53,207 nt of DNA from a virus (lineage: Duplodnaviria > Caudoviricetes), in IMG/VR virus record IMGVR_UViG_3300049174_000048, positions 1 through 53,207 of that record; one strand, given 5' to 3'. Shown piece after piece: positions 1 to 53,207 of the stretch. The notes beneath the pieces are model-generated. The model made no database searches and was not told the origin of the DNA. It saw nothing but the letters and a program-made list of their open reading frames with translations. The stretch's first letter is position 1, and every line of letters begins with the position of its first letter. Both the position numbers and the translations under genes were made by a program.

Positions 1-36
1 AGTTGTTTCAGTATCATACACAAGTGTTAGGGTCAT
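1..36 (-). CDS. N-terminus of probable DnaQ/DEDD-type exonuclease (runs off window)
   Basis: ATG at 36 overlaps the HNH stop (ATGA); reads MTLTLVYDTETT, an ExoI-like D-T-E-T-T motif; only 12 codons visible. Confidence 0.5.
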   Translation of the reverse strand, partial: MTLTLVYDTETT

Positions 37-479
37 GATTTTATCCTTCCGCTTTTAATTATTCGACCAAGCTTGTCGCGCTCATAGATAACAGCCCGTG
101 GTACTCGTCCTTCAATGTTGGCGCGATGTACAGAAGCGCCAATTTGTTGTCGACTTTCTAAGCGATGCTTAGTTCCACACTTGTGATGCTTGTTGTGTGC
201 ATCCTGTGTCGTTACTTCAAGATTATTGTAATCATCATTTAATTTATTTTCATCTATGTGATGTACTATTTCACCTTTGTGAAGCGGTCGGCCTAATTTT
301 ATTGCCATCATTACTCTGCTGCGTTTCTCATAGCAACTACCAAATAACGGTTTGATATTTGGAAACAACCAGTGCGGCTTGAAGACCAACCAGATTCGAT
401 TGTTCTTCTTGAATGATGAAACTACTCTCACGCCACGTGGAAGTATCAATAATACAGCAAGTGGCCGTGTTCTCTTCAT
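33..479 (-). CDS. free-standing HNH homing endonuclease
   Basis: VHHIDENKLNDDYNNL...HNKHH motif; AT-rich relative to flanks; ATGA overlap with dCTP deaminase stop. Confidence 0.85.
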   Translation of the reverse strand: MKRTRPLAVLLILPRGVRVVSSFKKNNRIWLVFKPHWLFPNIKPLFGSCYEKRSRVMMAIKLGRPLHKGEIVHHIDENKLNDDYNNLEVTTQDAHNKHHKCGTKHRLESRQQIGASVHRANIEGRVPRAVIYERDKLGRIIKSGRIKS

Positions 480-973
480 CCCTTGCTTGCCTCCACGCTG
501 CCGGCGCCCTGGTAGCGTCCGGTGTACGGCTTGGCGCACGGCTCGTCCAGCGTGTGGTAGATAATCTGGCCGATGCGCAAGCCGGTGTAGATGGGACGGT
601 GTCGCCAGCGACTGACGTTTTGTATTTCGAGAGTGCCGACGCCGTCCCAGCCAGGATCGAACCAGAACGCCAGCGAGTGATTGTACTTCTCGCGCGCCCG
701 GCTGGACTTCAGCTTGAGCTCGAGCGCCATGTCGACCGGCACGCGTATGCGCTCGAGCGTTGCAGCAAGTATGAATTCGCCCGGTGCCATCATGTACGGT
801 TCACTGCGCCCTGCCAGCTGGACGGTGCGCATGTCGTCGCTGTCCATCTGCTCAATCATGATGGTGTTGCCGACGCGAATGTCGATGCTGGCAGGGTTGA
901 CCAGCGACACGTCAGTGTGACCGACGAACTCCTCGAGTCGCTCGCACAGTGTGCGGTACGACAGAACGCTCAT
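476..973 (-). CDS. dcd: dCTP deaminase
   Basis: NPASIDIRVG, PGEFILAATLE, KSSRAR, FDPGWDG, TLEI and GRYQG motifs of the trimeric dCTP deaminase/dUTPase family. Confidence 0.9.
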   Translation of the reverse strand: MSVLSYRTLCERLEEFVGHTDVSLVNPASIDIRVGNTIMIEQMDSDDMRTVQLAGRSEPYMMAPGEFILAATLERIRVPVDMALELKLKSSRAREKYNHSLAFWFDPGWDGVGTLEIQNVSRWRHRPIYTGLRIGQIIYHTLDEPCAKPYTGRYQGAGSVEASKG

Positions 974-1998
974 GCCTGCTTCTCCCAAGGACGCAGCACC
1001 GGCTGCGTGTACGGGCCGTCGGCAAGCGCCGCGGCGATGTCCTGTGCAGTCTGCGCGTCCGGCCGGTGCAGCTTGCCTTTGCCCAGCACGTCAGGGAGCA
1101 GACCGACGCGATATGAGCGGTGGTCGCAGCCCTTGCACGGCGCGAACTCGCGCTTGCCCTGGATCAGCATCTCGCGCGCAGCGCCCAGCGCCGGACCCTG
1201 CCAGATCGTCTCGATGCCGTCAGTGACGACGTTGCCGCAGCGGTAGACGCCGCGCCAGTCGTTGCAGCACACCGCGACGTTACCGTCATAGCGGATCGCC
1301 AACTGCCGGAACGGTTGGTGACAGCGCTTGCCCGCCATCTTCTCGTTTGGTGGGAAGCTGACGCCGGCATAATTGTACAGCTTGCCGTGGTTGCCGTGGT
1401 CGGTGCCCTTGGCGATGTCGGCGATGACCACCAGCATGCGCGTGCCGCGCGGACGGCGGATGTGCGGGTTGCCTTGCACGTTGGCAGGGTAGCGGAAGAA
1501 CGTGAAACCCAACGGGTGCGGCTGCCCGTCGACCAGCGGGCCGTGCGCCGACAACTGCTCGAGGATTTTGCCGACATACTTTGCATCGGAATAGTCGTCC
1601 AGCGCCAGCACGTTCAGACCTGCCTCGAACAGCCCGATGATCAGCTTGACAGGACCCGGCTTCCGCAGCAGTCCGCCGCCGTTGCTGATCACCAGTTTGT
1701 GGCACATCGGCCGGTGCTTGTGCGCAATGCCGATCATGCCGACGATGTCCGGGTGCATGCTGGGTTCGCCACGCATGGCGAACTCGATGCGAGACGTCCA
1801 GCCTAGCTGCGCCATTTGCGACATGGCGCTTTCCAGCGTCGCTGGTTCCATGAACTTGTAGTTCTTGACTTCCTTGGTGCGTATGCCCTGCAATCCGCAG
1901 AAGTTGCAGTACAGGTTGCACCCTTCCGTCAGTTCGGGCGTCACGCAGAACGGCGGCTCCTGTCGGCGGTACTTGCGACGCGTCACCTTGCTACCCAT
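970..1998 (-). CDS. radical SAM enzyme with SPASM/twitch-type C-terminal domain
   Basis: CNLYCNFC (CxxxCxxC), RGEP, SNGG, C-terminal CHQPF...CCNDW...CKGCD; GGGAG SD before ATG 1998. Confidence 0.9.
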   Translation of the reverse strand: MGSKVTRRKYRRQEPPFCVTPELTEGCNLYCNFCGLQGIRTKEVKNYKFMEPATLESAMSQMAQLGWTSRIEFAMRGEPSMHPDIVGMIGIAHKHRPMCHKLVISNGGGLLRKPGPVKLIIGLFEAGLNVLALDDYSDAKYVGKILEQLSAHGPLVDGQPHPLGFTFFRYPANVQGNPHIRRPRGTRMLVVIADIAKGTDHGNHGKLYNYAGVSFPPNEKMAGKRCHQPFRQLAIRYDGNVAVCCNDWRGVYRCGNVVTDGIETIWQGPALGAAREMLIQGKREFAPCKGCDHRSYRVGLLPDVLGKGKLHRPDAQTAQDIAAALADGPYTQPVLRPWEKQA

Positions 1999-2058
1999 GT
2001 CGTCCAACTCCCAAAGTCAACTGCAACCGTTAGCAGAAAATAGTGTGAGCGTAAAGGA

Positions 2059-5000
2059 TCATTTGCACTCGCCCCAGTTGGCGCCGTAGTCGGCATCGAC
2101 CAACACCGGCACCTTCAGCTTGATCGCGTCTGTCATCAAGCGAGTTGCTTCCTGTGCTGCCTGTTCGCCTTCATGCGTTTGCGGCACGCTGTCGTCGAGC
2201 TCGTCATGGATGGTCAGGAGGGGCGCGCCGATGACGTCGCAGATACCGCTCTCCCAAATAATGACCATGGCTTTCTTCATCATGTCCGCCGCGCTGCCTT
2301 GCAGCACGCGGTTGAGCGCCGCGTGCGTGTAGGCACGGCGCAGCCGGTTGGGGTTGCGCAGCAGCTGGCCGTCAGCACCGATGCCGCCGTATTGCTCGAG
2401 TGCTTGCTCGTACGGCAGCCCCGGCGGACGGTGCTCGCCTCCCCAGCGCTTGGGCTCCCACAAAGGGAAGCGCTGCCGGCGCTGCAATATCGTCAGCACG
2501 TAGCCGCGGCGCTGTGCGACGTCTGACGCCGTCTGAAACGTCTTGGCGACAAACGGAAGATCCTCGTCGTACTTGTCGGTGAACAGCTTGGCTTCTTCAA
2601 CCGACTTGCCCATCGTTGCTGCCAGCTTGGGTGGGCCTGCGCCGTATACCTTGCCGAAATTGATGTTCTTGACCAGCTTGCGCACGAACGGATCATTCTC
2701 GTCCATGTTGGCAAGACGCGCGCACAGCTTGTGATAGTCGGTTTTCGGATCTGTGTTGTACTGCTCGCGGCACTCGGCTGCGCCTTTGCCAAGTGCAAAA
2801 TGAGCAAGAAATCTGTATTCTATTTGACTGTTAGATGATATTAAACCATTTTCGAGTACAAAAGTGCGAGCTCTATCAACTGTTATATGATAGACTGGTT
2901 TCTTGCCGATTGGTATTGTTGAAACAACACGATGATTATTGCCCGGCGCACGACCTAGATGCCAACCACGCGGCACACGCTTCAATGTTACTCGTCTGCT
3001 GCGTATACCATTGTGGATCCAATACGTATCGCTGAGATGGCCTTTATTATTGAAGTTGGGATTGCCAACACCTTTATACGAGCGTCGATTTGCGTGTCCA
3101 CCGACCAGCTGTTTAGTCTTTTCTGCGCGTTGCTCAGTAGTGGCTTTGCTCCACCAACGCGCTGCTCCTTGGCCACGGTTCTTACTTACCGGCAGATACT
3201 GCAAATTTCTACGTCGCCAATCTGAAGCATCTCCATTTATGTGATCTACTTCGTGACCATCGGGACACGGTCCATATTCATATTCAGCAACTAAACGATG
3301 AGCATATCGTCGGTTACCTCTAAGCCACCACATTGGATATTTACCTTGTCCTCCGCCAACGTGCGCCAGTCTTGTACCGACTGTCATATTCTTGGTCTTT
3401 ATCTTTGCCCCGTTCAATAGCATCCATTCATGATCACCAGTGCATTTGACTGAAGCACCATTATCCAGTTGCACCAAAAACACTGGCGCCACACCAATGT
3501 ATTTGGCACGTGTCACTTTATTAAATTCCAGCTTGCGTCCGTCTGGTGACGACAGCACCGGCACCGGCTTCAGCACCAGATCTCGCATAGTCTTTATACC
3601 ATCGATGGTGATGATGCGCGTGTCGCCTGTCAAGCAGTAGTCCTTGCGGTGCCAGCGCTCGCCCGGCTCAGGCTCGAACATGCCACGCACCAGCGGCGCC
3701 AGTTCTTCGTCGCGCGCAGGTACATTTTGGAGATTTGGGTTCGAGCTACTGTTATGATGAACTAAACCGCCGGCGCAATAGCTATGGTCTCCTTCTACTT
3801 CGATGTCCCAGACATCAGCTGTTCCCATAAAGGTAATCGTTTTAATCTTCGACGATGTAGTTGTCTGTGGCCGCGCTTGGTGACAATAGCCAAGTTGTCT
3901 AGATCGTTGTTGGAATGATCTCCGTCTATATGATGAACTTCGAACTCTTTTGGTATATTCTTTAACCCTAGTGCTTCGCAAACCACTATGTGCGAGTACT
4001 GTACATAATGACGACCAATCTTCAGAATAGCGTCGCCACTTGAATAACGAAGAATACCCTTGTGGTTGTGATGCAACGCTCCGTTCTTGCCCTTCATAGG
4101 ATTTTTGTCGCCAGTTTTGCTTCGCGAATATCGCAATTTCTTTTCCGCCAGTAGACGAGATTTGTCCACGTCTCTGTGCAGAATAAATATGACTGTTCCA
4201 TATGATACGCTGAGCTCTCTGGCTAATTCGCTTATAGTTGGTCGCGGGTTGCTCAAATAACCACGGACTATCCTGCGGCAAATTTTTGCATTCTTGATGA
4301 TTTGCTTGTTCACCGACATATGAAGTAACCTCATCTCCCACCGTTAAATCTTTTAATGAATACCATCCATTGGGCGTCAGCAGTCTATGCGATTTAGTGC
4401 AAATAACTCTTGATCCGTTCTCTGTCACAACTTCAAACATGAAGTCACGACCCTTATAGTATTTCTTCAATATAAGCCGTTGCTTACCAGTATGAGTTCT
4501 AATTGTATCTCTACCGGAAGGAATGTAATCTTCAATCTTAAAGTCGCCGGATGATGTCTCTAATATAGTATCACCAGCTACGCAAAACCGGGCTATGGTG
4601 CCCTTGGTGTCGTCGCCTGCTTCGTTGTCGGTCTTCAACTGGTTGAATTCGCAGTGTATGCGCCCGTTGACATGGTGACCCAGGATGTGCCCGTCCAGGA
4701 ACACGTTGATGATGGTGTTGACTTTGCGTCCTTCCTGGATGGCGCGCGCCAGTTCGTCGCGCTCGGCCCACACCTTGATCAAGTCCTTGCGTATCGAGTA
4801 GTTGCCCAGCTTGGCAGTCCGCGGCACAGTGAAGCCACGGCTTTCCAGCGCTACTCCCAATCGCGCGGCGTCCATAAGGTCGGCGCCTGCGCCAGCATGA
4901 CTGCGTATGACTTTGAGCCACTTTTCGCGCTCCTCGACGAGCCGTTCGCGTAGGCGAACGGCCCGGTCGAGGTTCACCCTGACCCCGCGCCGCCGCATGG

Positions 5001-5721
5001 CAAGCAGTATGGGGATGAGCCGACTTTCCATGTCGAACAGGTCGGTCAAATTCTCGTCGGCAAGTTTGCGCTCTTGCAGTTCAAGGATACGCAACGGCCG
5101 GTCGACGTCAGCTTCGGCGTATGGACCAACGAACTGCGCCGGCAGGCGCCACAGGTTGCGCTTGACGTCCTTGGACTTGAACCAGCCGAAGCGACTGGCA
5201 GCGTCACGCAACAGGTCTTCATCCTTGCCGGTGCCGAGGTAGTCTTGGCTGAGTGTCTCCAGTCCAAACGACAGACGGTTTTCATCGATCAACGGTTCAG
5301 CGTTCTGCACGTCAAGGAACCGTCGTACGCGCGGGAACGTTACGCCTTCATTCGCCAACCAATCCAGGTCATACAGCAGGTGCGAACCGACGACGTCGCC
5401 CGTGTACGCGTTCAACACGTCACGCGCCCAGTTGAATACCAGTCGTTGATCAAGGTTGAGCGGGTCGCGTTCGTGCGCGAATGGCAGGTACCAGCGGCGC
5501 CCGTCGTTAGTGCCCAACGCCAGCCCTACCATGTAGTTGCCGGGTCGGCGCACGCCTGGACCTAGCTCGGGCAGGTCCATGTCCTTGCATTCGACGTCAA
5601 CAGCCAGCCGCTTGACGCCGTTGAACGCACCAGGGTCAGGGAGTGCGGGCGGGCGCCAGTCGGTTGCCGGCATCAGTAGCGGCAGCTGACGTCCGCCTGC
5701 GTAGTTAGTTCGGCTTGCCAC
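2059..5721 (-). CDS. polA: family A DNA polymerase with 3'-5' exonuclease domain, interrupted by two inteins (spliced length 673 aa)
   Basis: AVDVE exo motif; RF|SSSNPNLQN; motif A DY|SQIEYR; motif B KNINFGKVYG; QGSAAD; motif C TIHDEL. Confidence 0.95.
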   Translation of the reverse strand: MASRTNYAGGRQLPLLMPATDWRPPALPDPGAFNGVKRLAVDVECKDMDLPELGPGVRRPGNYMVGLALGTNDGRRWYLPFAHERDPLNLDQRLVFNWARDVLNAYTGDVVGSHLLYDLDWLANEGVTFPRVRRFLDVQNAEPLIDENRLSFGLETLSQDYLGTGKDEDLLRDAASRFGWFKSKDVKRNLWRLPAQFVGPYAEADVDRPLRILELQERKLADENLTDLFDMESRLIPILLAMRRRGVRVNLDRAVRLRERLVEEREKWLKVIRSHAGAGADLMDAARLGVALESRGFTVPRTAKLGNYSIRKDLIKVWAERDELARAIQEGRKVNTIINVFLDGHILGHHVNGRIHCEFNQLKTDNEAGDDTKGTIARFCVAGDTILETSSGDFKIEDYIPSGRDTIRTHTGKQRLILKKYYKGRDFMFEVVTENGSRVICTKSHRLLTPNGWYSLKDLTVGDEVTSYVGEQANHQECKNLPQDSPWLFEQPATNYKRISQRAQRIIWNSHIYSAQRRGQISSTGGKEIAIFAKQNWRQKSYEGQERSVASQPQGYSSLFKWRRYSEDWSSLCTVLAHSGLRSTRVKEYTKRVRSSSYRRRSFQQRSRQLGYCHQARPQTTTSSKIKTITFMGTADVWDIEVEGDHSYCAGGLVHHNSSSNPNLQNVPARDEELAPLVRGMFEPEPGERWHRKDYCLTGDTRIITIDGIKTMRDLVLKPVPVLSSPDGRKLEFNKVTRAKYIGVAPVFLVQLDNGASVKCTGDHEWMLLNGAKIKTKNMTVGTRLAHVGGGQGKYPMWWLRGNRRYAHRLVAEYEYGPCPDGHEVDHINGDASDWRRRNLQYLPVSKNRGQGAARWWSKATTEQRAEKTKQLVGGHANRRSYKGVGNPNFNNKGHLSDTYWIHNGIRSRRVTLKRVPRGWHLGRAPGNNHRVVSTIPIGKKPVYHITVDRARTFVLENGLISSNSQIEYRFLAHFALGKGAAECREQYNTDPKTDYHKLCARLANMDENDPFVRKLVKNINFGKVYGAGPPKLAATMGKSVEEAKLFTDKYDEDLPFVAKTFQTASDVAQRRGYVLTILQRRQRFPLWEPKRWGGEHRPPGLPYEQALEQYGGIGADGQLLRNPNRLRRAYTHAALNRVLQGSAADMMKKAMVIIWESGICDVIGAPLLTIHDELDDSVPQTHEGEQAAQEATRLMTDAIKLKVPVLVDADYGANWGECK
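2830..3636 (-). mobile_element. intein 2 in PolA motif A with in-frame HNH endonuclease (269 aa)
   Basis: starts CLTGDT, block B CTGDHEW, HNH AHRLVAE...VDHINGDASDWRRRNL, ends GLISSN followed by extein Ser (SQIEYR). Confidence 0.92.
3751..4584 (-). mobile_element. intein 1 in PolA (278 aa); its endonuclease is not in the intein frame
   Basis: starts CVAGDT, block B CTKSHRLL, block F VWDIEVEGDHSY, ends VHHN followed by extein Ser. Confidence 0.92.
3795..4319 (-). CDS. HNH endonuclease with N-terminal HTH, overprinted in the +1 frame inside intein 1
   Basis: TISELARELSVSYGTV (HTH), KTGDKNPMKGK (NUMOD-like), EVHHIDGDHSNNDLDNL...GHRQLH (HNH); GAGGT SD 8 nt before ATG 4319. Confidence 0.85.
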   Translation of the reverse strand: MSVNKQIIKNAKICRRIVRGYLSNPRPTISELARELSVSYGTVIFILHRDVDKSRLLAEKKLRYSRSKTGDKNPMKGKNGALHHNHKGILRYSSGDAILKIGRHYVQYSHIVVCEALGLKNIPKEFEVHHIDGDHSNNDLDNLAIVTKRGHRQLHRRRLKRLPLWEQLMSGTSK

Positions 5722-6223
5722 TGGTGCCTAGCGCTGTCAGCATTGCACTGAAGCTGTCGTGTTGCGGCGCCTGGACGTTGTCCAGCTTGCGCAAATGACG
5801 CAGCTGCCGGTGCACGTCATCGACTGCCGCAGGGCAGTGCGTCGTGCACCAATAGTCTTGCATCCGCATTATCCAATAGATAATCGACTGAACGTGCGCT
5901 TCTTGCGAGAACGGTTTCCACTCGCTTGTGCGTTCGTCCCATAAGACCATGACCCATGGTCGCTGTATGGCCCACTTATAGAAATGGATGCCAACGGGCA
6001 TGACATCACGCTGCGTGGATACCAACATGACCAGATGCGTGGCGCCATACGTCAGGCGCCAGTCGCTGTTGATGATGTATCGTAGGTCGCGTGTGCCTGG
6101 CAGCAGCCACGCCTTGGCAGCAGCGAACACATCGTCCCAGTGCACAAGCGGGAACTTGTCGACGCTGATTGTGAAGCCTTCGATGTTGTGCGCGACGCTA
6201 CGCAGCAGGAACGCGTCGGTCAT
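5705..6223 (-). CDS. hypothetical protein
   Basis: GGAG SD, ATGA overlap with upstream gene, overlaps polA start. Confidence 0.6.
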   Translation of the reverse strand: MTDAFLLRSVAHNIEGFTISVDKFPLVHWDDVFAAAKAWLLPGTRDLRYIINSDWRLTYGATHLVMLVSTQRDVMPVGIHFYKWAIQRPWVMVLWDERTSEWKPFSQEAHVQSIIYWIMRMQDYWCTTHCPAAVDDVHRQLRHLRKLDNVQAPQHDSFSAMLTALGTSGKPN

Positions 6224-6396
6224 TGTCGTGTCTCCAGCTTGATGCAGACGTAGCCGACATGAATGTTGGGGTTGGTGATTGATTGCCCAGCATAGCTGCG
6301 TCCGGCAGCCTCGCACAGACGCTGGTTGGGCATGATGTCGTGGTTCACACGCGACTGGTCGCCCCACACAAGATACATGATGAGAAGGTACTTCAC
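6220..6396 (-). CDS. small hypothetical protein (58 aa, MKYLLIMYLVWG...)
   Basis: not in ORF track; AGGAG SD, GTG start, tight overlaps on both sides. Confidence 0.55.
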   Translation of the reverse strand: MKYLLIMYLVWGDQSRVNHDIMPNQRLCEAAGRSYAGQSITNPNIHVGYVCIKLETRQ

Positions 6397-6578
6397 TTCA
6401 CTCTCCTATAGTCACCAGTTTCGCGCAGCATGCGCAGCAGGTCGCGCGCGTTGTCGTCGCTTGCAATTTCGTCCAGCAGCGGCAACGGTGCGCCGGGTGG
6501 CGACGCAGCGAGTGCGTACAGCACTGCGCTGACGTCGCGCACTTCCAGCAGCAGTCCGTTGCTGCGGACCAGCTTCAT
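6393..6578 (-). CDS. small hypothetical protein
   Basis: ATGA overlap at start, GTGA overlap at end. Confidence 0.5.
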   Translation of the reverse strand: MKLVRSNGLLLEVRDVSAVLYALAASPPGAPLPLLDEIASDDNARDLLRMLRETGDYRRVK

Positions 6579-7270
6579 TCGCCTGGACGTCGCTCCTGTT
6601 CGGCATCGAAGCCGCGTGGCGCCTGCCCGTCGGCTTGCTGCCACGGCGTGATGTGTGCTTCGTTCACCTTGTACTTGCCGTCGCCAGGGTCGTGCAGGTA
6701 GTGCGATTGCAAGTCGAGCGGTAGGTCGACATACTCCTTCGCGTTGATCTCGCGCCGCAGCTGCACGCGGCGCACGCCAGTGCCGACGTAGGTGAAACCA
6801 GCCGGCGGCGGGTAGGCGGGCGACCAGACGGCGGGCGCCTGCTTGGCAGCTGCCTGGGGCGCCTGGGGCGCCTGGGACGTCGCCTGGGGCGCCTGGGGCG
6901 TTGCTGGCGCCGGGTCCAGCGTGCGGGCGCGCGGCAGTGCACCGGGCAGCGGCACGACGCCGCGCGCGATCATCTCGGCTTCGACCAGCATGCAGTACCG
7001 GCGCAGGTCGCGCAGCGAGTCCAGCACGCTCTCGGCGCTGACGTCGCGGTCGATGTGCGCAAAGATGTCGTATTTGATGCCTTGCATGCCGCCGCGTTCG
7101 GGCCGGCTGACCTGCTCATCGAGCCGATCCCACTTGCGCACAAGGTTCATGAACGCGCCGATGCCGCCGCGCTTCTTCCAGCTGCCGCCGTAGTCGGCAT
7201 CCTTGCGCTTGATTTCGGCAACGTCGAACGCAGCGACTGCGTCCAGGTGGTCGATATACTTACGCTCCAT
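6575..7270 (-). CDS. DUF1599/Nmad1-like (MazG-like all-alpha) nucleotide-modification-associated protein with PQA-repeat linker
   Basis: KRKDADYGGSWKKRG...RKWDRL...ESVLDSLRDLRRYC pattern; lies in the modification cluster. Confidence 0.7.
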   Translation of the reverse strand: MERKYIDHLDAVAAFDVAEIKRKDADYGGSWKKRGGIGAFMNLVRKWDRLDEQVSRPERGGMQGIKYDIFAHIDRDVSAESVLDSLRDLRRYCMLVEAEMIARGVVPLPGALPRARTLDPAPATPQAPQATSQAPQAPQAAAKQAPAVWSPAYPPPAGFTYVGTGVRRVQLRREINAKEYVDLPLDLQSHYLHDPGDGKYKVNEAHITPWQQADGQAPRGFDAEQERRPGE

Positions 7271-7929
7271 CACGGTTCTCCCCGGTGAATGCGTGCCAGT
7301 GCGCAGTACCAGTTGATTGCCTGTTCTGGTGCGCGCCCGTCGTTCAGTGATTTCAGCAATGGCGTCTCAAGCCGGCGGAAGATGACGGTCGCAAACTGGT
7401 TGCCTGCCAGCCGCAACTCAGTGCAGTACCAGCAGGCTTCCAGGTAGTCGACCAGCTTCAGCCGGTATTGCTGCTCGTCGGTCAGCGTCAGCTGCGTGCC
7501 CAGCGCGACACGTGCATCGTGTTCGACGTCGTTGCTGGCAGCCTTCATTGCCGGGCTGATCCACTTGCTGGGCGCCGGCAGGTCGCCGCGCACTTCGCCC
7601 GTGTCGTGCAGCAGCGCTGCCAGCGTCAGCGTCGTGTCGTCGGACCACAGTGCGCGCGCCAGCATGGCGACGTTCCAGCTGTGCTGCGCATTCGTCTGCG
7701 GTGGTATGAGCGGCTCGGTGTGGTAGCGTGCGACGCCACCGGCTTGCCGTATCGCCTGCATGTTGGCGAGCACGGTATGGTCGCACCAGTCGGGCAGCGC
7801 GTAGAGCGTACGGTCCAAACCGGCGCACCGCTCAGTCAACACTGCACCGGTCGGCAGTGTCTTGCCGCAGCGCTGGCAGCGCTTCGGGTTGTCTGGCGTG
7901 TACGGCCCCAGTGTCGGCTTATGTATCAC
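7270..7929 (-). CDS. HD-domain phosphohydrolase (YfbR/5'-deoxynucleotidase-like) with small N-terminal CxxC element
   Basis: RYHT...NAQHSWNV...LLHDTGE...GDLPAP...KLVDYLE. Confidence 0.85.
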   Translation of the reverse strand: MIHKPTLGPYTPDNPKRCQRCGKTLPTGAVLTERCAGLDRTLYALPDWCDHTVLANMQAIRQAGGVARYHTEPLIPPQTNAQHSWNVAMLARALWSDDTTLTLAALLHDTGEVRGDLPAPSKWISPAMKAASNDVEHDARVALGTQLTLTDEQQYRLKLVDYLEACWYCTELRLAGNQFATVIFRRLETPLLKSLNDGRAPEQAINWYCALARIHRGEP

Positions 7930-9017
7930 GGCTTGTCGCTCCGCTCCGGCTGCTTCATGCGACGTTGCAGCCACTCGACGCACGCCATGCGCCAGTCCTG
8001 CGCGCGACAGTGCACCTGCAAATGCTGGACAGCGTCGGTGATGCGCTTGCCACGGTCGACGTCGTCACGCTTCCACAGCATCCACGCGTTGTGAACAGGC
8101 TCCGCCACTTCGTAGAAAAACGGATTGGCGTACATGGTCCGGAACCCGCCGGGCAGGTTGTGCATGAACGTGTGCAGGTCGTTGAACCACGTGCGCGGGT
8201 CCACGACCATCGAGTATGGTTGAACCGGCGCCCCTGGCTGAGACTGCCAACGACCAGACTTGTATGGAATATACGGGTTGATCGTTTTGTCGTAGTTCAA
8301 ACGTTCGTGCAGCGGCTTGAACGTGGCGTCATAGCCGTGGAAGTTATTGGTGAACTGCGTGTACACGCCGACCTGCAAGCCGGCGCACGCCGCGACGACT
8401 TCGTGCAGCATGGACATATGCACGGCGTTGGCGCCGAACAGACCCCACACGATGTCATTGCTGCGGTTGCAGACGGTCATGTCGAGTAGACGCTTGCGCT
8501 CTTCACCTGTCGTGTCGGCACGCGTCCGGAACATGACGCACACGTTGCACGGCAGGTCGACGCCGTCGCGGCACAGGTCGGCGACCGGATCCCACATCTG
8601 CAACACGACACGACGCGACAGCGGGTTCTTCTTCAGCTCGTCGATCACCGCGGTCAACTGGTCGTACGACTCGTCAGCGTCGGTACAGAAGTGGTTGCGC
8701 CAGCGCCAGCCGTACGCACCGTGCAGCGTCTGCTTGTCGTCGCTGAACTGGTCGATGCGGCTGTTGTACCGTTTCAGCGTAGCGACGTCACGCTGCCCGT
8801 TCAGCATCCACAGTCCTTCCATGAAATGGAAGAACGGGTTGGCGTCGCGCACCGGCTCGAACAGCACGCGCTCGCGCGGCTCAGCGAAGCGCACCATGAC
8901 TGGCGACAGCATGACCAGCACGTCGCCGTACCTGCTGGCTTCTTCAACACCGAGTTCGGCCAGCAGGTCCATGCCCCGGTAAAAGCCGTCGTTGACGTTG
9001 CGGCATTCGATCAGCAT
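7926..9017 (-). CDS. thymidylate synthase homolog, probable dUMP hydroxymethylase
   Basis: ANPFFH..E.LW, GAYGWRWR, SRRVVLQMWD, catalytic DLPCN, RSNDIVWGLFGAN (Asn = uracil-specific position), NNFHGY; resembles 5hmdU-phage enzymes. Confidence 0.85.
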   Translation of the reverse strand: MLIECRNVNDGFYRGMDLLAELGVEEASRYGDVLVMLSPVMVRFAEPRERVLFEPVRDANPFFHFMEGLWMLNGQRDVATLKRYNSRIDQFSDDKQTLHGAYGWRWRNHFCTDADESYDQLTAVIDELKKNPLSRRVVLQMWDPVADLCRDGVDLPCNVCVMFRTRADTTGEERKRLLDMTVCNRSNDIVWGLFGANAVHMSMLHEVVAACAGLQVGVYTQFTNNFHGYDATFKPLHERLNYDKTINPYIPYKSGRWQSQPGAPVQPYSMVVDPRTWFNDLHTFMHNLPGGFRTMYANPFFYEVAEPVHNAWMLWKRDDVDRGKRITDAVQHLQVHCRAQDWRMACVEWLQRRMKQPERSDKP

Positions 9018-9220
9018 CAGCGGTCTCCTGCGGTGGGCGGCTCCTTGGCGCCGCCGACATTCTTCCATTCATTGCCGTCGTACATCATGCCCAGGCTGAC
9101 GTGCGGCACCATGGCCAGCAGCATGGCAGCCAGCCGGCGCGCCGTGTGCAGGTCGTCGTCAGGCACGCCGTCAGCGCGATTGGCTGCGCGTGCAATGACC
9201 ATCACGTCGTCCAGCGTCAC
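9017..9220 (-). CDS. small hypothetical protein
   Basis: GTGA and TGATG overlaps with neighbours. Confidence 0.55.
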   Translation of the reverse strand: MTLDDVMVIARAANRADGVPDDDLHTARRLAAMLLAMVPHVSLGMMYDGNEWKNVGGAKEPPTAGDR

Positions 9221-10242
9221 GGCAGCACCCTGACCAGCTGCTCGAGCCGCTCTCGCACAGCAGCGTCATGCGGCAATTTCGTCTTCGGGTCGACCTGCCA
9301 GTGCTTGCGCTGGTTCTCGAGGATCTGGTCGATATAGCGCATGGCGCGGGTCAGGGTGGTGTGGTTCTGCGACAGCGCCCACAACGGCACGTCGAACCCG
9401 GCGCGGCGCAGTGTGCCGGCAGCCGCTTGGTCGACGATGATGGCGCAGTCGGCGCTCAGCGCCTCGTAGAAGCGATTGGGCGGCGAATGGTACGCGCGGT
9501 GGCTGGCGTCGTCTTCCAGGTGCAGCACGGCTGCCCATTGCGGCAAGTCGCCCGGCACGTCGATGACGCCGTACATGCGCTCGTGTGAGAAACCGTATCG
9601 TTCAATGAACTTGGGCTGGCCCTTGGGCGGCGCTGCGATATCGATCAGGTGTGCGCCATGCTTCATGTACTTGTCGAAGTCCTTCTCGCGCCCATCGCGA
9701 TACGCGCCGTAATACAGGACGCGTTCGCGCTCGCGCAGTTCCTTGGGCGGCAGCTTGTCGGGCGGCAGCGGGTTGAACGCGATGGCGTTCCAGTTGATGT
9801 AGCTGTAATGCGCTGGGTACTCTTCGACCCGGCGCGCGCAGGTCGTCCAGCCCAGCGTCGGCTTGCCATCGGCGTAGCGTCGCGTGTAACTGCGATTTAC
9901 GATCGACTGGGCGGTGATGTCAGGGTTGGGCGACCATATGGAGTAGTCGTTCTGACACCACACCACGACGCGAGCCTGCTCGACCAACCGCTCGGTCCGC
10001 GGCACATCGACCACGAACGTCTTGGGTATGTTGATGACGAACAGCACGTAGTCGCCGGACTTGAACCAGCTGCTGTCAGCGTCCGACGGCTGCTTGTCGA
10101 AGTGGTGTGCGATGCTGTGCTTGTCGATGCCCAGCGTTTCCCAGCCCAGGTCTTCCAGCTGCTTTTGCAGCCAGAGTCCCATCTTGGCACTGGCCACCAT
10201 TTCTGAGTTCAAGCTGTCGGCATAGTAGACAACTGCAAACAT
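9217..10242 (-). CDS. putative GT-B DNA glycosyltransferase (T4 beta-glucosyltransferase-like)
   Basis: VVWCQNDY, VLYYGAYRDGRE and AAVLHLED...NRFYEALSADCAIIVD parallel T4 BGT segments as recalled; GGGAG SD. Confidence 0.6.
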   Translation of the reverse strand: MFAVVYYADSLNSEMVASAKMGLWLQKQLEDLGWETLGIDKHSIAHHFDKQPSDADSSWFKSGDYVLFVINIPKTFVVDVPRTERLVEQARVVVWCQNDYSIWSPNPDITAQSIVNRSYTRRYADGKPTLGWTTCARRVEEYPAHYSYINWNAIAFNPLPPDKLPPKELRERERVLYYGAYRDGREKDFDKYMKHGAHLIDIAAPPKGQPKFIERYGFSHERMYGVIDVPGDLPQWAAVLHLEDDASHRAYHSPPNRFYEALSADCAIIVDQAAAGTLRRAGFDVPLWALSQNHTTLTRAMRYIDQILENQRKHWQVDPKTKLPHDAAVRERLEQLVRVLP

Positions 10243-10449
10243 TCTTGTATTCTCCCGCTGTGTGCAGCAGCAGTATAGCGTGCCGCCGCGTCGGTGCCCA
10301 ACTCAATAATACGGTCGGGCCGTTCCGCAAGGTACTCCTTCAACGAACGGGCGGGCGGCTCGCCGTGCATGCCGCGTCTGCAAAGTCCAACCATGACTGC
10401 CTCCATCAAGTGGTGCAGGCATGGTAGCCAGTCGGGTGTTAAGAAAGTG

Positions 10450-10887
10450 CTACCGTTGCCGTGTAGCCCAACCGAAGTTACCTTTAGCATGCTGTTGCTT
10501 GGCTCGATTACTTCTGCGCTGTCGTTCTGCATCGGTCAACAAAGCTAGTTGAGCATGTGATATTCTTCGACGTCCGTCAAGACTTATAGTGCGTCCAAAT
10601 CCCCAAGCATTATCGATGTTATTAAATCGTTTATTGGTTTTTCTGATCCACATTGTTTCTAGTGATCGTAGTGTTTCTGGAAAGCAGTAAACTAATTCAA
10701 CAAATTCAAAATCTTCTTCTCTAGTTTTATTCCAAGCTGCTTGTAGTGCTTGGCAAGCATGTCTGTCACGCCGAAGTACAAAACGATGATGTGTAAACCG
10801 ACCAACCATATCAACAGATCCGCCTATATACCAACAACCTGTTGATATTTGCTTTATGGCATATACACCACAACGTTTCTTTCTCAT
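10450..10887 (-). CDS. GIY-YIG homing endonuclease
   Basis: GVYAI...WYIGGS...RFTHH...LQAAWNK...E...N; AT-rich. Confidence 0.88.
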   Translation of the reverse strand: MRKKRCGVYAIKQISTGCWYIGGSVDMVGRFTHHRFVLRRDRHACQALQAAWNKTREEDFEFVELVYCFPETLRSLETMWIRKTNKRFNNIDNAWGFGRTISLDGRRRISHAQLALLTDAERQRRSNRAKQQHAKGNFGWATRQR

Positions 10888-11759
10888 TTTTGGTCAGATC
10901 TAATATACTTTGCTCGTGGTCTACCTTCGCCATTTTTAACGCGCAAATATTTATCACACTCGCAAAGCACGAACTGGATGTCGTGCGCTGTCAGTTCCAG
11001 CGCCAGCACGTGGCGCCCGACATGCTTGGGCGCCTGCTTTAGCAGGTACTGTATCTGCTCCAGGCATTCGGACGGGCGGCTGTGCGCGTCGACCGGGCGA
11101 CCGTACAGCCGGTTCAGTCCGCGGCGCGCGCCCGGCCCTACAGGCGTCCAGCTGGCAGCGTCCACGACCTTGCCGCCGAACACGTCGGCAAGCATGGCAT
11201 CCTGCAACACTTCCTTGGTCATGAAGCCGGTGCCGCCAAAGCCGGGCAGCTTGTACATCACTTCGGCGACAGCCTGCCAGCTGCGTGACGTCCGCGCCAG
11301 CTTGACCAGTTCTGGGGCAGCAGCGTGCAGCGGCAGCAGGTAGCGATCCACGATCGCATTGTGCTTGGCGCCGCTTTCGCCGCCGGTCGAGATGATGTAG
11401 GCGCCCGTGTAGACTTTCTCGCCGCGTGTCTGCATGTCGGCGGCAGTTGCCTTGACGTGCGGCGCCCATGGGCCATCGGCGCGGCACCAGCCGACGCGTT
11501 CTGCAAATTCGATTGTGCCGAAGTAACGGAACAGTGCGCAGTTCAACAGCTGCTCGGTGCCCGGCCGGTCACGGTGCGTGTCGTACCAGTTGTGCAGCAC
11601 CCACTGCGTGGTCCTGTCGTGGATGCGCTTGACATTGGTAAAACGATAAGTCTGTAGAACTGGATCAAGCGTCCACGGCCACGGTTTACCTTGCAAACGC
11701 TTCAGCCGTATGGCTTCACGCTCGTTCATATAGAACCAAAGCGGTGTAAAGAAGCTCAC
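10884..11759 (-). CDS. aGPT-Pplase1 / 5-hydroxymethyluridine DNA kinase (helical) family protein
   Basis: EREAIR..R..GKPWPWTLDPVLQTYRFTNVKR.HDRTT, LFRYFG, TGAYII, GFMTKEVLQD, GPGARRGLNRL, LCECDKYLR. Confidence 0.85.
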   Translation of the reverse strand: MSFFTPLWFYMNEREAIRLKRLQGKPWPWTLDPVLQTYRFTNVKRIHDRTTQWVLHNWYDTHRDRPGTEQLLNCALFRYFGTIEFAERVGWCRADGPWAPHVKATAADMQTRGEKVYTGAYIISTGGESGAKHNAIVDRYLLPLHAAAPELVKLARTSRSWQAVAEVMYKLPGFGGTGFMTKEVLQDAMLADVFGGKVVDAASWTPVGPGARRGLNRLYGRPVDAHSRPSECLEQIQYLLKQAPKHVGRHVLALELTAHDIQFVLCECDKYLRVKNGEGRPRAKYIRSDQK

Positions 11760-12211
11760 AATCTTGTCCTTCCGAGTTTCTTGCGCAATTGCCAACGTGC
11801 CAACAGTGCCTCACGCCGCACATTACGTAACTGCGGTGTTGCAGCAGCAATAGCTGACACACTCATCTTTATTTTAGTTGCTTCACTATGCGAATAACCC
11901 GACAACTTACCAGCAGGTCGATTGTTGTATATTTTAGTCGTCTGTTGGATCCAAGATTGTTCTCTGTCTATGAGAGAAATTCTATTCATTACAACTTCAA
12001 GTAAGATAAAATCCCAATCACGTTCTTTTGTTCTGTTCCAATGTCCTTGCATGAATTTATTATGATGATCACCGCGATTAAGCGCGTTCTTATGCCATCC
12101 CAAACGTGCCTGAACGAATATAGAACTTCCTATATACAAACGACCTGTGCGTTTATGCTTCACAGCATAAACACCCATAATTGGTTTTCTTGGTGTTTTA
12201 GTGAATGGCAC
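11756..12211 (-). CDS. GIY-YIG homing endonuclease with NUMOD3-like tail
   Basis: GVYAV...LYIGSS...RLGWH...REQSWI...YN; HSEATKIKMS; AT-rich. Confidence 0.88.
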   Translation of the reverse strand: MPFTKTPRKPIMGVYAVKHKRTGRLYIGSSIFVQARLGWHKNALNRGDHHNKFMQGHWNRTKERDWDFILLEVVMNRISLIDREQSWIQQTTKIYNNRPAGKLSGYSHSEATKIKMSVSAIAAATPQLRNVRREALLARWQLRKKLGRTRL

Positions 12212-12283
12212 TAGTGCAGCGCCCGAGGCAGTTCTGGCGACGTCACGACTAAAGCTCCTCGTCGACGTTGTGCGCGGCGTCAG

Positions 12284-12568
12284 TCACAGCTCGACTTCCT
12301 CCGACGACGCTGTGGACGTTTGGACGGTATAACCAGTGAATATACGTTCGCCAAACACGTCGGTGTCGGAGCTGGCTTCGACACTGACATTACTGCCTTG
12401 CGCTTCCGCAGCAGCAATCATGGGTACATGCGCTATCGCCCAGGCACGCACAATATCGGTCACCTGACTTTCAGACAGGGTCACCGTCAGCGTTCGCTCC
12501 GTGTCGACGTGCACAGCCTGCACCGGCAGATCATCCACAGGTTGCCGCGCTCCCCGACCCTTAGCCAC
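12284..12568 (-). CDS. hypothetical protein
   Basis: GTG start preceded by AGAACAGGAG. Confidence 0.6.
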   Translation of the reverse strand: MAKGRGARQPVDDLPVQAVHVDTERTLTVTLSESQVTDIVRAWAIAHVPMIAAAEAQGSNVSVEASSDTDVFGERIFTGYTVQTSTASSEEVEL

Positions 12569-12732
12569 TTTGGTTCTCCTGTTCTATGGAAATTACGAGG
12601 AGGCAAGTTCCCCTGACGCTCTCCGTTGTCGCGTCAACTGCCTCCCCGCCGGGCACGATTGCGGTGCCCAAGTGTGTCTGTGATCCGACGGGTCAGGGGT
12701 GCGACATGACGCCGTACCCCTCCCCCGCGGGA

Positions 12733-13815
12733 TCACGCCGGCCGGATCTTGATGAACTCGTGCTTGGCGTTCCAGACCAAGTCGGTGCGCGGCACGCCGC
12801 GCTTGATCGCCTCGGCGATGGTCGGCTTCTTCAGCTTGGCGACCTGCATGGTGGTCGCGAACCAGTCGTACGCCTTGGTGCCTTCGCGCTTCGGGTTGGC
12901 GCCGCCCTCGGTGTTGATGACGATGATGTCGTCGTCCTTGTACTTGCCGCGCGCCGTCGGCTGCGCCTCGGGCTTGGTGCCGTTGCGCGCGGCGATCGCG
13001 GCGACGGCAGCCCTCGTCACCTTGGTCTTCGGCGAGATGGACGGCGTCTTCGCCGCCTGCTTGGTCGTGTCCTTGCCGGCGGTCTTCTTCGGCGTCGCCG
13101 CGCGCGCCTTGCTGGTAGCCGGCTTACGGCCCTTGGGCGCCTTGCCCGTCGTCGCTGCACGTGCCATGTCGTCGTTCTCCTGCGTCGTATCGGGCTGCGC
13201 CGTGTCGGCAGCCTGCCCGGTCGTGTCGGCTGGCGCCGCCGCGGCGTCGCCGGCAGCAGCCGGCTTGTCGCTGGCGGACGCTTCCGCGTCGTCCAGCGCC
13301 GCATCCCAGGGCTTGCCGGTCAGCAGACCGTGAACCCGCGTGATCGCCTTCTCCTTGTTCCCGAAGGACTTCACCTGATGCTGGCTGAGAATGTTATTCA
13401 ATTTTGCCAGATCCTGCAAGCTGAAATTGTCCAGGTCGCTGGACGCCTGCACGACCGTGTACGTGACGTCGTCGGTGCCGAAGTCCCGCTTGACCCGGTC
13501 GATCTCGCTCTCGTGGTTGATCTGGACGACCTGGAACTTCTTGTCCAGATTGTGCTGGATGATAACACCGATCATGGTCATACCTTTCACTTTTGGGTTC
13601 AGCACTGCACACAGTGCTTGGTGGGTGCGATAGACGGCATACACGAGAACGCCACGGTGCGGGTCGGTGTTCATGTCCTTGGCAGCAGCCAAGGCTGCCT
13701 CGAAGGTGGGTCGCTCTTCGCGCAGCCACTGCGCACGACCAAGGAAGCGCACCGCCGTGTAGTATTCGGCGTTGGCCACCACCCGTGCGTGAAACTGTTC
13801 AAAGGTCTCGACCAT
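12733..13815 (-). CDS. multi-segment protein with Lys/Ala-rich (H1-like) region and C-terminal NPKR.GT.A domain; probable internal starts at 13581 and 13167
   Basis: ORF track; CAGGAGAAC precedes ATG 13167; C-terminal domain paralogous to 16969-17409. Confidence 0.65.
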   Translation of the reverse strand: MVETFEQFHARVVANAEYYTAVRFLGRAQWLREERPTFEAALAAAKDMNTDPHRGVLVYAVYRTHQALCAVLNPKVKGMTMIGVIIQHNLDKKFQVVQINHESEIDRVKRDFGTDDVTYTVVQASSDLDNFSLQDLAKLNNILSQHQVKSFGNKEKAITRVHGLLTGKPWDAALDDAEASASDKPAAAGDAAAAPADTTGQAADTAQPDTTQENDDMARAATTGKAPKGRKPATSKARAATPKKTAGKDTTKQAAKTPSISPKTKVTRAAVAAIAARNGTKPEAQPTARGKYKDDDIIVINTEGGANPKREGTKAYDWFATTMQVAKLKKPTIAEAIKRGVPRTDLVWNAKHEFIKIRPA

Positions 13816-13853
13816 GGCTCTCGTGTTCTCGCCTCACGTCGCTTACAGGCACT

Positions 13854-13882
13854 AATCTAGTGCGATATAGAACGCTTGGCAA
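13854..13882 (-). promoter_or_regulatory. sigma70-type promoter TTGCCA-17-TAGATT
   Basis: exact 17-nt spacer; same family as the six copies at 16.5-18.4 kb. Confidence 0.7.
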
Positions 13883-13892
13883 GCGAAATCTG

Positions 13893-14648
13893 TCAGTCAC
13901 CCACCGGCTTGAAGCGCAGCCAGTTGCCGCCGTCCTTGGCTTCATAGAAACGGTCGCGCGGCTGCGCGAACATGTTGCCGTCGCTGTCACGGTAGACGAC
14001 GATGTGTGTCTCATCGCCGTCTAGCGCGCTGGTGCTATGCAGCAGCACGTCGTCCTGCATCAGCTGGTAGTCACAGCCCTTGTGGTGTTCGTGCGTCGCC
14101 TGGAAGCCACCGCGCAAGTGGTACAGGCACGCCATGACGTAGCGCGCCTGCCACATCGCGTCTTCCAGCGCGTCGTGTTCGACGGCGCGCGACGGTATGC
14201 CGTTCTTCAACTGCTCCGGCACCAAGTCGCGCAGCGTGCGCATGTCGCGCGTCTGGTTGTACTGCCATGGCGTCGGTTGGTCGCTGTGCGGCAACCGTGC
14301 CTTGTAGGCGTGCGTCAGCGCGGCGATGTCGAAGTCAGTGCCGTTGGCCCACACACGTTTGCAGCGGTGCATACGCCACAGCGCGTGCAGCTGCTGCAGA
14401 ACGCTGGACAGGTCGTGTCCGCGGCGCAGCATGCCTCGTCTGGCGGCATCGCCCTGCGCCAGCCACCAGCGCAACGTTGCCTCGCTGACCGTCCGGCCGG
14501 CAGTCAGCTGCGACTGCCAGTCCAGGCACCACAACCGCTGCCCGACGATGCTGTACTGCTCATCGTCGAAGACGACAGCGCCAAGTTGGCAGATCACCGT
14601 GCTGGATGCTGTGTCCAGGCTTTCGATATCGACCATCATATGCAGCAC
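13893..14648 (-). CDS. DEDDh 3'-5' exonuclease fused to DUF1653-like C-terminal domain
   Basis: MVDIESL, WANGTDFD, RDMRTL, HDALEDA; C-terminal HHKG.DY...VVYR...FAQPRDRF. Confidence 0.8.
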   Translation of the reverse strand: MLHMMVDIESLDTASSTVICQLGAVVFDDEQYSIVGQRLWCLDWQSQLTAGRTVSEATLRWWLAQGDAARRGMLRRGHDLSSVLQQLHALWRMHRCKRVWANGTDFDIAALTHAYKARLPHSDQPTPWQYNQTRDMRTLRDLVPEQLKNGIPSRAVEHDALEDAMWQARYVMACLYHLRGGFQATHEHHKGCDYQLMQDDVLLHSTSALDGDETHIVVYRDSDGNMFAQPRDRFYEAKDGGNWLRFKPVGD

Positions 14649-14662
14649 GTTACTTCTCCCTT

Positions 14663-16123
14663 CTATAATTGGTAGCCGTGCGGCCCGGTCGGCTGCTGCA
14701 CCCACAGCGACTGACGCGCCCGTGTCACGCCAACGTAGAACACGCGGTGTTCGCTGTCCGGGTCGAGCTCGAACCCGCGCTGGATGCGCCCGGTCGTTGT
14801 AGTCTGCAACAGCACGTGGTCAGCTTCCAGACCCTTGCTGCCGTGGATCGTCTCGATCCTGACGCGCGGCGTCTCGGTCAACTTCTCGCCACGGCGCAGA
14901 CATGCGAGATAATACTCCCGGTCGTCCAGCGCGATGCCGCGCAGCGCATCGTGCCATATTTCCGTGAACGTGCCGCCGTAGGCTTCCAGGTCGGTGCTTG
15001 TGAAGTCCAGTTCGCCGGGCAGCGTCGTGCCAACACCGAACGCTGCCAGCACGTTGCTGGCGTCGTCTCCGCTGACCGGACGTCCAGCGCGCAGCGTCTC
15101 GTACGCCTGGATGGTGCGCAGAATGACCGGGTCGATGCTGGACTGTCCGCGCGACCAATATGCCACTCCCTGATGTCTGGCGACGTCGCGCAGCTGCGTC
15201 AGCTGGCGCCGTGTCCGCGCCAGCAGCAGCCACTTGCCGGACGACAGGTCGACTTCGTCCACGTCACGTATCCACTCGACGCGTCCAGGATCGCCCTGGC
15301 GGGCGCGCCATGCTTTGGGTGCCCTGCGCTCCATGCGGGCGCTGACGTCGCCTGCCAGCGCCCATATCGCAGCAGGCAGGCGGTAGCTGTGCGGCAGTAC
15401 CTCTACGGACCCGCGCCAGCTTATCAGCCGGCTCGGGTCCGCCCCACTCCAGCGGAAAATGGTCTGGTCGTCATCACCTGCGGCGTACAGCTGCGGCACA
15501 TCGCCGAATGCGCGCCGGACGACCTGCCATTGCAGCGGCGTCAGGTCTTGCGCCTCGTCGATGATGGCCAGCTGCACGGGCACCGACTCGCCATGGTCGA
15601 CATAGCGCGCCAGCATATCAGTGAAGTCCAGCAGTCCGCTGTCCTGCTTGAACAGCCGGTAGGCTTCATTGAAACGTTGCAGACGCCACCAGTCGATGTC
15701 GCCACCATGGTCGCGCCACGCTTCTGCCAGCGCGGTCTGCGTCACACGCGCGTAATGGTCCAGGTGCAGCAGCCCATCGCCGCTGTCCGACGCGGGTGCT
15801 TCCAGGTCCAGGGCGCCGGTCAACGTCTCACCGACCAGTTCACCGAATGCTTCGTAGTGCCGACGCGTGAACACTTCGCTGCTGCGCAAGCCCAGCTGCT
15901 GGAAGCACAGGCTGTGCAGGGTGCGGAAGTAAGGGAGTTGCTGCGCGGGATCGAGCCGCAGCTGTGCCGCGGCTCGGTCCCGTGCCTCCCTGACCGCTGC
16001 CCGTGTGAAGCTGACGTAGGCGATCTGGTCAGGGGGAACGCCTGACGCCAGCGCGGCGCTGACGACGCCCAGCAGGCGCGTCGTCTTGCCGGTGCCCGGC
16101 GGACCTAGGACGAGGTGGCGCAT
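14663..16123 (-). CDS. UvrD/Rep-family SF1 helicase
   Basis: GPPGTGKTT, SFTRAA, RTLHS, IDEAQDL, GDDDQTIF, SYRLP, TIHGSKGLEAD, YVGVTRAR. Confidence 0.93.
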   Translation of the reverse strand: MRHLVLGPPGTGKTTRLLGVVSAALASGVPPDQIAYVSFTRAAVREARDRAAAQLRLDPAQQLPYFRTLHSLCFQQLGLRSSEVFTRRHYEAFGELVGETLTGALDLEAPASDSGDGLLHLDHYARVTQTALAEAWRDHGGDIDWWRLQRFNEAYRLFKQDSGLLDFTDMLARYVDHGESVPVQLAIIDEAQDLTPLQWQVVRRAFGDVPQLYAAGDDDQTIFRWSGADPSRLISWRGSVEVLPHSYRLPAAIWALAGDVSARMERRAPKAWRARQGDPGRVEWIRDVDEVDLSSGKWLLLARTRRQLTQLRDVARHQGVAYWSRGQSSIDPVILRTIQAYETLRAGRPVSGDDASNVLAAFGVGTTLPGELDFTSTDLEAYGGTFTEIWHDALRGIALDDREYYLACLRRGEKLTETPRVRIETIHGSKGLEADHVLLQTTTTGRIQRGFELDPDSEHRVFYVGVTRARQSLWVQQPTGPHGYQL

Positions 16124-16189
16124 GCGACCAGGATGCCGCCGAACAGGAAGCACAGCACAGGTCCAAGCCAGCTGTCACCCGTGCCCATG

Positions 16190-16294
16190 TTATAGCCGCT
16201 GGGCGGGTCGTGCGTTACGACCCAGCACACCACCCATCAACAGCAGGCAGATGCCGACTAGACCGGCAAGAAGTCGGAGCGTATCGATGGCCAT
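16190..16294 (-). CDS. tiny hydrophobic protein (34 aa)
   Basis: MAIDTLRLLAGLVGICLLLMGGVLG; starts right after the upstream TAA. Confidence 0.35.
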   Translation of the reverse strand: MAIDTLRLLAGLVGICLLLMGGVLGRNARPAQRL

Positions 16295-16510
16295 TTAGCA
16301 GCAGCCGATAGGCTGGCCCAGCGGCATGCGCCGCGGCTCGAAGCGCCGCTTGCCGGGCATGGGCATGCGCACGGTGCCGAAGCCGTGCTGGCGCGGCGAC
16401 GGCACGCGCGTGATGTAGCCGGCGATGTTGATGAACCGGACGCGCAGGGCGCAACGGGTGAACTGGCGATTTTTGGCGGCGCATGGGCTTCTCCTGTTCT
16501 TGACCTGGGC

Positions 16511-16539
16511 AGCCTACCGGGCGCCGCGGCGCCCGGCAA
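16511..16539 (-). promoter_or_regulatory. sigma70-type promoter TTGCCG-17-TAGGCT with palindromic spacer
   Basis: followed by AGAACAGGAG and ATG 16484. Confidence 0.7.
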
Positions 16540-16552
16540 GCGAAATGTCGGC

Positions 16553-16846
16553 TTACCCGACGACTTCGATTTCGCCCATGTCGCGCCGGCCGGCGGCAGC
16601 CTCGGGGTGCGCCGCCAGGATGGCAGCATACGCCGCGTCGTACTGCGCCTGCTGCCACGCGCGCACCGCGGCGCAGCGTTCGGCGCCGTAGGGCAGCGCG
16701 TCCAGCGCGGCTGGCAGGGCTTCGGTGCCGACGCGTCCCATCCAAGCGCCGTTGATGGTGGTGATGGTGCCGTGCCCGTTGCGCGGCGCCCACACACGGT
16801 AGATGTGGATGTTGGTGCCGATGATGGTGTGGCGACGAACGAGCAT
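16553..16846 (-). CDS. small early-type hypothetical protein
   Basis: GAGGAG SD; own promoter upstream. Confidence 0.7.
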   Translation of the reverse strand: MLVRRHTIIGTNIHIYRVWAPRNGHGTITTINGAWMGRVGTEALPAALDALPYGAERCAAVRAWQQAQYDAAYAAILAAHPEAAAGRRDMGEIEVVG

Positions 16847-16903
16847 TAGGGTTCTCCTCGAACCGGGTGGGCACTGGCGGGATTGCCGCGCCCCATGTGA
16901 AGA

Positions 16904-16950
16904 ACTCTACTTGACTTCGTCGAAGGCTGGTAGAACTTTCTACGGTTAAC
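16904..16950 (-). promoter_or_regulatory. promoter GTTAAC..GAAAGTTC-TACCAG-17-TAGAGT
   Basis: repeat-family member with variant -35. Confidence 0.6.
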
Positions 16951-16968
16951 GAGGGCGACTGCCCGCCG

Positions 16969-17796
16969 TTAGGCGGGCAGCACCACGAGGAAGCCGTGCT
17001 TGAGGTTCCACAGCAGGTCCGCCGTCGGCACGCCAGCCTTTTTGGCGGCACCAACCGTCGGGTTGTCCGACGCCGCGACCCGCATCGTCATGTCGAACCA
17101 GCGCTCGGCATGCGTGCCCGGACGCTTGGGGTTTTCGTCAGCGACGATAACCAGGAAATCCGTGTCGTTGAACGTCGCGCGGTGCCCGCTGGCGGCGCGA
17201 CCCTTGAGCTCCTTGGCGACCGGCGCCGGGGCAACGGGCGCCGCGACCGGCACGACCGTGACGACCTGGGGCTGGTTGGCGGCACGCTTGGCAGCCTTGT
17301 CCGCCTGGAGCTTGGCGAACGCGGCGACCTGGGCGGCGCTGCGCGGGCGCTTGGTGGTGACGAGGACCGGGGCGACGGTGGCGACGACGTTGGTGGTGTT
17401 GGTCTGCATGGTGTTCTCCTGTTCTCGAGTGTGAGTGAACTCTATAGCGGTGTTCTCGGTCGTGCAAGAAGTTTTTTCGTTAACCGGCGAAGTTTCTTCG
17501 ACCAGCCGGTCCTGCACCTTGGCGATGGCGGCGAACAGGTCCGGCATGTCGGCACGCACCGCAGCGACGTCGCCACCGCGCTCCACAATGGTGGTCAGCA
17601 GCGCGTTGACCGTGTCGATGATGTCCTCGGCCTTTTCGCCGTCCCAAATGCTGTTCTGGTAGCCGGCAAGTTCCCAGCACTCAAAGCAGGTCCGGGTGTC
17701 GCTGGGCTGGTGCGTGGTGCGCGTCATGCGCCCGCACGTCTCGCACTTGAAAGCGCCGGTGCCATGCTGGAAGTGGCTGTTGCGACGGTTGGCCAT
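16969..17796 (-). CDS. in-frame fusion of a CxxC...CxxC protein (start 17796) and an NPKR.GT.A-domain protein (internal start 17409)
   Basis: CETC...CFEC; internal promoter and AGAACAGGAG before ATG 17409. Confidence 0.7.
   Translation of the reverse strand: MANRRNSHFQHGTGAFKCETCGRMTRTTHQPSDTRTCFECWELAGYQNSIWDGEKAEDIIDTVNALLTTIVERGGDVAAVRADMPDLFAAIAKVQDRLVEETSPVNEKTSCTTENTAIEFTHTREQENTMQTNTTNVVATVAPVLVTTKRPRSAAQVAAFAKLQADKAAKRAANQPQVVTVVPVAAPVAPAPVAKELKGRAASGHRATFNDTDFLVIVADENPKRPGTHAERWFDMTMRVAASDNPTVGAAKKAGVPTADLLWNLKHGFLVVLPA
17439..17467 (-). promoter_or_regulatory. promoter TTGCAC-17-TAGAGT (inside the fused ORF)
   Basis: repeat-family member. Confidence 0.7.
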
Positions 17797-17822
17797 TGGG
17801 TTTCTCCTGTTCTGATGAGAGA

Positions 17823-17851
17823 AGTCTAGCGGCGCCCGAGGCTGCCTGCAA
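17823..17851 (-). promoter_or_regulatory. promoter TTGCAG-17-TAGACT
   Basis: preceded by GAAAGTTC, followed by TCATCAGAACAGGAG. Confidence 0.75.
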
Positions 17852-17865
17852 GAACTTTCTTTCGT

Positions 17866-18048
17866 TTACCAACCGGCTTCCTTAGCGGAAGCCGCGTCGA
17901 AGGCAGCCTGCGCCGCGGTGTACTCGGCGCGTGCCGCCAGGAACTCCGCGTCGTCGATCTTGCGCGCGAAGTACGCGTCGCGCACCGGGCGGAACTTGTC
18001 GGCGGCAGCCTTGACAGCGGCGAGGGCGGCAGCGTATTCGGGCGACAT
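17866..18048 (-). CDS. small helical hypothetical protein (60 aa)
   Basis: own promoter and RBS cassette. Confidence 0.7.
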   Translation of the reverse strand: MSPEYAAALAAVKAAADKFRPVRDAYFARKIDDAEFLAARAEYTAAQAAFDAASAKEAGW

Positions 18049-18075
18049 TGGGTTGCTCCTGTTCTGATGAAGAGA

Positions 18076-18104
18076 AGTCTACCGGGTGCCACGGCGCCCG
18101 GCAA
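18076..18104 (-). promoter_or_regulatory. promoter TTGCCG-17-TAGACT
   Basis: preceded by GAAAGTTC, followed by TCATCAGAACAGGAG. Confidence 0.75.
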
Positions 18105-18117
18105 GAACTTTCTTCGG

Positions 18118-18363
18118 TTAATCGTTGTACACTTTCAGGGTGCAGCAGCCCAGGTACTGCTCGTACAGGACGAACTCGACGTCGCCATCGGCGTTGTACA
18201 CGATGCGCATGCGGACCAGCGGCTGCTTGTTACCGATGACGGTCTGGATCTCACCGGGCCAGCCCTGGCGCAGCACCGGCAGCACGTCGTATAGGTCGCT
18301 GGCGTCCGTGACGAACTGGTGGGGTGCGCACTCGGTGATGTGGGTGTAGTCGAGGCTGGTCAT
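18118..18363 (-). CDS. small hypothetical protein (81 aa)
   Basis: own promoter and RBS cassette. Confidence 0.7.
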   Translation of the reverse strand: MTSLDYTHITECAPHQFVTDASDLYDVLPVLRQGWPGEIQTVIGNKQPLVRMRIVYNADGDVEFVLYEQYLGCCTLKVYND

Positions 18364-18389
18364 TGGTGTCTCCTGTTCTGATGAAGCCA

Positions 18390-18418
18390 ACCTTATCGCA
18401 GATCAACGAAGTCGGCTA
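18390..18418 (-). promoter_or_regulatory. promoter TAGCCG-17-TAAGGT
   Basis: preceded by GTTAACCATAGAAAGTTC, followed by TCATCAGAACAGGAG. Confidence 0.65.
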
Positions 18419-18441
18419 GAACTTTCTATGGTTAACGATAT

Positions 18442-18639
18442 TCATGGTGTGGCGCCCTGCTTCCACTGACCGCACCAGTCGTCCAGCGCCACCTTGGGCC
18501 ATGCCGTCGTCATCTGCCCACCCCAGCCGAACACCTGCGGCGGCAGGTAGCAGCACAGGTGCGAGTGCGTATCGCCTTCCTTGACGCAATACGCGCAGTT
18601 GCCGCAATTCTGCGTGGAAGCCGTCGCCTTGTTACGCAT
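18442..18639 (-). CDS. small Cys-rich putative metal-binding protein
   Basis: CGNCAYC...CCYLPP...WPKV...WCGQW; TGATG overlap with primase stop. Confidence 0.7.
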   Translation of the reverse strand: MRNKATASTQNCGNCAYCVKEGDTHSHLCCYLPPQVFGWGGQMTTAWPKVALDDWCGQWKQGATP

Positions 18640-20273
18640 CAGAATTCGTGCTCCTGCTGCAAGCGTGGCGGCTCGAACGGCGCCGTCTGCCGCGCCATAC
18701 TCAACACACCCCATATGCGTACGCGCTTGCCTTTCAAGTCACGCATCTCGGACTTGGCGCCGCGCTTCTGCTCGAGGATGTGATAGACTTCACTAGGCTT
18801 GATTTGCGGCAATGACTGCTGCCGCAGGTATTTGAGAAAGTCCGCGGATTGGAAGTACGTATAGCCATCGCCATTGCTGTACGGCTTGCCCAGCAATATT
18901 TCGTCTTCGTTGCGCGCTGCGCTGCGGTCGGAGCAGTATCTGTCCAGGTAGACCAGTATCTGCCCGGCGGGTGTCGCATCTTCGGGCACTTGACGTATAG
19001 TCATGTCGTTGATCCAGGTGCGCACCAGTCCCAGCCACTGCGCCGGCTTTATCGGCTCCGGTATGACGCCAAGCACTTCAGCACAGCGCTTCAAGAATTC
19101 CTTCTGTGTGAACAGCTGTTCAGTCGTGCAGACCACCTTCTTGTCTTCGTCGGTATACAGTTCCCAGATTATAGGGTCGGCTTCGACACGTACGATCTTG
19201 GTGACTGCAATTTCAAAGACGAAGCCTGACGCGCTCGCAGCCACGCCGTACAGCCGTTGCAGGCATACGTCCTTCTGGCAATGCGCAGCTATCGGTACGT
19301 CGCCGCACTTGTAGTTGTACGCCTTCTTCTTCAGCGACTTGACTATCGTGACGACTTCACTGCGCGCCAGCGGCGGCTGTATGTAGCGCTGGTTCAGGTC
19401 GTGCAGCTGGTCGGCCCAGCGTTCGGGGTCCATCTTGCGCGCCAGCACGGCCAAGTTGAACAGCGCATTGTTGCGCGCGCCGGCTTGGTAGCCGGTATCT
19501 GCAAACAGCTGCATGCATGGGGGCGCGTTGGTCCAGTCGACATCCAGCGGCTGCGCCGGGGCTGCGGTGCGAGCAGCGAGCCGCCCAGAGCCCTTGTCGG
19601 GGTCCGCGGCTACCGCACTACCCCCTGACCCCTGCCGGGGCGCCAGCGGGGCTTGGCTGGGGACCGCCAGCAGCTGGGCACGGGACAGCATTGCTGTCGC
19701 AGCTGCCGCCAGGAACTCGTCGGGGGTCAGGGAACCAGACGGGCCGATGCCGTAGCGGACGCTGTAGCGCCCGCCGAAGTACGGCATGTTCAACCAGTTG
19801 CCCTGTTCGGTCGGGGTCAGCCGGTCCTGCTTGGGGAAAATTTCGACGCCGGGCGAGCAGCCGAGCGCCAGCGCCCAGTTGAGCAGGATCGGGCGGACGT
19901 CGGTGGCGGGCACGTCTTCAGAGAAAAAGACCAAGCCGTGCGCGCCGCCCGACTTGCTGCGCGCCAGCACCAGCGGCAGCCGCTTCTCCTGGATCATCTG
20001 GTACAGGTCGGCGTGCACCATGTCGTACACGTCGATGTCGATGGCGGCCCAGCGCACCGTACCGTCGTCGCGCAGCGGCGGCACGCCCAGCGCGTACTTG
20101 CCGGCTAGGTGACGCTCCCACAGGTCGACGGTCGCGCCGGTCTTGCGCGTCCATGCCTGCTTTTTCTCGTGCTTCTCGCCGGGTGCGGGTTTTTCTCCTT
20201 CAACAAAATGGCCGTGGGCGCGTTCCAACCCCTTGAATAGTTCGTGAAACTTTTCTGCCAGACTTGGCATCAC
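18639..20273 (-). CDS. archaeo-eukaryotic primase (prim-pol) with PriCT-like domain
   Basis: AIDID, RSKSGGAH, EIFPKQ, GNWLNMPY; PPC...RNNALFNLA...PPLARSEV. Confidence 0.85.
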   Translation of the reverse strand: MMPSLAEKFHELFKGLERAHGHFVEGEKPAPGEKHEKKQAWTRKTGATVDLWERHLAGKYALGVPPLRDDGTVRWAAIDIDVYDMVHADLYQMIQEKRLPLVLARSKSGGAHGLVFFSEDVPATDVRPILLNWALALGCSPGVEIFPKQDRLTPTEQGNWLNMPYFGGRYSVRYGIGPSGSLTPDEFLAAAATAMLSRAQLLAVPSQAPLAPRQGSGGSAVAADPDKGSGRLAARTAAPAQPLDVDWTNAPPCMQLFADTGYQAGARNNALFNLAVLARKMDPERWADQLHDLNQRYIQPPLARSEVVTIVKSLKKKAYNYKCGDVPIAAHCQKDVCLQRLYGVAASASGFVFEIAVTKIVRVEADPIIWELYTDEDKKVVCTTEQLFTQKEFLKRCAEVLGVIPEPIKPAQWLGLVRTWINDMTIRQVPEDATPAGQILVYLDRYCSDRSAARNEDEILLGKPYSNGDGYTYFQSADFLKYLRQQSLPQIKPSEVYHILEQKRGAKSEMRDLKGKRVRIWGVLSMARQTAPFEPPRLQQEHEF

Positions 20274-20351
20274 CTACCCTTGCTGAATGCGACGCCCGGC
20301 GCAGAGCGCCGGGCACGAAATCAGACAGGTGCTTGTTGGTGGTGTTGCCGA

Positions 20352-21359
20352 CTAGAACGGGATTTCTTCGCCGGTCGCGGTGTCGTAGCGCTTGCCGTCC
20401 TTGACGTACGACCCGTCGCCTGCGGCGTCATCGCCGTCGGGACCATCATCCTTGCCGAAGTCGGCGCTGACCGCGCCGCTGGTCAACAGCTTGTGGAAGC
20501 CCGCGGCGTCGATGAAGCGTGGATCACTGGGCGCCAGCCGCGCCGACATGCTGCTGCCGCCGCGCAGCGCGGTGCGCCAGCCGAAGAACGACCCCTTCTT
20601 GTTGCGCTCCGGCTGCGTGCCGAACTGCCAGACGTGCGCGAAAATGGGGAATGGTACTTCGGGCTTGCCGGGGATGCGCAGCCGGATGCCGTTGATGGTG
20701 GTCATCATGCCGCGATACTTCTTGATCTGCGTGCTGGCGTACGGGATGACGGCACGGATGGGGTCCCAGTCTTCGACCGGGTTGCCTTCGTCGTCCAGCC
20801 TGGGCGACGCGATGCCGTAGAAGTAGTATGTCTCGATGATCTCGTTGCTGGCTTCGTTCTCGGGGTCCAGCTTCAGCTTGCCGAACTCGCCCTGCGCGTC
20901 GCGCAGCTGCGCGATGAACTCGTCGCTGGGGTCGTGGATGCCGACGAAGCCGCCGCCATTGTCGCGCGGCACGTATTCGATGAAGTTGTGGTCCCGGTAG
21001 CAGATGATGAAGTCGAAGCCGTCTCTGCTGAACAGCTGCCCGGTCGCCGTGTTGTAGATCATGCCCGGCTTGGCGTCTGGGATGAACTTGGCGTTGCCCT
21101 CTTCGCACTGCGGCGACAGCGGCTGCAGGATACGCAGGATGGGGATGAGCATCTCCTCCTTGCGCACGTCTTCGACGCCGTGACCAGCATAGTCGGCGTA
21201 CAAGCTGGCGTCCGCCAGCGTGCCACCCTTGCCCGTCTGGGCAAGGGCGGCACCCTGCTGCGCCTGCCTGGGTTCCGGCTGCGGCTCCGGCTGCTCGGGC
21301 TGCGCCTGCTTGGCAGCAGCGGCGCTACGTGCGTCGAGCGTGCGGTGTCTGGTTGCCAT
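20352..21359 (-). CDS. putative single-stranded DNA-binding protein
   Basis: IPILRILQPLSP...AKPGMIYN...NKKGSFFGW; acidic tail ending EEIPF. Confidence 0.65.
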   Translation of the reverse strand: MATRHRTLDARSAAAAKQAQPEQPEPQPEPRQAQQGAALAQTGKGGTLADASLYADYAGHGVEDVRKEEMLIPILRILQPLSPQCEEGNAKFIPDAKPGMIYNTATGQLFSRDGFDFIICYRDHNFIEYVPRDNGGGFVGIHDPSDEFIAQLRDAQGEFGKLKLDPENEASNEIIETYYFYGIASPRLDDEGNPVEDWDPIRAVIPYASTQIKKYRGMMTTINGIRLRIPGKPEVPFPIFAHVWQFGTQPERNKKGSFFGWRTALRGGSSMSARLAPSDPRFIDAAGFHKLLTSGAVSADFGKDDGPDGDDAAGDGSYVKDGKRYDTATGEEIPF

Positions 21360-21420
21360 TGCTTCTATCCTTCTTGGTCAAGGCCAGCTTTGCTATGCAT
21401 CCCGGCTGGCAGCGGGATCT

Positions 21421-21996
21421 CTATTCTGTGTCGTCGCTGCGCTTGCGCGACGCGATGTCGGCCTTCAGCCGGGCAATGGTCTCCTGCGACAGCAGCGTTA
21501 GCGCGTGGCTGCCCAGCCGCGGCCGAACGCTGGCGGCGTCGGGCCAGATTTCCTCCACGTCTTCCATGGTCGACACGCTGTTCACCAGCGCGTAATAGTC
21601 GTTCAGCTTGTCGGTCTTGGCCTTCTTCAGCGCAGCTGTAGCGGCTTCCCACGCCAGCACGGCGTCGGTGACGTCGGGCGACGCCAAGTAGATGGCGCCC
21701 GACGTCGTACGCTCAACCACCAGCGGGCCGGTGTCTTTGGTGAAGTTGAATTGCGTGACGCCACCGGCATGCAGCTGCATCTTGATGCAATCGTCCTGCT
21801 CGGCTGCGCCATACTTGTGTAGCACTTCCATGTCGCGCGGCGGGTACTTCTCCTTCACCATCTTGCGTACCAGCGGCTCTGCCGCGGCGTATGCGGCAGC
21901 CAGCGCGGCTTCTTCCTCCGGGCAACTGACCGTGTCGCTAGCCAGCGCGCGCAGCATGCGCCGGCTGGTGTCGTTCAGGCGAAGCTTGGGCATCAT
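21421..21996 (-). CDS. Nmad5-like (nucleotide modification associated domain 5) protein
   Basis: N-terminal RLNDTSR and C-terminal LVNSVSTMEDVEEIWPDA pattern. Confidence 0.65.
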   Translation of the reverse strand: MMPKLRLNDTSRRMLRALASDTVSCPEEEAALAAAYAAAEPLVRKMVKEKYPPRDMEVLHKYGAAEQDDCIKMQLHAGGVTQFNFTKDTGPLVVERTTSGAIYLASPDVTDAVLAWEAATAALKKAKTDKLNDYYALVNSVSTMEDVEEIWPDAASVRPRLGSHALTLLSQETIARLKADIASRKRSDDTE

Positions 21997-22184
21997 CTCT
22001 CCTGTCGGTCCGTAACTATGTCTACTTCACCGCCCAGCGCATGAATTGCGAAGGCAAGCGCTTCAGCGTTCTGCGCTTCCATGGTGTAGTCCTTGCTGCC
22101 CTGCTGGCTGCGATTGTAGCGGATGGCGTTGCGACGCATTCTATTCAGGTACACGATGGCCGTTTCACGTGTCACCATCTTCAT
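21993..22184 (-). CDS. small hypothetical protein
   Basis: GGAGG SD, ATGA overlaps. Confidence 0.6.
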   Translation of the reverse strand: MKMVTRETAIVYLNRMRRNAIRYNRSQQGSKDYTMEAQNAEALAFAIHALGGEVDIVTDRQER

Positions 22185-22804
22185 TCCTCCGGTGACGTGA
22201 CGATGGTGACGGTGCGCTCGTAGACGCCGAACAGGTCGCGCGGTATGCGCTGGTCGGGGGGCAGCGGGTCGTTCTCGTCGTTCTCGAGCGCGACCATGTC
22301 ACGCACGAACGCGCCCAGCGTGCTGCTGTGCACGGTCTCATCGTCGCTGAACTTGCGGTGCGCATGCCAGCGCTTGAAGTAGCCCAGCACACGCAGCGCG
22401 AACTTTTCGTCGCCCATGCCGAACTCGATGCTGAGTTTGCGCTTGATGATTGCCGCGTGCTTGTGCTTGCGCAGCCAATCGAACGCCTGCAAGCGCAGCG
22501 GCTTCGGGATGCCGCCGTGCACGGTCGTTTCGGTGCCGATGTACCAGCCATCGAATGCGTTGCCCTTGCCGGTGTTCAGCGTCATGTCGCGCAGCTGCGC
22601 GTCGGCAAGCGCTGTCGGCACCAGCTGCTCGTTGTAACGCGTGTACTCCTGCTTCAACTCGGCGAGCAGTTTCTCGCCGCGCTCGATGCGCTGCCCTAGC
22701 TCCAGCATGCGCACGACCAGCTGCGTTACCGCGGTCAGCTTGTCGGGCTTCGCTTCGCTCTCGGCGTATGCGGCGTATGCCGTCAGGTCGGTGCTGTCGT
22801 TCAT
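22181..22804 (-). CDS. conserved phage replication-module protein
   Basis: AFDWLR...IIK...F.MGD...VHSSTLGAFVR...LFGVY pattern seen next to phage SSB genes; AGAACAGGAG SD. Confidence 0.7.
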   Translation of the reverse strand: MNDSTDLTAYAAYAESEAKPDKLTAVTQLVVRMLELGQRIERGEKLLAELKQEYTRYNEQLVPTALADAQLRDMTLNTGKGNAFDGWYIGTETTVHGGIPKPLRLQAFDWLRKHKHAAIIKRKLSIEFGMGDEKFALRVLGYFKRWHAHRKFSDDETVHSSTLGAFVRDMVALENDENDPLPPDQRIPRDLFGVYERTVTIVTSPEE

Positions 22805-23064
22805 GTCTGGTTCTCCTGTTCTGGTGTGGTGTCAAATTCATCGATGACGCCGCGCAGCACGTGCGCCAGACGCTGAGGATTTGCGTGCTGGCGTAGCAGG
22901 TAGAATAACACCAGCGCCGCGAACGCATCCTGCGTCTGACTGTCGGACATGCCTTTGCCGTTCTGCACGTCGGTGATTACCGACCGCAGCGAACTTGCAA
23001 CAGCGAACGCGTACTGTCCGTTGCTGATCGGCGGTATCTGTATGTCGCCAATGTCGTCGGTCAC
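22801..23064 (-). CDS. hypothetical protein
   Basis: GTGA and ATGA overlaps. Confidence 0.55.
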   Translation of the reverse strand: MTDDIGDIQIPPISNGQYAFAVASSLRSVITDVQNGKGMSDSQTQDAFAALVLFYLLRQHANPQRLAHVLRGVIDEFDTTPEQENQT

Positions 23065-23426
23065 CTGACCGGCTCCGGCTGGCGCGCGGCGCCGACGGGT
23101 GGCAGGTCGTAACGCTCGGCCATGTACTGGCGCGACCCGCGATGCCAGATCAACATGTTGATGCCGGTCACACCCATGCGACCCAGCAGCATGCCGGTCA
23201 CTGCCAGGAACTGCGGCGCGCCGACCGGCAGGATGTAGTCGTTCTCGGCATCGAAGTCTTGCAGGTGTCGCTGGATCCATGGCGTGACGTCGTCGCCATC
23301 GACGTACGGTCCGCCGGGTGGGGTCAGGAAGACCAGCTTGCCGAATTGGGTAGCAGGACGCAGGTCCATCTTCGGGTTGCCGCTGAAGTGATCGATTGGC
23401 TGGTTGACGACGAAGACACGGGCCAT
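23061..23426 (-). CDS. conserved hypothetical phage protein
   Basis: VFVVNQ...DLRPATQFG...DFD..DYILPVGAP...W...Y; GGAG SD. Confidence 0.7.
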   Translation of the reverse strand: MARVFVVNQPIDHFSGNPKMDLRPATQFGKLVFLTPPGGPYVDGDDVTPWIQRHLQDFDAENDYILPVGAPQFLAVTGMLLGRMGVTGINMLIWHRGSRQYMAERYDLPPVGAARQPEPVR

Positions 23427-23645
23427 CTACTTGGTCTCCACACGAATGATGTCACGTGCTGCCCAGTACAACTCGCGACCGAACTGCACGCTGCCACCGT
23501 ACGTCTGCGCCGCGGCGACGGTCATTTCCGTGTCGCTGTGCGCGACTTGGTTGAGCAGGTTCAGCACCGTCCAGCGATGGCGCCACAGCTGCCACCAGCG
23601 CACGCGTGCCGGGAATGGTTTCTCGACGAAGTATGGTTCTGTCAC
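23427..23645 (-). CDS. hypothetical protein
   Basis: GTGA overlap; abuts next gene. Confidence 0.45.
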   Translation of the reverse strand: MTEPYFVEKPFPARVRWWQLWRHRWTVLNLLNQVAHSDTEMTVAAAQTYGGSVQFGRELYWAARDIIRVETK

Positions 23646-23860
23646 AGTAGCGTGCCCTGCTCTGGTGTTCTCGCTTGGGGCGATGGTTTGCCAAGAATGC
23701 CGGTACGGCGTCGTTGGCGGACCATTGCTGCCAGCTGCCGCAACGTTACCGCCACGGCGCCGTGCTGTAAAGCCAGTTGGCGCTTGCTGTGTGCGATATC
23801 GTAGTGATCGCCCTGGAACCACTTGCGCGCAACGCCGATCGCGTCAGCGAACAGATAATT
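23642..23860 (-). pseudogene. DUF4031-like fragment lacking its N-terminus
   Basis: FADAIGVARKWFQGDHYDI...KRQLALQHGAV; the SD-preceded ATG near 23880 is in another frame. Confidence 0.5.
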
Positions 23861-23886
23861 AAGAAACCAGCAGACATCATCTCCTC

Positions 23887-24162
23887 CTATCTCTCGCGCG
23901 CGGCGGTGGGTGGCCGTCCATGCTCCACGCCATCGGCAATCACGACATGTAGACCGCACGACTGGCAGGCGATTGATGGCGTGATCGTTGGGCGCGTGAC
24001 GTTGCCGTCCCAGCCCCAGATGAGCCCAGCTTGATCGGTCGAACTGCCAGCGGTCGAGACGCGGAACCGGCAGATGCGCGGCTCCTCCTTGGGCTTACGG
24101 ATGCAAGCGACCTCGACGAATGCTTGTCCGGGCTTGTCGCGCGGAACGATGCGCGGCGTCAT
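23887..24162 (-). CDS. DUF6527-like protein
   Basis: WGWDGNVTRPTITPSI.C..C..H...DG. Confidence 0.65.
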   Translation of the reverse strand: MTPRIVPRDKPGQAFVEVACIRKPKEEPRICRFRVSTAGSSTDQAGLIWGWDGNVTRPTITPSIACQSCGLHVVIADGVEHGRPPTAARER

Positions 24163-24288
24163 TCCGGGACGCTCCCCGTCCCCGCGACGGTGGTGGTGGC
24201 GTCGGTCATTTGAACAGCCAGTGCAGCAGTTCATTCAGCGTCATGCCGACCAGCGTGCCGACGACAATGCCGAACCACATCGCTTGCT

Positions 24289-24513
24289 TCACCTGCGCAG
24301 CGGCGGCAGCGACGGCGCCACGTTCACTGCCGTCTGTACCAGCGGCGCCGGGCTGCCGCCGTACGACGCCAGGGCGACGCGCAATTCGACCAGCAGCGCA
24401 CGCTGCCGGTCGACCCATGCCTGCACGGCAGCGTCGTCCATGCTGCCGTGCAGGGCGACGTCGTCGTGGTCGACCAGCGCGCGGCAGACTTCCAGCAGAT
24501 GACGCGCCGTCAT
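24289..24513 (-). CDS. hypothetical protein
   Basis: GGGAG SD, ATGA overlap. Confidence 0.45.
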   Translation of the reverse strand: MTARHLLEVCRALVDHDDVALHGSMDDAAVQAWVDRQRALLVELRVALASYGGSPAPLVQTAVNVAPSLPPLRR

Positions 24514-24932
24514 GGCTTTTCTCCCGTACGCAGCTGCTCGATAATCCAGGCACGCATGCGTGTAAAACGCTGCTCGCATGTTTCGTGGCGCGGTCCGCAC
24601 TCGTCGTTCATGTAGACAATTTCGGCAGCCAGCGCCGGGGCGATGTTGAACGCAGCAGCGATACACGTGCGATCTTCCGGGTCCAGCTGCGTCATGTCGA
24701 CCTTGCGTGCCCGTCCGACTGCACCGATGGCGCAAACGTCGCCGCGGCTTTCGAGTTCACGGGCGATCAAGCGCGACTGTTGCGCCAACGTCATGGCGTC
24801 AAACGCAGTCAGCATTTCACGCAAGAACGCTTGTCCGCGTCGCCCCTTGATGGCACTGCTGACGGCACCGCGCCAACGTATCAAATCCCAATTCTCATAA
24901 TCGTCGTCATCGATATAGCCGGAACGGCTCAC
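24510..24932 (-). CDS. conserved hypothetical phage protein
   Basis: SRSGY.DD...RWRGAVSSAIKGRRGQAFLRE...VCAIG...EIVYMNDE...RF.RMRAW. Confidence 0.75.
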   Translation of the reverse strand: MSRSGYIDDDDYENWDLIRWRGAVSSAIKGRRGQAFLREMLTAFDAMTLAQQSRLIARELESRGDVCAIGAVGRARKVDMTQLDPEDRTCIAAAFNIAPALAAEIVYMNDECGPRHETCEQRFTRMRAWIIEQLRTGEKP

Positions 24933-25070
24933 GACAGCTTGCTCACGTGCTGGGCGTAGTGCATATGCACCGCGACCAGCCGGTGCTGCACGGTCAGGGT
25001 GGTGCGGCGCTCGCCGTAGATGAACCAGCGCCAGAATGCGGTCAGCATGTTCATAACTCCAATCCACGCA

Positions 25071-26606
25071 TCACAGCCACTCCCGCGGGTCGTCACCGGT
25101 GACAAGGTCGGACAAGCGGCGCTTCTCGCGCAGCGTATCGACAATCTTCATGTCAACCGTGTCGTCGCAGACGATGTCGATGATGCTGACCGGGCCGGCG
25201 CCCGGCTCGACGGTCTCGCAACGGTCTTCAGCCTGCAAGCGGCCCTCCAGGCTGAATTCGTTGCTGTAGAATATCTCGGTACGTGCAACCGCCATGTTCA
25301 AGCCGCGCCCGCCGGCGCGAGGCTTCGATATCAGGTCTTGGACTGTTCCATTCTGGAACTGTCTAAGACCGGCTGCCCTTTCTTGGTCCTTGACGGTCCC
25401 ATCGTACCGGGTCCACGTGCGCCCCAGCCGGTCGAGAACCTGAGTGATTTCCTCGATGTCGTGGTTGAACCTAGCCCAGATGACGCATTTGGGCGGGTTC
25501 TCGTCAGCCAGCAGGTCGCGCAGCGCTTCCAGCCGCGGGTTCTTGTGGTCGATCGGCTCATAGCGCACAGGCGCGAACCAATAGCCGCCGTCGCATTCGT
25601 CGCACCCCTGACCCGAGCATGCGTCGTGCAAGCCGGCTTCCAACGGCGCGGGGAAGCAGTTCGAGGTAACCTGCTGCAACCGCATCAGCCGGGTCAGCGC
25701 ATGCAGCACGACGCGTTCATTGCCATTGATCTCGGCGACGTACTGGTCGCGCAGGTCGTCGTACACCCGGCGTTGCGCCGGGGTCAGGGAGAACCAGACC
25801 TTCTGGTACAGCTTGGGCGGCAGGTCGGCGCATTCGCTGCGCAGCACACGGGATGAATAGCCTGCCAGACGCGCCTTCATCTCTTCCATGTTCTTGAAAT
25901 GCTTGATGACTTTGTACGTGTCGCCGCCCTGCGTAGAGCGTTCCTCCCATTCGGCATAGTGCGCCTTGAATTCAGCGTTGGTCTTGAAGCCAAGTATCGC
26001 CGGGTCCAGGAAGTGCATCTGGTTGTACAGGTCCAGCGGGCTCTCAGTCACGGGCGTGCCCGTCAGGAGGCGGCGCACGACGGATTTGCGCGCGATAGCG
26101 CGTATAGCCGGCGTCCGTGTGGCACCGGGGGTCTTGATTATTTGGCTCTCGTCGATTGCCGTCATGACATAGCGGCGCTTGGCGAACAGCGCGTTCAGCG
26201 CCGCCTTGCCGGCTTTGGTGATTATGGCGTCTATGTTCATGGCGAAGAACAAGAGGCCCTTGTGGGCCAGGGCTTGCTGGTAGGCGGCTTGCCATGCCTT
26301 GGAGCCGGCGCGTGCGCCGTTCCACGCCAGGAACATGGGGCGGCAAGCCGGGTGCGCATGCTTGGGCGCTTCTTCGAGTATCCAGTTGAGGTGGACACCT
26401 TTGGGCGCAATGACCAGCAGCGTGTTCACTTCACGCCTGGAGTGGCGGTAGACGGCGGTATCGATGACGATCTTGGACTTGCCGGTGCGCTGCTCGTGGA
26501 ACAGAGCCCACAGCTTGGCGTCCTTGTGACGGTTCCACTCGCGCAGCTGGTGGGCGCGCGGCATGGTGTGGAAAGGGAAGTCCAGCGCTACGGGGGAGCC
26601 GTCCAT
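25071..26606 (-). CDS. SNF2-family (SF2) helicase
   Basis: EQRTGKSK, IDESQIIK, LTGTPV, WARF, GRGLNM, QAEDRC. Confidence 0.9.
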   Translation of the reverse strand: MDGSPVALDFPFHTMPRAHQLREWNRHKDAKLWALFHEQRTGKSKIVIDTAVYRHSRREVNTLLVIAPKGVHLNWILEEAPKHAHPACRPMFLAWNGARAGSKAWQAAYQQALAHKGLLFFAMNIDAIITKAGKAALNALFAKRRYVMTAIDESQIIKTPGATRTPAIRAIARKSVVRRLLTGTPVTESPLDLYNQMHFLDPAILGFKTNAEFKAHYAEWEERSTQGGDTYKVIKHFKNMEEMKARLAGYSSRVLRSECADLPPKLYQKVWFSLTPAQRRVYDDLRDQYVAEINGNERVVLHALTRLMRLQQVTSNCFPAPLEAGLHDACSGQGCDECDGGYWFAPVRYEPIDHKNPRLEALRDLLADENPPKCVIWARFNHDIEEITQVLDRLGRTWTRYDGTVKDQERAAGLRQFQNGTVQDLISKPRAGGRGLNMAVARTEIFYSNEFSLEGRLQAEDRCETVEPGAGPVSIIDIVCDDTVDMKIVDTLREKRRLSDLVTGDDPREWL

Positions 26607-26682
26607 GATGTTCTTGTTATTCTGGCTGGTTGTCAGGGGTTGCAAGGGTAGCGGTCGGGGTGGCGAAAGTAAAGGGGGTTGC

Positions 26683-27402
26683 TTAGCGGCGCAGGGTGGT
26701 GTTGATGATGTTCTTGTATTCGTCGGGTACTTCAGCGAGTGAAGCATAGGTGGGGAAGTAGACCTTGCGGCCGCGGCGACGTTCAGTCTTGAGCAATCTG
26801 GCGCGGACCAGGGCGCGAGTATGGAAGCGCATCTTGGCTTCGGCGTTCAGACGCCCGGCTTTGGTGTCGGTCTCATCACCATAGAATTCTTTGACAAAGT
26901 CGCCGTTTTCATAGCCGCGGCTGGCTCGGCGCATGTCGCGATAGACGTAGTGCAGCACGTCCACCGGGGACAGGCGCCGGTCGCTATGCTTGTGGTTCAT
27001 CGGCTGGCTGGCAGCGTCTGCGACCCTGACGAACAAGCCCTTAGCCTTGGCCATGGCGGTGAACTGCGCCAGCCACAGCGTGTCGGGCGCGTCGCTGCCG
27101 TCGGGGTTGGTGCCTAGGCGCAGGGTGGCGGTACCCACCACGGTGACTTCGGCGCGCTGGTCGGATAGCGGGTTGGGTGGGGCTGCTGGCGGCGGCTGGG
27201 TGGGCGGCGGCTGGGTGGGCGGCGGCTGGGTGGGCGGCGGCTGGGCGGGCGGCGGCTGGGCGACCGGGCGGCGGCTGGGCATGGCTTTGGTAAAACCCTT
27301 ACGTGACCCTGAACGATGCGGTACAGGCTGCAACAGAGTTACATGAACACGCAAGTGGTTACGTGTAAGTGTTTGACGTACGAGGCGAACGATATATGTC
27401 AT
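26683..27402 (-). CDS. Pro-rich protein with possible C-terminal winged-helix DNA-binding domain (start uncertain, 27402 or ~27282)
   Basis: five QPPP(A/T) repeats; C-terminal RALVRARLLKTERRRGRKVYF. Confidence 0.5.
   Translation of the reverse strand: MTYIVRLVRQTLTRNHLRVHVTLLQPVPHRSGSRKGFTKAMPSRRPVAQPPPAQPPPTQPPPTQPPPTQPPPAAPPNPLSDQRAEVTVVGTATLRLGTNPDGSDAPDTLWLAQFTAMAKAKGLFVRVADAASQPMNHKHSDRRLSPVDVLHYVYRDMRRASRGYENGDFVKEFYGDETDTKAGRLNAEAKMRFHTRALVRARLLKTERRRGRKVYFPTYASLAEVPDEYKNIINTTLRR
27186..27262. repeat. 15-bp tandem repeat (GGCGGCTGGGTGGGC-like) encoding QPPPT
   Basis: about five units read directly. Confidence 0.85.
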
Positions 27403-27490
27403 ACGCTACAGGTGGATACGCGTAACCACTTGATATTTGGTGAGTGAACTATTCAACGTGACCCTTCTAAGGATACGCGTAACCACTTGA
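27352..27490. repeat. 20-bp direct repeat GGATACGCGTAACCACTTGA (27414, 27471) plus an inverted near-copy (27352)
   Basis: read directly in the AT-rich divergent region. Confidence 0.85.
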
Positions 27491-27980
27491 AAAATATGAT
27501 TTCCAATAGGGCGAGCCAAATTCAATATCTTACAGGCAAGTGATTGAAAAGTCAGGGAGCTAGCTGTTGCCAACTGTACTGCATCGCTCCGGGGGGCTAT
27601 ATATAAGGGGCGGGGTGTTAAGTAGTAAAATGCTCGTGAAAGTTGGTGGTTGCACGGGGCGACGGACCGAGTAATCATGGCTGTAGGGTCGCAACCTCCC
27701 TGACCGGGGCACCGACAGGGTACTACACTGTATGTATAGAGAGGCTACACTGTATGGATATATACCCTGTGCGTATAGATAGGTCTGATGACCTGGGATG
27801 GTTAGTCCATTGGGATGGTAAATCACGGCCGGTGAGATGTCGGACGGTGCGCCAGTTGTTCTCGTGGAAGAAGTATCAGCTGCTGCATCTGGACCAGCTG
27901 GGCGAGTTGCTGGACGGGCGACGGCAGGACTGGGAGCGGCACGTCGTGGAAGCCCTGGCCCGCGGTTATGGGCTGCTGGA

Positions 27981-28466
27981 ATGACGGCGCTGTGGTACGC
28001 GGCAGCAGTGCGCGCCGGTCAGGACGCCGTGGCGGCTCACCACCTGACCCGCCAGGGGTTTGGGGTGCAGGTCTTGCGAACCGAGAAGGTGACGGTGCGC
28101 CGTGGCAGGCGGGTGGTCGTGCCCCAGCTGCTGCTGCCAGGGTACGTGTTCGTCAGGTTCGATCGCGGTGTCGGTGGGTGGCAGGTGATCAATAATACAC
28201 GTGGTGTACGGCGGCTGTTGCCGGTGTATAGTGATGCTCCGGTGGCTCTAAAAGAGGGGTTTTTCGAGGAATTAACTGCTCTAATTGACCAAGTGGGAGC
28301 AATAAAGGTTGGTCAGGCGCTAAAAATAATTGCTGGTCCTTTCAATGGGTTAGAGGTGGTTTGTAACTCGTTGGACAAAGAAGATTACAGTTTGTGTGTA
28401 TTGATGACTTTGCTATCGCGAGATATTGTGGTAAGGCTTGGGCTTGATGACGTGGTGCCTTGTTGA
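27981..28466 (+). CDS. NusG/RfaH-family transcription antiterminator
   Basis: WYAA...HLTRQGF...LLPGYVFV...NTRGVRRLL (NGN domain); VGQALKIIAGPFNG (KOW). Confidence 0.88.
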   Translation: MTALWYAAAVRAGQDAVAAHHLTRQGFGVQVLRTEKVTVRRGRRVVVPQLLLPGYVFVRFDRGVGGWQVINNTRGVRRLLPVYSDAPVALKEGFFEELTALIDQVGAIKVGQALKIIAGPFNGLEVVCNSLDKEDYSLCVLMTLLSRDIVVRLGLDDVVPC

Positions 28467-28524
28467 TTTGGTGCGGCACTCTCCGACCGGTGCAGCCGGT
28501 GCGGCTGCGGTAGCTATTTGAGCC

Positions 28525-29184
28525 ATGGACGGACAGAACCTTCCCCCTGATGATCAACCGCCGCGCAAGCGCCGTGGTGAAGGCTGGAACGGCAAGACGC
28601 CGTCGCCTTTGTGGGACAACCCGAACAAGGGTCCACGTCCCCTGAACAAACGACAGCAGCTGTTCGTTGTCGAGTACTTGAAAGACTACAATGCTACCGG
28701 TGCAGCCAAGCGCGCTGGTTATTCTAACAAGTGCGCTACAGCTGTTGCGACCCAGCTGCTGAAGCACCCTGCGATCAAAGAAGAAGTCGACCGCATCCAG
28801 GCTGAGCAACTCAAAGACATCGGCATGACTGCTCGAGAAGTCTTGCTCGAGATAGTCAAGATGGCCCGGTTCAATATTCAAGACTATACGACCTTGGATC
28901 AGGACGGCATGCTGGTGCCGGATTTCAGTCAAGCCACGCGCGAGCAGCTGGCCGCCATTGCGTCGGTTGAGACTGAAGTCTACACTGAGGGTCGTGGTGA
29001 AGAAGCGCGCACGGTCAAGCGCATGAAATTCAAGCCGTGGTCCAAGGAAGCAGCGCTCAAGCACCTGCTGGTGCACTACGGTCTGGCAATAGAGAAGCAC
29101 GACCTGACCAACAGTGACGGTACGCTGCGCCCGGCGCCGATGGTCGTGCAGTTCATGGATGCGCCCGAGGACAAGGGCGAATGA
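28525..29184 (+). CDS. terS: terminase small subunit
   Basis: LNKRQQLFVVEYLKDYNATGAAKRAGYS...LLKHPAI. Confidence 0.9.
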   Translation: MDGQNLPPDDQPPRKRRGEGWNGKTPSPLWDNPNKGPRPLNKRQQLFVVEYLKDYNATGAAKRAGYSNKCATAVATQLLKHPAIKEEVDRIQAEQLKDIGMTAREVLLEIVKMARFNIQDYTTLDQDGMLVPDFSQATREQLAAIASVETEVYTEGRGEEARTVKRMKFKPWSKEAALKHLLVHYGLAIEKHDLTNSDGTLRPAPMVVQFMDAPEDKGE

Positions 29185-29411
29185 CTGGCTCGCCACAGTA
29201 CACGTGGTGGCCCTACGTGGTGCAGCGCGCCGGCTGGGTGCGCTGGCAGGTCGCCAGGGCCGATGCCACGCGCAGCAGCGCGGTGTCGCCGCTGCGCCCC
29301 CTGACCCGCCTGGGGCGCTTCTGGTTCGCATGCAATGCCAGGGCTGCTGCTGCTGAACTGTGGCAGGCACGCGTTGATGGTCAGTCCATGCCGCGGGACC
29401 GTGCAGCGTGA
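29181..29411 (+). CDS. hypothetical protein
   Basis: ATGA and GTGA overlaps between terS and terL. Confidence 0.45.
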   Translation: MTGSPQYTWWPYVVQRAGWVRWQVARADATRSSAVSPLRPLTRLGRFWFACNARAAAAELWQARVDGQSMPRDRAA

Positions 29412-30682
29412 AGACGCCAGCCATACGCTGCCTGCTGCCGCGCAAGACGCAGTGTCTGTTCTGGGACCGTCGGTACAAGGTCCTGTACGGCGGGCGCGGC
29501 AGCGCCAAGTCGCACAGCATAGCGCGGGCGCTGATCGCCAGGGCGCGTGCCGGCAAGGAACTGATACTGTGCACCCGCGAACTGCAAGCCAGCATCCGCG
29601 ACAGCGTGCACCGCGTCCTTAAGTTCATTATCTATGAACTGCTGGGCGACAAGCAGACTGAATTCGACATATTGACCGACGGCATACGGCACCGTCTGAC
29701 CGGCAGTGAGTTCATCTTCAAAGGACTGCGCCACAACGCTGCTGAGATCAAGTCGCTCGAAGGCGTTACTATCTGCTGGTGCGAGGAAGCCGATAGCATC
29801 AGCGCAGAAAGCTGGGCGTTGCTTGACCCGACAATCCGGGCGCCGCGCAGTGAAATATGGATCAGCTTCAACCCTGACCAGGAAGAAGCGCCGATCTACC
29901 AGACGTTCGTCAAGAACAAGCCGCCGCCCAACAGCGTCGTTGTCCAGATGAACTATACGGACAACCCGTGGTTCAAGGGCACCGAACTGGAAGTACAGCG
30001 GCTGCACGCCTGGAACTTGGCCAATGAAACGGGTGACTGGGACGCGTACAACTGGATCTGGCTTGGTCAGACACGCAAGGTCAGTGACGCGCTCATCTTC
30101 AGGCGGCGCGTCAGCATTGTGCCGTTCGAGACACCGCAGGTCGACAGTCAGAACCGGCCGATACAGTTCTACCATGGTGCAGACTGGGGCTTCGCCAACG
30201 ACCCGACTGCACTGGTCCGCTGCTGGATGAACGAGGACCAGACGGAACTGTACATCGACCGCGAAGCATACGGCTACCATGTCGAGATTGACGAGACGCC
30301 TGCACTGTTCAAGCAGATCGACACGGCCGAACGCAGCCACATCTATGCAGACAACGCGCGTCCTGAGACCATCAGCTACATGGGGCGCCAGGGCTTCAAT
30401 ATTGACCCGGCAGACAAGTGGCCAGGGTCGGTTGAAGACGGGATCGCCCACCTTAAAGGCTTCCGCAAGATCTATATTCATGCAGTCGAGTGTCCGCGAC
30501 TGGCGGAAGAAGCACGACTGTACTCGTACAAGCTGGACAGGCTGACCGGCAAGGTGGCGTCACCACCCAGCATCATCGACCGGCACAACCACGGTTGGGA
30601 CGCGACCCGGTACGCGCTGAACGACTTCATACAGTCGCGCGGCGAACTGGGCGTCTGGCGCAAACTGGCGGAACTGACCTGA
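29408..30682 (+). CDS. terL: terminase large subunit, PBSX/SPP1-type
   Basis: YGGRGSAKSH, IKSLEG, WCEEA, SFNP, NYTDNPW, GADWGFANDP, NHGWDATRYAL. Confidence 0.95.
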   Translation: MKTPAIRCLLPRKTQCLFWDRRYKVLYGGRGSAKSHSIARALIARARAGKELILCTRELQASIRDSVHRVLKFIIYELLGDKQTEFDILTDGIRHRLTGSEFIFKGLRHNAAEIKSLEGVTICWCEEADSISAESWALLDPTIRAPRSEIWISFNPDQEEAPIYQTFVKNKPPPNSVVVQMNYTDNPWFKGTELEVQRLHAWNLANETGDWDAYNWIWLGQTRKVSDALIFRRRVSIVPFETPQVDSQNRPIQFYHGADWGFANDPTALVRCWMNEDQTELYIDREAYGYHVEIDETPALFKQIDTAERSHIYADNARPETISYMGRQGFNIDPADKWPGSVEDGIAHLKGFRKIYIHAVECPRLAEEARLYSYKLDRLTGKVASPPSIIDRHNHGWDATRYALNDFIQSRGELGVWRKLAELT

Positions 30683-30683
30683 C

Positions 30684-31052
30684 ATGCAGCACCGGCTGGT
30701 CAGCGATACCGACGTGCCCGAGGCAGTGAACACCTGGGCGCGTGACCTGTTCGTCAAGCTGAACCGGCTGGCTGCCGGACAGGTCATGAACCAGTCGACA
30801 GTCGGCGCCGTGCAGCGGCTGCTGGACAGCGCAATCGAGGAAGCGCAGTCGCGCGGGCTGGACGTACCGCAGCTGGTGATAATGCCGCTGGTCAAGCAGA
30901 ACGCCATCGAAGTGTTCCGGCGTGACCTGGACACCGACGGCATACAGCGCGTCATGCTGCGGCTGGTCGCCAAGTACCCCAGCATCACGGAAACTGAGAT
31001 CGTGTGGGCTGTGCGCAGCACGTGGCCCGAGTATGGCAGGCAGCTGACGTAG
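30684..31052 (+). CDS. hypothetical protein
   Basis: fills the terL-portal gap exactly. Confidence 0.6.
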   Translation: MQHRLVSDTDVPEAVNTWARDLFVKLNRLAAGQVMNQSTVGAVQRLLDSAIEEAQSRGLDVPQLVIMPLVKQNAIEVFRRDLDTDGIQRVMLRLVAKYPSITETEIVWAVRSTWPEYGRQLT

Positions 31053-32969
31053 ATGGCAGCCACCAAGCGCAGCGCCAACCAGCGAGCCGCGCGCGAGATG
31101 CGCGCCGCTGCTGCTGCGCCCATGACGCACACGACGCACGACAGTTTCCAGAACTACGTGGCGCGCCTGGGTATCGGCACGGGCAACCTGAACGACGGCG
31201 CCACGTACGGCTTCAACCCGGTCAGTCGCAACCGCAACCTGCTCGACTGGATGTACCGCGGCAGCTGGATCGTTGGGCAGGCAGTCGACGTCGTCGCGGA
31301 CGACATGACGCGGGCCGGTGTCGACATCATCAGCGAGAATGACCCGACGGTCATAGACAAGATCCATACGGCGTTTCGCCGGCTGTGCCTGTGGCAATCG
31401 CTGAACAGCGCCATCAAGTGGGCGCGCCTGTACGGCGGCAGTCTGGCCATCATCGTCATCGACGGTCAGGACTTGGCGTCGCCACTGCTCCCCGACCGTG
31501 TCGCGCGCAACCAGTTTAAAGGAATGCTGGTCCTTGACCGCTGGATGGTGAACCCGTCGTTCAACGACTTGGTGACCGACATCGGACCCGACTACGGTCT
31601 GCCGCGCTTCTACGACACGATCACCAACGCCCCTGCTCTGCCGCAGATGCGCATACACCACACGCGGTGCATTCGGCTGGACGGCGTCAAGCTGCCGTAC
31701 TGGCAGAAGGTTGCCGAGAACTTGTGGGGCATGTCGGTAATTGAGCGGTTGTACGACCGGCTGGTTGCGTTCGATAGCGCGACAGCCGGCGCGAGCCAGC
31801 TGGTGCACAAGGCGTGGTTCCGTACGCTGACCATCGATAAGCTGCGCGACATTATCGCAGCAGGTGGGCCGGCGTTCAACGCGATGGTCAATAACGTCGA
31901 CATAATCCGGCGCTACCAAGCGCAGGAAGGTCTGACTTTGATTGACAGTCGCGACAAGTTCGAAGTGCACCGCACGACGTTCGCCGGTCTCGACGACTTG
32001 CTGCTGCAATTCGGGCAGCAGCTGTCCGGTGCGTTGCAGATACCACTGGTGCGCTTGTTCGGTCAATCGCCTGCCGGCTTGAACGCAACTGGTGAGAGCG
32101 ACATTCGTAATTACTACGACAGCATCAACCAGCTGCAAGAGCGCGACATGCGCCGCGCGCTGGAACTGTTGCTTGATGTCACCATGCGCAGCGAGGGCAT
32201 TGGCAAGCCGGACGGCTTTACCTGGGAATTCTCGCCGCTGTGGCAGCTGTCGGACAAGGAAAAAGCCGACGTCGCGCAGCAGTACAGCACGGCGATCATC
32301 AATGCGCATGACGCCAACTTGATTGGTGACAAGACGGCAATGCAAGAGTTGAAGGGTCTGGCACGCAGCACCGGACTATTCAGCAATATCACCAATGAGC
32401 AAATCGACAAGGCAGAAGAGGATCCGCCCGACCCCTTGCTTGCCGAGGCTGCGTCTCTCAACTCGCCAAACGGCGGGGCATCACCTGCTGCTGGGAACGG
32501 TGGTGCGGGTCGGGCGGACCAGCGCACAGGCGATGCCGTGGCGCAGGTCGACGTGCATGGCTTGCAAGTCGTCATAGAGAACGCCAAAGGCACGCGGCGC
32601 GAGGGTCCTGGCTGGTCGGTTGTCATGCCGGCGCATTATGGGTATATACGCCGCACTGCGTCGGCCGAAGGCGCCGAGGAGCAAATGGACTGCTACCTTG
32701 GACCGAACCCCATGTCGACGCGCGTCTGGATCGTGGAGCAACTGGATGCTGACAGCGGTTCTTTTGACGAGCACAAAGTCATGCTTGGCTATGACAGCCA
32801 AGAAGCCGCACTGGACGACTACCTTGCCGCCCATAGTGATGGGCGCGGTGGTGATCGCCTGGGTACTGTGCGCCGCAGTGACGTCGCTAGCCTCAAGTCG
32901 TGGTTGGATCGTCATTGGCGGTATGGTGGCGCAGCACACGCCAATGGAACAGGGGTGACGGTACAATGA
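31053..32969 (+). CDS. portal protein (DUF1073) fused to a C-terminal InPase (inorganic pyrophosphatase-like) domain
   Basis: YRGSWIV..AVD..A.DMTR, ARLYGG, IPLVRLFGQSPAGLNATGESD; C-terminal IENAKG.RR...HYGYI...D.YLGP...FDEHKVMLGY. Confidence 0.9.
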   Translation: MAATKRSANQRAAREMRAAAAAPMTHTTHDSFQNYVARLGIGTGNLNDGATYGFNPVSRNRNLLDWMYRGSWIVGQAVDVVADDMTRAGVDIISENDPTVIDKIHTAFRRLCLWQSLNSAIKWARLYGGSLAIIVIDGQDLASPLLPDRVARNQFKGMLVLDRWMVNPSFNDLVTDIGPDYGLPRFYDTITNAPALPQMRIHHTRCIRLDGVKLPYWQKVAENLWGMSVIERLYDRLVAFDSATAGASQLVHKAWFRTLTIDKLRDIIAAGGPAFNAMVNNVDIIRRYQAQEGLTLIDSRDKFEVHRTTFAGLDDLLLQFGQQLSGALQIPLVRLFGQSPAGLNATGESDIRNYYDSINQLQERDMRRALELLLDVTMRSEGIGKPDGFTWEFSPLWQLSDKEKADVAQQYSTAIINAHDANLIGDKTAMQELKGLARSTGLFSNITNEQIDKAEEDPPDPLLAEAASLNSPNGGASPAAGNGGAGRADQRTGDAVAQVDVHGLQVVIENAKGTRREGPGWSVVMPAHYGYIRRTASAEGAEEQMDCYLGPNPMSTRVWIVEQLDADSGSFDEHKVMLGYDSQEAALDDYLAAHSDGRGGDRLGTVRRSDVASLKSWLDRHWRYGGAAHANGTGVTVQ

Positions 32970-33196
32970 CCGAGGAACAGCCGGGTTTGGAACCCGACCG
33001 TGGCGCAGGCAATGTGCGTCGTGAGGATATCAAGCCGGGCGCGCAGTTCGTGACGATGCATGGCACGACGCGGCAGGTCGTCAGTGTCGATGGCGAATAC
33101 GTCTCGTTCAACCTTGCCGGCAGCGGCAACTTCGGCAGCCCAGCGCGCGCCAGCATGGCCAACTTCATCGCCGAAGCGCGGGCCAAGGTCGGCTGA
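32966..33196 (+). CDS. small beta-rich hypothetical protein
   Basis: ATGA overlap with portal stop. Confidence 0.55.
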   Translation: MTEEQPGLEPDRGAGNVRREDIKPGAQFVTMHGTTRQVVSVDGEYVSFNLAGSGNFGSPARASMANFIAEARAKVG

Positions 33197-33197
33197 C

Positions 33198-33728
33198 GTG
33201 GCGTCGCTCTATTCTCCGAAGTTTTTGACGGCTGATGTCGTCATTGCCTTCATGGAGAAGGGGCACGCCAACAACCCTGCCGATCCCGGTGGGGATACGT
33301 GGTATGGTATCAGCCGGCGCTGGCATCCACACGAGGACCCGTGGCCACCGACGCCGCAGCGCGCGCAGCAGATACGTCACGACGATTACTGGGTCGCGTG
33401 CTGCTGTGACGCACTGCCGACCAGTGTTGGGCTGCTGGTGTACGACACGGCAGTGACCAGTGCACCGCTGGACGCCAAGCAGACGCTGCAACGTGCCATC
33501 AACGCGACGCACTACGCGCCAGCGTTGGACGTGGACGGGGTTATCGGCGACAAGACGCTGGCAGCTGCTGCCATGATTGAGCCGCGGCGGCTTGCAGCCG
33601 AATTCCTGGCGCGACGTGCGCTGGACATGCAGAACGCATCCGCGTTCAAGACGTTTGCACACGGCTGGTACGTGCGGTTGTTCCTGCTGGCCACGGCCAA
33701 CGTTGACGGTCAGGTGCCGACATCGTGA
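33198..33728 (+). CDS. glycoside hydrolase family 108 muramidase (endolysin)
   Basis: EKGHANNPADPGGDTWYGIS, YDTAV, LQRAI, VDGVIGDKT, FAHGWYVR. Confidence 0.85.
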   Translation: MASLYSPKFLTADVVIAFMEKGHANNPADPGGDTWYGISRRWHPHEDPWPPTPQRAQQIRHDDYWVACCCDALPTSVGLLVYDTAVTSAPLDAKQTLQRAINATHYAPALDVDGVIGDKTLAAAAMIEPRRLAAEFLARRALDMQNASAFKTFAHGWYVRLFLLATANVDGQVPTS

Positions 33729-33940
33729 CGCGTGACGGTGGACCATTATTCAACAAGGAAGCTGACCAAGAACGCCTGCGTCGCTTGATGCACAATCCAG
33801 CGAATATACCCAACAGCAAGGCGCCGCCGACGCGTCGACCGCGCAAGCCGATCAACGGTCGGCTGACGCTGTTCGTCGTGCTGGCACTGCTTGCTGCATT
33901 CGGCTTCTGCGCGATGGTCGATTATGGTCCAACTCCCTGA
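33725..33940 (+). CDS. small single-TM protein (possible lysis accessory)
   Basis: hydrophobic LTLFVVLALLAAFGFCAMV; GTGA overlap with endolysin. Confidence 0.45.
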   Translation: MTRDGGPLFNKEADQERLRRLMHNPANIPNSKAPPTRRPRKPINGRLTLFVVLALLAAFGFCAMVDYGPTP

Positions 33941-35606
33941 CCTGTTGACCATCTTCGGGCTGTACAGCGCTGGGCGCGGTAAGCAGATCTCGCCTGCGAT
34001 ACTGCGGCGTGTGTTCGGCGATGTGACTGTGCCCAATGCCGACGGTGCTGGGACCAAGGACGACACAGCTGCGTTCACGGCAGCGCTCGGGTCAGGGAAC
34101 AAGACGGTCACAGTGCCGCCGGGCACGTACAAGTTGACGGCGCCGCTGGTGCTGCCGGCCGGTGTGCAGCTGGTGGCAGTCGGACGTCCGACGTTGAACT
34201 TTACCGGGCCGATGACGAACGGGTGCATCCAGCTGCCGAACGATGGCTGCACGCTGCGCGGGCTGGTCATCAATGCCGATAAGTCGACCAAGGTGACGAC
34301 GTGCAACGGCGTTCTAGTTTCAGGGAACGACAACATCATCGAGGAGTGTCAGGTCCTCAATGCGCACGACCAGGGCATCAAAATCACGGGCGATCGCAAC
34401 CGCGTGTCGCGCTCCAAGGTGACCGGGTCGACTGCGCCGAACATACAGATCTTGGGTCCGACGGTGCTGGCTGCGCCGGGCACTGTCGGCGGGTCGTTCA
34501 ATACGATCGAATTGTGCGACGTCAGTGGCGGTGGTGGGTTCGGCATCCACATCGATGATGCGGCGCATGACAATAGGATATTTGGCTGCTGGTGCACGGT
34601 CAGTGGGCTGGAGCTGATAGGCGTCACCTATTCGTGCTACCGTATGCAGATCATCGGCAACCATGCGGAAGGCACGGGCGACAACGGCATCAGTGTGACC
34701 GGCTATGACTGCACCGTGAACGACAACGAGTGCATCAAGTGCGCCAACAGCGGCATCCACCTGTACGGGTCGAACAACACTTGCACAGGCAACGTCTGCA
34801 AGAACAATAACCAGTCGCATAGCACGTTTGCCGGTATTGACCTGGGGTGCAGCTGGGGTGGTCTCGGCACGGGCAACAGCGTCGTCGGCAACCAATGCCT
34901 GGACGACCAAGCCGCGCCGACGCAGAACTACGGCATCAACATCGGTGGTGCGTTCTACCCCGCTTGGGCGCCGTCATTGTCGTTGGCCAGCTATCCGTAC
35001 GTGGCGAACGGGTTGGCTATCTACAAACGTGTTGCTGGTGCGACGGCGATCCCTGCCAGCGGTGCTGTGGCGCCGACGCATACCAGCGGCGATGTCAACG
35101 ATGGCACCATCACGTGGCGCTACGTGGCGACTGCCGATACCAACCTGAACTCGAAGCACCTACAGGTGATCGGCAATACGTGCCGCGGCAACGTCGTCAA
35201 GTCGTACAACGACAGCAGCCTGAACGCGCATACCGTCATGCACGAAAACCTGATGGTGCTGGACGCGGCGCCGGGTGGTGGATCAACCAACCCTGCCCTG
35301 CCATTGCAGATCATCACGGCGAACGGGTCGCCTGCGACGCTCGGGTTGCTGGGCAACCCTGGCGACTTGATGCTGCGGCGCGGCGGTAGCACCGGCATCA
35401 CTGCGTACTTGAAGGAAGCCGGTGCCAACGACAGTTCTAACTGGTTCCCGCTGGTGACGCGGCGCAGCGGCACGACAGCTGCGCGCCCGACCGGCCTGGG
35501 TGTCGGTTATGACGGCTACGTGTATTGGGACAGCACCTTGAAGAAACCAGTCTGGTGGGACAGCGCCGCCAGTGGTTGGAAGGATGCAACGGGCGCTGTG
35601 GTCTAA
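33924..35606 (+). CDS. right-handed beta-helix (pectate-lyase-like) spike/depolymerase
   Basis: GDGxxDDT-like ADGAGTKDDTAAF, VPPGTYKL, repeated GN/N-C strands; C-terminal YWDSTLKKPVWW..GWKDATG. Confidence 0.8.
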   Translation: MVQLPDLLTIFGLYSAGRGKQISPAILRRVFGDVTVPNADGAGTKDDTAAFTAALGSGNKTVTVPPGTYKLTAPLVLPAGVQLVAVGRPTLNFTGPMTNGCIQLPNDGCTLRGLVINADKSTKVTTCNGVLVSGNDNIIEECQVLNAHDQGIKITGDRNRVSRSKVTGSTAPNIQILGPTVLAAPGTVGGSFNTIELCDVSGGGGFGIHIDDAAHDNRIFGCWCTVSGLELIGVTYSCYRMQIIGNHAEGTGDNGISVTGYDCTVNDNECIKCANSGIHLYGSNNTCTGNVCKNNNQSHSTFAGIDLGCSWGGLGTGNSVVGNQCLDDQAAPTQNYGINIGGAFYPAWAPSLSLASYPYVANGLAIYKRVAGATAIPASGAVAPTHTSGDVNDGTITWRYVATADTNLNSKHLQVIGNTCRGNVVKSYNDSSLNAHTVMHENLMVLDAAPGGGSTNPALPLQIITANGSPATLGLLGNPGDLMLRRGGSTGITAYLKEAGANDSSNWFPLVTRRSGTTAARPTGLGVGYDGYVYWDSTLKKPVWWDSAASGWKDATGAVV

Positions 35607-35621
35607 AGAGGAGTTCATCGA

Positions 35622-35858
35622 ATGACGAGCAAAGTCATCGTCCGTGCGGACGAGAGCAACGAGCAGACGTTGACGGTGTCGAACAGTGGTCAGCAGACGC
35701 AGCAGCTGCAAGCCGGCGACGAGCAAACGTTCGACGTGCAGCAGGGCCAGACCATCACCATCGTCGAGACTGCGGTGCAGCAGGACCAGGGCGGCGGCGC
35801 CAGCGGCGCGCAGCAGGGTCGCCAGGGCGCCGGCAGCCAGCAGTCGCGGCAGCGGTAA
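35622..35858 (+). CDS. small Gln-rich hypothetical protein
   Basis: GAGGAG SD. Confidence 0.6.
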   Translation: MTSKVIVRADESNEQTLTVSNSGQQTQQLQAGDEQTFDVQQGQTITIVETAVQQDQGGGASGAQQGRQGAGSQQSRQR

Positions 35859-35863
35859 CGAAC

Positions 35864-36628
35864 GTGCTGACATCCGACCGTCGCCGCGAGACCAAGCGCC
35901 AGCAACAGGCGTTTGCTCGCGCGCGACGGGCGGAACAGAAATACAGCAGGCAGCTGCGCAAGGTGGCCACGCAGGTCGGCAACATCATCAACAGTTTCCC
36001 GCCGGGTGACCCTGCGGCGTTGCCGCCGCTGACGCGTGCGCTGGCGCACTATGCCGAGGCGATCCGCCCTTGGGCCACTGCGGTGGCTAGCGACATGGTC
36101 GCCCAGGTCGCGCGGTACGACGAACTGGCGTGGCGTGCCCATACGCAGGGCATGGCTCGCGCTGTGCGCCAGGAGATCGCCCAGGCACCGACTGGCGCCG
36201 TGGTGCGTCGTCTGCTGGCCGAACAGGTCGCTCTCATCACATCGCTTCCTATCGACGCCGGCAATCGCGTGCACAAGCTGACCACGGAAGCGCTGGTCGA
36301 TAGCAGCCGCGCCAGCGAGATTGCCAAGGACATACTGCGCAGCGGCGAAGTCACGCGCAGCCGCGCCACGCTGATTGCACGCACTGAAGTTGGGCGGACG
36401 TCGACTGCAATGACGCAGGCGCGCGCCGAGCATATGGGTAGCGACGGATATATCTGGCGCACCGCAGGCGACGCAGACGTGCGCAAGTCGCATAAGCAGA
36501 TGGAAGGCAAGTTCGTGCGTTGGGACACCATGCCTCGTCTGAGCGATGGCACGGTCACGCATGCCGGCGCAATATGGAACTGTAGATGTTTTGCTGAGCC
36601 AGTAATACCGGCTATCTTTGATGAATGA
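35864..36628 (+). CDS. MuF/SPP1 gp7-like head morphogenesis protein
   Basis: RATLIARTE, YIWRTAGDADVRKSH..MEGK, NCRC. Confidence 0.9.
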   Translation: MLTSDRRRETKRQQQAFARARRAEQKYSRQLRKVATQVGNIINSFPPGDPAALPPLTRALAHYAEAIRPWATAVASDMVAQVARYDELAWRAHTQGMARAVRQEIAQAPTGAVVRRLLAEQVALITSLPIDAGNRVHKLTTEALVDSSRASEIAKDILRSGEVTRSRATLIARTEVGRTSTAMTQARAEHMGSDGYIWRTAGDADVRKSHKQMEGKFVRWDTMPRLSDGTVTHAGAIWNCRCFAEPVIPAIFDE

Positions 36629-37220
36629 TTATTACGTATATGCGCTGCTGCGCCCTTGTGGAACGCCGTTTTATATCGGTAAGGGATGTGGTCGACGTTG
36701 GGAAGAGCATATTCATAAAGTGCGTCGGGGACGTTCACATAAGGACAATATAATTGCGAAGATAATAGATCAAGGTGGCACTATTATAAAGGTGAAATGG
36801 ACAGAAGGTTTATCCGATCAGGACGCATTATTTCATGAGAGAATGATCATTGCTTCATTGGGTCGTTTTCCTAATGGCCCGTTGGTCAATAAGACAGAAG
36901 GTGGCGATGGTCCTGCATTGACGCCAGAAATAAAGGCGAAGATGAGTGCGGCTGGTAAGGGGCGTAAACAATCACCAGAATGGATAGCGAATAAAGCCGC
37001 AGCGCGTCGGCGTAATAAAGTGGGTTGGTCTGATGCTTCCAAGCAGAAGGCTAGTATTTCACAGAAAAATCGTATTCGGACAAGTGAAGAATTAGCTCGT
37101 ATGAGTGAAATATCGAAGATGCGTAAGACAACACCTGAGTGGCGTGCCAAGTTGAGCATTGCTGCAAAACGGCGTTGGGCACGGTTCCATGGAGCCATAT
37201 TCGAGGAGGATGCAGCATGA
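36621..37220 (+). CDS. GIY-YIG homing endonuclease with NUMOD3-like repeats
   Basis: YYVYAL...PFYIGKG.GRR...E..II...LVNKTEGGDG; AT-rich. Confidence 0.88.
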   Translation: MNDYYVYALLRPCGTPFYIGKGCGRRWEEHIHKVRRGRSHKDNIIAKIIDQGGTIIKVKWTEGLSDQDALFHERMIIASLGRFPNGPLVNKTEGGDGPALTPEIKAKMSAAGKGRKQSPEWIANKAAARRRNKVGWSDASKQKASISQKNRIRTSEELARMSEISKMRKTTPEWRAKLSIAAKRRWARFHGAIFEEDAA

Positions 37221-37738
37221 AGCGTCTTGGCTATCTGGCGTACCTGTGTGCGCTGCTCATCGGTCTGCCGATTGCAGCCGAGATCTTCGTCACACCTCTC
37301 GTGGCACCCGCGCTGGCGCAGATCCAGACGCAGCCGGTATTCACGCCGAAGTCCAACTTCGCTGTGCTGTCGTCGGCGGCGCGTGTGCCCGGTACGTACA
37401 ACAGCAACGATTTCACGGTCGGCTACGGACGCGGTCTCATCTGCATCTTCAACCAGACGGCGAACACCCCGACGCCCAGCACGACCATCGCCATCCAGGG
37501 CAAGGACCCGATCAGTGGCACGTACTACACGCTCGGCACGGGCGCCGCGGTCACCACGACCAACGGCACTGCCGGCGTCGCGCAGAACGGCGTCATCGTG
37601 TACCCCGGCTTTACCGGCACGGCGCCGACCGGCTTCACGGCGGTGAGCGGCTTCGTGCCGCTGACGGCGCGCGTGCAGATGGTCGTCGGCGGCACCGGCA
37701 GCAGCACCGGCACGGTGAACTGCTCGGCCGTTCCGTAA
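37217..37738 (+). CDS. signal-peptide beta-rich protein, paralog A
   Basis: GAGGAGG SD; hydrophobic N-terminus ending ALA-Q; aligns with next gene. Confidence 0.75.
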   Translation: MKRLGYLAYLCALLIGLPIAAEIFVTPLVAPALAQIQTQPVFTPKSNFAVLSSAARVPGTYNSNDFTVGYGRGLICIFNQTANTPTPSTTIAIQGKDPISGTYYTLGTGAAVTTTNGTAGVAQNGVIVYPGFTGTAPTGFTAVSGFVPLTARVQMVVGGTGSSTGTVNCSAVP

Positions 37739-37763
37739 CCAGCTGCGCAGGGGTGCTGCCAAC

Positions 37764-38252
37764 ATGAACAAGCTGCTGTCTCTCGTGGCGGCACTGTGCC
37801 TGCTGCCGCTGGTCGCACTGGCGCAGGCGCCGCCTGCGCAGTCGGTGTATGAATACAAGGCCGAGACGGCAGCGGTCTTCGCGTCAGCGGCGCGCCCGCC
37901 CGCCACGTACAACAGCAACGACCTGCTGCTTTGGGGCGCGCGGGGCATCATCTGCACGTTCAACCAGACGGCGAACAGCGGCGCGCCCAGCACGACGATG
38001 GCGCTGCAATTCAAGGACCCGGCGCTGGCTGCCACGTACTACACCGTAGCGACAACGACAGCCATCACCACGACCAACGCAACAGCCGGCACGACGCAAG
38101 CAGGCATCATCGCGTACCCTGGCTTTGCCGGCACGCCACCGACTGGCTTCGTTGGCGTCAACATCGCTGCACCGCTGCGCGCCCGTGTGCAGATGGTCAT
38201 CGGCGGCACGGGCAGTAGCACGGGTCAGGTGGGCTGCACGACGCTGCCATGA
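37764..38252 (+). CDS. signal-peptide beta-rich protein, paralog B
   Basis: MNKLLSLVAALCLLPLVALA-Q. Confidence 0.75.
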   Translation: MNKLLSLVAALCLLPLVALAQAPPAQSVYEYKAETAAVFASAARPPATYNSNDLLLWGARGIICTFNQTANSGAPSTTMALQFKDPALAATYYTVATTTAITTTNATAGTTQAGIIAYPGFAGTPPTGFVGVNIAAPLRARVQMVIGGTGSSTGQVGCTTLP

Positions 38253-39670
38253 CGCAGATCTTCCTTGTCGACCAGAAGCTGGGCGCGCGGCAGTCGCTGA
38301 CCAAGGAAGGCTTCCTGCTGTGCGAGAGCGTGCCCATTGCGCGCACGACACGCGACGCGCCGATGCTGTACGCGCCCGGCGAACTGCCGGCCTCCCTGAC
38401 CCCTGGACCGGACGGCATTATCCGTGTTGAGCGGCAGGACGCCGACGTGTTCCGGCCCGAAGCGATCGCCAGCTTTGCCGGCAAGCCGGTGGTGAACGGA
38501 CATCCGCCCGGTGGTGATGTCAATCCCAGCAACTGGCGTGAGTTGTCAGTCGGCATCGTGCAGAACCCGCGCCGCGGCGAAGGTATTGAAGACGACTACC
38601 TATTCGCTGATTTGCTTATCACTGATGCAGACGCCATCCGTGCCGTGCGGGATGGCTTGCGCGAAGTGTCGTGCGGTTACGACGCTGACTACGAAGAACT
38701 GGCACCTGGACGTGCACGGCAACTGAACATTATTGGCAACCATGTCGCGCTGGTCGAACACGGACGTTGCGGCCCGCGATGCTCGATAGGAGATCACGCG
38801 ATGCCCATGACGTTGAAGGACCGTCTTGCTGCCGCGATTGCTAGCGGCGACACGGCAACAGCCACCCAGCTGCTTGGCGCGGCGCATGTCGTCGAGGCTG
38901 CCGGCGCGGCGACGCGCGACCAGTCGCACATCCATGTGCACGTCAACGGGTCGACGCGCGACGCGCGCCGGGCGCGCGATGAGGACGAGGACGAGACCGA
39001 GGAGGAGCGCAAGAAGCGGCTTGCTGCCGAGAAGCTGGCCGAAGACAGGGCGCGCGACGAGGAGCCGGCGTGGTTCGCCAAGTACCGCGAGAGCAACGAC
39101 AAGCGGATGAAGGACTTCGAGGAACGGCTACCCAAGCGCGATGGCGACAAGACCGGCGACGACATTCGCAGCGAGATGGTCGGCGGCGAGGGCGGCGAAG
39201 AGCAGATGCGCAAGGCTGACCGTGTCGAGGAGAACCGTGGCGAGAGCGCGCCGGGCGGCAGCACGGGCGACAGCGCTGCGATCGTCGACGCGTTCAAGGA
39301 CACCATGTCTCTCGCCGAGATCCTGGTGCCCGGCGTCAAGGCGCCGACGCTGGACGCCAAGTCGTCCAAGAAGACAACGGTCGACGCGATTGCTGCGTTC
39401 CAGCGTCGCGTGCTGACCGAAGCCTACAACGGCAAGCACAAGGACACGTTGACGCCGCTGCTTGCCGGCGTCGACATCAAGACGATGGACTGCGACGCGG
39501 TGCGCGTCGCGTTCAACGGCGCGGCCGCGATCGTGCGCCGCGAGAACAACGGGCAGCACCGCATGCAGTCCGGCATCAACGTTCACGACACTGGCGGACG
39601 CACGAAGGTGCCGACGCCGGCCGACTTGAACGCCAAGAACCGGCAACTGTACGGTTTTCCAGCCCGCTGA
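38249..39670 (+). CDS. DUF2213 prohead protease/scaffold
   Basis: TKEGFLLC..VPIAR, SFAGKPV..GHP, LREVSCGY, GNHVALV..GRCG..CSIGD; charged C-terminal scaffold region. Confidence 0.88.
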   Translation: MTQIFLVDQKLGARQSLTKEGFLLCESVPIARTTRDAPMLYAPGELPASLTPGPDGIIRVERQDADVFRPEAIASFAGKPVVNGHPPGGDVNPSNWRELSVGIVQNPRRGEGIEDDYLFADLLITDADAIRAVRDGLREVSCGYDADYEELAPGRARQLNIIGNHVALVEHGRCGPRCSIGDHAMPMTLKDRLAAAIASGDTATATQLLGAAHVVEAAGAATRDQSHIHVHVNGSTRDARRARDEDEDETEEERKKRLAAEKLAEDRARDEEPAWFAKYRESNDKRMKDFEERLPKRDGDKTGDDIRSEMVGGEGGEEQMRKADRVEENRGESAPGGSTGDSAAIVDAFKDTMSLAEILVPGVKAPTLDAKSSKKTTVDAIAAFQRRVLTEAYNGKHKDTLTPLLAGVDIKTMDCDAVRVAFNGAAAIVRRENNGQHRMQSGINVHDTGGRTKVPTPADLNAKNRQLYGFPAR

Positions 39671-39700
39671 CGGACCCCGGCACTACGCCATAAGGAGAAG

Positions 39701-40309
39701 ATGATGCAGTTCAATACGCGGGTCCGCAGCAGGACCCTGTTTGCCGCGGCGCTGGTCATGCTTGGCGTGCGCAAGCGCACGGTGCGGCACCGCACGCTGG
39801 ACGCCAGCAACGCGATCCTGTACCGCATGGCTGCCGGCGTGCCCGGCGACGTCACGCGCAGCGCGATGGGACTGACCGTCGAGCCGCAGATCATCACGAC
39901 TGCCGGACAAGCCAATGCGCCGGCTGCGTACGGCATCGGCGTGCTGCTGGATGCGACGACCGGCAAGGTGCGCCAGCCGACGGCTGGCGACACGGCCATC
40001 TACGGCATCCTGGTGCGTCCGTTCCCCATCCAGGGCCAGACGCCCAACGAGCCGCTCGGCACCAACACCCCGCCCGTGCAGGGCACGTGCGACGTGCTGC
40101 GCCGCGGCTACATTGCGGCGTTGGTCAGCGGCGTGACCGGCGCCACCAAGAATGGCCCGGTGTACTGCCGCACCGTCGCCGCGGCGAACCGTCCTGTCGG
40201 CGCATTCGAGGCGGCAGCGGACGGCGGCAACAGCTTCCTGGTGCCGAACGCGTTCTGGATGGGTCCTGCCGACGCCAACGGCATCAGCGAGATCGCCTAC
40301 AACATCTAA
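39701..40309 (+). CDS. head decoration/cement protein
   Basis: RM.AG.PGDVTR, GILVRPFP, DVLRRGY, EIAYNI; lies between DUF2213 and capsid. Confidence 0.75.
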   Translation: MMQFNTRVRSRTLFAAALVMLGVRKRTVRHRTLDASNAILYRMAAGVPGDVTRSAMGLTVEPQIITTAGQANAPAAYGIGVLLDATTGKVRQPTAGDTAIYGILVRPFPIQGQTPNEPLGTNTPPVQGTCDVLRRGYIAALVSGVTGATKNGPVYCRTVAAANRPVGAFEAAADGGNSFLVPNAFWMGPADANGISEIAYNI

Positions 40310-40335
40310 TGGCCCGGAGGAGGGACCTACAGCAA

Positions 40336-41370
40336 ATGACGAAACTGCTTCCTGGGCCGAAGGGCCTCGTCAGGGCACGCACGCTCGACAACTTCATGAC
40401 GTTCGATCAGCGAACGGTCGACGGAACGGGTGCCTTTCTGATCGGTGAACTCGAGCGTCTCGACCAGACGCTGCACGAGCCGCTGGTGACCGTCACCTGG
40501 GGCCGTGACATCGACCTGCGTGAAGACGTCACCATCGGCGACGAGACGTCGTCGTTCACCAACAGCAGCTTCGCCGCGATGGGCAGCACGACGCCCGGCG
40601 GCAAGGCGTGGATCAGCAAGGACGCTAACGCCATCACCGGCGTTGCGCTGGACATCGGCAAGACGGCGAACCCGCTGACGCTCTGGGGCATGGAGCTGAA
40701 GTGGACGCTGCCGGAACTCGAGAGCGCCATGCGTCTCGGCCGTCCGGTCGACACGCAGAAGTACAACGCCATGCAGCTGAAGCACCAGATGGACATCGAC
40801 GAGATGGTCTACATCGGTGACACGCAGCTGGGCTACAAGGGGCTGGTGAACTCGGCGCAGGTCACGGTGTCGAACGCCGCGTCCGGTCTGTCTGGGTCGA
40901 CGCTGTGGATCAACAAGACACCGGACGAAATCCTGGCGGACATCAACACGCTGCTGAGCGCGACCTGGGCGGCATCCGGCTATGCCGTCATGCCGCGCGA
41001 ATTGCGCGTGCCGCCCGCGCAGTTCAGCTACATCGTCTCGCAGAAGATCTCGAACGCCGGCAACCAGTCGATCCTGACGTTCCTACGCGACAACAGCTTG
41101 TCGAACGCCACCAACGGCGTGCCGCTCAACATCCAGCCGCTGAAGTGGCTGGTCGGCGCCGGCAACGGCGGCACCATCGGCGTGCCCGGCACGGTGGACC
41201 GCATGTTCGCGTACACGCGCGACCGTGACCGGGTGCGCTTCCCCATGACGCTGCTGCAACGAACGCCGATCGAGTACAGGTCGCTGTACCAGATCACGAC
41301 CTACTTCGGCCGTCTCGGCGTCGTCGAATTCGTCTACCCCGAGACGCTCGCGTACGTGGACGGCATCTGA
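40336..41370 (+). CDS. major capsid protein (DUF2184)
   Basis: GAFLIGELERLD, TWGRDI.LREDV, KTPDEILADIN, YVDGI; GGAGG SD. Confidence 0.9.
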   Translation: MTKLLPGPKGLVRARTLDNFMTFDQRTVDGTGAFLIGELERLDQTLHEPLVTVTWGRDIDLREDVTIGDETSSFTNSSFAAMGSTTPGGKAWISKDANAITGVALDIGKTANPLTLWGMELKWTLPELESAMRLGRPVDTQKYNAMQLKHQMDIDEMVYIGDTQLGYKGLVNSAQVTVSNAASGLSGSTLWINKTPDEILADINTLLSATWAASGYAVMPRELRVPPAQFSYIVSQKISNAGNQSILTFLRDNSLSNATNGVPLNIQPLKWLVGAGNGGTIGVPGTVDRMFAYTRDRDRVRFPMTLLQRTPIEYRSLYQITTYFGRLGVVEFVYPETLAYVDGI

Positions 41371-41432
41371 CGGCGCGCGACCAACACCGTATTCCCTGAC
41401 CCTGTGCGGTCAGGGGGAAAGGACAAGCGGCT

Positions 41433-42062
41433 ATGCGAGTGATTTCCAACAATGGTGCCGACGTTCACGTGCGGCACGGCAATGGGACGCTCATCCTGCG
41501 CCCCGGCTACAACGAACTGCCGGACGATCTGAAGGATCATCCGTACGTGCTGGGTCTGGTGCGCAGCGGCGTGCTGGTCGACGCCGAGCAGGCGGAGGGG
41601 CGCGACCCGCAGCTGGTGCTGCCGCCGCAGTTCGCGGCGCACGAGATCGACATGCGTGCCGAGCCGCCGACGGAGCAGGCGTTCGGCACGGCGCCGCTCG
41701 AGGGCGACGTGCGCCCGTTCGGCCACATCGAGGAGGAGCAGCGCAATCTCGCGCTGCGTGGCGGCATGCAGGAGACGCGTGCGGCGGAGATCGAGCGGAA
41801 CGCGCAGCCGGGTCGGTCGGCGACCATCGGCGAGCGCGGCGGCAAGACGCCCGAGACCGAAGCCGTGCGTGACGGTCGTACCGGCGCGCAGCGTCCGGCG
41901 CCGGCTGGCGTCGGCAACGATGAGAACGGCGGCAAGGCGCCCGAGCCGTCCGCCGCGGACAAGCGCGCCGAGAACAAGGCCGAAGCCAAGGAAGTGCCGG
42001 GCGCCGATCAGCCGAGCGACAAGAGCCGGCAGCAGCACGGGCACCACACCGGCAAGAAGTAA
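41433..42062 (+). CDS. hypothetical head-associated protein with disordered C-terminus
   Basis: follows capsid gene; LRPGYNELP...HPYV. Confidence 0.6.
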
Positions 42063-42133
42063 CCGGCTGCGGTGGCGCGACAAGCCGGGCCGTTGTACCA
42101 TGCAACGGCCCGCGCTGCATAAGGGGTGACGAC

Positions 42134-42520
42134 ATGCCGCTCAGTGAAGGTTCCGGTCGCGAGACCATTAGTGAGAATATCGCCAAGCTGGTGCGCGAAG
42201 GGTACGACCAGAAGCAGGCGGCAGCCATTGCGTACAGCAAGGCGCGCGAAGGCGACTGCGCCATGCTGGCGACCATCAACGCGCGCAATCGCGACAAATG
42301 GGGCATCGGCGCGACGGATGCGCTGGGGCGACGGCAGCGTGATGCTCTCATCATACCGCGCCGTTCCAGTTATAAGCCGGGTGACCGGGTCAAGGTCCAC
42401 GGCAAGACCGGTGTCATCAAGGAATACGATGACGATCGGGATATGTTCTGGGTCAAGTTGGACGGGTCGCATCCAGGTGACCTGACCGGCGTGCACGAAG
42501 ACCAACTGCAACGCGCATGA
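42134..42520 (+). CDS. protein with MPL..G.S..TIS.NI..L..EG...KQA.AIAY domain and KOW/SH3-like C-terminus
   Basis: motifs read directly; [16 protein letters not shown]. Confidence 0.65.
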
Positions 42521-42891
42521 CCGTCTCCGTAGCAGACTTTCGCGCGGCGTTCCCGGCGTTTGCCGACGCGACGAAGTATCCGGACGCTGCCGTGCAGTTC
42601 TGGCTGGACACGGCATACGCCATGCTGCCGCCGCTGATCTGGGACACGTCGCTCGACCTGGGCGTGCAGCTGTACACGGCGCACAATCTGATCATGGATC
42701 AGCGCGCTGCCGCAGCAGGCGCCAGCGGCAGCGGTGGCGTGGTCGCCAGCAAGTCGGTCAAGGGCGTCAGCATCGGCTATGACACCGGGCTTGGATTGGC
42801 CGAAGGTGCCGGCGCGTACGGCGCGACGACCTACGGCAATCGCTTCTACCAGATGATGGTCATGTTCGGCGCGGGTGGCGTGCAGCTGTGA
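42517..42891 (+). CDS. head-tail connector (DUF4054)
   Basis: [36 protein letters not shown]. Confidence 0.85.
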
Positions 42892-42985
42892 ACGCGCGCT
42901 TCACCATATTCCTGGTAGTGACGACGCTGTGCAGCATGCTGGGCGCAGTCATTGCGGCGCTGATCATTGTTGCCATGGTGTCGCC

Positions 42986-43495
42986 ATGCCAGTGAAAGTG
43001 ACTGTCGACAAGGTGCAGTCGGTGCTGGACGCGCTGCAAGTGCTGAACCAGACACGCGTCATGGTCGGCATACCGGGCGAGAAGGCAGCGCGGCGCGGCA
43101 CGCCGATCACCAATGCGGCGCTTGGCTACATCCACGAGAACGGCGCACCTGAGATCAATCTGCCGGCGCGCCCGTTCCTGGTGCCCGGCGTCAGCAAGGT
43201 CAAGACGCAGACGGCCAGCCTGCTGCGGCAAGCCGGCGTAGCGGCGCTCGATGGCAAGCCGACGGTGGTGCGCAAGATATACATGGCAGCCGGGCAGACG
43301 GCGGTGAACAGCGTGACGGCCGTCATACGCGCCGGCATACCCCCGCCATTGAAGCCTGGGACGGTCGCCAGACGGCGGGTCCGGTCCAGGGGCAGCAATT
43401 ACCGCCGCAAGGCGACTACAGCCGCCCAGACGATCCCCTTGATCGATACCGGGCAGCTGCTGCGGTCGGTCACCTACGTGCTGCGGGTCCGCTGA
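42986..43495 (+). CDS. neck/tail-completion protein
   Basis: VMVGIP, NAALGYIHENG, PARPFL, PLIDTGQL..SVTYV. Confidence 0.8.
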   Translation: MPVKVTVDKVQSVLDALQVLNQTRVMVGIPGEKAARRGTPITNAALGYIHENGAPEINLPARPFLVPGVSKVKTQTASLLRQAGVAALDGKPTVVRKIYMAAGQTAVNSVTAVIRAGIPPPLKPGTVARRRVRSRGSNYRRKATTAAQTIPLIDTGQLLRSVTYVLRVR

Positions 43496-43502
43496 TGCGC
43501 CC

Positions 43503-43685
43503 CTACAGAAATATCTTGGTGAAGGCGATGCCGGCGGCGAAGAACGCCGCGCACGCTGTGAACATGGCCGTGAACACCTTCCACGGTTCCCAGAATGCCA
43601 GCGCGTTCTTGTACCGGGTGTCGGCCCGCTTGTTCTCAATATCAGCCATGATCTGCTCCAGCTTGGCTGCGTCCACGTCCGTCAT
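43503..43685 (-). CDS. antisense small membrane protein (60 aa, C-terminal TM)
   Basis: CAGAACAGGAG SD and TG-TAGAAT extended -10 at 43712-43720. Confidence 0.7.
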   Translation of the reverse strand: MTDVDAAKLEQIMADIENKRADTRYKNALAFWEPWKVFTAMFTACAAFFAAGIAFTKIFL

Positions 43686-43739
43686 GAATGCTCTCCTGTT
43701 CTGCTGGAAGCATTCTAGCACGGCCGCGAGCTGAACGCC

Positions 43740-44129
43740 ATGCCGTTATTGGACGTCAACGAAGTTCTGACGGACGCCGATCTTGCCGATACGTTCACGG
43801 TGGTGCGGCGGGCGGAGATGGTCAATACCTTCGGCGAGATGACCGTGACCGAGACCCGCAATGAAGGCGTGGTCGGCGTCATCGTGCCCGGCAGCGAACG
43901 CTTGCAGCGCGACGACGACTTCCAATCCCTGACCAAGACCATCGAGATTGCGACACCGTTCCGGCTGCAAGGGCCGTCGCCGGGCTTCCAGCCTGACATC
44001 ATTGAATGGGGTGGCAGCCGTTTCGTCATCACGGTGGTCGATGATCTGACGCATTTCGGTGCGGGTCACGTGCAGGCGTCCGCCGTTTCGATGACGTACC
44101 TGGATCCGCCGCCGGGTCAGGGGTCATGA
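43740..44129 (+). CDS. head closure/adaptor protein
   Basis: LDV.EVL.D.D..D.F.V.RR, PDII.W.G; position in neck module. Confidence 0.7.
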   Translation: MPLLDVNEVLTDADLADTFTVVRRAEMVNTFGEMTVTETRNEGVVGVIVPGSERLQRDDDFQSLTKTIEIATPFRLQGPSPGFQPDIIEWGGSRFVITVVDDLTHFGAGHVQASAVSMTYLDPPPGQGS

Positions 44130-45034
44130 GCGACAGCGCCGTAGGCGGCTACCTGCTTGCCAGCACGACGGGGCTGGAAGGGCAGGATCTGCAGCGCTTC
44201 CTGCAGCAATGGCTCGTCGGCATGACGGGGCTGGACCCGACGCTGGTGCGTCCGCGCTGGCAGCCTGAGCCGCCCAACATCCCGGTGGAAACCGTCGCGT
44301 GGTTGGCGTTCGGCATCGGCAATACCAGCGCAGACGTGTTTCCGTATGTCGTGCATGATCCGGACTTGAACGACGGGCAGGGCGGCGACCGGTTGCAGCG
44401 TCATGAAGAATTCGACATGCTGTGCAGCGCGTACGACCTGGGGTCGACCGGGCAGGCAGACGCCGTCATGTCGCTGCTGCGCGACGGCACGGCGATATCG
44501 CAGAACCGTGATTACCTGCGCAGCGCCGGTATTGCGTTGATCGAAGCTGGCGACATGCTGTCGGTTCCATCGTTGTTGATGGAGCGTTGGAATTACCGGG
44601 TCGACATGACCTTACGACTGCGTCGTCAGATCGATCGCGAGTATCCAGTCTTCCATATCCTGTCGGCGTCTGGCGGCGTGTTCTTTGACAAGCTGCCGCG
44701 CGGCATAGTCGTGAGGTTCGAAGCCGTGACCATACAGCTGCCGCAAGACGTCAACGTGACGCAGTCGACGGTGAACGTGCCGCCGGGTGCACAAGACGTG
44801 CAGATCTTGCCTGAGAACCTGAACAGGCAGTATCTGGCTATCATCAATACCGGCATAAGCCGTGCAAATTTGAATTTTGGTGTCGCTGCTGTCGTGGATG
44901 TCGGAGTGCCGCTGGATGCGGCAGCGGTGCAGGGCGACCCAGGCGGTAGCTTCATCATGGAGAACAGAGTATCGACACAAGCGATACACGCCATCTCACA
45001 GGCGGGCACGACACTGGTGGTGCTGGAGGGCTAA
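44126..45034 (+). CDS. tail terminator/neck protein with extra ~100-aa beta-rich C-terminal domain
   Basis: GMTGL...LVRPRWQPEPP, QNR..L, W.YRVDM; C-terminal N.NRQYLAIIN...GGSF...AIHAIS. Confidence 0.7.
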   Translation: MSDSAVGGYLLASTTGLEGQDLQRFLQQWLVGMTGLDPTLVRPRWQPEPPNIPVETVAWLAFGIGNTSADVFPYVVHDPDLNDGQGGDRLQRHEEFDMLCSAYDLGSTGQADAVMSLLRDGTAISQNRDYLRSAGIALIEAGDMLSVPSLLMERWNYRVDMTLRLRRQIDREYPVFHILSASGGVFFDKLPRGIVVRFEAVTIQLPQDVNVTQSTVNVPPGAQDVQILPENLNRQYLAIINTGISRANLNFGVAAVVDVGVPLDAAAVQGDPGGSFIMENRVSTQAIHAISQAGTTLVVLEG

Positions 45035-45038
45035 AGGC

Positions 45039-46679
45039 GTGCCGTACAACCGCACACGTTTCTCTAAGTGGGCATATGATCTCACCAATCTTGGTGAGGC
45101 AGTGCGGTCTATTCTTGGCGGCATGCTCAAGTCCGGGCAGATCGGCGTCGGCGCTACCGTGCCGCTGGTGTTCGGTAGTTCCAGCTTTGGCGTGCCCAAT
45201 ACCAGCTTCACGACGCCGTCGGGCACAACGCTCAGCCATATATTGGACCGGTGGGTGCCGCCGCAGCCGGCCGGTTGGCGGCTGGTGCTCTGCAACTTCA
45301 GCGTCACCAATACCGGCGCAGTGCCCAATGAAGTCAAGCCGGGCAATCCAATCACCATCGATTTCGTGTCGTTGTTCACGGCGACAGCTGGCGTCGGCTA
45401 CGTGGCGACTGCGCAATTCGGCGGTGTAAAAGCGGCAGTGATCGGTGATGGTGGTTACGCCATCACTGATCCACTACCTGCGCTGCCCAACGGCGGCTTC
45501 GTACGGTCGTCGGTCACGGTCGCGCTGGGCCAGTCACGTCCTGGCTCATATCAATTCAATGCGACAGCTGGTGAGCGTCACCAAGCGACTGCCGCGGTGG
45601 ATGCCGCCAAAGAGACGGCAGGATCGCCTAGCAATGCCGGTAGCATCAACGGGTCGCTGTATGGCGCGGCTGCCGTGCTGGTGCCCTGGACGGGCAAGCC
45701 GGCCGCGCTGCTGCTGGGCCACAGCATCTTGCGCGGTCAGGACGATCAGTATCGCTTCCTGGCTGACCCGCGTGCGCTCATCACCGGCTGGATGAAGCGT
45801 GGTATGGATGATGCTGGCGTAAGCGGCAATGATCGCATGGGCATTGGTGATTTCAGCGGAAGCGGCACGACAGCCACCGACACGATGGGTATCGTGCCGG
45901 GCGACGGCAAGTTCGGGTATCGCTATGCGGTCTTGAACGCCATTCGTACCATGAACGGTGGCGCGTGGCCGTTCACAGTCGTTGTCAGCGAGCATGGCGA
46001 GAATGACCGTGTATATATCACAGATGCTCCCAGCTGGAAGGCTGTGATGCAAACGTGGTGGCAGTGGTGCAAGACAACGTTCCCAAACGTGCCATTGGCG
46101 CAAGCGACGTTGAACCGGCGCGCGCAAGACACGTTGTATCGGCACACCCGGTCTGACACGCAGACCTTCAGCGACAGCAAGGATGGTCCTGGTCCCAACG
46201 ATGTGCGTTCTCAGGTGCAGGCATATATTCTCAGCAAGCCACACCCATTGGACAGCGTCATCGACGCGCGCGCCTACATGGAAGACCAGACGACGCATGA
46301 TCGGTGGCCGTTGACTGGCTACGCCAAGGCGGGCGGCGGCGTCATCACGGTCAAGAACAGCACGACCAGTTATCGCATCACCAAAGGTCCGAACGGCGAA
46401 GTGCCGCGCGTCGGCGAATATCTGGTATTCTCGCCGGGTGATGCCACGCTCAACGACATCAGCGCGAATACTACCATTCAAACCGTGACCGATAACGGTG
46501 ATGGTACTGTGACGGTCACGTTGATCGGTAACCCACCCAAGACGCACAACGTCGGTGAGACTTCTAGCAGTGCAAACACGTCGGACGGCACGCACCCTTG
46601 CACAGCGCTGCACCAGGATGCCAAAGCAGCGCCAGCCGCGTGGAAGCAGAACGGCATGTTCCCGCTTGCCGGCGTGTAA
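45039..46679 (+). CDS. SGNH/GDSL-hydrolase-containing virion appendage protein
   Basis: LLGHSI (block I), SG.GTT, EHGEND (block III), DGTHP (block V). Confidence 0.7.
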   Translation: MPYNRTRFSKWAYDLTNLGEAVRSILGGMLKSGQIGVGATVPLVFGSSSFGVPNTSFTTPSGTTLSHILDRWVPPQPAGWRLVLCNFSVTNTGAVPNEVKPGNPITIDFVSLFTATAGVGYVATAQFGGVKAAVIGDGGYAITDPLPALPNGGFVRSSVTVALGQSRPGSYQFNATAGERHQATAAVDAAKETAGSPSNAGSINGSLYGAAAVLVPWTGKPAALLLGHSILRGQDDQYRFLADPRALITGWMKRGMDDAGVSGNDRMGIGDFSGSGTTATDTMGIVPGDGKFGYRYAVLNAIRTMNGGAWPFTVVVSEHGENDRVYITDAPSWKAVMQTWWQWCKTTFPNVPLAQATLNRRAQDTLYRHTRSDTQTFSDSKDGPGPNDVRSQVQAYILSKPHPLDSVIDARAYMEDQTTHDRWPLTGYAKAGGGVITVKNSTTSYRITKGPNGEVPRVGEYLVFSPGDATLNDISANTTIQTVTDNGDGTVTVTLIGNPPKTHNVGETSSSANTSDGTHPCTALHQDAKAAPAAWKQNGMFPLAGV

Positions 46680-46706
46680 CTCCCTGACCAATAGGAGCAG
46701 CAACTA

Positions 46707-48233
46707 ATGCCGCAAGGACTTCCCGTATCGCGCCTCATCAGTGTTTCGGTGAACCTGTCGCCGCTCGCCGCGCAGTTCGCCAACTTCACGACACTGCTCA
46801 TCATGGGCGATACTGCTGGCGTCGTCAACGTGCTGGAACGTATCCGGTCGTACCAGCAGCTGTCCGATGTCGCTGCTGACTTTGGCACGTCGGCGCCGGA
46901 GTACCTTGCCGCGGCGCTGTACTTCAGTCAGGTGCCGACCCCGGCGCAGCTGTATATCGGCCGGTGGGCCAGCGCGCCGACCAAGGGTCAGCTGATCGGC
47001 GGTGTGCTGTCGACTGCGAACCAGCAGCTGTCGCACTGGACGCCGATAACGGCAGGCAGCCTGAAGGTCGGTGTGGATGGTGGCGCGCTGACCAACGTGC
47101 TGGGTCTGAACTTCTCGGCTGCTACGACCATGGCGGGGGTCGCAGCGATCATTCAGACCGGCATCCAAGCGCTGGGTGGCGCGTTTGCAGCGGTGACCTG
47201 CACCTGGGACGCGGTCAGGAAGCAGTTCAAGCTGTCCAGCGGCACGACGGGTATTGCATCGTCGGTGCAGGACGTGCAGGCTGCTGGCAGCGGCACGGAC
47301 ATCAGCGGCGCAGGCTTCCTGCAAATGACCACAGCCACCAAGCAGCAGACGGTGCCCGGCGCTGCTGCCGAAACCGCCCTGGCAGCCGTGCAGGCACTCG
47401 ACCAGACGGCAACGCAGTGGTACGGACTGACCGTGGCATCTGGCGTGCCGCTGACCACCAACGACCATCTGGCGATCGCTGGGTACGTCGAGGGCAGCGG
47501 GTCGTCCGGCAACCCACACCTGTACGGCGTGACGTCCCAGGACGCCGCGGCTCTCAGCAGCACGGACACCACCAGCCTGGGCTACCAGCTGTCGTCGCTG
47601 GGCTACAACAGGTCGTTCGTCCAGTATTGTTCGACGTCGCCCTATGCCGTTGCCAGCCTCTTCGGTCGTGCGTTCAGTGTCAACTTCCAGGCGCAGAACA
47701 GCACCATTACGCTGGCGTGGAAGCAGGAGCCGGGTCTGGCAGCCGAACAGCTGACGTCGACCCAGGCGGACGCGCTGAACCGGACGCATCACAACTACTA
47801 CGCCGCGTTCAACAATAACACCAATATCGTGGTGAACGGACAGATGGCGTCTGGCATCTACTTCGACGAAATATGGGGTGCCGATTGGCTGGCGAACCAG
47901 ATCCAGGTGGACGTGTACAACCTGCTGTACACCAGTCCGACCAAGATCCCGCAGACGGACAGCGGCATGAACCAGATTGCCACCACGATTGAAGGTTCGT
48001 GCGTGCGCGGCGTCAACAACGGTTTGTTGGCGCCCGGCATCTGGCAGCAGGCTGGCTTCGGTCAGCTGAAGCAGAACGACTTCGTGTCGAAAGGCTTCTA
48101 CGTCTACACGCCACCCCTTAGTTCGCAGGCAGTTGCGGACCGAGCAGCACGTAAGTCGGTGCCGTTCCAGGTGGCTGCCAAGCTGGCAGGCGCCGTGCAC
48201 AGCGTCGCCATCACCGTCAACCTGAACCGTTAA
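46707..48233 (+). CDS. contractile tail sheath protein (DUF3383)
   Basis: VAADFG..APEY.AA..YFSQ.P.P, KQEPG, KIPQTDSG, GFYVY, AGAVH. Confidence 0.9.
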   Translation: MPQGLPVSRLISVSVNLSPLAAQFANFTTLLIMGDTAGVVNVLERIRSYQQLSDVAADFGTSAPEYLAAALYFSQVPTPAQLYIGRWASAPTKGQLIGGVLSTANQQLSHWTPITAGSLKVGVDGGALTNVLGLNFSAATTMAGVAAIIQTGIQALGGAFAAVTCTWDAVRKQFKLSSGTTGIASSVQDVQAAGSGTDISGAGFLQMTTATKQQTVPGAAAETALAAVQALDQTATQWYGLTVASGVPLTTNDHLAIAGYVEGSGSSGNPHLYGVTSQDAAALSSTDTTSLGYQLSSLGYNRSFVQYCSTSPYAVASLFGRAFSVNFQAQNSTITLAWKQEPGLAAEQLTSTQADALNRTHHNYYAAFNNNTNIVVNGQMASGIYFDEIWGADWLANQIQVDVYNLLYTSPTKIPQTDSGMNQIATTIEGSCVRGVNNGLLAPGIWQQAGFGQLKQNDFVSKGFYVYTPPLSSQAVADRAARKSVPFQVAAKLAGAVHSVAITVNLNR

Positions 48234-48242
48234 GGAGCAGCA

Positions 48243-48698
48243 ATGGCAACCTATAGCTTCGAGGATGTCGTCGCCACCATCAGCGGTCCGGGTGGCGTCA
48301 TCCCGTTGGGCAACGGCGCCGGCAATGCGGACGAAGGCATCACGGTCGCCATGACCGAAGACAAGAACACCATGGTGACCGGCGCTGATGGCAGCGTCAT
48401 GCACAGTCTGCATGCGGCGCAGTCCGGGCGCATCACGGTGCGGCTGCTCAAGGTCAGCCCGACCAACGCGCTGCTGAGTGCGATGTACAACTTCCAGACG
48501 CAGTCCAGCGCGAACCACGGTCAGAACACGATGGTGATCGCCAATCCGCAACGTGGCGATCTCATCAGCTGCCAGCAGGTGGCGTTCGCCAAGCAGCCTG
48601 ATCTGGCGTACGCCAAGGAGGGCAACGTTCAGGAATGGGAATTCGACGCCGGCTATATCCACGAAATCCTGGGTTACGGCTCGCCGACGGCGCCCTAA
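48243..48698 (+). CDS. tail tube protein (DUF3277)
   Basis: TYSF.DV.A.I.GP, EGITV, GADG..MHSL, SPTNA.L, WEFD. Confidence 0.88.
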   Translation: MATYSFEDVVATISGPGGVIPLGNGAGNADEGITVAMTEDKNTMVTGADGSVMHSLHAAQSGRITVRLLKVSPTNALLSAMYNFQTQSSANHGQNTMVIANPQRGDLISCQQVAFAKQPDLAYAKEGNVQEWEFDAGYIHEILGYGSPTAP

Positions 48699-48886
48699 CG
48701 GGCGCGGTACTGCCGGCGACCGGCGCGTGACGCGTAACCACGTACCTTGGGTGGGTTGAACTTGGTGATGAAGTCCGACAGTGCTACGCTGGCGGCGACA
48801 GCGGCATCGCGGTTGCCGGCGGCGCGCGCTGCGTCGAAGATGGCTTGCAGGCGGGTTTGTTCGGCAAGAATTTCGACTTTCGTCAC
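48695..48886 (-). CDS. antisense small protein (63 aa, basic C-terminus)
   Basis: TCATCAGAACAGGAG SD and own promoter. Confidence 0.7.
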   Translation of the reverse strand: MTKVEILAEQTRLQAIFDAARAAGNRDAAVAASVALSDFITKFNPPKVRGYASRAGRRQYRAR

Positions 48887-48912
48887 AACTGCTCTCCTGT
48901 TCTGATGACCTT

Positions 48913-48941
48913 CTTATAATCCAGCTTCAACGATGATGCAA
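48913..48941 (-). promoter_or_regulatory. promoter GAAAGTCC-TTGCAT-17-TATAAG
   Basis: same family as the 16.5-18.4 kb copies. Confidence 0.65.
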
Positions 48942-48952
48942 GGACTTTCTTC

Positions 48953-49441
48953 GTGAAACAGACGTTAACTGAAGCGACCGTCAACGGCAACACGTACCGC
49001 ATCGGCAAGATGCCGGTCATGCAGCAGTTCCACGTTGCGCGTCGGCTGGCGCCCGTGCTGTCCGGTGTCATCGACGCGCTCAAGGCTGCCGGGCTGGACC
49101 CGGTCAAGCTGGCTACCATGCCGCCCGGCAGCAAGCTGGGCGACGTCGACCCGTTTGCCATGGTCGAGCCACTGGGCGACGTGCTGGCCAAGGTCAGCGA
49201 CGACGACAGCGAGTACATTATCGGTGCCTGCCTGCAATGCGTCTCACGCGCCCAGCCCAACGGCACCGGCTGGGCATTCGTGTGGGTGCCGCGTGGTGGG
49301 CTCATGTTCCAGGACATGGAATTGCCCGAAATGTTGCAGCTGGTCTGGAAGGTGCTGGAGAGCAATCTCGCCGGTTTTTTCTCTGGCCAAAACTCAAGTT
49401 CCAGCGATCCGCCGGGCCGGCAATCGACTACGTCTCCCTGA
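48953..49441 (+). CDS. tail assembly chaperone
   Basis: YRIGKM...QFHVARRLAP, CL..V.R, NL.GFF; lies between tube and tape measure. Confidence 0.8.
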   Translation: MKQTLTEATVNGNTYRIGKMPVMQQFHVARRLAPVLSGVIDALKAAGLDPVKLATMPPGSKLGDVDPFAMVEPLGDVLAKVSDDDSEYIIGACLQCVSRAQPNGTGWAFVWVPRGGLMFQDMELPEMLQLVWKVLESNLAGFFSGQNSSSSDPPGRQSTTSP

Positions 49442-49611
49442 CCACAGGTGAAGACTGGCTCATGCGTCCTGTAGTGCGCGGGTTGTGCAAGTATGAAGGT
49501 CTCAAGGACGGGACACTGGATCTTGTCGATTTCGCACGTATGAACGACGCGCTGGACGTGCAAGACGAGAACGAGCGACGGTTGCGTAAATATTTTGAGC
49601 GGGACCGTTGA
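49375..49611 (+). CDS. chaperone extension (DUF6889-like) reached by probable -1 frameshift at T_TTT_TTC
   Basis: -1 frame open from the slippery site to GEDWLMRPV...YE.LKDGTLDLVD.ARMNDALDV..EN. Confidence 0.7.
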   Translation, partial: FFLWPKLKFQRSAGPAIDYVSLTTGEDWLMRPVVRGLCKYEGLKDGTLDLVDFARMNDALDVQDENERRLRKYFERDR

Positions 49612-51206
49612 TGGCTGGCGCCACCACAATCAAAGAATTCTTGGTTGGTCTTGGTTTCAATATAAACCAGAACCAATACAAGCAGTTCATTGGTGGGATC
49701 GATGGCGCTACGCTGGCAGTCGGCAAGCTGGCCACTGCCGTGGAAGCAACTGCGGCAGCCGTGGTCATCGGTGTCACTAAGATAGCAGAACGGTTCGAGG
49801 ATCTTTATTACGCCAGCAAGCGTATCGGCACGACTGTACAGAATATAGAAAGTCTTGAATTTGCCGCACGTCAGATAGGTGTTGCCGGCGGCGAGGCGAC
49901 GGCTGCGCTGGAAAATCTAGCCAGCATGATGCGCACGCAGCCCGGTACTGAAGGACTGCTGAACAGCATGGGTGTGCAGACGCGCGATGCGTCGCACGCC
50001 ATGCGCGACATGAACGATATTCAGCAGGACTTTGTCAAGCGACTGCGTGAAATGCCGTACTTCATGGCGGCGCAGTTTGCACAGATGTTTGGCATCAGCG
50101 AAAGAACGCTGTACCAGTTAATCAATAGACAAGACGAGGCTATTCAAAAACAAGAAGAATACCGCAAGAAGGTCAGGGAGTGGGGTCTGGACCTGGACGA
50201 CGTGGCCAGCAAGTCACGTGACTTCATGAACAGACTACGTGATGTAGCGGCAGACTTTGATCTTCTAGCTACAAAAATACAGCGTGATTTGATGCCGGTA
50301 GCAGATAGGATGTTGCAGGTAATGCAGCATCTATTTGAATTGTTCAGGAGCAGCCAATCAGCATTTGCGCCGTTTCAGGCGGCACTTGGTAGTGTGGTCA
50401 CCACGCTAGAAGCCATCATAGCAATCTTAGAAAGTCGTTGGGAAGATGCATGGAAGAAAGCGGGACAGGCTGTACGCGAGAATTTGAATATACTTGGACC
50501 GCGTGCGCTTCCACTGGAAGAACAGCGTAGAATAGAAGACCAGATGCGCCCTGGTACTGGTGATACTATTTTTGGGCGAATACTGCGCGGTTTGGGCTTG
50601 GCTCCTCAGTCTGGTGGCGCGCAGGCTGGTAGTGCGGCACCGACTGGTGGTGAAGCGCCGACTGCCGGCGAAGCTATCATGAATTTCTTTAAGAACATGG
50701 GCTGGTCCCAGGCACAGGCTGCCGGCATCGCCGGTAATCTACAGCAGGAAAGCGGGTTCGACCCTGCTGCCAGCGGCGACGGCGGACGCGCCTATGGCGT
50801 GGCACAGTGGCACCCGGACAGGCAGGCTGCCTTCCAGCAGTGGGCGGGCAAGCCCATGCAGGGTTCGAGCCTGTGGGAGCAGCTGGCGTTCATACAGCAT
50901 GAACTGACCGAAGGCGCCGAGCGCACCGCTGGCAACCTGCTGCGCAGCGCCAAGACGGCGGCGGAAGCAGCCGGGGTGTTCAGCCAGAACTATGAGCGAC
51001 CTGCCGACGTCCAGGGTGAGATGGCACGGCGCGGCGCCATGGCCGAACACCTGCTGGAAGGTGGCACGAACGTGACCGTCAACCAGAAAACCGATATACA
51101 CGTCAACGGCGGTGACGCGCCGGCTACTACTGGTCGCGCAGTCGCTGACGAGCAACGACGCGTGAACGCTGACATGACGCGCAATCTCGCTGGTGCGGTG
51201 CGCTGA
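49611..51206 (+). CDS. tape measure protein with C-terminal phage tail lysozyme domain
   Basis: TIKEFLVGLGF; helical body; GWSQAQAAGIAGNLQQES...AYGVAQW...YERP. Confidence 0.88.
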   Translation: MAGATTIKEFLVGLGFNINQNQYKQFIGGIDGATLAVGKLATAVEATAAAVVIGVTKIAERFEDLYYASKRIGTTVQNIESLEFAARQIGVAGGEATAALENLASMMRTQPGTEGLLNSMGVQTRDASHAMRDMNDIQQDFVKRLREMPYFMAAQFAQMFGISERTLYQLINRQDEAIQKQEEYRKKVREWGLDLDDVASKSRDFMNRLRDVAADFDLLATKIQRDLMPVADRMLQVMQHLFELFRSSQSAFAPFQAALGSVVTTLEAIIAILESRWEDAWKKAGQAVRENLNILGPRALPLEEQRRIEDQMRPGTGDTIFGRILRGLGLAPQSGGAQAGSAAPTGGEAPTAGEAIMNFFKNMGWSQAQAAGIAGNLQQESGFDPAASGDGGRAYGVAQWHPDRQAAFQQWAGKPMQGSSLWEQLAFIQHELTEGAERTAGNLLRSAKTAAEAAGVFSQNYERPADVQGEMARRGAMAEHLLEGGTNVTVNQKTDIHVNGGDAPATTGRAVADEQRRVNADMTRNLAGAVR

Positions 51207-51952
51207 TGGGCTTCAGCTTCAAAAATGCGCTGGGCAATGTCAATCCAGGCGCCGTCACCTTGACTGCTATCACCGGCGCAGGTCTGATCGCGCTGAAATA
51301 CCTGACGGGTGACCGCAGCGCCGACCGGCGCATATTCTACCCTGACACGGGCGGCGCGCCGTCCGGTGCGCAAGCGCCGCAGGGTGGCTGGCCGATACGC
51401 ACGATCATACCGCATGTCACTGTGCGTGAAGTGCATGACGACGCACTGTCGATCACGCATCACCCGGTGGAGCAGGGCGCTGCAATCAGTGATCATGCGT
51501 ACAAACACCCGGCGCAGCTGGTCATCGAAGCTGGCTGGTCAAACGCTCGTCAAGCCAGCAAGTACGGTGCCGATGCACTGCTGAACACTGTCACGTCGAT
51601 GGTGCCGAACGCACCAAGCCCGAACTACCTGCGTGACCTGTACAGCCAGATGCTGAAGCTGCAAGCCGACCGGCAGCTGGTCAGCATTCAAACCGGCAAG
51701 CGTACTTATGCCAGCATGTTGCTGGAGCGGCTGCGCACGATTACCGACGAGAAGACCGAGACCGTGCTGCTGGTGTCGATGGAGTTCAAACAGGTCATCA
51801 TCGTGCGCACGCAGACCGTGACCATTCCGCCGCAGGGTCAGCACGCAGACCCGGAGAAGACGGCACCGACAGTCAATCGCGGCACGGTACAGCCGTCACA
51901 GCGTGAAGCACAGATCGCTGCTACACAGGCGCGTGACGTGGCAGGACCATGA
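51206..51952 (+). CDS. baseplate/tube-initiator (Dit-like) protein
   Basis: E.H.D.LSIT.HPVEQGA.ISDHAY..P, TGKR.Y..ML. Confidence 0.8.
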   Translation: MGFSFKNALGNVNPGAVTLTAITGAGLIALKYLTGDRSADRRIFYPDTGGAPSGAQAPQGGWPIRTIIPHVTVREVHDDALSITHHPVEQGAAISDHAYKHPAQLVIEAGWSNARQASKYGADALLNTVTSMVPNAPSPNYLRDLYSQMLKLQADRQLVSIQTGKRTYASMLLERLRTITDEKTETVLLVSMEFKQVIIVRTQTVTIPPQGQHADPEKTAPTVNRGTVQPSQREAQIAATQARDVAGP

Positions 51953-52260
51953 CCACGGCATACGAAATACCGCTCGTAGCGGCGCCGCAGACGCTGTCCG
52001 TGACGCTGGCAGGCACGACCTACCAGCTGCGGCTGGCGTGGTGCAAGCCGGCGCAGGCGTGGACGCTGTACCTTGCCGCAGCGGACGGCACGCCGTTGGT
52101 CAACGGGGTGCCGCTGGTGACAGGCGCCAACCTGCTGGAGCCGTTCGCCTATATGGACTTCGGCGGACAGCTGTATGTCGTAACCGACCATGACGCCGAC
52201 GCACAGCCGACATTCGCAAGCTTGGGTGACCGCAGCCATCTGCTGTTCGTGCCGACATGA
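51949..52260 (+). CDS. small baseplate protein
   Basis: EIPL...PQ.LSVTL.G..Y, W.L, GVPLVTGANLL. Confidence 0.75.
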   Translation: MTTAYEIPLVAAPQTLSVTLAGTTYQLRLAWCKPAQAWTLYLAAADGTPLVNGVPLVTGANLLEPFAYMDFGGQLYVVTDHDADAQPTFASLGDRSHLLFVPT

Positions 52261-53207
52261 CAGACCAGTTCGGCCGTATCGCCACGCTCATTATCATGCC
52301 GCCGGACACGACGCATGGCTTGGACCTGAGCGAATTGCAGTTTCGTTTCCAGGTACGACAGAGCGACGTGACGACGCCGAACAATGCCGTCATACGGGTG
52401 CACAATGTCAGCCGTGAGACTTCCCAAAAGGTACAGAAGGAGTTCACCAAAGTTGTCTTGCAGGCTGGATATCGGGACAACTTTGCTATCATCTTCCAGG
52501 GTGAGATCAAGCAGGTTCGTCGTGGCAAGTCATCTGCCACCGACAGCTATTTGGATCTGTTGTGCGCTGATGGTGATCTTGCTCATAATTTCGCTGTTGT
52601 CCGACAGTCAGTAGCAGCTGGTGGCACGTACCAGGACCAGTTCGGCGTGCTTATGAAAGCCATGAAAGAGCGCGGCGTCGACACTGGCTATGTCGACCCG
52701 ATCGCTGGCCCGGTCATGGTGCGCGGCAAGGTTCTGTACGGCATGGCGCGCGACGGGTTGCGCACGCTGGCTGACAGCATCGGCATGGGCTGGTCGATAC
52801 AGGACGGCAAGGTGCAGATGGTGCTGCGCGACGGCTACGTGCCAGGGCGTGAAGCCGTGCGCATCAACAGTCGTACCGGCATGGTCGGTATCCCCGAACA
52901 AGGTGAAGACGGCATACGCGTGACGACGCTGCTCAACCCTATGCTGAAGATTGGCACACTGGTGGAGCTCAATGAAAATGACATCAACAAGCTGACCAAC
53001 ACCGTGCCGTCGTCACCCGTGCCGTTTGATCGCTATGTCGGTTTGCAGCTGCTGGCGCCGGTTGCGCCGGGCGACGGACTGTACCGCTTGTACGTGGTCG
53101 AGCATGAGGGCGACACGCGCGGCAACGAGTGGTACAGCCACCTGACGTGTCTTGCCATCGACCGTACCACTGGCAAGCTGTACAGGGCGCCGGTCGCCGA
53201 ACCGCCC
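52257..53207 (+). CDS. baseplate hub protein (no stop before window end)
   Basis: not in ORF track; TPNNAVIRVHN, VVLQAGY..NF.IIFQG.I, ADGD, TGMVG.P, LLNP, H.GDTRGNEWY. Confidence 0.8.
   Translation, partial: MTDQFGRIATLIIMPPDTTHGLDLSELQFRFQVRQSDVTTPNNAVIRVHNVSRETSQKVQKEFTKVVLQAGYRDNFAIIFQGEIKQVRRGKSSATDSYLDLLCADGDLAHNFAVVRQSVAAGGTYQDQFGVLMKAMKERGVDTGYVDPIAGPVMVRGKVLYGMARDGLRTLADSIGMGWSIQDGKVQMVLRDGYVPGREAVRINSRTGMVGIPEQGEDGIRVTTLLNPMLKIGTLVELNENDINKLTNTVPSSPVPFDRYVGLQLLAPVAPGDGLYRLYVVEHEGDTRGNEWYSHLTCLAIDRTTGKLYRAPVAEPP

Follow-up and report, generated by a model that had tools for sequence, protein, structure and literature searches.

Inteins whose endonuclease lies out of frame with the splicing domains are a kind already in print (two preprints, 2025-26), to which the locus described here adds a new case. 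In the closest known system, a paper on inteins with an out-of-frame endonuclease, the accessible part of the text describes intact splicing halves around a host-frame middle without a fold. The endonuclease there is encoded in another frame and is kin to free-standing phage homing endonuclease genes (HEGs), and its origin is modelled as the entry of a free HEG into an intein. A cyanobacterial dnaX intein with a LAGLIDADG enzyme in a +2 ORF (bioRxiv 10.64898/2026.09.14.751524) likewise combines, in the accessible sections of that preprint, overlapping frames, mini-intein relatives and a "secondary invasion" model, with low dN/dS in the nuclease frame and raised dN/dS in the host frame; there its authors, Phillips, DeSimone and Gogarten, credit the idea to Gorbalenya 1998.

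Two other arrangements resemble these in part. As far as the accessible text of the report goes (Arsenault et al., Genes 2025, PMC11855218), the ShiLan insertion in an actinophage DNA methylase hides an out-of-frame HNH while the host frame stays open. In fractured genes, as described in the accessible part of Dassa et al. (NAR 2009, PMC2677866), a free-standing HEG lies between the two halves of a split intein. Here we describe a locus in the polA gene of a tailed soil phage, contained in a stretch of 53,207 nucleotides (the window) in which all positions are counted.

Layout of polA, its two inteins and the nested gene

The polymerase gene and its inteins are arranged as follows:

2059..5721, minus strand: polA (family A DNA polymerase), a 1220-codon ORF with no stop across both inteins; Pfam DNA_pol_A 1.5e-46
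3751..4584, minus strand: intein 1, 278 codons (polA aa 380-657), between ...ARF and SSSNPNLQN
4312..4584, minus strand: N-terminal splicing half of intein 1, aa 1-91, beta strands at AlphaFold2 pLDDT 89-97; aligns with mini-inteins L014 and L019
3868..4311, minus strand: polA-frame linker of intein 1, aa 92-239, stop-free, unconserved as protein and missing from mini-inteins
3751..3867, minus strand: C-terminal splicing half of intein 1, aa 240-278, with the VWDIEVEGDHSY block and His-His-Asn; pLDDT 86-97, invariant columns (alignment A3)
3724..3750, minus strand: extein codons SSSNPNLQN directly after intein 1; with the preceding ...ARF codons, the region where an intein-less allele would presumably be targeted for homing
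2830..3636, minus strand: intein 2, 269 codons inserted between DY and SQIE, with an in-frame HNH_3

Intein 1 runs from Cys1 to His-His-Asn and is followed by Ser; alignment A3 shows no variation at Cys1, Thr63, His66, His277, Asn278 and Ser+1. It is matched by Pfam Intein_splicing at 1e-18 (68.1 bits, cutoff 35.8), and in an AlphaFold2 model of the polA-frame product, confident beta-rich halves enclose a 148-residue middle predicted to be a disordered loop. Residues, profile and modelled halves place intein 1 in class 1, and it is predicted to be competent for splicing. Intein 2 has the canonical layout within the same polA gene, with its HNH_3 match in frame (9.2e-15, polA aa 805-848). The GC content is 0.426 in intein 1, 0.475 in intein 2 and 0.607 in the exteins.

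In the +1 frame, the middle of intein 1 encodes a second product:

3795..4319, minus strand: nested gene for an HNH homing endonuclease, read in +1; 174 codons and a TAG stop; HNH_3, AlphaFold2 mean pLDDT 77
4328..4332, minus strand: GAGGT, a Shine-Dalgarno-like motif made by the GDEVT codons of intein 1
3864..3998, minus strand: HNH_3 catalytic core (the Pfam stretch), residues 108-152 of the 174-aa product; modelled strands 126-130 and 143-147 and helix 148-156
3797..3795, minus strand: TAG stop of the nested gene, within the E-V-E codons of intein 1

The longest nested ORF, 4334..3795 (minus strand), is 179 aa long and lies in the +1 frame, as 4584-4334 = 250. Its upstream in-frame ATG at 4334 is unconserved among relatives, and the conserved start is the ATG at 4319 (MSVNK...). 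Pfam HNH_3 matches this ORF at about 3.5e-11 to 3.7e-11 (42.9 bits, cutoff 24.8), and H129, H130, D132, N137, N138, N142, H151 and H155 are invariant in an alignment of nested homologues. The third frame of intein 1 is interrupted by 28 stops; the +1 frame has nine, all of them outside the nested ORF. In the AlphaFold2 model of the product, an N-terminal helical domain is confidently predicted. The top PDB match of this model is I-HmuI (1u3e), a weak one (Foldseek E 0.052, TM 0.27), and a profile of the nested HNH family retrieved no PDB sequence at E<=0.01. A promoter and terminator scan of 3600-4800 returned two promoter-like sites against a shuffle mean of 1.7, which is not above chance, and zero terminators. 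The nested ORF is an HNH_3-family gene and likely encodes the mobility enzyme of intein 1.

Much of this layout had been proposed in the initial annotation of the same DNA. The intact splicing blocks that it assigned to intein 1 are borne out by the invariant catalytic residues and the Intein_splicing match, and its domain-less middle by the predicted disorder of residues 92-239 (pLDDT <50). The GAGGT that it saw in the GDEVT codons is indeed there, at 4332..4328, 8 nt before ATG 4319; the joint opening of the polA and HNH frames, put at ~520 nt, measures 525 nt; and intein 2 does carry an endonuclease in frame, 38 codons downstream of intein 1. From the HTH-NUMOD-HNH protein that it read at 4319-3795, the HNH part stands and the NUMOD and HTH labels are unconfirmed, no such family being reported by Pfam at E<=0.01.

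Relatives and selection on the two frames

Homologous HNH genes in the same +1 phase are present in 13 of 24 related viral contigs, and six more of these contigs carry a DUF559 nuclease, also in the +1 phase. Four others among the 24 have mini-inteins, which occupy the same polA site as intein 1. All ten nested ORFs compared match Pfam HNH_3 and have a start codon at a conserved alignment position (ATG in six, GTG in three, TTG in one), with a purine-rich GAGG, GGAG or AAGG motif upstream of the start in the nine relatives; the window HNH shares 39-44% identity with these nine. PolA inteins of this family make up at least 41 protein clusters. Tree building placed 12 nested HNHs together with a support of 100/100; the capture of the HNH is old and family-wide rather than an event in this genome.

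Among 50,697 phage records, blastn of 3600-4700 gave no match and tblastn of intein 1 recovered only Microcystis phage Mvi-JY20 (N-terminal 89 aa, 40% identity), so the intein 1 family is almost absent from cultured phage records. A motif scan of genome contigs yielded just two hits, one in a MAG of Planctomycetales and one in a MAG of Archaeoglobales.

We measured the constraint that the two frames place on each other by shuffling the HNH ORF synonymously 20,000 times and counting stops in the polA frame. For the window, shuffles contained 11.6 polA-frame stops on average and none of the 20,000 was stop-free; at the other eight loci, between 0 and 52 per 20,000 were. The constraint is visible in codon choice, as T-ending HNH codons are found at 0 of 52 positions before AA, AG or GA codons compared to 43 of 121 elsewhere. 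Nucleotide variability in the middle is 0.43/0.35/0.60 over the three HNH codon positions; in the N-splicing half it is 0.44/0.32/0.67 over the polA codon positions and is greatest at position 3 of the frame-0 codons. At the protein level, identity in the middle is 0.457 in the HNH frame versus 0.265 in the polA frame, and the HNH frame is the higher in 36 of 36 pairs. NG86 dN/dS in the middle is 0.11 and 0.06 in the HNH frame and 1.97, 2.28 and 1.85 in the polA frame, with dS at or near saturation and the estimates from the overlapping frames mutually dependent; third-frame controls for L025/L028 were identical to the polA-frame values, and third-frame numbers were left unused.

These patterns support the +1 (HNH) frame as the protein frame under selection in the intein middle, with the polA frame kept stop-free, and point to purifying selection on the nuclease frame and none on the host-frame middle. 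This agrees with the initial annotation, which had taken the openness of both frames as a sign of selection, a view now strengthened by the shuffles, the HNH-frame identity and the dN/dS. It had proposed to compare per-frame dN/dS among homologues, which comes to about 0.1 in the HNH frame versus about 2 in the polA frame, and to look for conservation of the HNH frame, which is evident from the ten of ten HNH_3 matches and the retained start position.

Proposed mechanism, alternative readings and origin

Taken as a whole, the locus is very probably a splicing-competent class-1 intein, lodged in a phage polymerase gene that is essential, combined with an independently translated +1 HNH homing endonuclease. 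This reading is directly supported in its architecture, selection per frame, homology and predicted folds; from these we infer that the nuclease would be translated and would cleave, at which site, and that the element may still be mobile. In the polA frame, the 148-residue stretch would join two Hint-fold halves under the sole requirement that it contain no stop codon, and its translation product would be a floppy loop, lost with the intein upon protein splicing. Ribosomes would use the GAGGT of the GDEVT codons to begin a separate round of translation at ATG 4319. The HNH product could then nick or cut intein-less polA in co-infecting phages near the junction of RF and SSSNPNLQN, a candidate target suggested by the insertion sites of homologues, and repair would copy intein and nuclease gene together into the cut allele. 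Splicing and homing would be performed by two separate polypeptides made from one DNA stretch.

Alternatively, this copy of the nuclease gene could be the silent relic of a gene formerly used by the family, with nothing but the polA frame now of importance and the +1 ORF simply inherited intact. The window HNH is the longest terminal branch of the HNH tree (0.85), with at most 44% identity to any relative, and selection on it could be relaxed; the mini-inteins at the same site indicate that the nuclease can be lost. Nevertheless, the 174-codon ORF is intact where the third frame has accumulated its 28 stops, 30 of 30 invariant family columns are kept (including HHID, NN, NL and H), the start codon and GAGGT are both present, and the low GC of the element relative to the exteins suggests that it has spent only a short time in this genome. 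We therefore regard a relic as unlikely.

The nuclease might also be made as a fusion to the N-extein and intein N-half, through programmed +1 ribosomal frameshifting. Both nuclease classes of the intein family are in the +1 phase, and 8 further codons of the +1 ORF are open before ATG 4319; however, the position of the start codon is kept in 10/10 loci with a Shine-Dalgarno-like motif before it, the region upstream of the start is unconserved in +1, and +1 stops are present upstream, in the N-splicing half. This makes a frameshift very improbable compared with initiation at ATG 4319.

An assembly or sequencing error, in which two compensating indels disguise a canonical in-frame HNH intein, is suggested by nothing found other than the window being a metagenome assembly. 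Contigs from four soil runs, which together span 3500-4800 in pieces, show neither a differing letter nor a gap; one of these runs may be the source of the window itself, and the comparison is one between contigs. Moreover, the same +1 layout recurs in 13 of the 24 related viral contigs and a stop-free polA frame never arose in the 20,000 shuffles. The out-of-frame layout is confirmed as real and an artefact is effectively refuted, in line with the initial annotation, which had considered a sequencing frameshift unlikely on the ground that polA is unbroken. Finally, a group I intron or other RNA-level element carrying a homing endonuclease gene is scarcely credible. The closest named HNH homologues do sit in polA introns (PhAPEC7, PS3), but no Rfam match was obtained at E<=1 across 2000-5800, and the insert keeps the reading frame and has intein splicing residues at its ends.

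For the intein with a separately translated nuclease, the initial annotation had proposed that a free HEG entered a mini-intein. The mini-inteins at the same site and the free-standing or intron-borne HNH relatives are consistent with this origin, which has to be qualified in two respects: the capture is old and family-wide, and plain insertion of a free HEG would have broken polA, because free or intron-borne HNH homologues of similar GC carry 20-33 stops in the would-be host (polA) frame. We also considered an origin by two indels from a canonical in-frame HNH intein and rejected it, as the host frame would likewise have to cross 20 or more stops.

One scenario, which we offer tentatively and with considerable doubt, is that a single HNH lineage specialised on RLSSSNPNLQN DNA used three vehicles (a group I intron, a free-standing polA-splitting gene and an intein) and entered the intein once, the +1 phase persisting perhaps through the silent T-to-C removal of host-frame stops (NNT before AA/AG/GA). 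If true, +1 would be a phase that generally permits free homing-endonuclease genes to lodge in inteins, and the DUF559 nucleases, which share both this intein family and the +1 phase, would count as an independent second case.

Comparison with known systems

The nearest named relatives of the nested nuclease are HNHs in the polA genes of Escherichia phage PhAPEC7, Providencia phage PS3, Acinetobacter phage APK32 and Vibrio phage MJW, which are homologous and of the same length, with 31-37% identity and E down to 3e-17. Together with L011, homologues in these four phages interrupt polA 5-10 codons downstream of the insertion point of intein 1 (RLSSSNPNLQN). They differ in being intron-borne or polA-splitting and in having 20-33 stops in the frame equal to that of polA here. 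That they occur at this polA motif is relevant to the view that a nuclease picks its target and gains a splicing vehicle secondarily.

A comparable arrangement is annotated in Hamiltonella phage APSE-1 (NC_000935), where the family A polymerase P45 reads through an insert with Cys at one end and His-Asn followed by Cys at the other and a junk-like middle. Nested within P45 in +1 (31808-29554 = 2254) is P46, a CDS on the same strand that carries the annotation "HNH endonuclease". The P45 insert differs in its polymerase site and its unrelated intein sequence; a Pfam search of this locus returned neither Intein_splicing nor HNH at E<=0.01, and the "HNH" label is the record's own.

The splicing halves of intein 1 are intact, in contrast to the ShiLan insertion, for which the accessible text of the report gives no detectable splicing domain. 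Fractured genes, in the accessible part of their description, have the host gene in two ORFs, as with a split intein; polA in the window is not divided in this way and is continuous as a single 1220-codon ORF. The dnaX intein, as presented in the accessible sections of the preprint, differs in nuclease family, overlap phase, host gene and its cellular rather than phage host.

Nested nuclease genes of this kind are missed by gene callers, and the intein middle is reported as "domain-less"; the codon constraint seen here, with T-ending codons absent from all 52 positions before AA, AG or GA, provides a simple sequence signature for such hidden genes. The principle of inteins is unchanged by the case in the window, which stands as a well-supported member of a recently characterised class with splicing and homing by separate polypeptides from overlapping frames. 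Relative to the closest known system, as far as its accessible text extends, the nuclease here is an HNH_3 in +1, the extein a family A polymerase and the carriers uncultured soil and other viruses; and while that text lists HNH only in frame and VSR-like enzymes only antisense, the sister loci of the window carry DUF559/VSR-like nucleases on the same strand, in +1.

Two inteins in polA and a nuclease gene nested in the first

The 53,207-bp window, a whole IMG/VR virus with an estimated completeness of 95%, carries on its minus strand a polA gene interrupted by two inteins, the first of which holds another ORF in the +1 frame. Every coordinate given in the initial annotation proved correct, and by ORF list, Pfam and sequence the features are:

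2059..5721, minus strand: polA, family A DNA polymerase, 1220 aa, unbroken ORF (Pfam DNA_pol_A 1.5e-46)
4584..3751, minus strand: intein 1, 278 aa (polA aa 380-657), inserted between ...TIARF and SSSNPNLQN
3636..2830, minus strand: intein 2, 269 aa (polA aa 696-964), inserted at DY|SQIE, 38 codons past intein 1
4334..3795, minus strand: +1 ORF, 179 aa (HNH_3 3.7e-11, 42.9 bits vs a cutoff of 24.8)
4332..4328, minus strand: GAGGT, 8 nt before the second ATG (4319)

The exteins, at GC 0.607, are less AT-rich than either intein 1 (0.426) or intein 2 (0.475). Pfam recovers Intein_splicing in polA (1e-18), and the sole in-frame HNH_3 of the gene is that of intein 2 (aa 805-848, 9.2e-15), which has the core alone in common with the intein 1 HNH (33% over 48 aa, E 0.003). 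P0001, the PolA nearest to this one in the protein collection, has intein 1 and an empty intein-2 site, reading ...KADYSQVEYRL. Elsewhere in the window, an edge ORF (33..539, minus strand) is HNH-like (HHIDENKLNDDYNNLEV) and weakly similar to the nested HNH (match at 168..341, E 9.6e-5).

The nested HNH starts at 4319, since all ten nested HNH ORFs compared have a start codon at this position (ATG in six, GTG in three, TTG in one), reading M/V/L-[S/T/V]-[V/I/A/Y]-[N/S]-K; relatives do not conserve the ATG at 4334. Each start is preceded by GAGG, GGAG or AAGG, derived from the V-G-D/E-E/K-V codons of the intein. At the other end, the last ~25 HNH codons overlap the structured C-terminal half of the intein, and the TAG stop falls in its E-V-E codons. 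The HTH and NUMOD labels first assigned to the product found no Pfam support at E<=0.01.

Relatives and constraint on the two frames

Intein 1, in the polA frame, matched 41 proteins of a large collection, nearly all PolA with an intein at the same site. In 16 of the 41, a frame-0 motif ([S/P]-[H/Y]-R-[R/W]...[E/Q]-Q) lies before the C-terminal block at the expected distance; read indirectly, from protein alone, it may be the out-of-frame shadow of HHID..NN. An IMG/VR DNA scan for the block VWDIEVE[G/E/D]DHS[Y/F] returned 24 contigs, and all were classified, near-copy pairs included (L016/L030, L014/L023, L019/L024 and L022/L037). A homologous HNH ORF lies in the +1 frame in 13 contigs: nine carry complete inteins of 278-286 aa (L016, L017, L018, L022, L025, L027, L028, L030, L035), and the others are L026, L031, L033 and L037, the last two ending at a contig edge. 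Six contigs (L015, L020, L021, L029, L032, L036) have a +1 ORF for DUF559 (VSR-like, PD-(D/E)XK), four have mini-inteins of 132-135 aa (L014, L023, L019, L024), and L034 has an in-frame LAGLIDADG-like intein in a different host gene. All ten aligned nested HNH ORFs match HNH_3; the window copy shares 39-44% identity with the other nine, and H129, H130, I131, D132, N137, N138, N142, L143, H151 and H155 are invariant.

The sister class, at the same polA site, has ORFs of 320-470 aa, all six matching DUF559, and in each of the six the host frame was stop-free in 0/3000 synonymous shuffles.

Regions of DUF559 ORFs nested in the +1 frame, same strand (related contigs)
L005, 3125-4447
L006, 3215-4228
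L007, 3239-4207
L029, 5987-7042
L032, 2860-4032
L036, 10139-11323

Other copies vary. The polA-frame intein of L031 seems to be without its first ~30 residues (reading ...GRMSCWMPVVRKLYRG), with an intact +1 HNH ORF (224 aa stop-to-stop), and may be rearranged or defective in splicing. In L009 (2308-3111), a long ORF other than polA has a second intein with a junk-like middle and a nested +1 ORF (2621-2911, 96 aa) with a LAGLIDADG-like LLGDGNL motif, possibly a decaying out-of-frame nuclease. One mini-intein polA contig was found twice at 78,677 bases, as an IMG/VR virus (L019) and in a MAG labelled Archaeoglobales (L043), which may reflect either a binning artefact or a virus of archaea.

The two frames were compared over nine loci (L030 dropped as a near-copy of L016). 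Variability was greatest at third positions of HNH codons in the middle region (0.43/0.35/0.60) and, for the N-terminal splicing half, of polA codons (0.44/0.32/0.67). Protein identity computed over the same nucleotides averaged 0.457 in the HNH frame vs 0.265 in the polA frame, and the HNH frame was the more identical in 36/36 pairs. Nei-Gojobori dN/dS for the three closest pairs was 0.11, 0.06 and saturated in the HNH frame vs 1.97, 2.28 and 1.85 in the polA frame, figures that are qualitative because dS approaches saturation and neither frame is independent of the other. AlphaFold2 predicted a folded +1 product (mean pLDDT 77; N-terminal helical domain 84-91; strand-strand-helix core 78-91) with a low-confidence tail. 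For the intein read in the polA frame, residues 1-91 and 240-278 were modelled as beta strands (pLDDT 86-97) and residues 92-239 almost without secondary structure (pLDDT <50); the mini-inteins align to exactly these two outer halves.

That the window copy is a silent relic appears improbable: in a maximum-likelihood tree of 19 proteins (L030 and L037 omitted as near-copies) it does have the longest terminal branch (0.85 vs a median of 0.2), which may reflect fast evolution or relaxed constraint, but its invariant residues, start codon and GAGGT are all kept. Production of the nuclease as a frameshift fusion is less probable still, given the conserved start codons.

Stop avoidance, origin and a proposed mechanism

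The +1 layout in the window is real, as contig agreement, codon shuffling and its sharing among relatives attest. Contigs from four further soil runs, drawn from four studies (one run may be the window's own source), cover 3500-4800 piecewise with 0 differing letters and 0 gaps (contigs, not raw reads), and some reach across each end of the nested gene (X1, 3835-4800; X2, 3500-4274; X4, 4290-4440); we give an assembly error almost no credence. When synonymous codons were shuffled within the HNH ORF, protein and codon usage being kept, the polA frame gained a mean of 11.6 stops and was stop-free in 0/20,000 shuffles. Such a stop arises in this phase solely from a T-ending HNH codon before a codon starting with AA, AG or GA, and T-ending codons occupy 0/52 of these positions vs 43/121 elsewhere. 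The third frame of intein 1 has 28 stops.

By tblastn, the window HNH matched 41 phage records, all below 60% identity (best E 3e-17). Four of these records were examined, and in every one a family A polymerase gene is interrupted by the homologue. In Vibrio phage MJW and Acinetobacter phage APK32 the gene is left in two pieces; in Escherichia phage PhAPEC7 and Providencia phage PS3 the annotation puts the homologue inside a joined, intron-containing CDS. These interruptions, and that of the metagenomic locus L011, fall inside RLS(S/G)S.PNLQNI or directly after it, 5-10 codons downstream of where the intein is inserted. That the polA insert of the window is itself an intron has a negligible probability, and no RNA family, group I intron included, was found in 2000-5800.

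In the tree, 12 intein-nested HNHs are separated from seven free or intron-borne ones by a branch with 100/100 support, a grouping that, in an unrooted tree, is compatible with a single capture. The free or intron-borne homologues (GC 0.40-0.42) contain 20-33 stops in the frame equivalent to the window's polA frame, and a free gene with at least 20 host-frame stops cannot simply drop into an intein that interrupts an essential gene. A silent T-to-C change can remove each of the host stops in the +1 phase, NNT and NNC being synonymous in all cases, and this may bear on the origin; given that one origin would be consistent with the tree, a rare event may have been enough.

We consider the following mechanism highly probable. 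PolA would be translated straight through intein 1, whose loop would be carried along and then removed at protein splicing. Ribosomes would also initiate at ATG 4319, yielding a free HNH endonuclease; this enzyme would attack polA alleles that lack the intein, near the RF|SSSNPNLQN codons, and the whole element would be copied in by repair. The initial annotation's view of a free endonuclease gene that invaded a mini-intein and would be translated separately is supported by the openness of both frames, the selection on them, the predicted folds and the shared layout.

Comparison with known systems

Inteins with out-of-frame nucleases are, as a kind, already in print. Gosselin, Arsenault & Gogarten (bioRxiv 2025.01.02.630785) describe inteins of actinophages whose endonuclease VII-like nuclease lies 'in reading frame 3', as well as antisense LAGLIDADG or VSR-like nucleases, under the same origin model; HNH is listed in frame only in the text consulted. 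Phillips et al. (bioRxiv 2026.09.14.751524) report a cyanobacterial dnaX intein with a +2-frame LAGLIDADG and frame-specific dN/dS, and credit the idea to Gorbalenya 1998; Arsenault et al. (Genes 2025, PMC11855218) describe a non-intein insertion that holds an HNH gene out of frame. No description of the polA/HNH_3 intein family was found in the passages of the literature consulted.

A like layout is annotated in the APSE-1 record (locus L044, whose coordinates are given below), where, as in the window, the polymerase has a same-strand +1 nested CDS; the insert that holds it is bounded by Cys...His-Asn|Cys, and its middle is junk-like:

3828-6809, minus strand: APSE-1 polymerase P45 with the intein-like insert (RefSeq annotation)
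4133-4555, minus strand: APSE-1 P46, 'HNH endonuclease' (RefSeq annotation)

Pfam at E<=0.01 returned no Intein_splicing for P45 and no HNH for P46, which has weak HTH matches only.

Four features go beyond the literature consulted: the occurrence within one polA gene of both a canonical HNH intein, in frame, and a non-canonical one; the codon-level signature of stop avoidance; a putative polA target motif shared with the intron-borne and gene-splitting relatives; and the same-strand +1 DUF559 sister class, whereas VSR-like nucleases in full inteins are antisense only in the 2025 preprint.
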